Source of the DNA: a virus | Lineage: Duplodnaviria; Caudoviricetes | Virus record (IMG/VR): IMGVR_UViG_3300033067_001333 | Location: 1-40,108 of that record | Length of the DNA stretch: 40,108 nucleotides | Reading direction: 5' to 3' (one strand) | Shown: piece by piece, positions 1 through 40,108 of the stretch | Layout of the letters: every line of letters begins with the position of its first letter | Position numbering within the stretch: position 1 is the first letter of the stretch | Notes under the pieces: generated by a model | What the model saw: the letters and a program-made list of their open reading frames with translations, nothing else | What the model was told of the DNA's origin: nothing | Databases searched by the model: none | Position numbers and translations under genes: made by a program

Positions 1-35
1 ATAGCGTATCCTGTAAATCTTTTTGAAAAAGAGTT
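1..35 (+). repeat. Left copy of imperfect 35-bp terminal direct repeat
   Basis: ATAGCGTATCCTGTAAATCTTTTTGAAAAAGAGTT matches 40074..40108 at 32/35 positions. Confidence 0.95.
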
Positions 36-253
36 TGAGAGTCCAACGCTTTCTGCTGCTCTTTTCTTTCTTTTACGGCCATTATTGCCTTTGCGCCGTT
101 GACCAATGCGTTGCTAACCGCTTCTCCAAAATTCGCTTTTGCAGTAGATACTTGTCCACCAAAAGCATCAGTGACAGTTGGAGACTGTACAGGAGAAGGG
201 ATCGAAACCGGATTTACGTTTATTGAAGGGTTTAGTGTTGGTATTTTTGGCAT
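1..253 (-). CDS. 5' part of an internal virion (ejection) protein, continuing across the circular junction into 40073..38728 (532 aa total)
   Basis: ATG at 253, just after the stop of 264..905. Reads MPKIPTLNPSINVNPV...QTLFQKDLQDTL with no stop and is in frame with the 38728 ORF once the 35-bp overlap is merged. Not in the ORF track. Confidence 0.88.
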   Translation of the reverse strand, partial: MPKIPTLNPSINVNPVSIPSPVQSPTVTDAFGGQVSTAKANFGEAVSNALVNGAKAIMAVKERKEQQKALDSQTLFQKDLQDTL

Positions 254-263
254 TTATTTATTC

Positions 264-905
264 CTAGTAAAGAGAAAGAATATTCTTGGAATCATAAGGT
301 TTAACCCCGTAACCTGAATAGTAGTTGTGTGCAGTTTGCACTTTAGGAGCAGTAGGGTTATTCATCCTATAGGAAGCGTACGTCCCGGCAACGCTACTAG
401 CGCCATTAACTAGGGATGTCATTGCGTTAATTCCACCAGCTTCTCTTGCGTTTTTTGCAGCGTATCTTAATTGCTTTGCCTGGTCAGCCAATGCACGCGC
501 CTGGTCCGCTGCAGCTACTTTCGCTTGGTATGATTTTGAGTCAGCGTCATACCTGATTGCATCCTGATCCATTGAAATTGATTTCGTTGTATCTCTCTCA
601 ATGTCGCTGGCAGTAACCGAATCTGAAGAAATACCACTGGCCGCATAGGCTGTTCGCTGATCGCCAAAGACTTTAGATGAAGACCTTTTATAATTTAACG
701 CTTCTTTTGCGCCAGCATCTTGAATACTTGTGACCTGTTCTTCTCCGCGTTTTAAAGTTAAAGCAGCGTTTTTGTCTGCCTGACTAGCAAGATAGTTGTA
801 ATATCTTTCTTGTGCTTTCCCCATTTTTTTTTGCTGTTGGTACTGATATGCCGTCCCAGCAAGTTGGAGTCCACCCATTATTGCAAAAGGAGCTGCTGCA
901 CCCAT
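264..905 (-). CDS. Internal virion/ejection protein (T7 gp14-like position)
   Basis: Gly/Ala hydrophobic N-terminus, Ala/Gln coiled coil, QRTAYAASGI motif. Follows the acetyltransferase-like gene. Confidence 0.75.
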   Translation of the reverse strand: MGAAAPFAIMGGLQLAGTAYQYQQQKKMGKAQERYYNYLASQADKNAALTLKRGEEQVTSIQDAGAKEALNYKRSSSKVFGDQRTAYAASGISSDSVTASDIERDTTKSISMDQDAIRYDADSKSYQAKVAAADQARALADQAKQLRYAAKNAREAGGINAMTSLVNGASSVAGTYASYRMNNPTAPKVQTAHNYYSGYGVKPYDSKNILSLY

Positions 906-1399
906 TATTTCCCCCTCTTAAAAATCAGATAATGAAAAGGCAATTTGTCGGCACCAAAAGACTGCGGTCCGTAGACTTCGGCTCCGCACCATCTTAGCCA
1001 CCGAACGCTTTTTTCATAGCGAGCATCAACATAGTTATAAAGCTTCGGGAACATTTCGAGCATCGCCTCAATAAAGAACTTGCATGCTTTCAGAAATGAC
1101 TTAGGAGAACTTGAAACCTTTTCACTCCCAAGAAACCAAATATTTGCTTCTTCGTTATTTTCATTGTCAGGAATGAGTCCGAACATCGCGATAGGCTCAT
1201 CATTTAGTGTTAAAGTATTCCTTACAGTAGAGAATGTGTAAGAAATTAAAAGCGCTTCCTCTGGGCTTTGATGGCCAGCTGCCCATACTTCCGCGATATC
1301 TTCCTTCCTTAAATTATTCCGAAGAAACAAAATGTCCTCTAAAATAGACTCTCTCACACAGAGCGGCCCGTCTTTATAAAGAATCTTCATCTCGCTCAT
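905..1399 (-). CDS. GNAT-fold virion assembly protein (T7 gp13-like)
   Basis: LRxxDxxE, IWFLGS, LYNYVDARYEKSVRWLRWCG motifs. Directly after tail tubular B. Confidence 0.8.
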   Translation of the reverse strand: MSEMKILYKDGPLCVRESILEDILFLRNNLRKEDIAEVWAAGHQSPEEALLISYTFSTVRNTLTLNDEPIAMFGLIPDNENNEEANIWFLGSEKVSSSPKSFLKACKFFIEAMLEMFPKLYNYVDARYEKSVRWLRWCGAEVYGPQSFGADKLPFHYLIFKRGK

Positions 1400-4020
1400 G
1401 ACTCACCGACCGTGATAACTGGGGCCACAGCAAGAATTGTCACAGGCAGTGGATCAGATTGCCTGAAAAATACTCTCCCGTTATTGTCATAGCTTGATGG
1501 GATATCAATTACATAGTCAACATTTTGAAGAGAGATCGATGTTCCTAACGGTTCTGCCGCCCTTTGAACTAACTCGTAAAGCTTAGATGAGTCTGTCCCA
1601 ACGAATCCCCCTCTAGAATTAATGAACCGGATCATCACCTTCGCTGCGCGGACTTTCCTGCCCTGCATAGTCCCATTCTGCAAAGGCATTTCTGGGTTTA
1701 ATGTTTCCAGGTCGCACGTATAGCCTAACCCAACATGAACAATAGACGCCGCTGAATCCAGCGTTACGCTTCCGCCAGAAACGGTTTTATCTGCATGGAC
1801 ATTCCCATCTGCTAATATTTTCACGGAGTATCCGTTCAGATGTGATAATCCACTTACTGTTGTTACCGCAGCACGCACTTCTCCACCGGACGAATAGGCC
1901 GTATAGGCAGTTCCGTCCACATTTACTCCCGTATCATTGTCTTTAATCTCAAATGTATTTGCTGTTTTATTGGCAACAATGTATCTGAGATCATTCAATT
2001 GCGTCATCCCGCTTACATTTCTGATATCGACTACGTCTCCATTATTAAACCCATGTGCGGTGCTTGTGATGACAACGGGATTCGCTGCTGTTGCTCCAGT
2101 TATAGTCTTTGGGTTGTCTAAAGATACTCCACAATCAACAAAAAACTGATCCCGCGCATCGGTTGTTGGCATCCTTTGGACCATTTTCTCGATAAACCTA
2201 TTGTTCCCTCTTTGGGTCAATAGCCACACCTCATTGTATCCATTGGTCGGAATTGTTGTGACAGAAAGAAAAGTGCCGTTTGTGTCGTGACGCGTCCATG
2301 CGATAACGTTTTGCTCTAATAAGTAAGTCATGGAAAGTAGTGTCCCGTCACTTCTAACAGCCCACACTAACGAGTCCGGCTCTTGCTGATACGCAAGTTC
2401 GGTGATCGAATAATTTGAAAACAAGTGATTTGAAAGTATCGATATGTTTGTGCTGTTGAATCCTGAAACGGAAAAGTCGCTTCCCATGTCTCTCACGACT
2501 GATCCCATTGGCTGAACAAATATAATCCTATTCCCTGCAACGACCGGTTCTGCGTCATTACACCCGTGATAATCTTGTAACTTAGAGCTTACTGAAGTCG
2601 GCGCTATTCCCCCATCGTCCGCCGCACCCAGGCTCCACTCGGAAGCGGAAGTCATGGCAAGTATTTGCTGAAGTGGGATCATGGTCTTTATTGAATTTAT
2701 TTTTCTTGCTGGAAGGTTTACGGAAATTCCATCTGAACTGACCACAGGATCGCTTACTTTAAATGAATTGTAATTTCCTGTTTCTGATAACCAAATTGTC
2801 TGCGGCTCATTTGGTGTCCCAGCGAAAGCCAATCGATCTTGATAGAAAGCAGAACATGCTGGGAAACCCCTGTAGACAGACCAAGACCCTTCTGCCCAAT
2901 CAGACGTTGCAGATGTGCTGCCAAATGTATCAACGACGGAAGCGTTCACAACTGTTGAGCTTGTATAGCTTGAAATAGATGCAATACCAACGCGCTCAAA
3001 TGGATCTGATGTTAAAAGAACGTTGATGGTCCCGCTGGTATACGCCGTGCAATTCAAACGGATTAAAGAAAACTCTGTGATCGTCCCGAATGTGTTGGCA
3101 TTAAAATCATTTGCTCCGTCAAACGCCCTCAATTCGGTCCACGTACCGCCATTATTTATGGACTGCTCAATCTTGAATGAACCTGTCCATGTTCCATGCG
3201 TTACGATACGCCATGTCGTTCCACAAGAAATACTCGTGGATGTCCCAGTGGCAGTGAATGCTTTGCTAACTGACTGGCCCGCCACCTGGTGAATCAACTT
3301 CCATAAAGCTCCAACGTGTAAAGAATTAAATGTTGCCGTACTAGCTGTTAACGTAATAGCTCCGGTTGTTGCTGACGGGGTTATCGTTGTCGCAGACGTA
3401 TTGGAAAGCATGAATGGTCCACCGCTGTATGAGAAAACAGAAAGAACCCAGCTGTCGTTTGCCGTTCGTTGCAATGTCCGTGGCGCATATGATGTATGAG
3501 TAATATAAAGAGTGTCGGCAGATTGATTAAATTTAAGTTTTGCTAGATCTGCTTCGAGATAAGGTGTGGGTATTTCGTAAATCGTCTGAGCCACCCAGTA
3601 CGCGGGGTTTAAATCCGGTTGTTTATTTGTTCCGGCCTGTATCGAGTAATACATGACACTCGAATAAGTGACATAGTCACCCACGTTGTATGCTGTAACG
3701 GAAGACCATGCAGAAGCTGACGATTTCGCGATCTGTCCGCCCTGTGTATAAAATCTGCAGTACTGGTCACCGAATTCAATGACATATGCCTGTGTCACAG
3801 AAAATTCAAACGATATAAGTCGCGCCTTCTTTGTTGGATACTTAGCTGTTGCGACATATTTCGTCCCCGGCCTATTACTGGCTCCGCCATGTGGATGCAC
3901 AAAGAAATTACGAAGTGTCTTTGCTCCAGATTTATATTTTTCAATATCGACGCGAGCATAAAGAGACGGAGCTATTTCTCCAGCTGAAAAAGATGCTTGT
4001 AAAGAATGAATTGGGGACAT
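1396..4020 (-). CDS. Tail tubular protein B / nozzle (T7 gp12-like)
   Basis: 874 aa. SFSAGEIAPSLYARVD...GGASNRPGT N-terminus, FYQDRLAFAG, AWTRHDTNG, C-terminal QSDPLPVTILA. Confidence 0.9.
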   Translation of the reverse strand: MSPIHSLQASFSAGEIAPSLYARVDIEKYKSGAKTLRNFFVHPHGGASNRPGTKYVATAKYPTKKARLISFEFSVTQAYVIEFGDQYCRFYTQGGQIAKSSASAWSSVTAYNVGDYVTYSSVMYYSIQAGTNKQPDLNPAYWVAQTIYEIPTPYLEADLAKLKFNQSADTLYITHTSYAPRTLQRTANDSWVLSVFSYSGGPFMLSNTSATTITPSATTGAITLTASTATFNSLHVGALWKLIHQVAGQSVSKAFTATGTSTSISCGTTWRIVTHGTWTGSFKIEQSINNGGTWTELRAFDGANDFNANTFGTITEFSLIRLNCTAYTSGTINVLLTSDPFERVGIASISSYTSSTVVNASVVDTFGSTSATSDWAEGSWSVYRGFPACSAFYQDRLAFAGTPNEPQTIWLSETGNYNSFKVSDPVVSSDGISVNLPARKINSIKTMIPLQQILAMTSASEWSLGAADDGGIAPTSVSSKLQDYHGCNDAEPVVAGNRIIFVQPMGSVVRDMGSDFSVSGFNSTNISILSNHLFSNYSITELAYQQEPDSLVWAVRSDGTLLSMTYLLEQNVIAWTRHDTNGTFLSVTTIPTNGYNEVWLLTQRGNNRFIEKMVQRMPTTDARDQFFVDCGVSLDNPKTITGATAANPVVITSTAHGFNNGDVVDIRNVSGMTQLNDLRYIVANKTANTFEIKDNDTGVNVDGTAYTAYSSGGEVRAAVTTVSGLSHLNGYSVKILADGNVHADKTVSGGSVTLDSAASIVHVGLGYTCDLETLNPEMPLQNGTMQGRKVRAAKVMIRFINSRGGFVGTDSSKLYELVQRAAEPLGTSISLQNVDYVIDIPSSYDNNGRVFFRQSDPLPVTILAVAPVITVGES

Positions 4021-4619
4021 TAGCTGCGCGCATCCTCAAAAGAAGATGTTCTAGCAACATCCACTTTCTCTTCATTTGAATTACTTCTCTTCGCTTCACT
4101 GATACAGTCCTCATACTTCTTTTCAAGCCTTGGAGCTAAATCAAGATTTCCAGTAAGAGTAAATGCGATCTCCGCAGCCAACTTGAGTGAGAACGCTTCA
4201 ACGAAATCGGAATCATATAGGGTCGAATCGTCTATTTGATATGTGTATTGGATGTAAAGTGGTGAATAATCAGACGCTATGCATTTGACATTGGTTGTTG
4301 GTGATAAAAAAACTTTATATTCAACATTTTCTGGCTCTGTCGCGCCTGTATCAACAAATATTTTTGAAATCGAAAGTGATTTAGATGGATAGCTATATAG
4401 ATAGTCCCATCCCGTAACGGTCTCATCGCTAATCTGGTTGAGTGACTGTATTTTCTGTGCAAATCCCCACGGATATTCACGCAGTACGTAATCACGTACG
4501 GTGTCGTATATGTAACTAATCCTAACAGCAGAATTCGTATTCTCGGTCAAAGATGCGATTGGAGTAGCGCCAATATAATTCAATGCTTTGTTACAAATAT
4601 CTACTTTTGAAAATGCCAT
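4020..4619 (-). CDS. Tail tubular protein A / adaptor (T7 gp11-like)
   Basis: SKVDICNKALNYIG...YPWGFA...FVEAFSLKLAAEIA. Immediately upstream of tube B. Confidence 0.88.
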   Translation of the reverse strand: MAFSKVDICNKALNYIGATPIASLTENTNSAVRISYIYDTVRDYVLREYPWGFAQKIQSLNQISDETVTGWDYLYSYPSKSLSISKIFVDTGATEPENVEYKVFLSPTTNVKCIASDYSPLYIQYTYQIDDSTLYDSDFVEAFSLKLAAEIAFTLTGNLDLAPRLEKKYEDCISEAKRSNSNEEKVDVARTSSFEDARS

Positions 4620-4636
4620 TTGAACCCCTATATAGA

Positions 4637-4671
4637 GCAGGGCGGGGGAGAGTTACTTCCCCCAACCCTGC
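4637..4671 (-). terminator. GC-rich stem-loop after the capsid genes (partial terminator or mRNA stabiliser)
   Basis: GCAGGGTTGGGGGAAG-TAA-CTCTCCCCCGCCCTGC hairpin on the minus strand with a weak U tail. Confidence 0.55.
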
Positions 4672-4681
4672 GTTAGCACAT

Positions 4682-4849
4682 CTATTTATCTGTTTTTTCA
4701 ACCTTTTCTTTCTTTACTTTCTCCATCCATTTAGCTGAGAAATGTTTCTCAGTTGAGATGTAGAACTCTTGTCCTGGATTTCGGATAAGTCCATCTCCAG
4801 GGTAAAGACCAGTTGCAGTTGCACGTACAAGTATTTTTTCTTCTGCCAT
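4682..4849 (-). CDS. Small hypothetical protein (55 aa) between the cement and adaptor genes
   Basis: MAEEKILVRATATGLYPGDGLIRNPGQEFYISTEKHFSAKWMEKV... with GGAGA SD. Below the ORF-track cutoff. Confidence 0.8.
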   Translation of the reverse strand: MAEEKILVRATATGLYPGDGLIRNPGQEFYISTEKHFSAKWMEKVKKEKVEKTDK

Positions 4850-4863
4850 ATTTCCTCCGATAA

Positions 4864-5340
4864 TTACGAGTCAAGTCCAAACGAAGACGCGTATTTCGTG
4901 TTTCCTTGAATGTTTTTCAGTAGAGAAACATGGAACTTTCCTGCTGTTAATGCAGCAGTTCCGATGTTCGCATTGCATCCGATGTAACGTTTGTAGGTAG
5001 CGGATGGAACGCGCACGCGGAAGTTATAACCAGCAATAAGTGAAGCTTTGGCGATAGCGCCAGAAGACACGAGGTCAACTGGTGAGGTCGTCAAGTTCGT
5101 TGCTGAGTCCGTACGCAAGCGGAAATCAACTGTTGCTGCACCAGCGGAAGTAACCGCCGTTGTCACCAACACATTGAACCAGACTTCTTCGCCTTGGCCG
5201 AAATCACGTCCGGTGTTTGTTCCTGTAGTTCCGACTCCTCCAAGAGGAGACGTGTCGTGAATGTTTGTTGAGATGTTATCTCCTGTTGCTGTAGGGGCCC
5301 ATGTCCCATCAGCAAACAGCAATTCGTTGTCGATAATCAT
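4864..5340 (-). CDS. Capsid cement/decoration protein (Bbp16-like)
   Basis: MIIDNELLF start, GRDFGQGE, KRYI motifs. Directly after the major capsid gene, AGGAG SD. Confidence 0.85.
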   Translation of the reverse strand: MIIDNELLFADGTWAPTATGDNISTNIHDTSPLGGVGTTGTNTGRDFGQGEEVWFNVLVTTAVTSAGAATVDFRLRTDSATNLTTSPVDLVSSGAIAKASLIAGYNFRVRVPSATYKRYIGCNANIGTAALTAGKFHVSLLKNIQGNTKYASSFGLDS

Positions 5341-5362
5341 TTTGTTCTCCTTTTGGTAATAA

Positions 5363-6388
5363 TTAGCTGATCGTCGATTCTGTGTTCAGAATCTGATCAA
5401 CGCGGCGGATTGGAATACCCATGAAACTTAAACCTCCGGAGATAGGATCTCCGAATTGTCTCAAGGCTGGTTCCACTGCCAAAGCAGTGCTTGACTTTGC
5501 TAACGCTTGAACGCGAAGCAATGAGAACACTGTTCTGTTCATGTAGAACACGGGTTTAATTCCGCTGAAGTATGGAATACGGTCAATGGCGCGGCTCATC
5601 AAGTTCAATAGCTGTTGAGCATTTTGAGTACCAGTTGAACCAACCAAGTCTGAAACGTCGATATTGCAGATACGCGTAACATAACGCCAGTCTTTCAATG
5701 CGATACCACATTTCCATTGCCATCGATCTCTGTAGGCGCGCATTAATGATCCTGCAACACCGGTAGAAACCGTTACGGTCTCTATCCCGAGATCTTCATG
5801 AACCAATCCACCCTTAGAACCTTTAGGGTAAATACCAGTCAATGATTCTGAACCCCAACCAGCCAACCAAACAGACGTATTGTCTGAACCTGATCCACCA
5901 GCCGAGATGACGTTAACACCATTGGTTGCACCAGAGATTTGGTTAAACCGTGGCGCTAATCCAAGGAACCGTTCTGGGTTAACCGAAGTATCACCATAGA
6001 ACAGCGTTTGAATCATTGTTTGATTAATACCTTCAATGAATGCTTTTGCTTCTGACATACGCACGCCTTGGACATCTCCAGCAAGCTGCGCTACGTCCAC
6101 ATCTACTTGACTGTATGCTTCTAGTATTCCGCATTGCTCGTCTAATTGAGCGGTTGTGGATTTACTTGGAGCAACGCCTCCGTTAAGTAGTCTCCATGCT
6201 GGAACAGGCAACCCAGTTCTAACCGTTGTGCGATGTCCAACTGGCAAGTTCCCTTCAATCCATAACATGTCGGCAAGTACGTCGTTTGACTGATTTAGAA
6301 GCTCAATTACATCCGCGATTTTATCGTCTGGATCTAAACGCTTCGCAATATCAGCTAAGTTAAGAGCGATTCCTCCTAATGTAGCCAT
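5363..6388 (-). CDS. Major capsid protein (HK97 fold, Bbp17/epsilon15 gp7-like)
   Basis: EGNLPVGHRTTVRTGLP, FLGLAPRF, DWRYVTRICNID, FMGIPIRRVDQILNTE. Confidence 0.93.
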   Translation of the reverse strand: MATLGGIALNLADIAKRLDPDDKIADVIELLNQSNDVLADMLWIEGNLPVGHRTTVRTGLPVPAWRLLNGGVAPSKSTTAQLDEQCGILEAYSQVDVDVAQLAGDVQGVRMSEAKAFIEGINQTMIQTLFYGDTSVNPERFLGLAPRFNQISGATNGVNVISAGGSGSDNTSVWLAGWGSESLTGIYPKGSKGGLVHEDLGIETVTVSTGVAGSLMRAYRDRWQWKCGIALKDWRYVTRICNIDVSDLVGSTGTQNAQQLLNLMSRAIDRIPYFSGIKPVFYMNRTVFSLLRVQALAKSSTALAVEPALRQFGDPISGGLSFMGIPIRRVDQILNTESTIS

Positions 6389-6390
6389 AA

Positions 6391-6419
6391 GTTTTCTCCT
6401 TTAATTACCAGGAGGCTTA
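6391..6419 (-). promoter_or_regulatory. Anti-SD/SD hairpin in the capsid gene leader
   Basis: Minus strand TAAGCCTCCT-GGTAATTAA-AGGAG-AAAACTT-ATG. CTCCT can pair with the AGGAG SD. The same 10-mer occurs at 32221..32230. Confidence 0.6.
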
Positions 6420-6477
6420 TTGGCCGGAGTTATCTATTTAAAATGCGTCCGTCCGCGTACGTGGTTTGTTTTAATTT

Positions 6478-6585
6478 CTATAAAGAAATTGATTTAAGCC
6501 ATTCTTCCCAAGCGCTAATAATACCCTTCAATAATCGGATGACTTGACTATGAAGCTTTATCGTTGCTGGACTCAATTGACTCAT
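6478..6585 (-). CDS. 35-aa amphipathic helical peptide
   Basis: MSQLSPATIKLHSQVIRLLKGIISAWEEWLKSISL with AAGGA SD right after the scaffold stop. Below the ORF-track cutoff. Confidence 0.75.
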   Translation of the reverse strand: MSQLSPATIKLHSQVIRLLKGIISAWEEWLKSISL

Positions 6586-6596
6586 TTTTTATTTCC

Positions 6597-7265
6597 TTAT
6601 TGTTTTGCAGATGACGGGAACAGGCGATTAAGCCGTGCCGCATCTGTGTTCACATCTGACGAACTACTTTTGCCGTCTTTAAAGCGATCCTCTGCTATTG
6701 CTTTACCAGCCTTAACAAACATGCTTACAATCGCAGGATGATTGCCAAGACCACTCTGGTTCAGAACTTCTAAAACAGAATCGTCTGCAAACTGATCCCT
6801 GAATTTGGCGGCAAAACTTAGTTCTACGGAAGAATTCGGACCGAGGGCTTTTAAGGTCTCGTTTTTCCACGAATCCTGCATAGATTTAAATTCTGCCTCT
6901 GCCTTCTGATTCACTTTAAACTGAAAATCAACCAATTTCTGCGCTGCTTCCTGGGGCAGGTTCAATTCTTTTGCTACGGATTTAAATTCATCCATAACGC
7001 CTTTATCGACGGCTGCTGGGTCAGGAACTGAGAAGTCGGTGTATTGTTCAGGTGCACCAATGATTGCGTTACTGTTAGGCTGCTTTAATGCGTCCGTATT
7101 ACCAGCTGAATCATTGCCAGTATTAGGATTAGCACTGTTTTCTTTCTGGATCCCGCTCGGCGCGTTAGCAGCCGAGACAGGAGATAAAATTGTCGCTTCG
7201 CCATTTGCTGCCTGCCCGCTAACAGGAGCTGACTGCGACACGCCAGGTGCTGGTTGGTTATTCAT
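6597..7265 (-). CDS. Capsid scaffolding protein
   Basis: Low-complexity N-terminus, GAPEQY, AKELNLPQEAAQKLVD, GLGNHP...GKAIAED. Upstream of the capsid gene. Confidence 0.82.
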   Translation of the reverse strand: MNNQPAPGVSQSAPVSGQAANGEATILSPVSAANAPSGIQKENSANPNTGNDSAGNTDALKQPNSNAIIGAPEQYTDFSVPDPAAVDKGVMDEFKSVAKELNLPQEAAQKLVDFQFKVNQKAEAEFKSMQDSWKNETLKALGPNSSVELSFAAKFRDQFADDSVLEVLNQSGLGNHPAIVSMFVKAGKAIAEDRFKDGKSSSSDVNTDAARLNRLFPSSAKQ

Positions 7266-7611
7266 TTGAATCTCCCTCTATTATTGATTTAAGCTCTGCA
7301 TCTAAATTGTCTTTCAATGCTTTTGTTTCTTTACACATCTGCAAGTACTTCTCTTGGTGATCGTTCATCAATTCTTCCAGCAGAAATAACGCCATATCTC
7401 GTTTACCTTCATTCTTTGCCATCTGAATTGGGTTTAAATCAAAACAGCTATGAAAAGCTCGTCCCTCTTGAAGGATCCGCATAACAAATCGTCGTCCCTC
7501 TGGTTTTGACATGACTTCCCTAAAATCGTTTACCTCGCGCTTCCTAACTCGCTCGTTAAAAGACTTCCTTTGATTGTTAATTGTGGCAGCGATGTTGAGG
7601 AAATCGTCCAA
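7258..7611 (-). CDS. Bbp19-like conserved head-module protein
   Basis: VMSKPEGRRFVMRIL...NEGKR motif, between portal and scaffold. TTG start. Confidence 0.8.
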   Translation of the reverse strand: MDDFLNIAATINNQRKSFNERVRKREVNDFREVMSKPEGRRFVMRILQEGRAFHSCFDLNPIQMAKNEGKRDMALFLLEELMNDHQEKYLQMCKETKALKDNLDAELKSIIEGDSNE

Positions 7612-7612
7612 A

Positions 7613-7714
7613 CTAAAACCACCTAAAAATCAAAAATGAAAATGCTGTCCCTATGACAACGCCTACAACAAACCCTAATTGAATTCCGAGGATTAAATTA
7701 GAATCTATAATCAT
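7613..7714 (-). CDS. 33-aa single-pass membrane peptide
   Basis: MIIDSNLILGIQLGFVVGVVIGTAFSFLIFRWF. ATGA overlap with the portal stop, and it fills the gap to the next gene. Confidence 0.6.
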   Translation of the reverse strand: MIIDSNLILGIQLGFVVGVVIGTAFSFLIFRWF

Positions 7715-9408
7715 CGGTTTACCGCCCCAACACCTAGCATTGCGTCTAATGCCGTAGAGTCACCTACCTTAGTGTCAGATAAAACCTTTGCTTGCTGTGC
7801 CATGTTCGCGACTTCATTTGCTTGCTTTTCTTCGTCTTGTTGTTGTGCGCGCTGTTGTCTTAACGCGTTTAATTCTTCTGGGGATCTGACTATCTTTGGA
7901 GGGATCCCGAGCATATCGGCATAACTTCTTATCGCTTCATCTGGATCCAAATTATCAACTGCTGACGGGTACACTGAAACTAAAGATCCTGTGAACCGTG
8001 CAACCTGCTCGATGGACGTCAACCCGACCATCTTCTGCGCTTGTGCCAACATTGAGGTGTACTCAACATGCCATTCCTGGCCCTGCAATTCCTCAGGAGG
8101 AACAGGGATGAGACCAGAACGCAGCATTATGTTGAACGTTCTTTCAATCAAAGGATCCAATAACTCACTTTCTAATCTGTCTAGGACTGGCCCCAGCATG
8201 AGTAGTTTTTCTTCATGTCTTTCAACGATTTCACGAGCCGTCATATTTGGACGATCAGCCTGATAGATCATCAAAAATAAGTCAGCAAAAAACGTTGAGT
8301 CGATCTTTCCAGTTAATTGTTGAATTGCATTATCCATTGACTTTAGGTCAGGGTTTACTTCGTATGCTGCCCGTAACCCCGCGTTTGGAGATGAGCTGGA
8401 TGACCTCGTTATCCCACCTGGTAAGGTATTGATATCTTTTGACACGTTGCTATCAGCTTGCAATGGAGGATCAACAACCTTATCGAGTGCCAAAAGAAAT
8501 ACTTTCTTCATTTTCTGCAACATCTTTACATCACCAATAGCATCCCATCCTGGGCCTCTACCGTACACGTCTGATGTCGTCGTCGTATCCCACCTTGGAG
8601 CCAAGACGGGGAATTCGTTAAATCCAGATACGCTAAGGAATTTATTCTTATCATTGCAGGTCTCTTCCCAATAAATTGACCTATATTCCTTCCCTTGAAA
8701 GTCTGCGCGACCATCAACCCTTTGGTCATTTGGCTCGATTAGGCATCTAACTTCAAAGAATTGGTCCGGCCTGTTGTTTTTCATTGCAATGCGAACATTC
8801 TCAGATATGTTTTCATACCCGAACTCTTCAACCATCTGCATCGCAGTCATCTTGTATTCTCTTCCGAATGTGTTGACTCGACCGCTGCTATCGCAAGCCA
8901 ACACATATTCTCCAGCCGTAAAGTTCCGTCCGCGTATAACCGTTTTATAGTCTTCCACTAAGATCATTGCTGCTGTGCCAAAAGCTCCGACTTCATGGTA
9001 AAGGGAATTCAGCACTCCATAGATATTGGACTTTGAAAACACGCTCAACATGCGATCTTGAACGACTGATAACCATTCCTTAACCGGGTCGTAATTGAGT
9101 AAATCAGAGTCAGATAAAGAAAGCTTAAACCATGGCCTGGAAGGAGACGTTAATCCGCTTGTCATGCCACTGGATAAGATATTTAAAGATCTGGTCGCAT
9201 GTGCATCCAATAATGTCTTGTGGTCAATTTTCTTGCCGTAATTAGGAATATCTCCATCAAAGAACCCTCTTGTTGGAGATATGTAAGTACGTATTTCCTT
9301 AAGAGCTGGCACCCAAGAATCTCTCTCAGACTTAAGATCTTGGAATCTTTTTCTGAAAGTAATCTTCGGGTACTCTTTCGTAAAGCTGCTTTTCTCTGAT
9401 AGTTCCAC
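7711..9408 (-). CDS. Portal protein (head-tail connector, T7 gp8/Bbp21-like)
   Basis: 565 aa. GLTSPSRPWF, VYGRGPG, MTAREIVERHEEKLLMLGPVL, VEYTSMLAQAQK. Confidence 0.95.
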   Translation of the reverse strand: MELSEKSSFTKEYPKITFRKRFQDLKSERDSWVPALKEIRTYISPTRGFFDGDIPNYGKKIDHKTLLDAHATRSLNILSSGMTSGLTSPSRPWFKLSLSDSDLLNYDPVKEWLSVVQDRMLSVFSKSNIYGVLNSLYHEVGAFGTAAMILVEDYKTVIRGRNFTAGEYVLACDSSGRVNTFGREYKMTAMQMVEEFGYENISENVRIAMKNNRPDQFFEVRCLIEPNDQRVDGRADFQGKEYRSIYWEETCNDKNKFLSVSGFNEFPVLAPRWDTTTTSDVYGRGPGWDAIGDVKMLQKMKKVFLLALDKVVDPPLQADSNVSKDINTLPGGITRSSSSSPNAGLRAAYEVNPDLKSMDNAIQQLTGKIDSTFFADLFLMIYQADRPNMTAREIVERHEEKLLMLGPVLDRLESELLDPLIERTFNIMLRSGLIPVPPEELQGQEWHVEYTSMLAQAQKMVGLTSIEQVARFTGSLVSVYPSAVDNLDPDEAIRSYADMLGIPPKIVRSPEELNALRQQRAQQQDEEKQANEVANMAQQAKVLSDTKVGDSTALDAMLGVGAVNR

Positions 9409-9419
9409 GATAACCTCAA

Positions 9420-9749
9420 TTATCCGAGCAACGTTTTATTCTTTGTGGTTCCTGTGGCGGACGGACTAAGTAATGATGGAGACGATGTAATTCCCATTGG
9501 GGAAGTTCTTATTGTTGATAGCAATCCCTTTCGCATCGCTCGCATTTTCTTTAACGCCGTCATTTCCGACAACGAAGACGGGCTTACTGAAGGCAACGGG
9601 GTATCGACAGTTGTGGTATCTTTGGTATCTTTGGTATCTCCGTTGCCAGGGCTTAGAAAGCCTGGAGGACTATCAAATAAATCCACAACGGTTTCAAATG
9701 CCTGCTTAGCGCCTGTTTCAAGACTTTTTAATGGATTCCCGCCGCCCAT
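9420..9749 (-). CDS. Small pre-portal virion protein
   Basis: MGGG start and RKGLLSTIRTS...KTLLG end, typical of the gene between terL and portal in this group. Confidence 0.7.
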   Translation of the reverse strand: MGGGNPLKSLETGAKQAFETVVDLFDSPPGFLSPGNGDTKDTKDTTTVDTPLPSVSPSSLSEMTALKKMRAMRKGLLSTIRTSPMGITSSPSLLSPSATGTTKNKTLLG

Positions 9750-9760
9750 AAATCACCTCT

Positions 9761-11245
9761 TTAAACCCCTTTATAAGGGTCATATTTTTCTGTATTTGAA
9801 AACTCTTGCTTCAACATAAAGTTAATTGACGCGTTTTTGCTTTGAACAGGGAAAGCAAATGTTAAAGCTAAGGCATCTGCCCTATTTGGAGAAGCCAACC
9901 CACGCTTTCTCATGTCCTCTTTAGATTCCAACACTATCTTCTGCGTTCGTACATTCATGTGCCACTCTGGCCAAGAAAGCTCTTCGCATAACTGTGGGTC
10001 ATCCGGAATAACACCTCCCTGTTTAAGCCATTCACGTAACTGCGCCCACATGTCCGCTCTTTTGTTTAAGAACTCATTAGCTGAGCTAGCACCGCCAAAG
10101 TTAACCAGCGTCCATTTGTCGCGCCCCATAAGCTTTCCAGCAGATGCAATACCACTACCGTGTCCAAAATCGATAAACACAGCGTCTGCCTTGTACTCAT
10201 CTTCCAGTCGCGCCAAGTATCCTGCTGCTGCCATGTCATCCTTTAAACCTTTGAAAGATCCAATCTGCTTCGAGAACAACCCTTGGCGTAAAAATATTGC
10301 GAACTCATCACTGTAAGCGGGATCCGCTCCAATAATCACAGGTGCGTAGTGATATGAGGCCATCCCAAGCTTCTTCCCGCGAGCCACACCAATCAAATCT
10401 GCAGGGATAAATTGCTTGTCCGACGTATTAGGGAACTCGCCTCTTACCCTAACCTTGAAGAAGTCTGAATTCTCCCCATAATCGTCTTCCCATTTTTTAA
10501 TCTGAGACTTGTTTGAAATGGAGACATTCCTTGAATCTACTTGCTCAGTCTTCCACCTATGTTTGTTTTTGTGAAAACAACTATAAAAACGGCCTGTATT
10601 TCTCGTCGGATTTCCGAATGCGAACCAAAGAATCTCTGTGTTCTCGTCTGTTAACGCGCCTTCTGATACTTCCCAAATCTTGTCGTCGATGGCCGAGGCC
10701 TCATCGAATATCAAAAGAATCCTTTTATGCAGATTATGCAGCCCAGCAAAAGCCTCAGTGTTAGTGATTGACCATGGAACTAAGTCAACTCGCCACGTCT
10801 TTTCATGGTCTGGATCGGCTGAATAAATCGCTGTTGCAGTTAAAACAAACCAATGCTTCGCTATGAACCTGTGATACCACTTCGACAATTCCGGCCAAGT
10901 TTTTGTCCTGAGCTGCGTGTCTGTATTAGCTGTTACAATCCCGCGTGTGTCTTCCATTGTTGCCATCGCCCAAAGGATTAGCCATGAGACTAAAGCTGAC
11001 TTTCCTATCCCGTGACCTGAAGCAACCGCAATTTGAATTGCCTCGTTAATCGTTAATAAGCCTTCACCGACATCCTTCAGTATCTTTTTCTGCCAGTCTT
11101 CTAACGTTCTTTCCTTTAGTTCCCCTTGTCCCCAGTCGAAGGCATACAGGACAAAACCGTAAGGATCATGTGAAAATGAAGCCATGTCATTGATTAACTC
11201 TTGCTCTAGATCGACTTCTTGACTAATTGCTTGCTGAGTTTCCAT
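9761..11245 (-). CDS. terL: Terminase large subunit
   Basis: Walker A ASGHGIGKS, Walker B LLIFDEAS, FGNPTR coupling motif, nuclease IGADPA and SPNRADALALTF. Confidence 0.95.
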   Translation of the reverse strand: METQQAISQEVDLEQELINDMASFSHDPYGFVLYAFDWGQGELKERTLEDWQKKILKDVGEGLLTINEAIQIAVASGHGIGKSALVSWLILWAMATMEDTRGIVTANTDTQLRTKTWPELSKWYHRFIAKHWFVLTATAIYSADPDHEKTWRVDLVPWSITNTEAFAGLHNLHKRILLIFDEASAIDDKIWEVSEGALTDENTEILWFAFGNPTRNTGRFYSCFHKNKHRWKTEQVDSRNVSISNKSQIKKWEDDYGENSDFFKVRVRGEFPNTSDKQFIPADLIGVARGKKLGMASYHYAPVIIGADPAYSDEFAIFLRQGLFSKQIGSFKGLKDDMAAAGYLARLEDEYKADAVFIDFGHGSGIASAGKLMGRDKWTLVNFGGASSANEFLNKRADMWAQLREWLKQGGVIPDDPQLCEELSWPEWHMNVRTQKIVLESKEDMRKRGLASPNRADALALTFAFPVQSKNASINFMLKQEFSNTEKYDPYKGV

Positions 11246-11525
11246 CTTTAAACTCTGGCTCCACGTCGATCACTAACTTGAACCCATATTGTTTCTTTAC
11301 AAGCTGCACCGAGACATTAATGTCAATATTGCTTTTCGTATAAGCAGACTTTTTCTCGAATATCGGTTTTGCTGTAACTATTGGCTTTGAAATCACCTTA
11401 AGCCTTGGAATGCCTGCGTTTTCGTGAAACTCAACACTGTGCCCACAAGTAGCACACACCCCAATGGAACACTTCTTTGCTTCGTATTCCTTGCAAAAGC
11501 ACTTATTTTGCAAGCAATTCTTCAT
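11223..11525 (-). CDS. Hypothetical protein with N-terminal Cys/His cluster
   Basis: CxxxxCxC...CxxxxCxxCGHxxxxH. Overlaps the terL start. Confidence 0.65.
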   Translation of the reverse strand: MKNCLQNKCFCKEYEAKKCSIGVCATCGHSVEFHENAGIPRLKVISKPIVTAKPIFEKKSAYTKSNIDINVSVQLVKKQYGFKLVIDVEPEFKDGNSASN

Positions 11526-11530
11526 TTCTA

Positions 11531-11941
11531 TTAGAGCCCGCCAGACTGTGCGTATCTAAGATTCATGATAACGTCATTCGCCACAAGCACTGTCACATCA
11601 GCATCACCAATGGCACCAGTGATTCCATATCCCAATCCAAGGAGAAATGGCCCCCATCCAGCAAAGGATGACAACTCGATCTTCCCGCTTGCAGGTAGAA
11701 TAAGACGCATCTTCGGGGTGTCTGACCCAACCGTTGGAGCAGTAGCCTTGTCATAAAACTTGATGTATTTGGCAGCGGCAGTATTGTTGTAAATAGCTAA
11801 CTCTGTAATTATGAGCGGCACTCTGGTCGCATTTGCTCCGATTAACGGCGATGCGGCAACGAGAACTGAGTTAGTATCCGCTGTTGCATATCGCGAATGC
11901 CAAGTTCCAACTGCGCGATCTACTGATTCTCTTGATGGCAT
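11531..11941 (-). CDS. Putative beta-sandwich virion accessory protein
   Basis: YNNTAAAKYIKFYDKATAPTVGSDTP...GLGYGIT. Ala/Thr/Gly-rich, AGGAG SD. Confidence 0.6.
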   Translation of the reverse strand: MPSRESVDRAVGTWHSRYATADTNSVLVAASPLIGANATRVPLIITELAIYNNTAAAKYIKFYDKATAPTVGSDTPKMRLILPASGKIELSSFAGWGPFLLGLGYGITGAIGDADVTVLVANDVIMNLRYAQSGGL

Positions 11942-11953
11942 ATAAGACTCCTA

Positions 11954-12163
11954 TTAAACGATGTGAAGCATATCTGGGATTCTGGGTATTAACTTGTGGC
12001 AATGAGGGCATTCAGTCGGCTTACCTGAATACTCTTTACGGCAAAACGTGCACAACATCGAACGGGTTGTGGATTGAGACATGGTAAATGCCTTTGGTTC
12101 ACTACCAACGACGTCGTACTTGATGTTGTTAAAGTGTTTATGGAGATCTTCCGCGTCATTCAT
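11954..12163 (-). CDS. Small zinc-ribbon protein
   Basis: CTFC...CPHC. TGATG coupling to terS. Confidence 0.65.
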   Translation of the reverse strand: MNDAEDLHKHFNNIKYDVVGSEPKAFTMSQSTTRSMLCTFCRKEYSGKPTECPHCHKLIPRIPDMLHIV

Positions 12164-12654
12164 CAGTCGGTACCGCCAGCCTGCATTGTTTTATTCACAT
12201 CTGTCTCCCAGCTGGCATGGCGCATTGTCCAACTATCGCTTGAATTCGACGCTTTACTATTTGTTGATTTAGCATCAGATACACGCTTCCGTGCATTACT
12301 AAGCCTCTCCGAAATCGTCCCATTTACTTTCATTTCAACTTTCTCAATGAAATCTGCTTCTGATTTTCCGAGTAATTCAGATGCTCTTAATCTAGCCTGA
12401 ATTTCTTCACTTGAAGAGTTCATAACCTTGGTCCAAAACTTTTGACGATCTTGACGGGTTGCAATAAGCGAACTGATTTCTTTTTTTTGGCGAGATTCAA
12501 TGGCAGATTTGATCTTAGGATTCCTTAGCAGTCTATTTGCAGAGACGCCTAAAACGTTATCTGAGCCTTTATACCCAGCATCTCTTGCGGCTTTTGTTCC
12601 GTTACCATCATAGAGCTCAACGAACCTTTTCTCTCGGAAAGTTAATTCTTTCAT
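12163..12654 (-). CDS. terS: Terminase small subunit
   Basis: LTFREKRFVELY.GNGTKAARDAGY...ANRLLRNPKI, RLRASELLGK. Start moved to the ATG at 12654 (track gives 12735). Confidence 0.9.
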   Translation of the reverse strand: MKELTFREKRFVELYDGNGTKAARDAGYKGSDNVLGVSANRLLRNPKIKSAIESRQKKEISSLIATRQDRQKFWTKVMNSSSEEIQARLRASELLGKSEADFIEKVEMKVNGTISERLSNARKRVSDAKSTNSKASNSSDSWTMRHASWETDVNKTMQAGGTD

Positions 12655-12681
12655 GATGGGATTGTGTGACTTGAAAATAAA

Positions 12682-12992
12682 AATCCATTCTTCCTCCGTC
12701 CGGTGAGAGACAAAAAGAAAGAATGGATTAAACAAGTCCGCGGGGAGCAGACGTTAAAATATGTTGTATGAAATGCGGGGATAAGATCCATGATCCTCCA
12801 TGAATCTGCGCCCCCGCGATTAAATCTGTGCGTATTCTAAATTAGAATTCTGGTAAGTTCGATATCTCTAAGTGGATTATTTTTGCGGATTTTGGCGAAT
12901 TCTTTCTGCGTGGAACAAATTATTGGGGCGATGGCTAATTCGCGTTAATCGTGTAGCTGGCCGTATCACAGCCATTTGAACTCACGATTAAC
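12682..12992 (-). promoter_or_regulatory. Structured leader upstream of the packaging/late operon
   Basis: Three long inverted repeats: 12682-92/12719-29, 12739-51/12805-18, 12944-53/12983-92. Confidence 0.5.
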
Positions 12993-13029
12993 CTTATACA
13001 CCGCATTTGCCTAGCGGGCACACGAAAAA

Positions 13030-13224
13030 CTACCCTGGAATCCTGATGCAATCAATATCTAACCCATCCTTACACATCACCGGTTTCAATGAATAGTATC
13101 CAGCGCTATCAACAAAAACTGTCTTGCTCGTATATTGTAAGTAATTATTTATTACATCAATTACCTGCTGTTTATTTAGGAATTTATCGTTTCTAAGCTT
13201 CTTTCTGACTTTGCCTGTCTTCAT
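13030..13224 (-). CDS. Hypothetical protein
   Basis: 64-aa ORF with a strong GGAGGAGG SD. Confidence 0.65.
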   Translation of the reverse strand: MKTGKVRKKLRNDKFLNKQQVIDVINNYLQYTSKTVFVDSAGYYSLKPVMCKDGLDIDCIRIPG

Positions 13225-13251
13225 TTCTCCTCCTCCGAGTCAACCTCAATC

Positions 13252-13503
13252 TCAGAAATGCGTAGCTGTCTTTTCCTGTTCGTGATTCACGCATCCGAAA
13301 TCTGGTCCAGACACCATCCCCCATCCTTCGTCGTACTCGACTTGGATTCCATCATTAGGGACGTCCTCCCGAACACCATATCCGTATATATGCTTGGGAT
13401 TCCCACAGATTTTTAATCTTTCATTTTCATAATCGGCTTGCTTCACACCACTTTTGTCCCACCATAACACTCCCCACCATTTACAGGTTGAACAATGATT
13501 CAT
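13252..13503 (-). CDS. Cys-motif hypothetical protein
   Basis: CSTCKWW...C...GPDFGCVNH. GGAGG SD before the ATG at 13503. Confidence 0.7.
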   Translation of the reverse strand: MNHCSTCKWWGVLWWDKSGVKQADYENERLKICGNPKHIYGYGVREDVPNDGIQVEYDEGWGMVSGPDFGCVNHEQEKTATHF

Positions 13504-13598
13504 TTCTTCCTCCAAGGCGGACCGACCAATATCCCGACGATAGCAATAACAATGTTTATTGGTGATGGAAAAGCAAAAGCATTTTTCAAAAAACTCAT
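13500..13598 (-). CDS. 32-aa hydrophobic peptide
   Basis: MSFLKNAFAFPSPINIVIAIVGILVGPPWRKK. GGAGGT SD, ATGA overlaps on both sides. Confidence 0.5.
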   Translation of the reverse strand: MSFLKNAFAFPSPINIVIAIVGILVGPPWRKK

Positions 13599-13660
13599 TT
13601 CACCACCTCCGGGGGCTCGTAAATATTTCCGATAATCTCACAATTTTCCCAGACACTCAT
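13595..13660 (-). pseudogene. 21-codon remnant of a YopX-family gene
   Basis: MSVWENCEIIGNIYEPPEVVK matches the YopX C-terminal EVIGNIYENPEL signature. Confidence 0.6.
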
Positions 13661-13875
13661 GTCATTAATTTTGCCTCTGTACAATAAAAACCCCAGTATG
13701 TTTTGTAGATATCATGCGTTCTTCCGCAAAATGGACACCAATACTGGGACACTAAAGGGGTTCCCGTTGAAGGATAGTGAGGATAGTTTTGTTTTTTTTC
13801 TTCATTACAAAATTCACACCCCGTAACATTAGGGGCGAAACACTTTCCGCATTTTGGACACTCCCAACCTTTCAT
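13657..13875 (-). CDS. Zinc-finger hypothetical protein
   Basis: GWECPKCG...CEFC and CPFCG. ATGA coupling. Confidence 0.7.
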   Translation of the reverse strand: MKGWECPKCGKCFAPNVTGCEFCNEEKKQNYPHYPSTGTPLVSQYWCPFCGRTHDIYKTYWGFYCTEAKLMT

Positions 13876-14255
13876 TTGGTTACACTTGGTTTCAATTTTT
13901 CAACCCAATCAGTTGCTAATTCAGCAATATTATTTGGCAATTTTTTTAGCGCTTCATTTTCAGAAATCGCATGCGATATTTTGGGAAGAACGGTTATTGC
14001 GGCCATTTCTTTTGTAGTTGGAATAAAACACGAAATTATTAATAATGGGAGGCCTACTAAAGCAGATACATAACATGCTTTAAGAGATGCCAAAGCTTCT
14101 TTTAATTCTCTATCGCTAGAGTAAGATGAATTGAAAATTAAAAAAGAAGTAACATAGAAAAACACCATTAAACAACATAGAGTAGAACCAGTAACAAAGA
14201 AAAATGATTTAATCCCATCCATCCTTGTAATCCAATATATTTCCCAACCTTTCAT
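13872..14255 (-). CDS. Two-TM phage membrane protein
   Basis: IYWITRMD, two hydrophobic helices, FIPTTKEMAAI. Confidence 0.75.
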   Translation of the reverse strand: MKGWEIYWITRMDGIKSFFFVTGSTLCCLMVFFYVTSFLIFNSSYSSDRELKEALASLKACYVSALVGLPLLIISCFIPTTKEMAAITVLPKISHAISENEALKKLPNNIAELATDWVEKLKPSVTK

Positions 14256-14485
14256 ATAAACTTCCTAAGCATATTTTTAAACTCGATCGGAGAAGTCGTT
14301 AAATATACAAGGAACAGCTTCTTTGCTTCTTCTAAAGATGATCTGTGACCTATAATATTTCCGTCTACGACGACACATTTGTTTACTGGACAATATAAAC
14401 CACTAAAACCATCCTTCAATAATTTGCAGTCCCTTTTACGCCTATCACTCCGGCAAACACCGCCATCAAATGTTTCAACATTCAT
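14252..14485 (-). CDS. Hypothetical protein
   Basis: 77-aa ORF, ATGA coupled on both sides. Confidence 0.55.
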   Translation of the reverse strand: MNVETFDGGVCRSDRRKRDCKLLKDGFSGLYCPVNKCVVVDGNIIGHRSSLEEAKKLFLVYLTTSPIEFKNMLRKFI

Positions 14486-14595
14486 ACGACACTGTAACGG
14501 TAACCTGAACCGCCACCGATACCGTAACCTGAACCGTCACCGTAACCTGAACCGATACCAGAACCGACAGGAATAAATCCTATATTAGGGAACAT
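14482..14595 (-). CDS. Gly-X repeat peptide (37 aa)
   Basis: MFPNIGFIPVGSGIGSGYGDGSGYGIGGGSGYRYSVV. TAATG and ATGA overlaps. GTAACCTGAACCG occurs three times. Confidence 0.65.
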   Translation of the reverse strand: MFPNIGFIPVGSGIGSGYGDGSGYGIGGGSGYRYSVV

Positions 14596-14966
14596 TACAC
14601 TTTCCATACAGGAACACTATTAATTGATTGTTTAGCTTTCTTTGTCACATCCAATATTTCTATGACCTCAGTTAATAATATGCTACTCACCTCAACAGGA
14701 AATTTGCATTCCTCTGGTTTAGTGGTCCCATCAACGGCAAGTTGCGATAAAGAAGCTGCCCCTGCCCAATACCACATCCTTCGCGCGTTCCTTAAAGTAA
14801 CCTCTTTCCCACATTTATTTTCTAAATATCCAGCAAACACTCCGGCTGAATAGGTGCGAACAATTACATATGTTAATCCATCACAAGTTTCTGTAACTTC
14901 TTTTTCACTTTCTTTAGGGATATAAGTCACCCCATTAATCAACAACTCTTTTACTTCTGTATTCAT
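14595..14966 (-). CDS. DUF6948-like protein
   Basis: VIVRTYSAGVFAG...LRNARRMWYWAGAASLSQLA. Start moved to the ATG at 14966 (GAGGAGG SD). Confidence 0.75.
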   Translation of the reverse strand: MNTEVKELLINGVTYIPKESEKEVTETCDGLTYVIVRTYSAGVFAGYLENKCGKEVTLRNARRMWYWAGAASLSQLAVDGTTKPEECKFPVEVSSILLTEVIEILDVTKKAKQSINSVPVWKV

Positions 14967-15064
14967 ATATCCTCCTCTATTTTTCATAAACTTTTTTGAT
15001 ATAAGATAAAAAACACCCATAATTAACCATCCTGTACACGCCATGTTAAAATGAAGGTCTCCCC

Positions 15065-15274
15065 CTACCCTATCCTCTCAGGGGAGACCAAATTGTTTTT
15101 TGGAATAAATCCCTGCATTCCTAAGCGAGCTATCGTTCTATAAACAACCCACCTCGAAAGACTTAACTTATTGGCAATTTCTTTCGGCGCCAAAGGTTCT
15201 TGCGTTTTAGATCCTATGTAAAGAACGAGTATTTTGTTGTCCCGGGCAACTAAGTACGGCCTATTTTGTTTCAT
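15065..15274 (-). CDS. Small HTH DNA-binding protein
   Basis: ARDNKIL...PKEIANKLSLSRWVVYRTIAR helix-turn-helix pattern. Confidence 0.65.
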   Translation of the reverse strand: MKQNRPYLVARDNKILVLYIGSKTQEPLAPKEIANKLSLSRWVVYRTIARLGMQGFIPKNNLVSPERIG

Positions 15275-15277
15275 TAT

Positions 15278-15721
15278 TCAATCCCAATGAAGGCCCAAAA
15301 AACCTTTCGTCCAAACAAAATGGCGTAGAGCTCCGTCGAGAAATGTTCCGGCGACATCCCACCTCCACGAAAATGGTTTCCTAAAATAAATCCCACGCTC
15401 CGTTCCAGAAATCCAATTTCCGTTATTATCTTGTTTTTGCAACTGCCAAAAATTCCAGCAGTGGTAACCGTCAGGGCTTGTTTTTAACCACCCTTTTTTT
15501 GATTTTTTTTGCAAATGTGTTACAGCCCATGTTTTCCCATCCTTCTCAAATGGTCCGAAATTCTTTAACACGTGAACTTCGTTGTCTCCGCCTATATACA
15601 TTTCACTTCCGTCTAAGCTTTCACAGCGCATAGGTCCATCTACAACACCTTCTATTATTGTCGGATAACTAACTGTTGGATATTCCGGCTTCTTGAATAA
15701 ACTCATTTTTTCTCCTGTCAT
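15278..15721 (-). CDS. Trp-rich hypothetical protein
   Basis: 147-aa ORF. Likely start is MSLFKK after an AGGAG SD. Confidence 0.65.
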   Translation of the reverse strand: MTGEKMSLFKKPEYPTVSYPTIIEGVVDGPMRCESLDGSEMYIGGDNEVHVLKNFGPFEKDGKTWAVTHLQKKSKKGWLKTSPDGYHCWNFWQLQKQDNNGNWISGTERGIYFRKPFSWRWDVAGTFLDGALRHFVWTKGFLGLHWD

Positions 15722-15872
15722 TATTCATGTCTATTTTTTTTGCAAATTCCATTAAGCAACTAGAGCAGATATCTAATTTGTGAACCCAATCAGACACTTC
15801 AATTTCTCCGCATTTAGCTGGTTTTCTACAGCGATGACAATACGTAGTAGTGACCCCAGATATTTCAATCAT
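15669..15872 (-). CDS. Small zinc-finger protein
   Basis: CHRC...DICSSC. Confidence 0.65.
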   Translation of the reverse strand: MIEISGVTTTYCHRCRKPAKCGEIEVSDWVHKLDICSSCLMEFAKKIDMNNDRRKNEFIQEAGISNS

Positions 15873-15959
15873 CTGTTAACAACCAACCTTATCGGTATTT
15901 GTATGGTGAACGATGTTCTCTTCTCTGTTTATTTTTCTTTTTTGTTTTTTTCGTTTTTT

Positions 15960-16346
15960 TCATTTTCGTAACCATCCCTTTTCTTTAAGTTCCATTTTGA
16001 GCCCCATAGCGATCATTTTTTCGTCAACTTTTTGCGGGGTATGCGCCCTTAAACGAAGCGCATCAAATCTTTTTTCGCCCAATCTTTTTTTAAAAAACTC
16101 CACATGCTCTAATGGGAAAGCGGTCATATGCTGGTGACACCTAAAACAAAGAGCAGCCGCATTATCTTCGTCAAATCGTACAGACTTCATCCCCCTCCCC
16201 CAAAAGTGAGAACAATGAAGCCCCGCTGTTGGGGGCTCGTATTGAGTAAAGCAACGTTCACATTTCCAATCTGCCCTATTTCTTATTTTTAGACTAAAAT
16301 ATTTATCTGCTGTAGAAATTTTCAGTCTAAACACAGGAAGACCCAT
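15960..16346 (-). CDS. NinG/Rap-like HNH-type recombination endonuclease
   Basis: ADKYFSLKIRNR..CERC...HCSHF.GR....VRFDEDN...LCFRCH. Confidence 0.8.
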   Translation of the reverse strand: MGLPVFRLKISTADKYFSLKIRNRADWKCERCFTQYEPPTAGLHCSHFWGRGMKSVRFDEDNAAALCFRCHQHMTAFPLEHVEFFKKRLGEKRFDALRLRAHTPQKVDEKMIAMGLKMELKEKGWLRK

Positions 16347-16399
16347 TCTTCATTTTCATATTCACTAGCTGATCGCGCGTCTTCAAAGTAAAAAAACAT

Positions 16400-16717
16400 T
16401 TAATTAAGACCAGTTTCTTCTTGTTTGCTCTTCTCTTGCATTTTCTTCTTATATTCTGCGTATTCTTTTTCTCTTAGTTTTGTTACTCCGCATACACGGG
16501 ATGTGAAACCATGATCATTCACATTTGTCACCTGAAACATAAATCCCTTCCACGGGAAATACTCTCCAATGATTACCGGATACGCCTTCTTAACTGGTTC
16601 TTGAATAGGTCTTTCTTCTGATAGTTTCTCTGAAGATATCTCTTGTGCCGCTTCAACTTTTTTAACTTGTGGCACAGGATCAAAATCCTTTTTTTTAAAC
16701 AAATCTTTTATTCCCAT
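16400..16717 (-). CDS. Hypothetical protein
   Basis: 105-aa ORF within the operon. Confidence 0.65.
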   Translation of the reverse strand: MGIKDLFKKKDFDPVPQVKKVEAAQEISSEKLSEERPIQEPVKKAYPVIIGEYFPWKGFMFQVTNVNDHGFTSRVCGVTKLREKEYAEYKKKMQEKSKQEETGLN

Positions 16718-16718
16718 C

Positions 16719-17138
16719 TTATAACCCCTTCCTCGCAGATATTTTGTCTGCTTCTGTTAGTAATTCAGCCACTTCTTCATCCTCAACCCATCTTTTTGGT
16801 TGGCATCCATGCGGACAAGATGCCTTTGGAGTTGATCCCCATAAACGGCAAACCAGGGGGCGAATATCATAAACACTACAAACCCCTTTCGTTCGATCAA
16901 GAAATGGGCAGATGTAATCCGCCGCCGCTTCGTTTTGGAACTTTTCCAATGGCATCCCCGTTCGCTCTTGCAACCGTAACCATTCAATGCGACTCATAAG
17001 TATCGGTCCGCAGCATTCCTGGCAAAGACCTTTGCAGTCAAGTTCTGGTAACCTTGAATACAAAGCATCAACCTCTTTATAGTTGTCACTATTAGAAGCA
17101 AAAAGAAATTTGACTTTACTTACGAATGTTTTAAACAT
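16719..17138 (-). CDS. YkgJ-family Cys-cluster (Zn/Fe-chelating) protein
   Basis: CKGLCQECCG...CPFL.....CSVYDIRPLVCRLWG. Confidence 0.85.
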   Translation of the reverse strand: MFKTFVSKVKFLFASNSDNYKEVDALYSRLPELDCKGLCQECCGPILMSRIEWLRLQERTGMPLEKFQNEAAADYICPFLDRTKGVCSVYDIRPLVCRLWGSTPKASCPHGCQPKRWVEDEEVAELLTEADKISARKGL

Positions 17139-17140
17139 GT

Positions 17141-17404
17141 TTACTGGGCTGGAGTAACCGTCTCTACTACTTCCTCATAAAGATCCTTAAATACATGTTC
17201 TTTAACAGGGTAACATTCACCACTAGGCAACTGAACAACCCAATCGCCGTCTTCCAGCTTCACTTCCCCGCTTAAAGTATGGACAAAAGGTTTCCCCTTA
17301 AAATGTTCATTGCTGATACATACTCCAGTTGGCCAATTTGGGTTACTGTTAAAAAACTGCCCAGCTTTAACAACAATTGGTTTTTTTATAAATAACATGT
17401 TCAC
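17141..17404 (-). CDS. PGDYG-like phage protein
   Basis: KKPIVVKAGQF...TLSG....EDGDWVV...GECYPVKEHVFKDLYE. Confidence 0.7.
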   Translation of the reverse strand: MNMLFIKKPIVVKAGQFFNSNPNWPTGVCISNEHFKGKPFVHTLSGEVKLEDGDWVVQLPSGECYPVKEHVFKDLYEEVVETVTPAQ

Positions 17405-17408
17405 TCCT

Positions 17409-17660
17409 TTAACTATTCTTTTTTAAAATCAAATCAATGTTTGCCAGCGCACAACGAAGATTTGCGATAACTATTTGATACTCTAGACATGCACTGTTAG
17501 TTGTTTGCAAAAATTCCGCCCTGTCTATAACAGCTAAGATAACATCGCTCAATGTCGCACCGGCTTCTGACCAATCGATGGAAATCCCATTAACAGTTGT
17601 TTTTCCACCGACGGGGTTCCCAGCATCTGTAACCTCGTGAAATCCAATTATGTTTTTCAT
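17409..17660 (-). CDS. Tad1-like protein, C-terminally short
   Basis: GNPVGG...GATLSDVILAVIDRAEFLQ...ACLE...AL resembles the Tad1 helical core as I recall it. Confidence 0.55.
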   Translation of the reverse strand: MKNIIGFHEVTDAGNPVGGKTTVNGISIDWSEAGATLSDVILAVIDRAEFLQTTNSACLEYQIVIANLRCALANIDLILKKNS

Positions 17661-17662
17661 GA

Positions 17663-17893
17663 TTAATTACTTTTCTCCTTAATTTCTTTTAAATATTCAC
17701 GTTCAAATCTATTCACGCACTCAACGTGGAAGTTGATTTGCTTACCGTCTTTTATGAGCATCTCCCACGAATGCACGTTTAAAATTAGTTTTCGGCATAT
17801 TGCACACCAATCAGCTTCCCCACCAACGCTTTCCTCTATTGAAAACTTTTTAAACTCTTCCCATATTGCACTAGTAAAATCATCTCTATCCAA
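17663..17893 (-). CDS. Zinc-binding hypothetical protein
   Basis: CAIC...FHVEC. TTG start. Confidence 0.6.
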   Translation of the reverse strand: MDRDDFTSAIWEEFKKFSIEESVGGEADWCAICRKLILNVHSWEMLIKDGKQINFHVECVNRFEREYLKEIKEKSN

Positions 17894-18230
17894 TTTTTTT
17901 TACCTTCTCTTTCCCGTATCGCTCCACGGCTTCTCTTAGCAGCTTAATTTTCAACTCTTCATACCTTTCGTTTTTTATCGACTTAGGCATAAATTCTCTA
18001 ATTGAGTTTTCAATGCGCGACAGCTTCACCTCTTTTAAATCTTCCGAGAATAAGTTCCTTATGCCTTTTACAATCGCATCAAAACTCATCCCTTTTTTGC
18101 TTATTTCGCTAACTAAAAGAGCTTTTTTTGGTGCCGCTAATGGTCGGTCCTGAAACATAAAAAGCTTTTCTAGTTCATTCCCAACAGCAACCTTCTCTTC
18201 ATCGCTTAAGCATGTTATTAACGCGCTCAT
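17886..18230 (-). CDS. Putative helicase loader/inhibitor-position protein
   Basis: Helical 114 aa, overlapping the end of the replication initiator. GGAG SD. Function inferred from synteny only. Confidence 0.45.
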   Translation of the reverse strand: MSALITCLSDEEKVAVGNELEKLFMFQDRPLAAPKKALLVSEISKKGMSFDAIVKGIRNLFSEDLKEVKLSRIENSIREFMPKSIKNERYEELKIKLLREAVERYGKEKVKKIG

Positions 18231-19092
18231 TTTGCTCCTCCGCTAACCGTATTTCTCGCATAGCATCATTTTCTCTAACAACTTTACTTTTAGGATCCGC
18301 TGTAAGAAGTATTGAATTCCACTGAGAAGAAAGTTTTTCAATTGTGAAATCTGCCCATCCACCCCGTGTAAACCACACCGACCTGTCCCTGCACATGGCT
18401 CCAAGGGTTTTTGTTTTAGAAATGACAGTGTCGTAACCGTGTTTTTTTATAAGCCTTTGCACGATGATAAACTGCTCTTTCTTGAACTCAAACGGCTCCC
18501 CAGTCATAGACTCGTATGACTTCTTAAATCTCTCCATGAATTCAACATGTGAAGATTTCGATGCACTCTCCGTCACGTCATTTGTGACGGGAACAATCTC
18601 TTCCTCAATCCCATTCTTCTCAGTTTGCTTAATCCCACTTACTTGGTTAGGTTTGGTTAGGTTAGGTATGGTTAGGTTAGGTGTACTGTTCTTAGCTACG
18701 TTCTTTGAACCGTTGTAATACAGGTTCTTGATTGTTTGCCATCGCTCAGGTTGATGTTTGTACTTTATCTGTAAAAACATCCCTATCCTATCCCACCAGT
18801 CGTGGACGCGAAAATATGGTAAACGGTCAATAAATCCCGACGCGGACTCACCCCCACAATTTACCATCGCTTCCACAAAACGCTTTGCGTCATCTGAGTT
18901 CAACCCAACTACAGATCCGATTAAAGCGTCGTTATACTTTCGGAGATCACCGTCTTGGGCGTAGTCCACACACCACCACCAAAATCGGTGAAGTTTTCCG
19001 ATAGTTTCATCTAACCCCCATCCCATCAAAACCATGAGCCGTAAAGTCTTTGGGTGTCTCTCAAGTTCTTGATGTGATTCAATCCAAGCCAT
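18199..19092 (-). CDS. Replication initiator (replisome-organiser type)
   Basis: MAWIESHQELERHPK...LHRFWWW...DGDL...HDW N-terminal domain, with a PNLT-repeat linker encoded by iteron-like DNA. Confidence 0.8.
   Translation of the reverse strand: MAWIESHQELERHPKTLRLMVLMGWGLDETIGKLHRFWWWCVDYAQDGDLRKYNDALIGSVVGLNSDDAKRFVEAMVNCGGESASGFIDRLPYFRVHDWWDRIGMFLQIKYKHQPERWQTIKNLYYNGSKNVAKNSTPNLTIPNLTKPNQVSGIKQTEKNGIEEEIVPVTNDVTESASKSSHVEFMERFKKSYESMTGEPFEFKKEQFIIVQRLIKKHGYDTVISKTKTLGAMCRDRSVWFTRGGWADFTIEKLSSQWNSILLTADPKSKVVRENDAMREIRLAEEQNERVNNMLKR
18570..18729. repeat. Putative replication origin (iterons)
   Basis: Eight tandem WWGGT pentamers (18643..18682), GTT(C/G)T(T/A) at exact 12-bp spacing (18688, 18700, 18712, 18724), and the inverted repeat CCGTCAC/GTGACGG (18570..18590). 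Confidence 0.7.
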
Positions 19093-19360
19093 TTTTTACC
19101 CTTTCACAACCTTCGCAATAAAAGCCTGGCTTATCACTCAATCGCTCTGAATAATCAAACGGATGAAATGGGCAAGCCAACTTGTTAGATCGAAGGTAAT
19201 TTAGATGATCTACGCAGCATGGGAATTGAAAAGGATTTGTTCTTGCATTAACAAGAACATCTCCATTTTCGACATGCAATTCATGACAAGCATCACAAGA
19301 ATTGCACTCATGCTCGTAACTCACCAAAGCTGATCTGTACAAAAATATCTCACGATCCAT
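19079..19360 (-). CDS. Cys-rich hypothetical protein
   Basis: CxxCxxC, CC, CPFH, CxxC. Confidence 0.6.
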   Translation of the reverse strand: MDREIFLYRSALVSYEHECNSCDACHELHVENGDVLVNARTNPFQFPCCVDHLNYLRSNKLACPFHPFDYSERLSDKPGFYCEGCERVKNGLD

Positions 19361-19457
19361 GTTTGATCACAAAAAACAAAGAAATAACCACATTGGCTGC
19401 TAAAGTAATCCAAAAATATGCCGTCGTGAAATAATGAAAATCTATTGGTTGAATCAT
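19350..19457 (-). CDS. 35-aa membrane peptide
   Basis: MIQPIDFHYFTTAYFWITLAANVVISLFFVIKHGS. ATGA overlap, fills the gap between neighbours. Confidence 0.5.
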   Translation of the reverse strand: MIQPIDFHYFTTAYFWITLAANVVISLFFVIKHGS

Positions 19458-19696
19458 AAAATCCCTCTTTCAAATAACTCATTCTCTGTAGTAGTCAGCT
19501 CATTTATAACGTTGTCAAAATCCAAGCTAACAACTTCATGGTTAGGAAAATTGTCCCGATGCATTCTTAATTCAGCTTCGTAAAATATTCTTCCACTGCC
19601 ATTTTTAACACACGTCTCACAAACTCCCATAAGACCCCCTAATGAAGATTTATTTTGTTTGCTCAATACGCTTAATATCTGTTTTCCAATAGTCAA
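19454..19696 (-). CDS. Small C2H2-like hypothetical protein
   Basis: CETC...H....PNH. Real start is probably the ATG at 19630. Confidence 0.55.
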   Translation of the reverse strand: MTIGKQILSVLSKQNKSSLGGLMGVCETCVKNGSGRIFYEAELRMHRDNFPNHEVVSLDFDNVINELTTTENELFERGIL

Positions 19697-20618
19697 CCGG
19701 AGGAACTTCGTATGCGTCCCTATGGTGATTCTTTCCTATTATCAGGAAATTCCCGGCAATCCCCTTTGAAACACCTGCCACTCTTTTCTTAATGGATTTA
19801 TCCAACTCTTCGTATCTCGTTTTTGTGCTTTTTAATTTCTCTCTTTCCTCTAAATCAGAAATTAAAACATCATCTGTTAAGATGTTTGCTTCATCCCTAA
19901 CGATGTCTTGCAAGCAAATAGTTGAAAAATCACAATGTCCACACACATCTTCTTTGTACTGAATTCTCTCTGGGAGCATTTTTAGACCTAAATGTTTCTG
20001 AACATTTTCTAACCGTTGGAGCATGTGTTCACATTCAGCGTAATCGAGATACAAAACAAACCATTTCTTCCCACCAAGACAATTTGTTAGTCCAAACAAC
20101 CCATATTCTTTCCCGTGCCCGTATAAGTACATCATCAACTGCCGTGTGTATTTTCTAAGCCATGGCTTCTTTTGGAAATCCTCAATTGAGTTAACGTGTT
20201 CGTAAATATTTGGGTGCATTGATTTAAACTCGACAGGTATTTTTTCTCCTCCCCACTTAATAAATCCATCGATTCTTCCTGTTGCCAGTAATACATCCCC
20301 ACGCCCTTTAACTTGAATCGCTTCCTGTCCACCAACAAAGTCAAATCCCATATCAAGAAGCTCACGAACCATCTCTCTTTCCATTATGTTCCCGACTTCA
20401 AAACGTGCTAGCAATTCAGTGTCAGCAAGTTTTTTATCTCTCCAATTCGTTACGCCATAAACGATCTGACGATCACAATCTCCTAAATCGGAAAGTATTG
20501 GGTTATTTCGTGGGTACGCAGACGATTTCTCATTTAGTCGTTGTATGCGTCGTTTTACTAGCTCGTCTTTCAACGACTCGACTGGGGGAATTATTAACGA
20601 TAGGGCGGGCTCGCTCAT
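19650..20618 (-). CDS. Cas4-like PD-(D/E)XK exonuclease
   Basis: SDLGDCDR, GRIDG, VEFKS, QLMMY, CGHCDFSTIC (1+3 Cys Fe-S pattern). Confidence 0.85.
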   Translation of the reverse strand: MSEPALSLIIPPVESLKDELVKRRIQRLNEKSSAYPRNNPILSDLGDCDRQIVYGVTNWRDKKLADTELLARFEVGNIMEREMVRELLDMGFDFVGGQEAIQVKGRGDVLLATGRIDGFIKWGGEKIPVEFKSMHPNIYEHVNSIEDFQKKPWLRKYTRQLMMYLYGHGKEYGLFGLTNCLGGKKWFVLYLDYAECEHMLQRLENVQKHLGLKMLPERIQYKEDVCGHCDFSTICLQDIVRDEANILTDDVLISDLEEREKLKSTKTRYEELDKSIKKRVAGVSKGIAGNFLIIGKNHHRDAYEVPPVDYWKTDIKRIEQTK

Positions 20619-21592
20619 AGCGCGATAACCTCTACCAAGTCTTGGATGTTTTTATAGACAACGCCGTTTTTCTCTTGAGTCAAATACTTCACCTTAACTC
20701 GACTCCCATCCAAATAAGCCTTAGTCAATTTTTCTGTAATAGGATCATCAGGTGGGCCACTTCTGTAATAAACAGAATTTTGTTCATCGTAAAACTTTGT
20801 ATACATATGACCAGTAGCAGACTTCCCTTCTTCGACCTTTGTCGGGTTAAAAGAAAGCTCAACAAGTTCAGTTTTAGGCTTGTCTACTGCTGGCTTACTG
20901 GAATACTTTTCCTTCACATCAACAGTATTGGTTTGCGGAAAAGATTTTCCCCCTGTCGCTTCTCTAACATCCTTAAAGTTGACGTAATGTACCTGGTCTA
21001 ATTTGAACCCTAACTCCTGCAGTTTTAATAAGGGGATTTTTCTAAGCCCAAGTAATCGACGAATTCCATCCTTTTGGCATTCACGCTGAGCAGCTTTCCT
21101 GACGTGATCCTCTCTAATGTCAGTCAGTTCTTTCCATGCTCCATTCTCGTAACCGAAAAATTTGTTTTTTGTGCTAGCTTCCCCGTAAGCATGAACGCTT
21201 CTGCCACCAAGAACAAAATCTGCTTCGTATCGATAACTATAATGCTTGCCATCATCCATGATCTGCTTTGGAAATTCTTTCCAATTCTTTTCTGAAATCC
21301 CCAAAATGACAGCCACTCTCTCGCAGCCCGCTCCAGATAAGCTGGCTGACCTTAGATGAATGGCGTCTCGTTCTCTTGAATGGCAGACCCAATCACCTGC
21401 ATACGTCCTTTTCATGACTGCTGACATAATTGTGGTTAAAGCTTTGTCATAGGCCTCCATCTTATTTGCAGCCTTTATCATGCTATCCATCGCATCTAAG
21501 CTGATGGCTTCGTCTTGTATAAGCAAAGATTGATCTGCTGTGTTTTCTTGCTCTAGCTCTGCTCCTTCCATTACTTCAATTGCGTCTTTCAT
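20615..21592 (-). CDS. Putative single-strand annealing/recombination protein with C-terminal OB-like domain
   Basis: Coupled to the exonuclease. LSGAGCERVA...YRYE...GEAST...VRKAAQ alpha/beta core and a beta-rich C-terminus. Confidence 0.5.
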   Translation of the reverse strand: MKDAIEVMEGAELEQENTADQSLLIQDEAISLDAMDSMIKAANKMEAYDKALTTIMSAVMKRTYAGDWVCHSRERDAIHLRSASLSGAGCERVAVILGISEKNWKEFPKQIMDDGKHYSYRYEADFVLGGRSVHAYGEASTKNKFFGYENGAWKELTDIREDHVRKAAQRECQKDGIRRLLGLRKIPLLKLQELGFKLDQVHYVNFKDVREATGGKSFPQTNTVDVKEKYSSKPAVDKPKTELVELSFNPTKVEEGKSATGHMYTKFYDEQNSVYYRSGPPDDPITEKLTKAYLDGSRVKVKYLTQEKNGVVYKNIQDLVEVIAL

Positions 21593-21609
21593 AGTTTTCT
21601 CCCCGTTAC

Positions 21610-21924
21610 TTAGATAAATAGCGCTTGCCCATGTTCGTCATAGTTGAACTGGATCAATGGCGATGGCTTTGATAATCGGTATTCGTAAAGGCCTGAAGAA
21701 CGCTCGCCTCTACTTCGTCGCTCTACGACATATCCACCAAAAACTGGCTTTCTTAAATTTCTTAATTGTGCAGATATGCTCGCTTCGTGGTCACTTGTGA
21801 TTTGTGCGATTTCGGCTAACGTTCTCCAGTTGCCATCAATCATGCAGTTGTAAACGCGGCCTAATTGTTTTTTTAAACGAGATTGGTCGTAGGCAGGGTC
21901 GTAGGTTGAACCATTAAAAATCAT
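21610..21924 (-). CDS. Winged-helix DNA-binding protein
   Basis: DGNWRTLAEIAQ...EASISAQLRNLRK...YEYRL. GGAGGTGA SD before the ATG at 21924. Confidence 0.75.
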   Translation of the reverse strand: MIFNGSTYDPAYDQSRLKKQLGRVYNCMIDGNWRTLAEIAQITSDHEASISAQLRNLRKPVFGGYVVERRSRGERSSGLYEYRLSKPSPLIQFNYDEHGQALFI

Positions 21925-22124
21925 AGCGTCACCTCCGGAGCATCCTTGACTAAGGTCCACACCTTAAATCCGTTCCACTCATTCAAGGCGTCTTGGAATG
22001 ACACTTCGCTGGATGTGTTAAATCCGCATTCTGAACACTGGATGATTTTAAATGTCCCATCATTTCCAGCTTTGACACGAATATGTTTTGAGGATAAGCA
22101 TCTAACACAGGGGCGGATTTTCAT
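21921..22124 (-). CDS. Lar-family restriction-alleviation-like zinc ribbon
   Basis: RPCVRC...IQCSECG...ALNEWN. First gene of the early operon. Confidence 0.65.
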   Translation of the reverse strand: MKIRPCVRCLSSKHIRVKAGNDGTFKIIQCSECGFNTSSEVSFQDALNEWNGFKVWTLVKDAPEVTL

Positions 22125-22140
22125 ATAGCCCCCGTAAATG

Positions 22141-22182
22141 ACAATGCCCCACCACACGTTTTAATGTGTAGTGAGGCATTGT
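22141..22182 (-). promoter_or_regulatory. 17-bp stem-loop between the tRNA and the first early gene
   Basis: ACAATGCCTCACTACAC-ATTAAAAC-GTGTGGTGGGGCATTGT. The two mismatches are G-U pairs only on the minus strand. Confidence 0.65.
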
Positions 22183-22225
22183 TAAGACGGTCCGTTATCC
22201 GGGCCGAATGGATGGGAAAGTTGAA

Positions 22226-22297
22226 TGGGCAGCACAGGGATTGAACCTGTGACCCCCGTCGTGTGAGGACGGTGCTCTGCCGCTGAGCTAGCTGCCC
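22226..22297 (-). tRNA. trnV: tRNA-Val (anticodon CAC), CCA not encoded
   Basis: GGGCAGC/GCTGCCC acceptor stem, GCTC/GAGC D stem, CCGTC-CTCACAC-GACGG anticodon arm, ACAGG-TTCAATC-CCTGT T arm, discriminator A. Confidence 0.95.
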
Positions 22298-22400
22298 TTC
22301 ATTTAAGGCATTAGCTTCGCAGTGTTCGTTCGCGTGTGAGGCGATATACCTCTCGCTATTCGTCATATCTCTTGATCTCCTATTTTTTTGGGTAGGCTAG

Positions 22401-22423
22401 AAATAAAACGGCCCTGGAGGGCC
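22401..22423 (-). terminator. Putative intrinsic terminator 2 in the early leader
   Basis: GGCCC-TCCA-GGGCC followed by GTTTTATTT. Confidence 0.5.
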
Positions 22424-22463
22424 ACTTCAATTGTCTGCGAGACGATATCGGGCCACAGGGCGC

Positions 22464-22497
22464 AAAAAAACCACCCACCGTTTTCGGTGCATGGTTT
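22464..22497 (-). terminator. Intrinsic terminator 1, downstream of int and the early promoter
   Basis: CCATGCACCG-AAAA-CGGTGGGTGG followed by T7. Confidence 0.7.
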
Positions 22498-22534
22498 AAA
22501 TTTTGAATGTAAATAATATCGGCTCGCATGTGAA

Positions 22535-22565
22535 TATTATTACTCATAAGTTTTTTATTTGTCAA
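22535..22565 (-). promoter_or_regulatory. Sigma70-type early promoter
   Basis: TTGACA (22565..22560), N17-18, TAATAA/AATAAT, with an A/T-tract UP-like element upstream. Confidence 0.65.
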
Positions 22566-22580
22566 CATTTTTTTAAAAAA

Positions 22581-23528
22581 TTAATTTTCAGACAAATTAA
22601 ATTCTGGGATGTTTATGTTTGTAATAAATTCTTGTTCTAATTTCCTGGCAGCACTTTTCGCAACTTTCATAGGAGGATCCAAATAAACTTCTGTCATTGA
22701 AATATCTGCGTGACCTAAAAACTTTTGTATTGTTCGTATATCAATTCCTTTCATCAACAAATGCGTTGCGCCTGATCTTCTTAAATCTCTTAGTTGGAAA
22801 TCCACCCCTGAATCATTTTTTGCTCGCTGAAACCTTCTCCTCCAGTTTGTGAAATCACAAATATATTTATGAGTGGCCTTTGAGAAAATAATTTTCACCG
22901 TCAATGTCGCTGGCACATTATATGGGATCCCAGTTTTAGATTGTATGCCGCTAATAGTATCCAAGGCCTTGTTGAGATTCCCATCCTTTAATAAAGCGAT
23001 ATCCTTTCTTCTTAATAAGGTTAAAACAGCTAGCGTGCAAATCTTTCTAACTTCCGGGTGAGCATAATCACAGAATCTCACGAACTCCTCTGCGGTAACA
23101 ACGCGGTTTCGTTTGTACTTTCGCTCATTTTCTTTAGGAACAAGCTCTCCTGGATTCTCTTTTGGCAACTCCAATCTTGAAAAATCATACCCGTTAACCT
23201 TCCCTATGCGTTTCCATTCATAAAAAGCATTTATTACCCTGGTAATTCGTGTATGCTCCCTGTTTACAGAGGACCCTTTAATTAAAATATTTGTTGATTT
23301 CCTCCACCTCCTATAATTCTGCACATCGTTAGATGTTAAGTCGTGTACGAAATTATGCACAAAATATTCGGATATTCTTTTAAGGTCATACTTATGGCTT
23401 CTTCCTGGCAAATGTTTCCCTTCGATATCCCAATATATAGACAAACAATCCCTAAACGTAAGAAATTGTGGATTCCCAAATAATTCAAGTTGATGCGCTT
23501 CCATAATTCCACTCCATTTTGATCCCAA
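22581..23528 (-). CDS. int: Tyrosine recombinase/integrase
   Basis: LLRRKDI (R), QSKTG (K), RDLRRS (HxxR position), LGH, MTEVY (Y). Core-binding domain with SVNRE. 315 aa. Confidence 0.92.
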   Translation of the reverse strand: MGSKWSGIMEAHQLELFGNPQFLTFRDCLSIYWDIEGKHLPGRSHKYDLKRISEYFVHNFVHDLTSNDVQNYRRWRKSTNILIKGSSVNREHTRITRVINAFYEWKRIGKVNGYDFSRLELPKENPGELVPKENERKYKRNRVVTAEEFVRFCDYAHPEVRKICTLAVLTLLRRKDIALLKDGNLNKALDTISGIQSKTGIPYNVPATLTVKIIFSKATHKYICDFTNWRRRFQRAKNDSGVDFQLRDLRRSGATHLLMKGIDIRTIQKFLGHADISMTEVYLDPPMKVAKSAARKLEQEFITNINIPEFNLSEN

Positions 23529-23627
23529 GAATTAAAAAGGGGGCGCAAATTTAAGAAAATTGGATGATTAGTTACAGCACTAGTTAAAAGATTTATTTTT
23601 ATTTGTTTATTTATTTACAAAATCCCC

Positions 23628-23696
23628 TTGACACATTGTAGCTCATTGAGCTACAATTAAGCAATACTTGACCAGTAGCTCATTGCGCTATAGAAT
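23628..23696. promoter_or_regulatory. Overlapping promoters with two operators
   Basis: Perfect palindrome ATTGTAGCTCA-T-TGAGCTACAAT (23635..23657) and second copy GTAGCTCATTGCGCTAT (23675..23691). Plus strand TTGACA-N18-TACAAT and TTGACC-N17-TAGAAT. Minus strand TTGCTT-N18-TACAAT. Confidence 0.8.
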
Positions 23697-23702
23697 CGCC
23701 GG

Positions 23703-23882
23703 ATGAACAAAGCGCAATTTAAAAAGATTCGTCTATCGTTAAATATGAGCCAGCAAAAATTCGGTGAGATACTTGGATTTTCAAAAAAGTGGGCACGCAT
23801 GCGTGTCTCTGAAATGGAGTGCGGCAGAAAAAAAGTTTCAAAGCGTACAGAAGTCTTATGCGGGGTATTAACTAAAGTTTAG
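23703..23882 (+). CDS. XRE-family HTH regulator (59 aa), probable repressor
   Basis: MNKAQFKKIRLSLNMSQQKFGEILGFSKKWARMRVSEMECGRKKVSKRTEVLC. Below the ORF-track cutoff. Confidence 0.88.
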   Translation: MNKAQFKKIRLSLNMSQQKFGEILGFSKKWARMRVSEMECGRKKVSKRTEVLCGVLTKV

Positions 23883-23891
23883 GGAGGATAT

Positions 23892-24635
23892 ATGCGTAAA
23901 TTACCAATTGTTGTTTTCTCATTATTATTAAGCTTGAAAAGCTATGCCATTACAACCGACAGACCAAATATAAATTTTGGGGTAGAGTTGCTTAGCGGTG
24001 GGGGTGTATCAGATGCTTTTGAAAATGGTGCGAACGACTTAGTGAGCGCCATTAATGGCCTAGGGATACCGGGCCTTATTAGCGGAGAAACAAAGGAAAC
24101 TGGCGGAGCTGGTCTTACTGCGGGCCTGACGTTCCCGAAGAAAAATGACTACGAGTTCGGTTTTCAAACCGGCTTTGGCTTAGGCCCGATAATTACTCAG
24201 GATTATAAAAATGGGTCTTTTGTTTGGCTTCCAACTGGCCAATCTTTTGGGCGTGGGCAATCCAGAGTCACAACCTCTTCTACTTATATGAAATTTCTTT
24301 TTGAGGGTGCCAAATTGTACAGCCTGTCGAAGAATGTGAAGTTGAGATTATGTGCAAAGGCGGGACTGGCTAAGATTAATATCAATCAAAAACTTGAAAC
24401 AACAGGATCTGCAGGAAGCTTAATTTCATTATTAAACCTTGATATACATAACGAAGAAAACGAGAGCGCATCAGGTGCGGCTTGGGAAATTTCTCCATCC
24501 TTAATATTGCCATTTGGTTCAACGGAGCTTGAGGCAGGTTTAAAATATGCCCATTATCCGACTAAGTCTCAATCAGATCAAATATATAAATATGACTGGA
24601 ATCCAGTAGGTTTATTTATCGGAATGCGATTCTAA
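23892..24635 (+). CDS. Outer-membrane beta-barrel protein (lysogenic conversion moron)
   Basis: Signal peptide MRKLPIVVFSLLLSLKSYA, alternating beta strands, C-terminal GLFIGMRF (BAM-type Phe), GGAGG SD. Confidence 0.8.
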   Translation: MRKLPIVVFSLLLSLKSYAITTDRPNINFGVELLSGGGVSDAFENGANDLVSAINGLGIPGLISGETKETGGAGLTAGLTFPKKNDYEFGFQTGFGLGPIITQDYKNGSFVWLPTGQSFGRGQSRVTTSSTYMKFLFEGAKLYSLSKNVKLRLCAKAGLAKININQKLETTGSAGSLISLLNLDIHNEENESASGAAWEISPSLILPFGSTELEAGLKYAHYPTKSQSDQIYKYDWNPVGLFIGMRF

Positions 24636-24784
24636 TTATCCGCAAACCCATGCAAATACGCGCTTAAGGCTTGTAACAATAACCGTGTAACTAATAGGAG
24701 CTCTAGTTGGGAAAGTGGCGTCTTTAAATCTCCAATTTTGGTGTGAAATATTTAAATTTAAACCACCACGACCGGAAATATAAA

Positions 24785-25636
24785 TCATGAATTTAATGCC
24801 CCTAAAAAATACCCGCCTATACTACTTGCATTGCTTACGTAAGTAAGTGTGCCTAAAACAGCTGTCGCGGTTCCACTCGTTGCCGCGCCAGGTTTCATAT
24901 TTAATGGGGAAAGTCCTCCAAATAAATGGTCGTGTGCAAAAGGCGTTGCTGATCCTTTTGTTGGAGCCCACGATATTATTTCTGCTCCCCAAATTGTCGC
25001 CGCACCAGCAGTCCCTGCTGTTGTTACTTCAATATTGGATATATCTCTTACTGCACAGTCTCCCTCTTCAAGTCTAAAAATATATGAACTATTAACTGCT
25101 ACGGTAGCCGACGGCATTGTCATTGTTTTTGTCCCAACAACAGATGTCCCGTCCTGATTTGTATACCCAGCAGCCCCACCAACGGTTCTTAATCTAAATA
25201 CAGGTGCAGTTGTCGCAGCAGCAGTCGTTATTTGAACTAATGGAACTAAGTTAATAGGCGTGGATGAAGCACCTAGAACGGTTCGATTAATTGGAAATGT
25301 TGCAGTATCGTGAGTGAATTGATCTCCCGTCGTCGCTAAATTCAATGTGCCCACTTTATATAACCAAGCAAGTGCGTGCATTGTAACGGTTGTTGAGTTC
25401 ATTGCTGAAGAATGATGCATTACGAGAAGCTCACTAGGAGCGCTTGGTGGAAGATTGTAATTAACCAATGTTGATGGATAAGATGTTCCAATGAAATTGG
25501 CTCTTATCTGAAGGCCAAAAAAACCGCTAGCGGCTGCTCCTGCCGTAAAAGTATTCCCACTTGCTTGAACAGGACTAATAAATCCTAACCCTTTTGCGAT
25601 ATTTTGAACAAATTGCGTTCGGGTAGTTATTGCCAT
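24785..25636 (-). CDS. Beta-rich putative virion accessory protein, paralog 3
   Basis: VGTL, YTNQDG, LEEGDCAVRDI motifs shared with the two upstream genes. Confidence 0.65.
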   Translation of the reverse strand: MAITTRTQFVQNIAKGLGFISPVQASGNTFTAGAAASGFFGLQIRANFIGTSYPSTLVNYNLPPSAPSELLVMHHSSAMNSTTVTMHALAWLYKVGTLNLATTGDQFTHDTATFPINRTVLGASSTPINLVPLVQITTAAATTAPVFRLRTVGGAAGYTNQDGTSVVGTKTMTMPSATVAVNSSYIFRLEEGDCAVRDISNIEVTTAGTAGAATIWGAEIISWAPTKGSATPFAHDHLFGGLSPLNMKPGAATSGTATAVLGTLTYVSNASSIGGYFLGALNS

Positions 25637-25637
25637 A

Positions 25638-26405
25638 TCAATTATCTCCTACTGCGCCAAGGAAAGCACAAAAATCATTCGTTGCAGTTCCATTTACGTA
25701 AAAAGATAAAACATCTCCAGCGACAAACGGAATTAAAGGGAGTGGGGCTTGTAAGAAATCTAAACTGTTAGCTGTCCCAACAAGCCCGGTGATCCCAATG
25801 TGTTGAGGGATAACCCCATAAACTTTCAAAGTACCTGCTGATCCGGTAGATATAGACATATTTGTTATTGCTCGAACGCCCGTATCTCCATTGGCCAAAT
25901 GCGGAGCCATAAAAAATCCAGTTTGAACTGTAGGGCTTGTAGGCAATGTCATTGTGCATGTCTGACCAGTATTCCCGTCTTGGTCTGTATAAGTAATAGT
26001 TAATACGGGAGTTGTTGCGGTTAAAGATGCAGAAACCACAACAACAGGGAATATTGATGCTGTCTGAATAGAAGATCCTTCTACTGTTTTCGTCGGCATT
26101 GTTGATCCAGCAGAAAAACTATTCCCAGAGACAGTCAATGTCCCCAAATCAGTTTCATGACCACCAACAACAAAAGCATTTGAGGAACTATAAAAAGTTC
26201 TTATATAGGTGAAATAAGCAGATGTAACAGACCCGCCAAGAGTTGGGACAGTAAATCTGGTTGGGATCCTGCAAAGATTAATCCCTCCAGACGTCGTTGT
26301 AGCTGATGTCGTAGCGGCTCTGTTTGCATAAATAGCTCGTCGCAACATGCCTTGACCAGTAGCTTGAGAAATAAGATCGTCATAAGAACGCAAAACGTTA
26401 CCCAC
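25638..26405 (-). CDS. Beta-rich putative virion accessory protein, paralog 2
   Basis: SYDDL, LGTL, ITYTDQDGN, LANGDTGVRAIT. Confidence 0.65.
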   Translation of the reverse strand: MGNVLRSYDDLISQATGQGMLRRAIYANRAATTSATTTSGGINLCRIPTRFTVPTLGGSVTSAYFTYIRTFYSSSNAFVVGGHETDLGTLTVSGNSFSAGSTMPTKTVEGSSIQTASIFPVVVVSASLTATTPVLTITYTDQDGNTGQTCTMTLPTSPTVQTGFFMAPHLANGDTGVRAITNMSISTGSAGTLKVYGVIPQHIGITGLVGTANSLDFLQAPLPLIPFVAGDVLSFYVNGTATNDFCAFLGAVGDN

Positions 26406-26406
26406 T

Positions 26407-27186
26407 TTAAGAGTCTCCTATCATAAACATATTCCCATGGATTGCCCTTGCACTGATGGAGTTCCCGCCACCATAGCCGAAATAACAAATTTTGGTTGCC
26501 GCAGGTAATTGCGAAAGCATAAATGCACCTGTCAATAAATTTTCCGTGTGTATGTTCCCGGTCGCATCGCTACATAGCAAGGCAATTGGTAAGCATCCCC
26601 AAAACTTTACGACGCCAGTCGGAGTTGTTCCTCCTGTTCTTGTTGCCGTCGTAATATCTCTGACTCCTGTGTCACCCGCATTTAGAATAACAGCCCCGAC
26701 GGTATGAATATTAGAGTTTGTTACCGGGAGATTTTGCGCCGTTGTGGTTTCTGCCGCGTTCCCATCTTGATCCACATAAGTAATCGTAATCGCACCTGGA
26801 GTTGCGCTTAGAGCGGTTGTAATTTCCATCAATACCATCCCACTCGTTTGCCTAGAAACTCCCAGCTCGGTTACCGTTGGCATCTGTGAACCATCTGTAA
26901 ATGTTGGCCCAGATATATCCAATGTCCCTAAATTTATAGATTGGCAAACAAGCAGAGGATAACCAGAAGAAGCAGACCACAATCCCCCAATAGTAGTTGG
27001 AATGTAGGACGTTACACCAGCGGGCAAAGATGGCGTATCCTTCTGACAAGCCAGTAAAGCAAGAGCCGCTTGCGTTCCTCCTAAAGCTCCTGTACTTGCT
27101 TGCAACTCTCCCCAAAAAGGCTCATTCAACGTGAATCCGCCGCCGACTCTATTTACAAGGTCATCATATGATGATATTGATGCCAT
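26407..27186 (-). CDS. Beta-rich putative virion accessory protein, paralog 1
   Basis: SYDDL, LGTL, ITYVDQDGN, LNAGDTGVRDIT. Confidence 0.65.
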   Translation of the reverse strand: MASISSYDDLVNRVGGGFTLNEPFWGELQASTGALGGTQAALALLACQKDTPSLPAGVTSYIPTTIGGLWSASSGYPLLVCQSINLGTLDISGPTFTDGSQMPTVTELGVSRQTSGMVLMEITTALSATPGAITITYVDQDGNAAETTTAQNLPVTNSNIHTVGAVILNAGDTGVRDITTATRTGGTTPTGVVKFWGCLPIALLCSDATGNIHTENLLTGAFMLSQLPAATKICYFGYGGGNSISARAIHGNMFMIGDS

Positions 27187-27428
27187 CAGTCACCTCTCGT
27201 AATAATGTCAACAAACTCGTAAGAATCAGGAACTTCGCCTAAGATTGGCAGCGTTACAAACTGATCAGAATCATCATCCCAAAAAATTACACATGGTGGA
27301 TTAGCCGATACAGTTTGAGCGAAATTATTGTTTTTTCTAGATTTCCCATTTAGAACAAGTTCGTTTTGCTGATTTACTTTTACAGTCAGCGATTTAGATC
27401 TATGGTTAGTAATAGATCTTTTAGCCAT
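27186..27428 (-). CDS. Small hypothetical protein, paralog b
   Basis: Aligns without gaps over ~60 aa with 27428..27712. Confidence 0.7.
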   Translation of the reverse strand: MAKRSITNHRSKSLTVKVNQQNELVLNGKSRKNNNFAQTVSANPPCVIFWDDDSDQFVTLPILGEVPDSYEFVDIITRGD

Positions 27429-27712
27429 TAAGCGATATCTCTCACTACATTAACCATCTGATAATCTGCAGTAACTTCGCTTTGCAAAGGAACGGCAACA
27501 AAATTTCTAGAGGCGACATTAAAAAAAACAACGGAATTCGGTTGCACCGCCAAAGTTTGTTGGAATGCGACTCCGTTACCATCCGTACCTACTATTTCCA
27601 ATTCATCGGCATTATTTAATACTGCATTATAAGTTTGGAAACTATTGCTGGGAACAGTAATAAGTGTTTTCATTTTTTTAAACCTCTTTATTAGATTAGT
27701 GATTATTGTCAT
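27428..27712 (-). CDS. Small hypothetical protein, paralog a
   Basis: TAATG coupling. Alternative start at 27673 after AAGAGG. Confidence 0.7.
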   Translation of the reverse strand: MTIITNLIKRFKKMKTLITVPSNSFQTYNAVLNNADELEIVGTDGNGVAFQQTLAVQPNSVVFFNVASRNFVAVPLQSEVTADYQMVNVVRDIA

Positions 27713-28539
27713 TATTTTGTCACCTTCAATGAAATGGTAACTCTTGTGATTGTTGATGCTGAACTAACGCTATATTCCAAGATATCGCCTGCAGATATCG
27801 TCGTTGTCCAGCCCGTTAAAGTCGCGTCTTGAGACTTTTGCGCGCTTGAGATGGTGGGAGGTGCAGACGCTACAATACTACTAGTTGTTGGGAATCCTGA
27901 AAAGGTTGATTTTTTAATATCGATTACAACACTCCCGCTTTGATCTGCTAGAAGAGTTACTTGTTGTACCGTACATGCGAACGGGACTTCTATAAATCCT
28001 TTTGAACCTGTTGTCAGTGCTGCGCCACCGCCGTCGATTACGTACGTTAAGGTCTGGGTTAATATTCTCGTATCAAGATCGATAGTGGGATTCCCGCTAA
28101 CACCGTCGCCATTTGTAATCGTAACATGGTTTGTTGTCCCGGAAACACTTCTTGTCGTCCAAGTACTTGATCCGGTTCTAACAGCTATTCCGTTAGTTGA
28201 TAATCCTTCTACTGCCGAGAGGTCATCTGTGAGTGCAAACGTTGGATTCCCTGCTATTCCGGCAGGATTGGTGATAGTGAATCCAGCGGCTGGTGCTGTT
28301 AAAGTCCTGCCTGTAAAAGTATCTGCCGCTGTTTGTGTAATTAACCCATTTGTGTTATATGCAGCCAAAGCTGTTAGCGTCGCATCAGCATCCTGCTTTC
28401 CAGTTAATGATGTTTGGAAATTCCCGACAGTAATTTTCTTGCTGATAGGAGTACCGCCAGGATCGTCAACGATGTAAAGTAAATCGTCAGTGGTAGCGGT
28501 TGTTGCTGCAGTCAAACCTGTTAGCTTTGTATCAGCCAT
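27712..28539 (-). CDS. Fibre-like structural protein
   Basis: MADTKLTGL N-terminus, two GKQDADATLTALA/ITNxxGxxGNPT-type shaft repeats, C-terminal IDGGG...AGDILE beta-sandwich. Confidence 0.75.
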   Translation of the reverse strand: MADTKLTGLTAATTATTDDLLYIVDDPGGTPISKKITVGNFQTSLTGKQDADATLTALAAYNTNGLITQTAADTFTGRTLTAPAAGFTITNPAGIAGNPTFALTDDLSAVEGLSTNGIAVRTGSSTWTTRSVSGTTNHVTITNGDGVSGNPTIDLDTRILTQTLTYVIDGGGAALTTGSKGFIEVPFACTVQQVTLLADQSGSVVIDIKKSTFSGFPTTSSIVASAPPTISSAQKSQDATLTGWTTTISAGDILEYSVSSASTITRVTISLKVTK

Positions 28540-28558
28540 TTTTTTATACCTTCCGTTT

Positions 28559-28825
28559 TTATTCTAAAAGCAAAGAGTCTGCGCCAGTCTCAAGTAATAA
28601 TTTAAATCCATCTTCTAACAAGAAGAATGATGTCCCCGTCGACAATGTGTGCAATAAAAACCATGTCCCCGAGTAATACAAATAGTATCCATTCGTTGAT
28701 GAATTAATGTATGTCCAGCCATCCTGCGGAGAACTTGGCGAAGAAGATGAGACGCCTTGAAACGTCCCCGTTTGATAAAAATCGAAATTCCCAGTAAATG
28801 GATTTACTTTGTATTTATCAGCCAT
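28559..28825 (-). CDS. Small fibre-associated protein
   Basis: NPFTGNFD N-terminus, PSSPQDG repeat, C-terminal LLEDGFKLLLETGADSLLLE. Start moved to 28825 (GGAG SD). Confidence 0.65.
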   Translation of the reverse strand: MADKYKVNPFTGNFDFYQTGTFQGVSSSSPSSPQDGWTYINSSTNGYYLYYSGTWFLLHTLSTGTSFFLLEDGFKLLLETGADSLLLE

Positions 28826-29066
28826 ATGACTCCGACGCCCTGTTATCCCAAATTGCTCCATCTGGAACGCTGATCATCGCCGATGTCGTTTGATTTAATC
28901 CGTTAACAGTAAACTTAATGATAGTCCATTTGCGCTCACTACTAAGTGAGCCTCTTTGTGCCCATCCCATATAAATACAATTCCCGTTCCCGTCGTAATC
29001 AAAGACTTTCGTGTACGCTCTGAATCCTGGGATCTGCAATCCAAGTAAATGATCTGTTACGCTCAT
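28818..29066 (-). CDS. Small putative structural protein
   Basis: IYMGWA..G...WTIIK...WDNRASESY. Confidence 0.65.
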   Translation of the reverse strand: MSVTDHLLGLQIPGFRAYTKVFDYDGNGNCIYMGWAQRGSLSSERKWTIIKFTVNGLNQTTSAMISVPDGAIWDNRASESYG

Positions 29067-29068
29067 AA

Positions 29069-29470
29069 TTACATTCCTATTATCATTTGCGTTTTTACGC
29101 CAACACTTCTCGTTATTCCTCTACCAAGGTAATAGAGGGCTTCAAAGATTGATATTAAAAACATTGCAAAAACAAAGTTAAGTCCATTAAATATTGCCCA
29201 CACATGCCACATTTGGAGAAGAAGGGTAACTGTGTTTTCAATCGTCAGCATCCCGTGTTTTACCGTCGGTCTGTTCTTGTTTTTCAAAACGCTGCTAACC
29301 AAGAAACCGAAAACTAATATGTCCAAATAATATGTCTTGTATCTGATCGGTATGGGACTAAGCAAAAAGAATGATGAGAAAATGACAAGCCTAATTAATG
29401 TGCTAGAAACTTTTACTCCACTAAGTCTGGTGAGAATATTTTCAGGGTTCATTATTTTGTGACCCCCCAT
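29069..29470 (-). CDS. Multi-pass membrane protein
   Basis: About four hydrophobic segments. Likely start at 29452 (TAATG with the holin). Confidence 0.6.
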   Translation of the reverse strand: MGGHKIMNPENILTRLSGVKVSSTLIRLVIFSSFFLLSPIPIRYKTYYLDILVFGFLVSSVLKNKNRPTVKHGMLTIENTVTLLLQMWHVWAIFNGLNFVFAMFLISIFEALYYLGRGITRSVGVKTQMIIGM

Positions 29471-29868
29471 TTCTTTTCCATCATTCGATACCCACCGATG
29501 CCAAGCAATGGGGATAATATCCCCATTATTTCAGACATAGCTATTGGCGGGTAAGGGACCAATGCTTGAGTTTTCCAGCATTGCATGCACCAAAATATGT
29601 CTGTGAGAATAAATTGTGGCCAATAATACAGCGCAAGAGAAATAACACATACCCACCCAGCGGCGGGTCGCCATCGAGAAGTAAATCGATCTGTAGACGA
29701 CGCTTCGATCTCATTGACCTTGGACTGTTGCTCATCCGATTTTGAAATTAAGTCTTCTACTTCTTTCTCAGCCCGCGCAATCGCTTCTGCTCTTTTCTGT
29801 GGATCTGGTATTAAGTTGACCATCTTTTCAATAATCGGGCCTAGCCCTGGTATTAATTTTTCCCACAT
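29452..29868 (-). CDS. Holin (GTA/3TM holin family)
   Basis: VNEIEA.S...F.SRWRPAAGWVC...LLGIGGYRMMEK. Confidence 0.85.
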   Translation of the reverse strand: MWEKLIPGLGPIIEKMVNLIPDPQKRAEAIARAEKEVEDLISKSDEQQSKVNEIEASSTDRFTSRWRPAAGWVCVISLALYYWPQFILTDIFWCMQCWKTQALVPYPPIAMSEIMGILSPLLGIGGYRMMEKKWGVTK

Positions 29869-29877
29869 AATTCCCTC

Positions 29878-30366
29878 TTAAGCCAACATCGTGTATTTTC
29901 CATCTTGCATTCTTAGCACTTGATTGCATCTATCACTTGCACGATAAGGGGATCCGACAGAAATATGAATCCAAGACGTTTCTGCATTCCCTCGATTTGC
30001 GGTCTCGTGTATTAATTGTCCAACGTGCAATTTTTCTTCTTTTATCGCTTTCCAAATTAATCTAAATGAATCGCCAAGGTCCTTTCCTATCGGCACGAAG
30101 TCTGCAGCTTCACATAGTAAATGCTGGCTTCTCGACGTTGAACGAATAAACGTATTCAACTCTTGGCATCTATAAGCACTTGTTACTTTAAGTGGACACC
30201 CTACAAGCTCTCTGACCTTTTCAAGAAGGTTGGCCACGACAGTTAATTTTGAAATTTGATCTTCACTCACTTTCCTATTCTTCGCCTGATAGTATTCATG
30301 CGTTGTTTTTGTGAGCTCAAACAAAGAGAAGTTGTCTGACAATTTCCTGTCGTTTATCATGTCCAT
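29878..30366 (-). CDS. Endolysin, peptidase M15A family
   Basis: LSDNFSLFEL, TSAYRC..LN, SQH...EAADF, WIHIS zinc ligands. Confidence 0.9.
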   Translation of the reverse strand: MDMINDRKLSDNFSLFELTKTTHEYYQAKNRKVSEDQISKLTVVANLLEKVRELVGCPLKVTSAYRCQELNTFIRSTSRSQHLLCEAADFVPIGKDLGDSFRLIWKAIKEEKLHVGQLIHETANRGNAETSWIHISVGSPYRASDRCNQVLRMQDGKYTMLA

Positions 30367-30370
30367 TTAT

Positions 30371-30652
30371 TTATCCATAAAAATGAAAATGTGCTTTTAT
30401 AAATGAAATTATTGATTGGAGAATCGATGTGATTATGATCGCGCCAATAATTCCAAATGCCCATATCGTTGCCTTAAATGGCGTATTCACCATGTCGACA
30501 ATTTTCTGAAGACTGGAAATCTTTTCTTCAAATTTTAGTCTCCATGCTTTTGAGCTTTCTTCCCTCTCATCAATAAGCCTTCTGATTTCTTTTACCTCAG
30601 CAATTAGTTGCCCAAGTAAAAGATCGGATTCTCGTTTGCTGTTAATCTCCAA
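30371..30652 (-). CDS. Coiled-coil protein with C-terminal TM helix (holin/antiholin-like)
   Basis: Directly before the endolysin. Single C-terminal TM helix, TTG start. Confidence 0.6.
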   Translation of the reverse strand: MEINSKRESDLLLGQLIAEVKEIRRLIDEREESSKAWRLKFEEKISSLQKIVDMVNTPFKATIWAFGIIGAIIITSILQSIISFIKAHFHFYG

Positions 30653-30738
30653 TTAGACGCTCAACTTATGTGAATCCATCAATATAAAAAACACATTTCT
30701 TGTTGCAGAATTAATATAAATATAATTACAGAGATTCA

Positions 30739-30906
30739 TTATAATGATCCTAAATAATCACTTATTTCTTGTTCAGATGGGATCTGCAAATCTGGATCCA
30801 TCCATGTTACCGTTGTCGAACCGTTTTCATTTTCCCTAAGAATATAATAGGAATTAGGACGAAGTGCTGAAAATGCAACACAGAGTTGCTTGTTAGTAAA
30901 TTCCAT
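30739..30906 (-). CDS. Small tail-fibre assembly protein (XkdW-like)
   Basis: AFSALRPN...W.DP...IPSEQEI. TAATG overlap with the fibre stop. Start moved to 30906. Confidence 0.65.
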   Translation of the reverse strand: MEFTNKQLCVAFSALRPNSYYILRENENGSTTVTWMDPDLQIPSEQEISDYLGSL

Positions 30907-32201
30907 TACACAATCTCCTGGAGCGTTATCGCCCAAGAACGACCATTGCCAAATGATATATTTCCACTTGTTCCATCTGATAAGCCGTATACGGCGTATG
31001 TAGTCGATGAAGTTGTAGCGGGGCTGTCGATCCAAGTTAAGGTAACTGTCCCAAAATTAGCGGCACCTGTTACGCCGACCTGCGCTCCTCCAGACGAGTC
31101 TTGGATATTTGCGGCGTTCCTGAAAATTGCCAATCGCGCTGCGTTTGCTGTGGATGATGGGCAGTTGACAGCTAGCGTAGCCACTATCATGATTCGATTA
31201 GATGCTGATGTTGGAGTAATGTTAGCGGTCACGTTTGTCGCCACAAACGTCGCAGAAGAAGTTGCGGTGTTGGTTGTCCCAGTAGCAAAAACTGTTTGTA
31301 TAACTTTAATCTGCCCGAATGTCGCGGCATCAGAAGACACCGTCCCGTTAGCTACAGTAGTTATTTTCTGAGAGCTCATCCCTATTGGCGACGTAAACGT
31401 TTTAACTCCATTAATCGTCTGAGCCCCATCCGTTAATACAACAGAAGAACTAGTCGTCCCGGGATCTGGAATTGTAAATGTGCGAGCACCGGCTTGAGGA
31501 GCCGCAGTTATGTCGGTTATTGTGTCTCCGGTATTATTAGAAGCTTTTACTCTTAGGCTTCCCTTCAATGCAGTTGACGGGAAAATGCTTAGGCTCCCTG
31601 CTGTTCCACTAGCACCTAAAGATTGATCTGGGTAAATACCTAAGGTTGCCCTTGCGGCTAAAGCTGTAGTATCGTCCAAGACTGTTGACATAAATGCCGA
31701 TACAGGCGTACTCGAGATTCCACTTGCAGGAATGGGGTTCCCGCTTGCGTCGAATGCCAAAAACATAGCCGCGCGGTTTGCGACAGTGGGTAACAAGGTA
31801 TTTGTATCCGTTCCTACTTCAGATTGGGGGAGTTTGATCGATCTGGCCAAAGCTTCCGTTAACTGCTGTACTTGCATGGATGATTTATCTAGGGCTTGTT
31901 CTAAAACCTCGGCATTGAACGGACCCTGATTTTTCCAGTCAACAGATTGGAGCGTATCGACAGATCTGAGTAATGTTATTTTTGATCCAACAGCTAAAGG
32001 GGATCCGGTAGTGGGATATGTAACCTGCTTGTTTGTTGTGTCAACAGTGTAACCGGAAAGCAACAAGGTTGCTACTCCAGACGAGTTTGTAATGTACACT
32101 TGCAAATCTGTTGATACCGATACGGTAAATGAATAACTCCAGACTGTAGTTACGCCATCCCCGTTATAAGTTATTTTGTTTAGTGTTGTAGCAATTGTCA
32201 T
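30906..32201 (-). CDS. Tail fibre protein
   Basis: T7 gp17-type anchor (YNGDGVTTVWSYSF...LEQALDK..M..QQ), AARATLG, and C-terminal ITPTSASNRI...DSPATTS...ITLQEI domain. Confidence 0.88.
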   Translation of the reverse strand: MTIATTLNKITYNGDGVTTVWSYSFTVSVSTDLQVYITNSSGVATLLLSGYTVDTTNKQVTYPTTGSPLAVGSKITLLRSVDTLQSVDWKNQGPFNAEVLEQALDKSSMQVQQLTEALARSIKLPQSEVGTDTNTLLPTVANRAAMFLAFDASGNPIPASGISSTPVSAFMSTVLDDTTALAARATLGIYPDQSLGASGTAGSLSIFPSTALKGSLRVKASNNTGDTITDITAAPQAGARTFTIPDPGTTSSSVVLTDGAQTINGVKTFTSPIGMSSQKITTVANGTVSSDAATFGQIKVIQTVFATGTTNTATSSATFVATNVTANITPTSASNRIMIVATLAVNCPSSTANAARLAIFRNAANIQDSSGGAQVGVTGAANFGTVTLTWIDSPATTSSTTYAVYGLSDGTSGNISFGNGRSWAITLQEIV

Positions 32202-32203
32202 TC

Positions 32204-32264
32204 AAGCCTCCGCAATAGGTAGGAGGCTTAAATGATGAGAGTGTTCGGTTAGAAGTGTCTCATC
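32204..32264 (-). promoter_or_regulatory. SD-sequestering hairpin plus upstream stem in the tail-fibre leader
   Basis: AAGCCTCC-TACCTATTGC-GGAGGCTT-GA-ATG, preceded by a GATGAGA/TCTCATC stem. Confidence 0.7.
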
Positions 32265-32284
32265 GCGAGCTATCAGATTATAAT

Positions 32285-35200
32285 TTAGTTTTTAGTTCTT
32301 CTGCTTATTAAATCTCTCCAAGTTAAATCCCCTTCATCGTTTAACCAATCGATAAAGTTAAAAGCTAAGTTGTTCACGGTCTGTGGGTATGCGAATAAAA
32401 TTGAAGAAGATCTTGCCACAGACTCAGCAAAATTTTTATCTGCCTCTTTATCCTCAGACAGCATTATTCCTAGCGCATCCGGTATTGGTTTTATCAACGT
32501 TTCGATTGACTGCTGTAATGGTAACTGAATGTTCGATTTCCTACCGGTTGCCCTATCTATTCCATATCCGGCGATGTCTCTTAAAAGCCATACATAAGAA
32601 AATGGTTGTTGAAGAAATCTTGATAGAAATCTTTTTTTCTTCTCTTCATCGTCGTCTGATTGATTATTCCTAAAAAATTCTCTCCAAATGTTTTCATTTA
32701 GTCCCTGCAGTATCCATGAATAAAAAGCAACTTTCGCTATACCGGCAAGAGCAAGCCCCACATTCCCTTTGTCATATTCCAAACCGGCTAACTTACCGGA
32801 TAGCCAAGCGCGATTGAACATCATTGAAAGCCAAGAGTAATACATCGATGTTACTTTCTTAAACTCGCTACCTCTTTGAGCTCCAACTTGATCAAGTATA
32901 GATCCGCTTCCAAATGTTCTCGCCACTACTTCGTCGGCAAGGTTCCGTGCAGCATCGTGCCCATGCTTTGACAAATTATCGTCATAAACAATCTTCCACA
33001 CTGGGTATGAAACAGCCTCATCAGCTAAAGATTGCAACATGAACCCGAATTGATGAAGAGCTGAATCTTTCCCCGCCCATTTCTTTGCAATATCCGATAT
33101 ATCACGATCACGCAGTTGAGATCTGTATCGCATCCTTTCTGAATTCTCATCTACAAAATTCTTTATCTCTGACGGATTTAATGCAAAATCTTTAATAGCA
33201 ACAGCCGTTTTTTTGATCCCTATTTCAGAGCTTGAATTAATTAAATTGCCAACAAGGTCCATTGGCAAGCTATAGGCTCGATAAGAAAGAGTCGCGAATG
33301 TAGTATGGAATCTAAACCATCGCATGGCCTTCTCAACTGGCGTTACAAATTCACCCTGATCAGACGCAATGGCCTTTATGTGTTGATCGATGGCTCTATA
33401 GCCAGAAAGGCCTACTGCATTTATTACGCCTTCTTTTACTGCTGGTTGACGCATGAACCGAGAAGTATCTATGACGGCTTCTCGGAAAGACAAGTCATGT
33501 ACAACATTCTCAAGATGATCAAATAGAACATTGAGTGATAATCTTACTGGCCTTTGCAACGACGCGACTCTGGCTTCTGTATGCCCGTGGTCTGTATGAG
33601 CCCGTGTTGCAGAATATTGTTTATAAAGAGCATTCTTTTGCTCTGCGTTCTTATACGCTTCAATTGATCTTTCAAAATCGTATGCCAACGGATAATATCC
33701 GCCACGGAATACCCCGAACTTTGTCTTAACTGGAACGGGTTTAACTGATTTGGGCTCATTACCAGAAACACGCATTTCTAGTGCTGAAATTTCTGGCCAA
33801 AAATTATCTAAATAATCCCATACACGCTGAACGAAATTCCACTCATTTTCATCTAATGTCTCAAGAATTTGATCGACCTGGCCTTCTTCAAGTGAAAATC
33901 CTTTCATCACCCTATCTCTGTTCCCAGCATTCCCCCAATTTAATGCCATGGACAAAATCTCTTCTCTTGTGAAGTATCTATTGAATGGGGGGAAGTGAAT
34001 CCTATCGTCTTTGTATTTAGCCAAATTTTCCTTGGTACCGAAGTGATCTTCCAGGATAGAGTTAACATCACTTGTCATCTTCTCATAGCGGGCTAATTTT
34101 GAATCTTCCGCTGTTTTTAGAATTTGATACACGTAACGAACCATCGGCCCATTATCTTTTCCACCATCAAGATATTTATTAAGGGTTAAAAGGTTTATGT
34201 AGTTTTCGAGTATGCCTCCATTAACGGAATTTATTATCCGGTCAATAGTGTCTCGTATTTTTGAATCGGTAGCATGTCCGGGGGCCAAATGCTTAGTAAA
34301 TTTATCCCCTATGTTTTCTGCAATGGATTTATAAGTTTCAGAGGCTGCTTGTCGCATGTCCGAAGTAATAAAAGCGCTTAAGAACCTATCGTATTTCTTT
34401 CCAATACCAGAGATTATTTTTACGACATCACGGATCTCTTTTAATTCTTTTAACTTTAAAAGATCCATTGTTTTTGGATCCGATCTTAGAATGTCGTACG
34501 ACAAATCTACTGCGTAATAATTATCGTTAATTCTGTCCACTAATTCTGGGAGTGTCTCAAACCTGGCTTCCCCAGACTCTGATTGGACTATTCCTGTCTC
34601 ATTTGCAATTCTCTCTCTATCAGCCCCTTTCGCTACTAGATCACTCGCAATGCGAGACATCATTTGCTGATCTTCCACCTGCCTGCCGGACAACCCGAAC
34701 CGAATAAGCAGATTGTCAATCTGACGAATAAATCCGTAAGGCATATCCTTCATGTCTGCCCCACGCTCAGAAAAACCAGCCAAATATTTTGTTATTTTTT
34801 CTACTTCATTCTTATTCCTAAGCGCTTCAGTTGCTAGCGCATGGTTAAGCATTTGTTGCCTTTTTAAATCAGCCGCTAATCGGATATCTTCTTTTTGAAG
34901 TGCACGCGCCACTTTAACAGCAGCATTTCTTTCGGCAGTAAAGTATTGCGAGTAAGAGGTCGATTCGACTAATGGCTTGTTGGCTAATATTTCCTTTGCT
35001 TGCTGCTTTATTATTCTCGCTTCTTCCGAAGCAGCTATGCGTCTGGCTTGAGAAACTCTCGATTTAACAGTTGATTCATAAATCATTCTCTCTAGCGCTT
35101 CTTTCTCGTAAGCCATGAGTTCTACTTGATTTTCGGAATGAACAATCTCTGCTGCTTGCAATCGAATCTTCTCTGGATCTCGTAAGTCGCTTAGAGATCG

Positions 35201-38200
35201 CATATGATCATCGACTTGTTTTTTCAGGACTTGATCGAATGGCGGAATAGATGAAATCTTTTGTGCCAATTCGCTGGCACTGGACAAACCTTCTAGCTGA
35301 GCCTGGGTTTCAAGCGAAATGATCTCTCCTGGCTGTAATTCTTTTGTTGCATACCTACTTGCAATATCATGCGGATCAAGTTTCATTGCTTTTTTGATCC
35401 TAGCCAAAAGTTTGTAATCATCAGTCTCTTTTAGCTTCGCACTTAACTCTTTGGTTACTCTTGTACGCTCTTCAGCAAACGTCCCTTTAACGGTCGCTTT
35501 TATCTCCTGCATTCTCTGTTTAAGCAAATTAGATACCGCTTCCTCATGCGCTTTTAAGCGTAAATCAGATAGCTTTTCGACGACCTTCGGATCTAATCCA
35601 CTGACGTCAATTTTAATATCCAACCCCATTGCTCTTTCAGCCGCTGCAATTTCTTCTTCTGAAGCAAGCATACGGGACATGACAGAACGGACAGGATCAG
35701 ACAGCTCCACATTTAATCCTGCTGTTCCTTTATAAATCCCTACTAACCATCGTTTAAATCGGGTAAAAACCTTTCTTAATGCATCAGAGGGAGCATTCCC
35801 TTCGAGCATAAATGCCTCGAATCCTCTTGCAAACTTTTCCTGTTGTTCAGTTGTTAACGATTTCTGACCAGCTGAAATATCTAACCATTTAGAGAGAGTT
35901 CCCCAGTCTTCGAGGTATTTCTGTCCAGCATTACCTGACTGAACATATTTGAAGGTATCTTCTAAAACAATATGTGCTGACTCGTGCACGAATGTTGAAG
36001 CGTCTGCTTCTTTAAAAAGAGAAATAACAGCCTGTTCCGGGGATATTGTTACTTTCCCCCTGACGGAATCTCCGCCTTTTGACTGCTCGTATTCAACGAT
36101 CTTGACTAATTGATCATCGAAAACAACATAGTTGCTTGTACCAGATCCGACGGATCTGCTCTGTTGATCCAAATACCTTATCCCAGCGACTCCCTTGGAA
36201 GCCAAATACCTAGAAGCCAACTCAGATGCCTTCGATATATCAAAATCAATTTTATTCTTTGTGATGAAATCTTTTAATTCTGGCTTCAGGTTTTTGTATT
36301 CACGTGTAAACTCTTGAACTACTCCCTCGTAAAAACTTTCCCCTGTTGAAGAATACTGATCTAATCCTAGTTTTAATTTCTTTGAAATCCCCTGAAGCGT
36401 TGGCTGATCAACTAATAACTTCTGGTAATCAATGAATTTTTCTATATCAGGGATGTCGACTTTATAAATAGTCCCATCGCTCTTAACGTTCTTAGATTGG
36501 GCAATTTTCTTTTTATAGTACTCAGCAACACCTTTTTCTTCTGAGAAATAGAGACCCCAGCCATAGGCTTGAGATCCTTCCCCGCTGCCAACTTTATGAA
36601 GTGAAAACTTGTCAAACCTGTACGGAGACCCATGATAGGCAGACTGGAAAAGCTCTTGCGACTTGTCAGTAGATTTCCAGTTTTCAAAATTAGGTATTGC
36701 AGGTGCTTCTATTCCCCTCTTTTGCAACTCTTCCAAATCAACGGTACTACCGGCATTCTCAAGGCCTTGAGGAATATTGAACAAGGGGAAAGGAGGAAAT
36801 TCAGGATCACCCGTTTCTTGATATCCAATAAATTGAGCCACTTTGCTTGCTTTGTCTTGATTGAGAACTTCCCCTACAACACTTGTTGTTGACTGGTCAT
36901 TATTTTGTATTGATAGACCAACGCCTTTAAAATACTCTAATGGACTTATTCCACGCTTGTTGGATTCCGCGATAGATCTTGCTGCCCATAATTTCGCCCA
37001 GGATTCTTTTACAAGGGGCCATTGTTTTTCCGTTATACCATCCGGTTTAGCTAAACCGCTGGCCTTATCAAGCACATCGGAAACAATGGTGTCATAAGCA
37101 TTTTTCGTTTCCGCATCAGACTTAATCTGTTCTTGTACCTTTGAAATTTCTGAATTCAAATCCTCTGAAGCTTTCTTTTCAATTTCATTGACTTGCCTGA
37201 CAGTTAATCCGTCTGGAGTAAACTTAATATCATCCGCCAATCCTTGGTAGTGTTCAGTTCCAACAACTTCATTTGCCCACACAGAGAGAGGTATCTTTAA
37301 GTCCCCACCAATCTGCTTTGCGTCTTCTAATTGAGAAGAAATCCCAAGGCTCTCGGCGAATGTGGAAGGGTCAATTTTCTTGCTTTGAAAATAAGAATTA
37401 AATGAATCGACCGGCACGTAGATATTTTCTACGGGAGATCCCTTGGTTACGTTCTCGACGAATTCTTTGTGTGATGATGGTAGTCTCTGACGAAGTTTAG
37501 AGGCTTCAGCGCTTTCTCCCATGGCAAGATAAGTTTTTTTCGCCAATTCAGATGATCGTATTTCAGAACCCCTTAAGATTCCCATTGAGAACGCAGTAGG
37601 TGCTGTCATAAATCCACCGGACACTCCACCCAAGAAGAATGCATTCGTCGCTCTGTGCAACGAACCCTTCATGGCATTTGGATTTACCCCGGTAGCATAG
37701 TCACTGAAATCTTGTGCAACTTGAGTCCAGAATTCTTCATTTCCTTCCCCAGCAAAACTGTGAGCAAGAGATTTCGCGAAATCTTTCATCACTTTTCGCG
37801 AAGTATCTTTACCAAAGGAATTGGCTATGGAATTCTCCCACTTATTCAGTATTCCGAATGTGCCGATATTTTCAAATGCAGATTCGACTGTTCCCTGATA
37901 AGTTGCATTTAATGCAGCCATTGATGGATCCGCGCCAGCCTTTAGTGAATCGCTGTATGTCCCAGAAGCTTGCATTAGTCCGGCTCCAACAAGCGCAGCT
38001 TCTCCATATCCAGCAATCGATCCCAATAATAAAGCGGCTTGATTCGGTGCATTTGCCACGAATTGTGCTGCCAAGGCGCGCCCAGCATTGGATATATTTC
38101 CATCCTGCAGTTCTTGTAAGACATCTTTTTGTAAGTCCGGTACAACATATCGTTCTGCAGCCTTGTCTAAATATTTAGAGACAGGATTATCTTGTGCCGA

Positions 38201-38731
38201 TACTTGCCATTCGGGTTTCCCAATTGATTTAGAAAATAGGTTTTGTGGCAACGCAAACGCGCCATACAGGTACTCTGGTATTCTTGTAATAGAGGATGCG
38301 GTCTTGTATAGACCAGAATTAAGTGAGTTAATCATCGAATAACTGAATCCGTAATCTTTAACTGTTCTTTCAGTTTTCGTAAGGCTATCGATATCATCTT
38401 TTGCAACTGCCATGTTTTTTGGCGAAGACAGAAAATCAGAAGCAAACGGGTATTTATCTCTAACCTTATTTAATACATCTTCCGTTGGTAACGCTGCCGC
38501 TTTTTTCGCTGAGTCAAAATTTTCCTCTACATATTGCGGATCCTGCCCATGGAAGTCGGAAAGTCTCAATACTTCAGCAGCTTTGTTTGGATCCACATCC
38601 ATTGTCTCGTCTAGGGTGTCAACCAATGGATTTGACTTAACAGGAAATGAAATAGATTTAGGATCCAAATTGTCGAATGGATCGGTGCTCTGATCAATAG
38701 GGGCAATAAGAGGATTTACCTTATTACTCAT
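32285..38731 (-). CDS. Large internal virion/ejection protein (polyvalent, with ART-like and HExxH domains)
   Basis: 2148 aa at the gp16 position. AYHGSP...GEGSQAYGWGLYF...NYVVFD, ADASTFVHESAH, EKFARGFEAF, RGGYYPL. Confidence 0.85.
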   Translation of the reverse strand: MSNKVNPLIAPIDQSTDPFDNLDPKSISFPVKSNPLVDTLDETMDVDPNKAAEVLRLSDFHGQDPQYVEENFDSAKKAAALPTEDVLNKVRDKYPFASDFLSSPKNMAVAKDDIDSLTKTERTVKDYGFSYSMINSLNSGLYKTASSITRIPEYLYGAFALPQNLFSKSIGKPEWQVSAQDNPVSKYLDKAAERYVVPDLQKDVLQELQDGNISNAGRALAAQFVANAPNQAALLLGSIAGYGEAALVGAGLMQASGTYSDSLKAGADPSMAALNATYQGTVESAFENIGTFGILNKWENSIANSFGKDTSRKVMKDFAKSLAHSFAGEGNEEFWTQVAQDFSDYATGVNPNAMKGSLHRATNAFFLGGVSGGFMTAPTAFSMGILRGSEIRSSELAKKTYLAMGESAEASKLRQRLPSSHKEFVENVTKGSPVENIYVPVDSFNSYFQSKKIDPSTFAESLGISSQLEDAKQIGGDLKIPLSVWANEVVGTEHYQGLADDIKFTPDGLTVRQVNEIEKKASEDLNSEISKVQEQIKSDAETKNAYDTIVSDVLDKASGLAKPDGITEKQWPLVKESWAKLWAARSIAESNKRGISPLEYFKGVGLSIQNNDQSTTSVVGEVLNQDKASKVAQFIGYQETGDPEFPPFPLFNIPQGLENAGSTVDLEELQKRGIEAPAIPNFENWKSTDKSQELFQSAYHGSPYRFDKFSLHKVGSGEGSQAYGWGLYFSEEKGVAEYYKKKIAQSKNVKSDGTIYKVDIPDIEKFIDYQKLLVDQPTLQGISKKLKLGLDQYSSTGESFYEGVVQEFTREYKNLKPELKDFITKNKIDFDISKASELASRYLASKGVAGIRYLDQQSRSVGSGTSNYVVFDDQLVKIVEYEQSKGGDSVRGKVTISPEQAVISLFKEADASTFVHESAHIVLEDTFKYVQSGNAGQKYLEDWGTLSKWLDISAGQKSLTTEQQEKFARGFEAFMLEGNAPSDALRKVFTRFKRWLVGIYKGTAGLNVELSDPVRSVMSRMLASEEEIAAAERAMGLDIKIDVSGLDPKVVEKLSDLRLKAHEEAVSNLLKQRMQEIKATVKGTFAEERTRVTKELSAKLKETDDYKLLARIKKAMKLDPHDIASRYATKELQPGEIISLETQAQLEGLSSASELAQKISSIPPFDQVLKKQVDDHMRSLSDLRDPEKIRLQAAEIVHSENQVELMAYEKEALERMIYESTVKSRVSQARRIAASEEARIIKQQAKEILANKPLVESTSYSQYFTAERNAAVKVARALQKEDIRLAADLKRQQMLNHALATEALRNKNEVEKITKYLAGFSERGADMKDMPYGFIRQIDNLLIRFGLSGRQVEDQQMMSRIASDLVAKGADRERIANETGIVQSESGEARFETLPELVDRINDNYYAVDLSYDILRSDPKTMDLLKLKELKEIRDVVKIISGIGKKYDRFLSAFITSDMRQAASETYKSIAENIGDKFTKHLAPGHATDSKIRDTIDRIINSVNGGILENYINLLTLNKYLDGGKDNGPMVRYVYQILKTAEDSKLARYEKMTSDVNSILEDHFGTKENLAKYKDDRIHFPPFNRYFTREEILSMALNWGNAGNRDRVMKGFSLEEGQVDQILETLDENEWNFVQRVWDYLDNFWPEISALEMRVSGNEPKSVKPVPVKTKFGVFRGGYYPLAYDFERSIEAYKNAEQKNALYKQYSATRAHTDHGHTEARVASLQRPVRLSLNVLFDHLENVVHDLSFREAVIDTSRFMRQPAVKEGVINAVGLSGYRAIDQHIKAIASDQGEFVTPVEKAMRWFRFHTTFATLSYRAYSLPMDLVGNLINSSSEIGIKKTAVAIKDFALNPSEIKNFVDENSERMRYRSQLRDRDISDIAKKWAGKDSALHQFGFMLQSLADEAVSYPVWKIVYDDNLSKHGHDAARNLADEVVARTFGSGSILDQVGAQRGSEFKKVTSMYYSWLSMMFNRAWLSGKLAGLEYDKGNVGLALAGIAKVAFYSWILQGLNENIWREFFRNNQSDDDEEKKKRFLSRFLQQPFSYVWLLRDIAGYGIDRATGRKSNIQLPLQQSIETLIKPIPDALGIMLSEDKEADKNFAESVARSSSILFAYPQTVNNLAFNFIDWLNDEGDLTWRDLISRRTKN

Positions 38732-40108
38732 TTTTTAATTCCCAACGCTTTGATCGCCTGCTCTACGTTAGCCGGAGTGTCTGGCAACTGGTTCCGCCTT
38801 AGATATGTTCTAGCTTGAGTAACGAGCTGATCTCCATAAGCATTGCTTAAATCTGTGTACCCTTCAGAAATAGCCACACGAACACCAGCATCACGTTTCC
38901 ATCCAGCGTCTTTTTTATCAAACCACCATGATCTTGGTGTAATAACAACGTCTTTAATTTTCTCATTTACCAACGAGCGTATTTGATCTGGATTTTTACC
39001 GATGGCATTAAGTTTTAGTTCTTGGACTGCGGCATCATAAAGATTTACTTTCTCTGGGTATCCGGGGATATCTCCTTTCTTTGAGGCTGGATATTTTGAT
39101 TTCAACACTTGCTTTGCATATTCCCACGCTGCCTGTGTTGTTTCTGGCTGTTTGTTGATCCACAGGTCAAAGTTGTCTTGCTTGTTTTCGTATAAGCTTG
39201 TGATGGTTGCTTGTTTATTCGCGATGTCAGTTTCATCAAAACCATACTTCGCTGCAAGCGGAAGCACGCTACTATAATCAGCCCCTTTACTTTTTAAAGT
39301 AATAAGCTCATTCGTAAATTCCCTGTCGCTCGTTTCTCGTTTTTGTCTAAGTTCAACATTCGAGACAGAAATCATAGATTGAACGTAGGAAGCGATTTGC
39401 TTTTTGCGCTCCACTGGATAATCCAACTTATCGACATAGTCCAATGACTTTTGTACATCGACCTCGCCGGTTGATGTTTTAAAGTTTTTTACTGTATCCC
39501 ACGTCGCAACCTGTTGATTATCAAGCATCTTCCCGTCTATTTTCTTTAATAGTTCGACTCGATATTTTTCAGGTACAACACCAGAGTTCTTCTCTAGGAT
39601 ATTAAGTGCCAATGTCGGATTTTTTTCTAATTGCGTATTAATAGAAGACACAAGCATCTTACCGGCCATATCATCCGCCTGCACTTTCGCAGAAACTGGA
39701 TCAGCACCTGCAAACCGAAGCCCTTGAACTGCAGATGTATGGCTTGTTTTAATTATTTCATTCAGTGCAGCCGGATCATCGACTGTTGCAGCGAAATTAA
39801 TATTGGACTCCATATTGGCTTCTAAGGAATTAGAGTAATCTTTTCTGTTCTGATCCGCTTCATGCCGAATAATTTGCTCCCTTGCGTTCAGCAGATGCGT
39901 ATCAAGATACTGTTGCATTTCTTGTTTTTGCTGAACGCCACTCAATCCTGATAAGTATTTCTCTTTTAATTTAGGAGCAATAGAATCGAATTGGAGCGTA
40001 GAACGCTGTGCCTGACTTAGTTGTCTGTTAAGAATTCCTTTTGGCATGCCATTCGCGTCAACATCCTGGCTGTACAGTGTATCCTGTAAGTCTTTTTGAA
40101 AAAGAGTT
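38728..40108 (-). CDS. 3' part of the internal virion protein (start at window position 253)
   Basis: The frame of the 38728..40047 ORF stays open to the window end (TLFQKDLQDTLYSQDVDANG-MPKG...). Helical. ATGA overlap with the 2148-aa gene. Confidence 0.85.
   Translation of the reverse strand, partial: TLFQKDLQDTLYSQDVDANGMPKGILNRQLSQAQRSTLQFDSIAPKLKEKYLSGLSGVQQKQEMQQYLDTHLLNAREQIIRHEADQNRKDYSNSLEANMESNINFAATVDDPAALNEIIKTSHTSAVQGLRFAGADPVSAKVQADDMAGKMLVSSINTQLEKNPTLALNILEKNSGVVPEKYRVELLKKIDGKMLDNQQVATWDTVKNFKTSTGEVDVQKSLDYVDKLDYPVERKKQIASYVQSMISVSNVELRQKRETSDREFTNELITLKSKGADYSSVLPLAAKYGFDETDIANKQATITSLYENKQDNFDLWINKQPETTQAAWEYAKQVLKSKYPASKKGDIPGYPEKVNLYDAAVQELKLNAIGKNPDQIRSLVNEKIKDVVITPRSWWFDKKDAGWKRDAGVRVAISEGYTDLSNAYGDQLVTQARTYLRRNQLPDTPANVEQAIKALGIKK
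40074..40108 (+). repeat. Right copy of imperfect 35-bp terminal direct repeat
   Basis: ACAGTGTATCCTGTAAGTCTTTTTGAAAAAGAGTT. Confidence 0.95.

Follow-up and report, generated by a model that had tools for sequence, protein, structure and literature searches.

We describe a family of short peptide genes and a structured leader RNA that stand together before major virion genes of phages. The best explanation is probably that a dimer of the peptide binds the leader RNA, frees the Shine-Dalgarno (SD) sequence, and activates translation of the virion genes. Comparison of related sequences establishes a coding peptide, a covarying RNA fold, tight linkage between the two, and a position before major virion genes; binding, dimerization, activation, action in trans, and purpose are what we infer. 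The window, by which we mean the whole stretch of DNA analyzed, is a virus record of 40,108 bases. Its relevant features, all on the minus strand, are as follows.

5363..6388 (minus): major capsid gene, the likely first target; matches major head family phrog_212 (E 2e-82)
6396..6400 (minus): capsid SD (AGGAG), paired in the predicted ligand-free fold (from sequence and folding)
6407..6464 (minus): RNA motif, capsid copy (strict parse; model R2, 26 bits, E 2e-4)
6411..6416 (minus): anti-SD strand, capsid copy, common to both predicted folds and part of the 10-mer discussed below (from folding)
6478..6585 (minus): 35-aa peptide gene of an unannotated family (profile score 63 bits; predicted single helix)
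6597..7265 (minus): scaffold/protease gene (phrog_458, E 2e-39), its stop overlapping the peptide SD
30906..32201 (minus): tail fiber/spike gene, the likely second target; N-terminal matches to tail and tail fiber PHROGs (best E 3e-21)
32207..32211 (minus): fiber SD (GGAGG), within a perfect long hairpin of the predicted ligand-free fold (from sequence and folding)
32218..32274 (minus): RNA motif, fiber copy (R2, 33.7 bits, E 2e-6)
32222..32227 (minus): anti-SD strand, fiber copy (from folding)

The window carries a podovirus-type late operon on the minus strand, for which PHROG matches give the order terminase, portal/adaptor, scaffold, major head, tail genes, a gene of 2148 aa, and tail fiber; the phage is presumably BPP-1-like. 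These matches uphold the capsid, scaffold, and fiber identities given in the initial annotation, and the 2148-aa gene upstream of the fiber has an endolysin-like match. No exact repeat is shared by the two ends of the window, and they do not connect in frame, so the placement of the fiber downstream in the same operon is presumed. The initial annotation had also described the scaffold-capsid junction as normally tight, which held for 45 of the 76 resolved relatives (gap of ≤38 nt; 80 relatives, 4 unresolved) and failed for 31 (≥109 nt). Scanning of positions 5200 to 7800 for promoters and terminators found no promoter above shuffled sequences and no terminator in the capsid leader. In one wastewater study, metatranscriptome contigs match parts of the window here and there (6284-6478 and 6527-6677 among them) at a depth of 2 to 6, which speaks to presence only and not to strand, level, or translation. 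Elsewhere, the window holds a tRNA gene (22226-22297, minus strand) beside an integrase gene (22581-23528), possibly an attachment site; a Cas4-domain exonuclease gene (19650-20618, minus strand); and a sole long plus-strand open reading frame (ORF) (23892-24635, 247 aa) with no PHROG match.

A conserved peptide gene family

An uncalled 35-aa ORF with its own SD, noted in the initial annotation just upstream of the capsid copy of the 10-mer, is indeed present at 6478-6585 (minus strand). The SD of this ORF (AAGGA) and the scaffold stop codon overlap, with the ATG following 11 nt past that stop; the overlap likely couples translation of the scaffold and the peptide. Among 69 relatives with enough flanking sequence, an overlap of exactly 4 nt between the peptide start and the upstream stop is seen in 28, and the start lies within -30 to +10 nt of that stop in 53.

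The family has the consensus MxPATxxLHETLIRLxKGxISAWExWL. A back-translated pattern matched at least 119 viral loci (about 200 estimated), and 101 distinct peptide-plus-leader records, including the window, were assembled. Loci fetched by capsid similarity carried a homolog at the same position in 2 of 80 cases, both of them one sequence. Across 96 distinct peptide segments, an ATG, GTG, or TTG start codon occupies the same position in 94, and none contains an in-frame stop, compared with 92 and 43 in the other two frames. When counting was restricted to codons outside the search pattern, pN was below pS in 4447 of 4560 peptide pairs, with a narrow margin in the 160 closest pairs (pS 0.38 versus pN 0.33). 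These pattern-free codons retain Thr/Ser, Leu/Phe, His, Ala, and Leu with mixed synonymous codons. By these comparative measures, the peptide ORF is shown to be under protein-level selection and to represent a real gene family.

A profile search returned 390 peptide clusters at an E value of ≤0.001. No Pfam domain occurs among the 120 matches listed of these 390, and the listed clusters are named "hypothetical" save for one exonuclease label, which we take for a misannotation. No family was recovered from Pfam (with the window peptide), NCBIfam (70 members), or the PDB, nor from PHROGs with 70 members, where the best E values were 0.012 to 0.075 in 2 to 3 of the 70. ESM Atlas gave no match of ≥0.9 for the window peptide and no usable match for a second member. 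Searches of 50,697 phage records by tblastn with two family members, and of phage records by blastn with one leader, returned nothing credible, such short queries being weak there.

AlphaFold models the peptide as one helix (residues 6 to 34, pLDDT 93.6), which is amphipathic and Trp-rich. Only three basic residues are conserved (an Arg, a Lys, and a His), a small number for an RNA-binding peptide. Conservation stops at WExWL, and the C-terminal tail varies in sequence and in length, from 18 to 45 codons from the anchor. Two tandem peptide units occur in 4 of 31 full-library matches (P0001, P0006, P0020, and P0028), and one of these tandem proteins models as a helix-loop-helix. Together, the natural tandem units and this model suggest that the single unit works as a dimer.

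A leader RNA linked to the peptide gene

The initial annotation drew attention to a 10-mer, TAAGCCTCCT, of which there are two exact copies, both on the minus strand (6410-6419 and 32221-32230), lying 21 nt before the capsid ATG (6388) and 19 nt before the fiber ATG (32201). In the predicted minimum-energy fold each copy is paired with its SD, the SD hairpin being strong at the fiber (z of -4.5 to -6.8) and modest at the capsid (z of -1.3 to -2.1). Taken alone, the 10-mer is weak evidence: allowing one mismatch gives 5 matches where 2.05 are expected, and as many turn up in 7 of 100 shuffles. The leader, described as about 90 nt, measures 89 nt and contains the 20-mer that had been quoted from it. 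This 20-mer is the 5' half of a conserved RNA motif of which the 10-mer is the 3' strand. What is conserved is larger than the 10-mer, an ~55-nt fold with two internal loops.

From the outside in, the motif consists of a stem of 4 to 5 bp, a 3x3 internal loop, a near-invariant GC/GC doublet, and a 3' bulge, followed by an inner part with a 7-bp stem, a second 3x3 loop, and a variable capping hairpin. The two internal loops are stacked and both are C-rich, and the terminal loop varies in length and sequence. All four stems are backed by covariation or near-invariance. A strict parse of the motif succeeded in 38 of 102 leaders, compared with 0 to 1 in each of 10 shuffle sets. RNAalifold recovered the same fold from 30 strict-parse leaders, a set selected for inner-stem pairing, and three outer pairs that were outside this selection covary too. 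When a motif model was applied to 70 held-out loci, it matched directly after the peptide in 48. The covariation score was 0.62 in the held-out matches, three weak chance rows included, versus 0.19 shuffled, and 0.64 versus 0.18 for 97 sequences. Because the sequences are related and were aligned to fit the structure, independence is lower than the covariation and permutation counts make it seem. In held-out rows with a base at that position, the third base of each loop strand is always C (45/45, 37/37, 37/37, and 45/45), which makes both loops pseudo-symmetric.

Model R2, which was built without window sequences, finds exactly two significant sites in the window, the capsid and fiber copies (matched at 6408-6464 and 32220-32272, respectively), with the next score at 9.8 bits. 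The fiber copy begins about 10 nt past the stop of the 2148-aa gene and has no adjoining peptide gene. At the gathering threshold, Rfam 15 reports only the tRNA in the window and only int-alpA, away from the motif, in 20 related loci; the int-alpA match (L100, 2236-2301, plus strand) is near a peptide locus. Neither the protein nor the RNA was matched in the libraries searched, and the putative regulator family is unnamed. Two simpler origins for the 10-mer were ruled out. It is no chance SD complement, since it belongs to a covarying fold found by an independent model, and no DNA-level operator, since G-U pairs are tolerated and SD complementarity is meaningful only in RNA.

Peptide and motif travel together. 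The motif lies directly downstream of the peptide in 84 of 100 distinct non-window loci (30 from the strict parse and training, 48 held out, 5 by R2, and 1 weak, with an E value of 0.015); in the remainder it is displaced in 2 (L156 and L093) and not detectable in 14. Scans that started from the motif, in which many loci overlap the peptide-first set and several are near-identical, found the peptide upstream in 35 of 37 model-confirmed loci (16, 19, and 2). The exceptions are a locus cut off 21 nt upstream and L312, a 17-kb, 30%-complete record without a peptide in which a strong motif (1000-1055, plus strand, 53 bits) precedes a tail-tube-like gene. Matches without model support at the pattern site were dropped as chance (7 of 23 and 7 of 9, two of the latter being marginal at 15 to 16 bits). 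Among loci related by capsid, the motif is absent from 78 of 80, the same 78 that are without the peptide. Thirteen whole records picked from these 78, which have no peptide at the capsid locus, contain (12 of them being at least 90% complete) no motif anywhere. The co-occurrence on which the initial annotation had staked its proposal is thus found whether one starts from the peptide or from the motif.

Several loci depart from this arrangement. At 10 of the 14 motif-less loci (L094, L107, L115, L117, L120, L123, L124, L155, L182, and L187), an extended peptide ORF, with the peptide still conserved, abuts or overlaps the start of a capsid-like gene. Three peptide genes sit outside the head-tail block: in L272 ahead of a terminase small/large pair, with a weak motif; in L263 behind an integrase, motif-less; and in L089, also motif-less. 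A different conserved ORF of 82 to 83 aa, followed by a TTGACA promoter-like site, lies between scaffold and capsid in L001, L003, L004, L006, L073, and L077; placed ~110 to 530 nt upstream of the capsid start, it is an alternative occupant of the peptide slot.

Sorting of 48 distinct genes downstream of the motif gave 7 major head, 22 major tail, 13 phrog_290, 1 of an unknown family, and 5 with no match. An ~400-aa protein at L261, apparently of the phrog_290 type, matches Pfam Phage_tube_2, and we therefore read phrog_290 as tail tube. The proteins concerned are unrelated, comprising capsids of phrog_212, 617, and 264, several tail-tube families, and a fiber, and the module stands before unrelated bulk subunits in different virion types.

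Among species genomes, the peptide pattern had 46 matches, which profile scores divide into 40 family members and 6 chance matches. Prophage-like loci occur in Delftia, Acidovorax, Comamonas, and Pigmentiphaga, and many further members are in Nitrospirales, where the peptide was present once or twice per genome in all 5 genomes searched, beside apparently non-phage FecR/TPR, DUF7948, Crp, and metallo-hydrolase genes. At the Nitrospirales loci (L254, L255, L256, L259, L262, L264, L267, L271, L273, L274, L280, L290-L294, and L297), the homologs have longer charged tails and lie upstream of signal-peptide-like FecR/TPR, DUF7948, and other genes. Their motifs are variants, in tandem in L294 (1581-1637 and 1715-1770), upstream of the peptide gene itself in L293, L297, and L267, and often 60 to 200 nt from the next start codon. 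This layout leaves room for a second output. Away from the peptide genes, a weak Nitrospirales motif (L334, 1501-1559, minus strand, 25 bits) lies ~200 nt upstream of a response-regulator-like ORF.

Predicted competing folds and candidate modes of action

Folding was compared in 76 leaders with an assignable start, a few of which were mis-picked. For 73 of 76 leaders, the predicted ligand-free ensemble has the 3' strand of the motif paired with downstream sequence instead of its 5' partner, and in 69 at least 4 pairs cover the SD region. Because the strand is predicted to lie mostly over the SD when the RNA is free of ligand, the conserved fold would be the SD-free state. Duplexes between strand and SD at their own locus average -10.9 kcal/mol, a value reached by 0 of 2000 within-type permutations, though individually a leader's own duplex beats the type mean in only 43 of 76. 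The anti-SD layout that had been proposed from the two window copies is conserved across these leaders, and folding shows two mutually exclusive predicted pairings over the SD.

The conserved fold is predicted to be a median of 10 kcal/mol less stable than the SD-paired (OFF) fold. For the capsid copy the energies are -18.4 for OFF versus -9.6 for the conserved fold, a gap of 8.8 kcal/mol, and for the fiber copy they are -27.9 versus -10.0, a gap of 17.9 kcal/mol. For so short a peptide, a predicted cost of 10 kcal/mol would be considerable. When the conserved fold was imposed, modeled SD accessibility gained more than 0.1 in just 45 of 76 leaders; in the 36 of 76 with a long nested terminator-like hairpin it barely rose, from 0.30 to 0.35. 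The conserved fold is already the minimum in three Acidovorax-like leaders. A fold that is under selection yet disfavored on its own points to a ligand or to kinetic capture. Of the two loops, the inner fits both folds and the outer fits only the SD-free fold.

We propose the following sequence of events. The peptide ORF, abutting an upstream structural gene, would be translated by coupling. Covariation shows that the leader is able to fold into a stem bearing two C-rich 3x3 internal loops; free of ligand, the 3' strand of that stem is predicted to pair with the SD instead, the OFF state. A two-fold symmetric peptide dimer would then bind the pseudo-symmetric loops and lock the SD-free fold, the ON state. 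The peptide would work in trans on every copy, here those of the capsid and the fiber, and synthesis of bulk subunits may in this way be delayed or scaled until the upstream assembly genes have been translated.

One alternative, which seems to us unlikely, is that the ribosome translating the peptide ORF, or stalled on it, remodels the leader in cis, as in an attenuator or arrest peptide, and that the free peptide is inert. In its favor, the ORF is almost always followed closely by the motif and is itself coupled to the upstream gene, and most records are single-copy. The spacing, however, is not fixed. The motif starts 5 to 170 nt past the peptide stop (median, 16; 76 loci), the distance from the last Trp to the motif ranges from 23 to 200 nt in the same number of loci, and in L156 and L093 peptide and motif are ~920 nt apart across three inserted genes (L156, 1559-2437, plus strand), which in L156 look like a lysis cassette of holin and spanins. 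Peptide-free copies occur in three records. The window has two motif sites for one significant peptide match. G078 has, ahead of its major head gene, a peptide with its motif, and 7 kb on a peptide-free 47-bit copy flanked by a sheath gene and by a virion gene whose position marks it as the tube. G041 has a weak peptide-adjacent copy and a peptide-free 28-bit copy 6.5 kb on, before a 503-aa tail-region gene. The peptide-free copies and the ~920-nt separation point to action in trans. The variable C-terminal tail holds no conserved stall motif, tandem fusions occur, and a ribosome at the peptide stop would sit on the 5' strand that the conserved fold needs, favoring OFF. Where the initial annotation had left open whether the peptide or its translation acts, the peptide is therefore favored, and the variable spacing and peptide-free copies disfavor translation.

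Co-regulation of several virion genes, also proposed initially, would apply to these three records with a distant second copy and does not extend to most others. An R1 search of 50 records matched 35, each with one copy, and an R2 search of 46 matched 29, of which 27 were single-copy; besides G078, one had a weak second match on the opposite strand. A layout for multi-gene control is real but uncommon.

Comparably improbable is that a peptide-RNA complex acts on transcription or RNA stability, as an N/boxB-like antiterminator or as a cap that protects a processing site. One leader type has a terminator-like GC hairpin and U-run between motif and start, and the Nitrospirales copies, far from start codons and at times tandem or upstream of the peptide gene, would also be in keeping with such a role. 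Nevertheless, no terminator-like hairpin occurs in the other leader type, which comprises 40 of 76 leaders, both window copies among them, and the scan found no terminator-like site between scaffold and capsid. The U-run is absent in several members and pairs back with the A-rich flank of the motif, the terminator-like hairpin is present in both folds in the examples shown, and the complementarity of strand and SD is locus-specific.

We give still less weight to another RNA binder, such as the downstream structural protein in feedback or a host factor, with the peptide a co-traveling minor virion or assembly component. The 14 peptide loci without a motif and the one motif without a peptide would be consistent with this, and an amphipathic Trp-rich helix could be structural. 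Against it, the same motif precedes unrelated capsid, tail-tube, and fiber proteins, and the peptide accompanies the motif rather than a virion type, including in Nitrospirales chromosomes beside non-phage genes. That the peptide instead represses, docking on the inner loop and stabilizing the SD-paired fold, is very improbable: the inner stem-loop is compatible with OFF, but the outer loop is at least as conserved and forms only when the SD is released, and OFF dominates already without help.

Beyond activation by the peptide dimer, a broader reading is put forward tentatively and with rather less confidence. The module could be a portable peptide-sensing riboswitch, in which two symmetric C-rich loops are read by a dimer of a 30-residue helix, and whatever gene lies behind the RNA is turned on. 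It might serve podo-, sipho-, and myoviruses as an assembly meter that ties capsid, tail-tube, and fiber output to translation of upstream assembly genes, and the pair might have been taken into Nitrospirales chromosomes for secreted and outer-membrane proteins.

Comparison with known systems

In tailed phages, the amount and timing of bulk subunits made from one late transcript are usually credited to SD strength and coupling. If our explanation is true, a dedicated mobile regulator with hundreds of members has been left unnamed by gene callers. The pair would be a new minimal peptide-RNA recognition system, of a 30-mer peptide and a 90-nt RNA, and an unnamed portable on-switch for virus assembly, offering synthetic biology a compact SD-level on-switch. 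Nothing listed from the full-text literature searched, which takes in few subscription papers, describes the pair. The motifs of one earlier paper are presumably largely in Rfam. Four motif words had no match in part of the supplement of PMC10690425, where the RNA may stand as an anonymous candidate, and motif terms had none in the main text of PMC11109978.

The closest parallel is Com of phage Mu, described in PMC6483171 as a small phage protein of the same operon that binds a hairpin beside a translation-inhibiting structure and exposes the start signals. Com is there a 62-aa CCCC zinc finger that recognizes GAGNNCC and controls a DNA-modifying enzyme (PMC6483171). As in Com/mom, a small putative activator gene lies upstream of its target in the same operon, with a predicted SD-occluding structure. 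Unlike Com, the peptide is a single helix of ~30 aa, and, in line with the initial proposal of a Com/mom-like logic lacking a zinc finger, none of 70 aligned members shares a conserved Cys. GAGNNCC is absent from both window leaders on direct reading, and the 3' strand of the motif is itself the anti-SD, in a two-loop RNA. Unlike mom, 42 of 48 downstream genes match head or tail PHROGs, and some phages have several sites per genome. The peptide system thus appears Com-like in logic, is unrelated in sequence, and falls outside Com by the tests of membership.

The lactococcal AbiD1 case (PMC2661086) reportedly, by title, involves a phage protein that activates mRNA translation; the target there is a host abortive-infection gene, unlike those described here. 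Arrest-peptide and upstream-ORF attenuators have a fixed spacing from stall or stop to switch and a conserved C-terminal stall motif, in contrast to the variable spacing, ORF-free copies, and missing stall motif found here. In lambda N/boxB, a short helical phage peptide with an arginine-rich motif recognizes an RNA stem in its own transcript that has a conserved terminal pentaloop. Our peptide instead has one conserved Arg and no arginine-rich motif, conservation lies in the internal loops while the terminal loop varies, and the apparent output is access to the SD. ColE1 Rop is a small all-helical binder of kissing RNA loops, and the natural tandem form of the peptide is predicted as a helix-loop-helix; the PDB gave no sequence match, and the best Foldseek E value for the tandem model (2.2) is uninformative for a plain helical hairpin. 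In translational riboswitches, two folds compete for one strand: a conserved one, which is not the minimum when ligand is absent, and one that pairs with the SD. The leaders described here are predicted to share this competition for a strand, and they differ in that the likely ligand is a co-encoded peptide.
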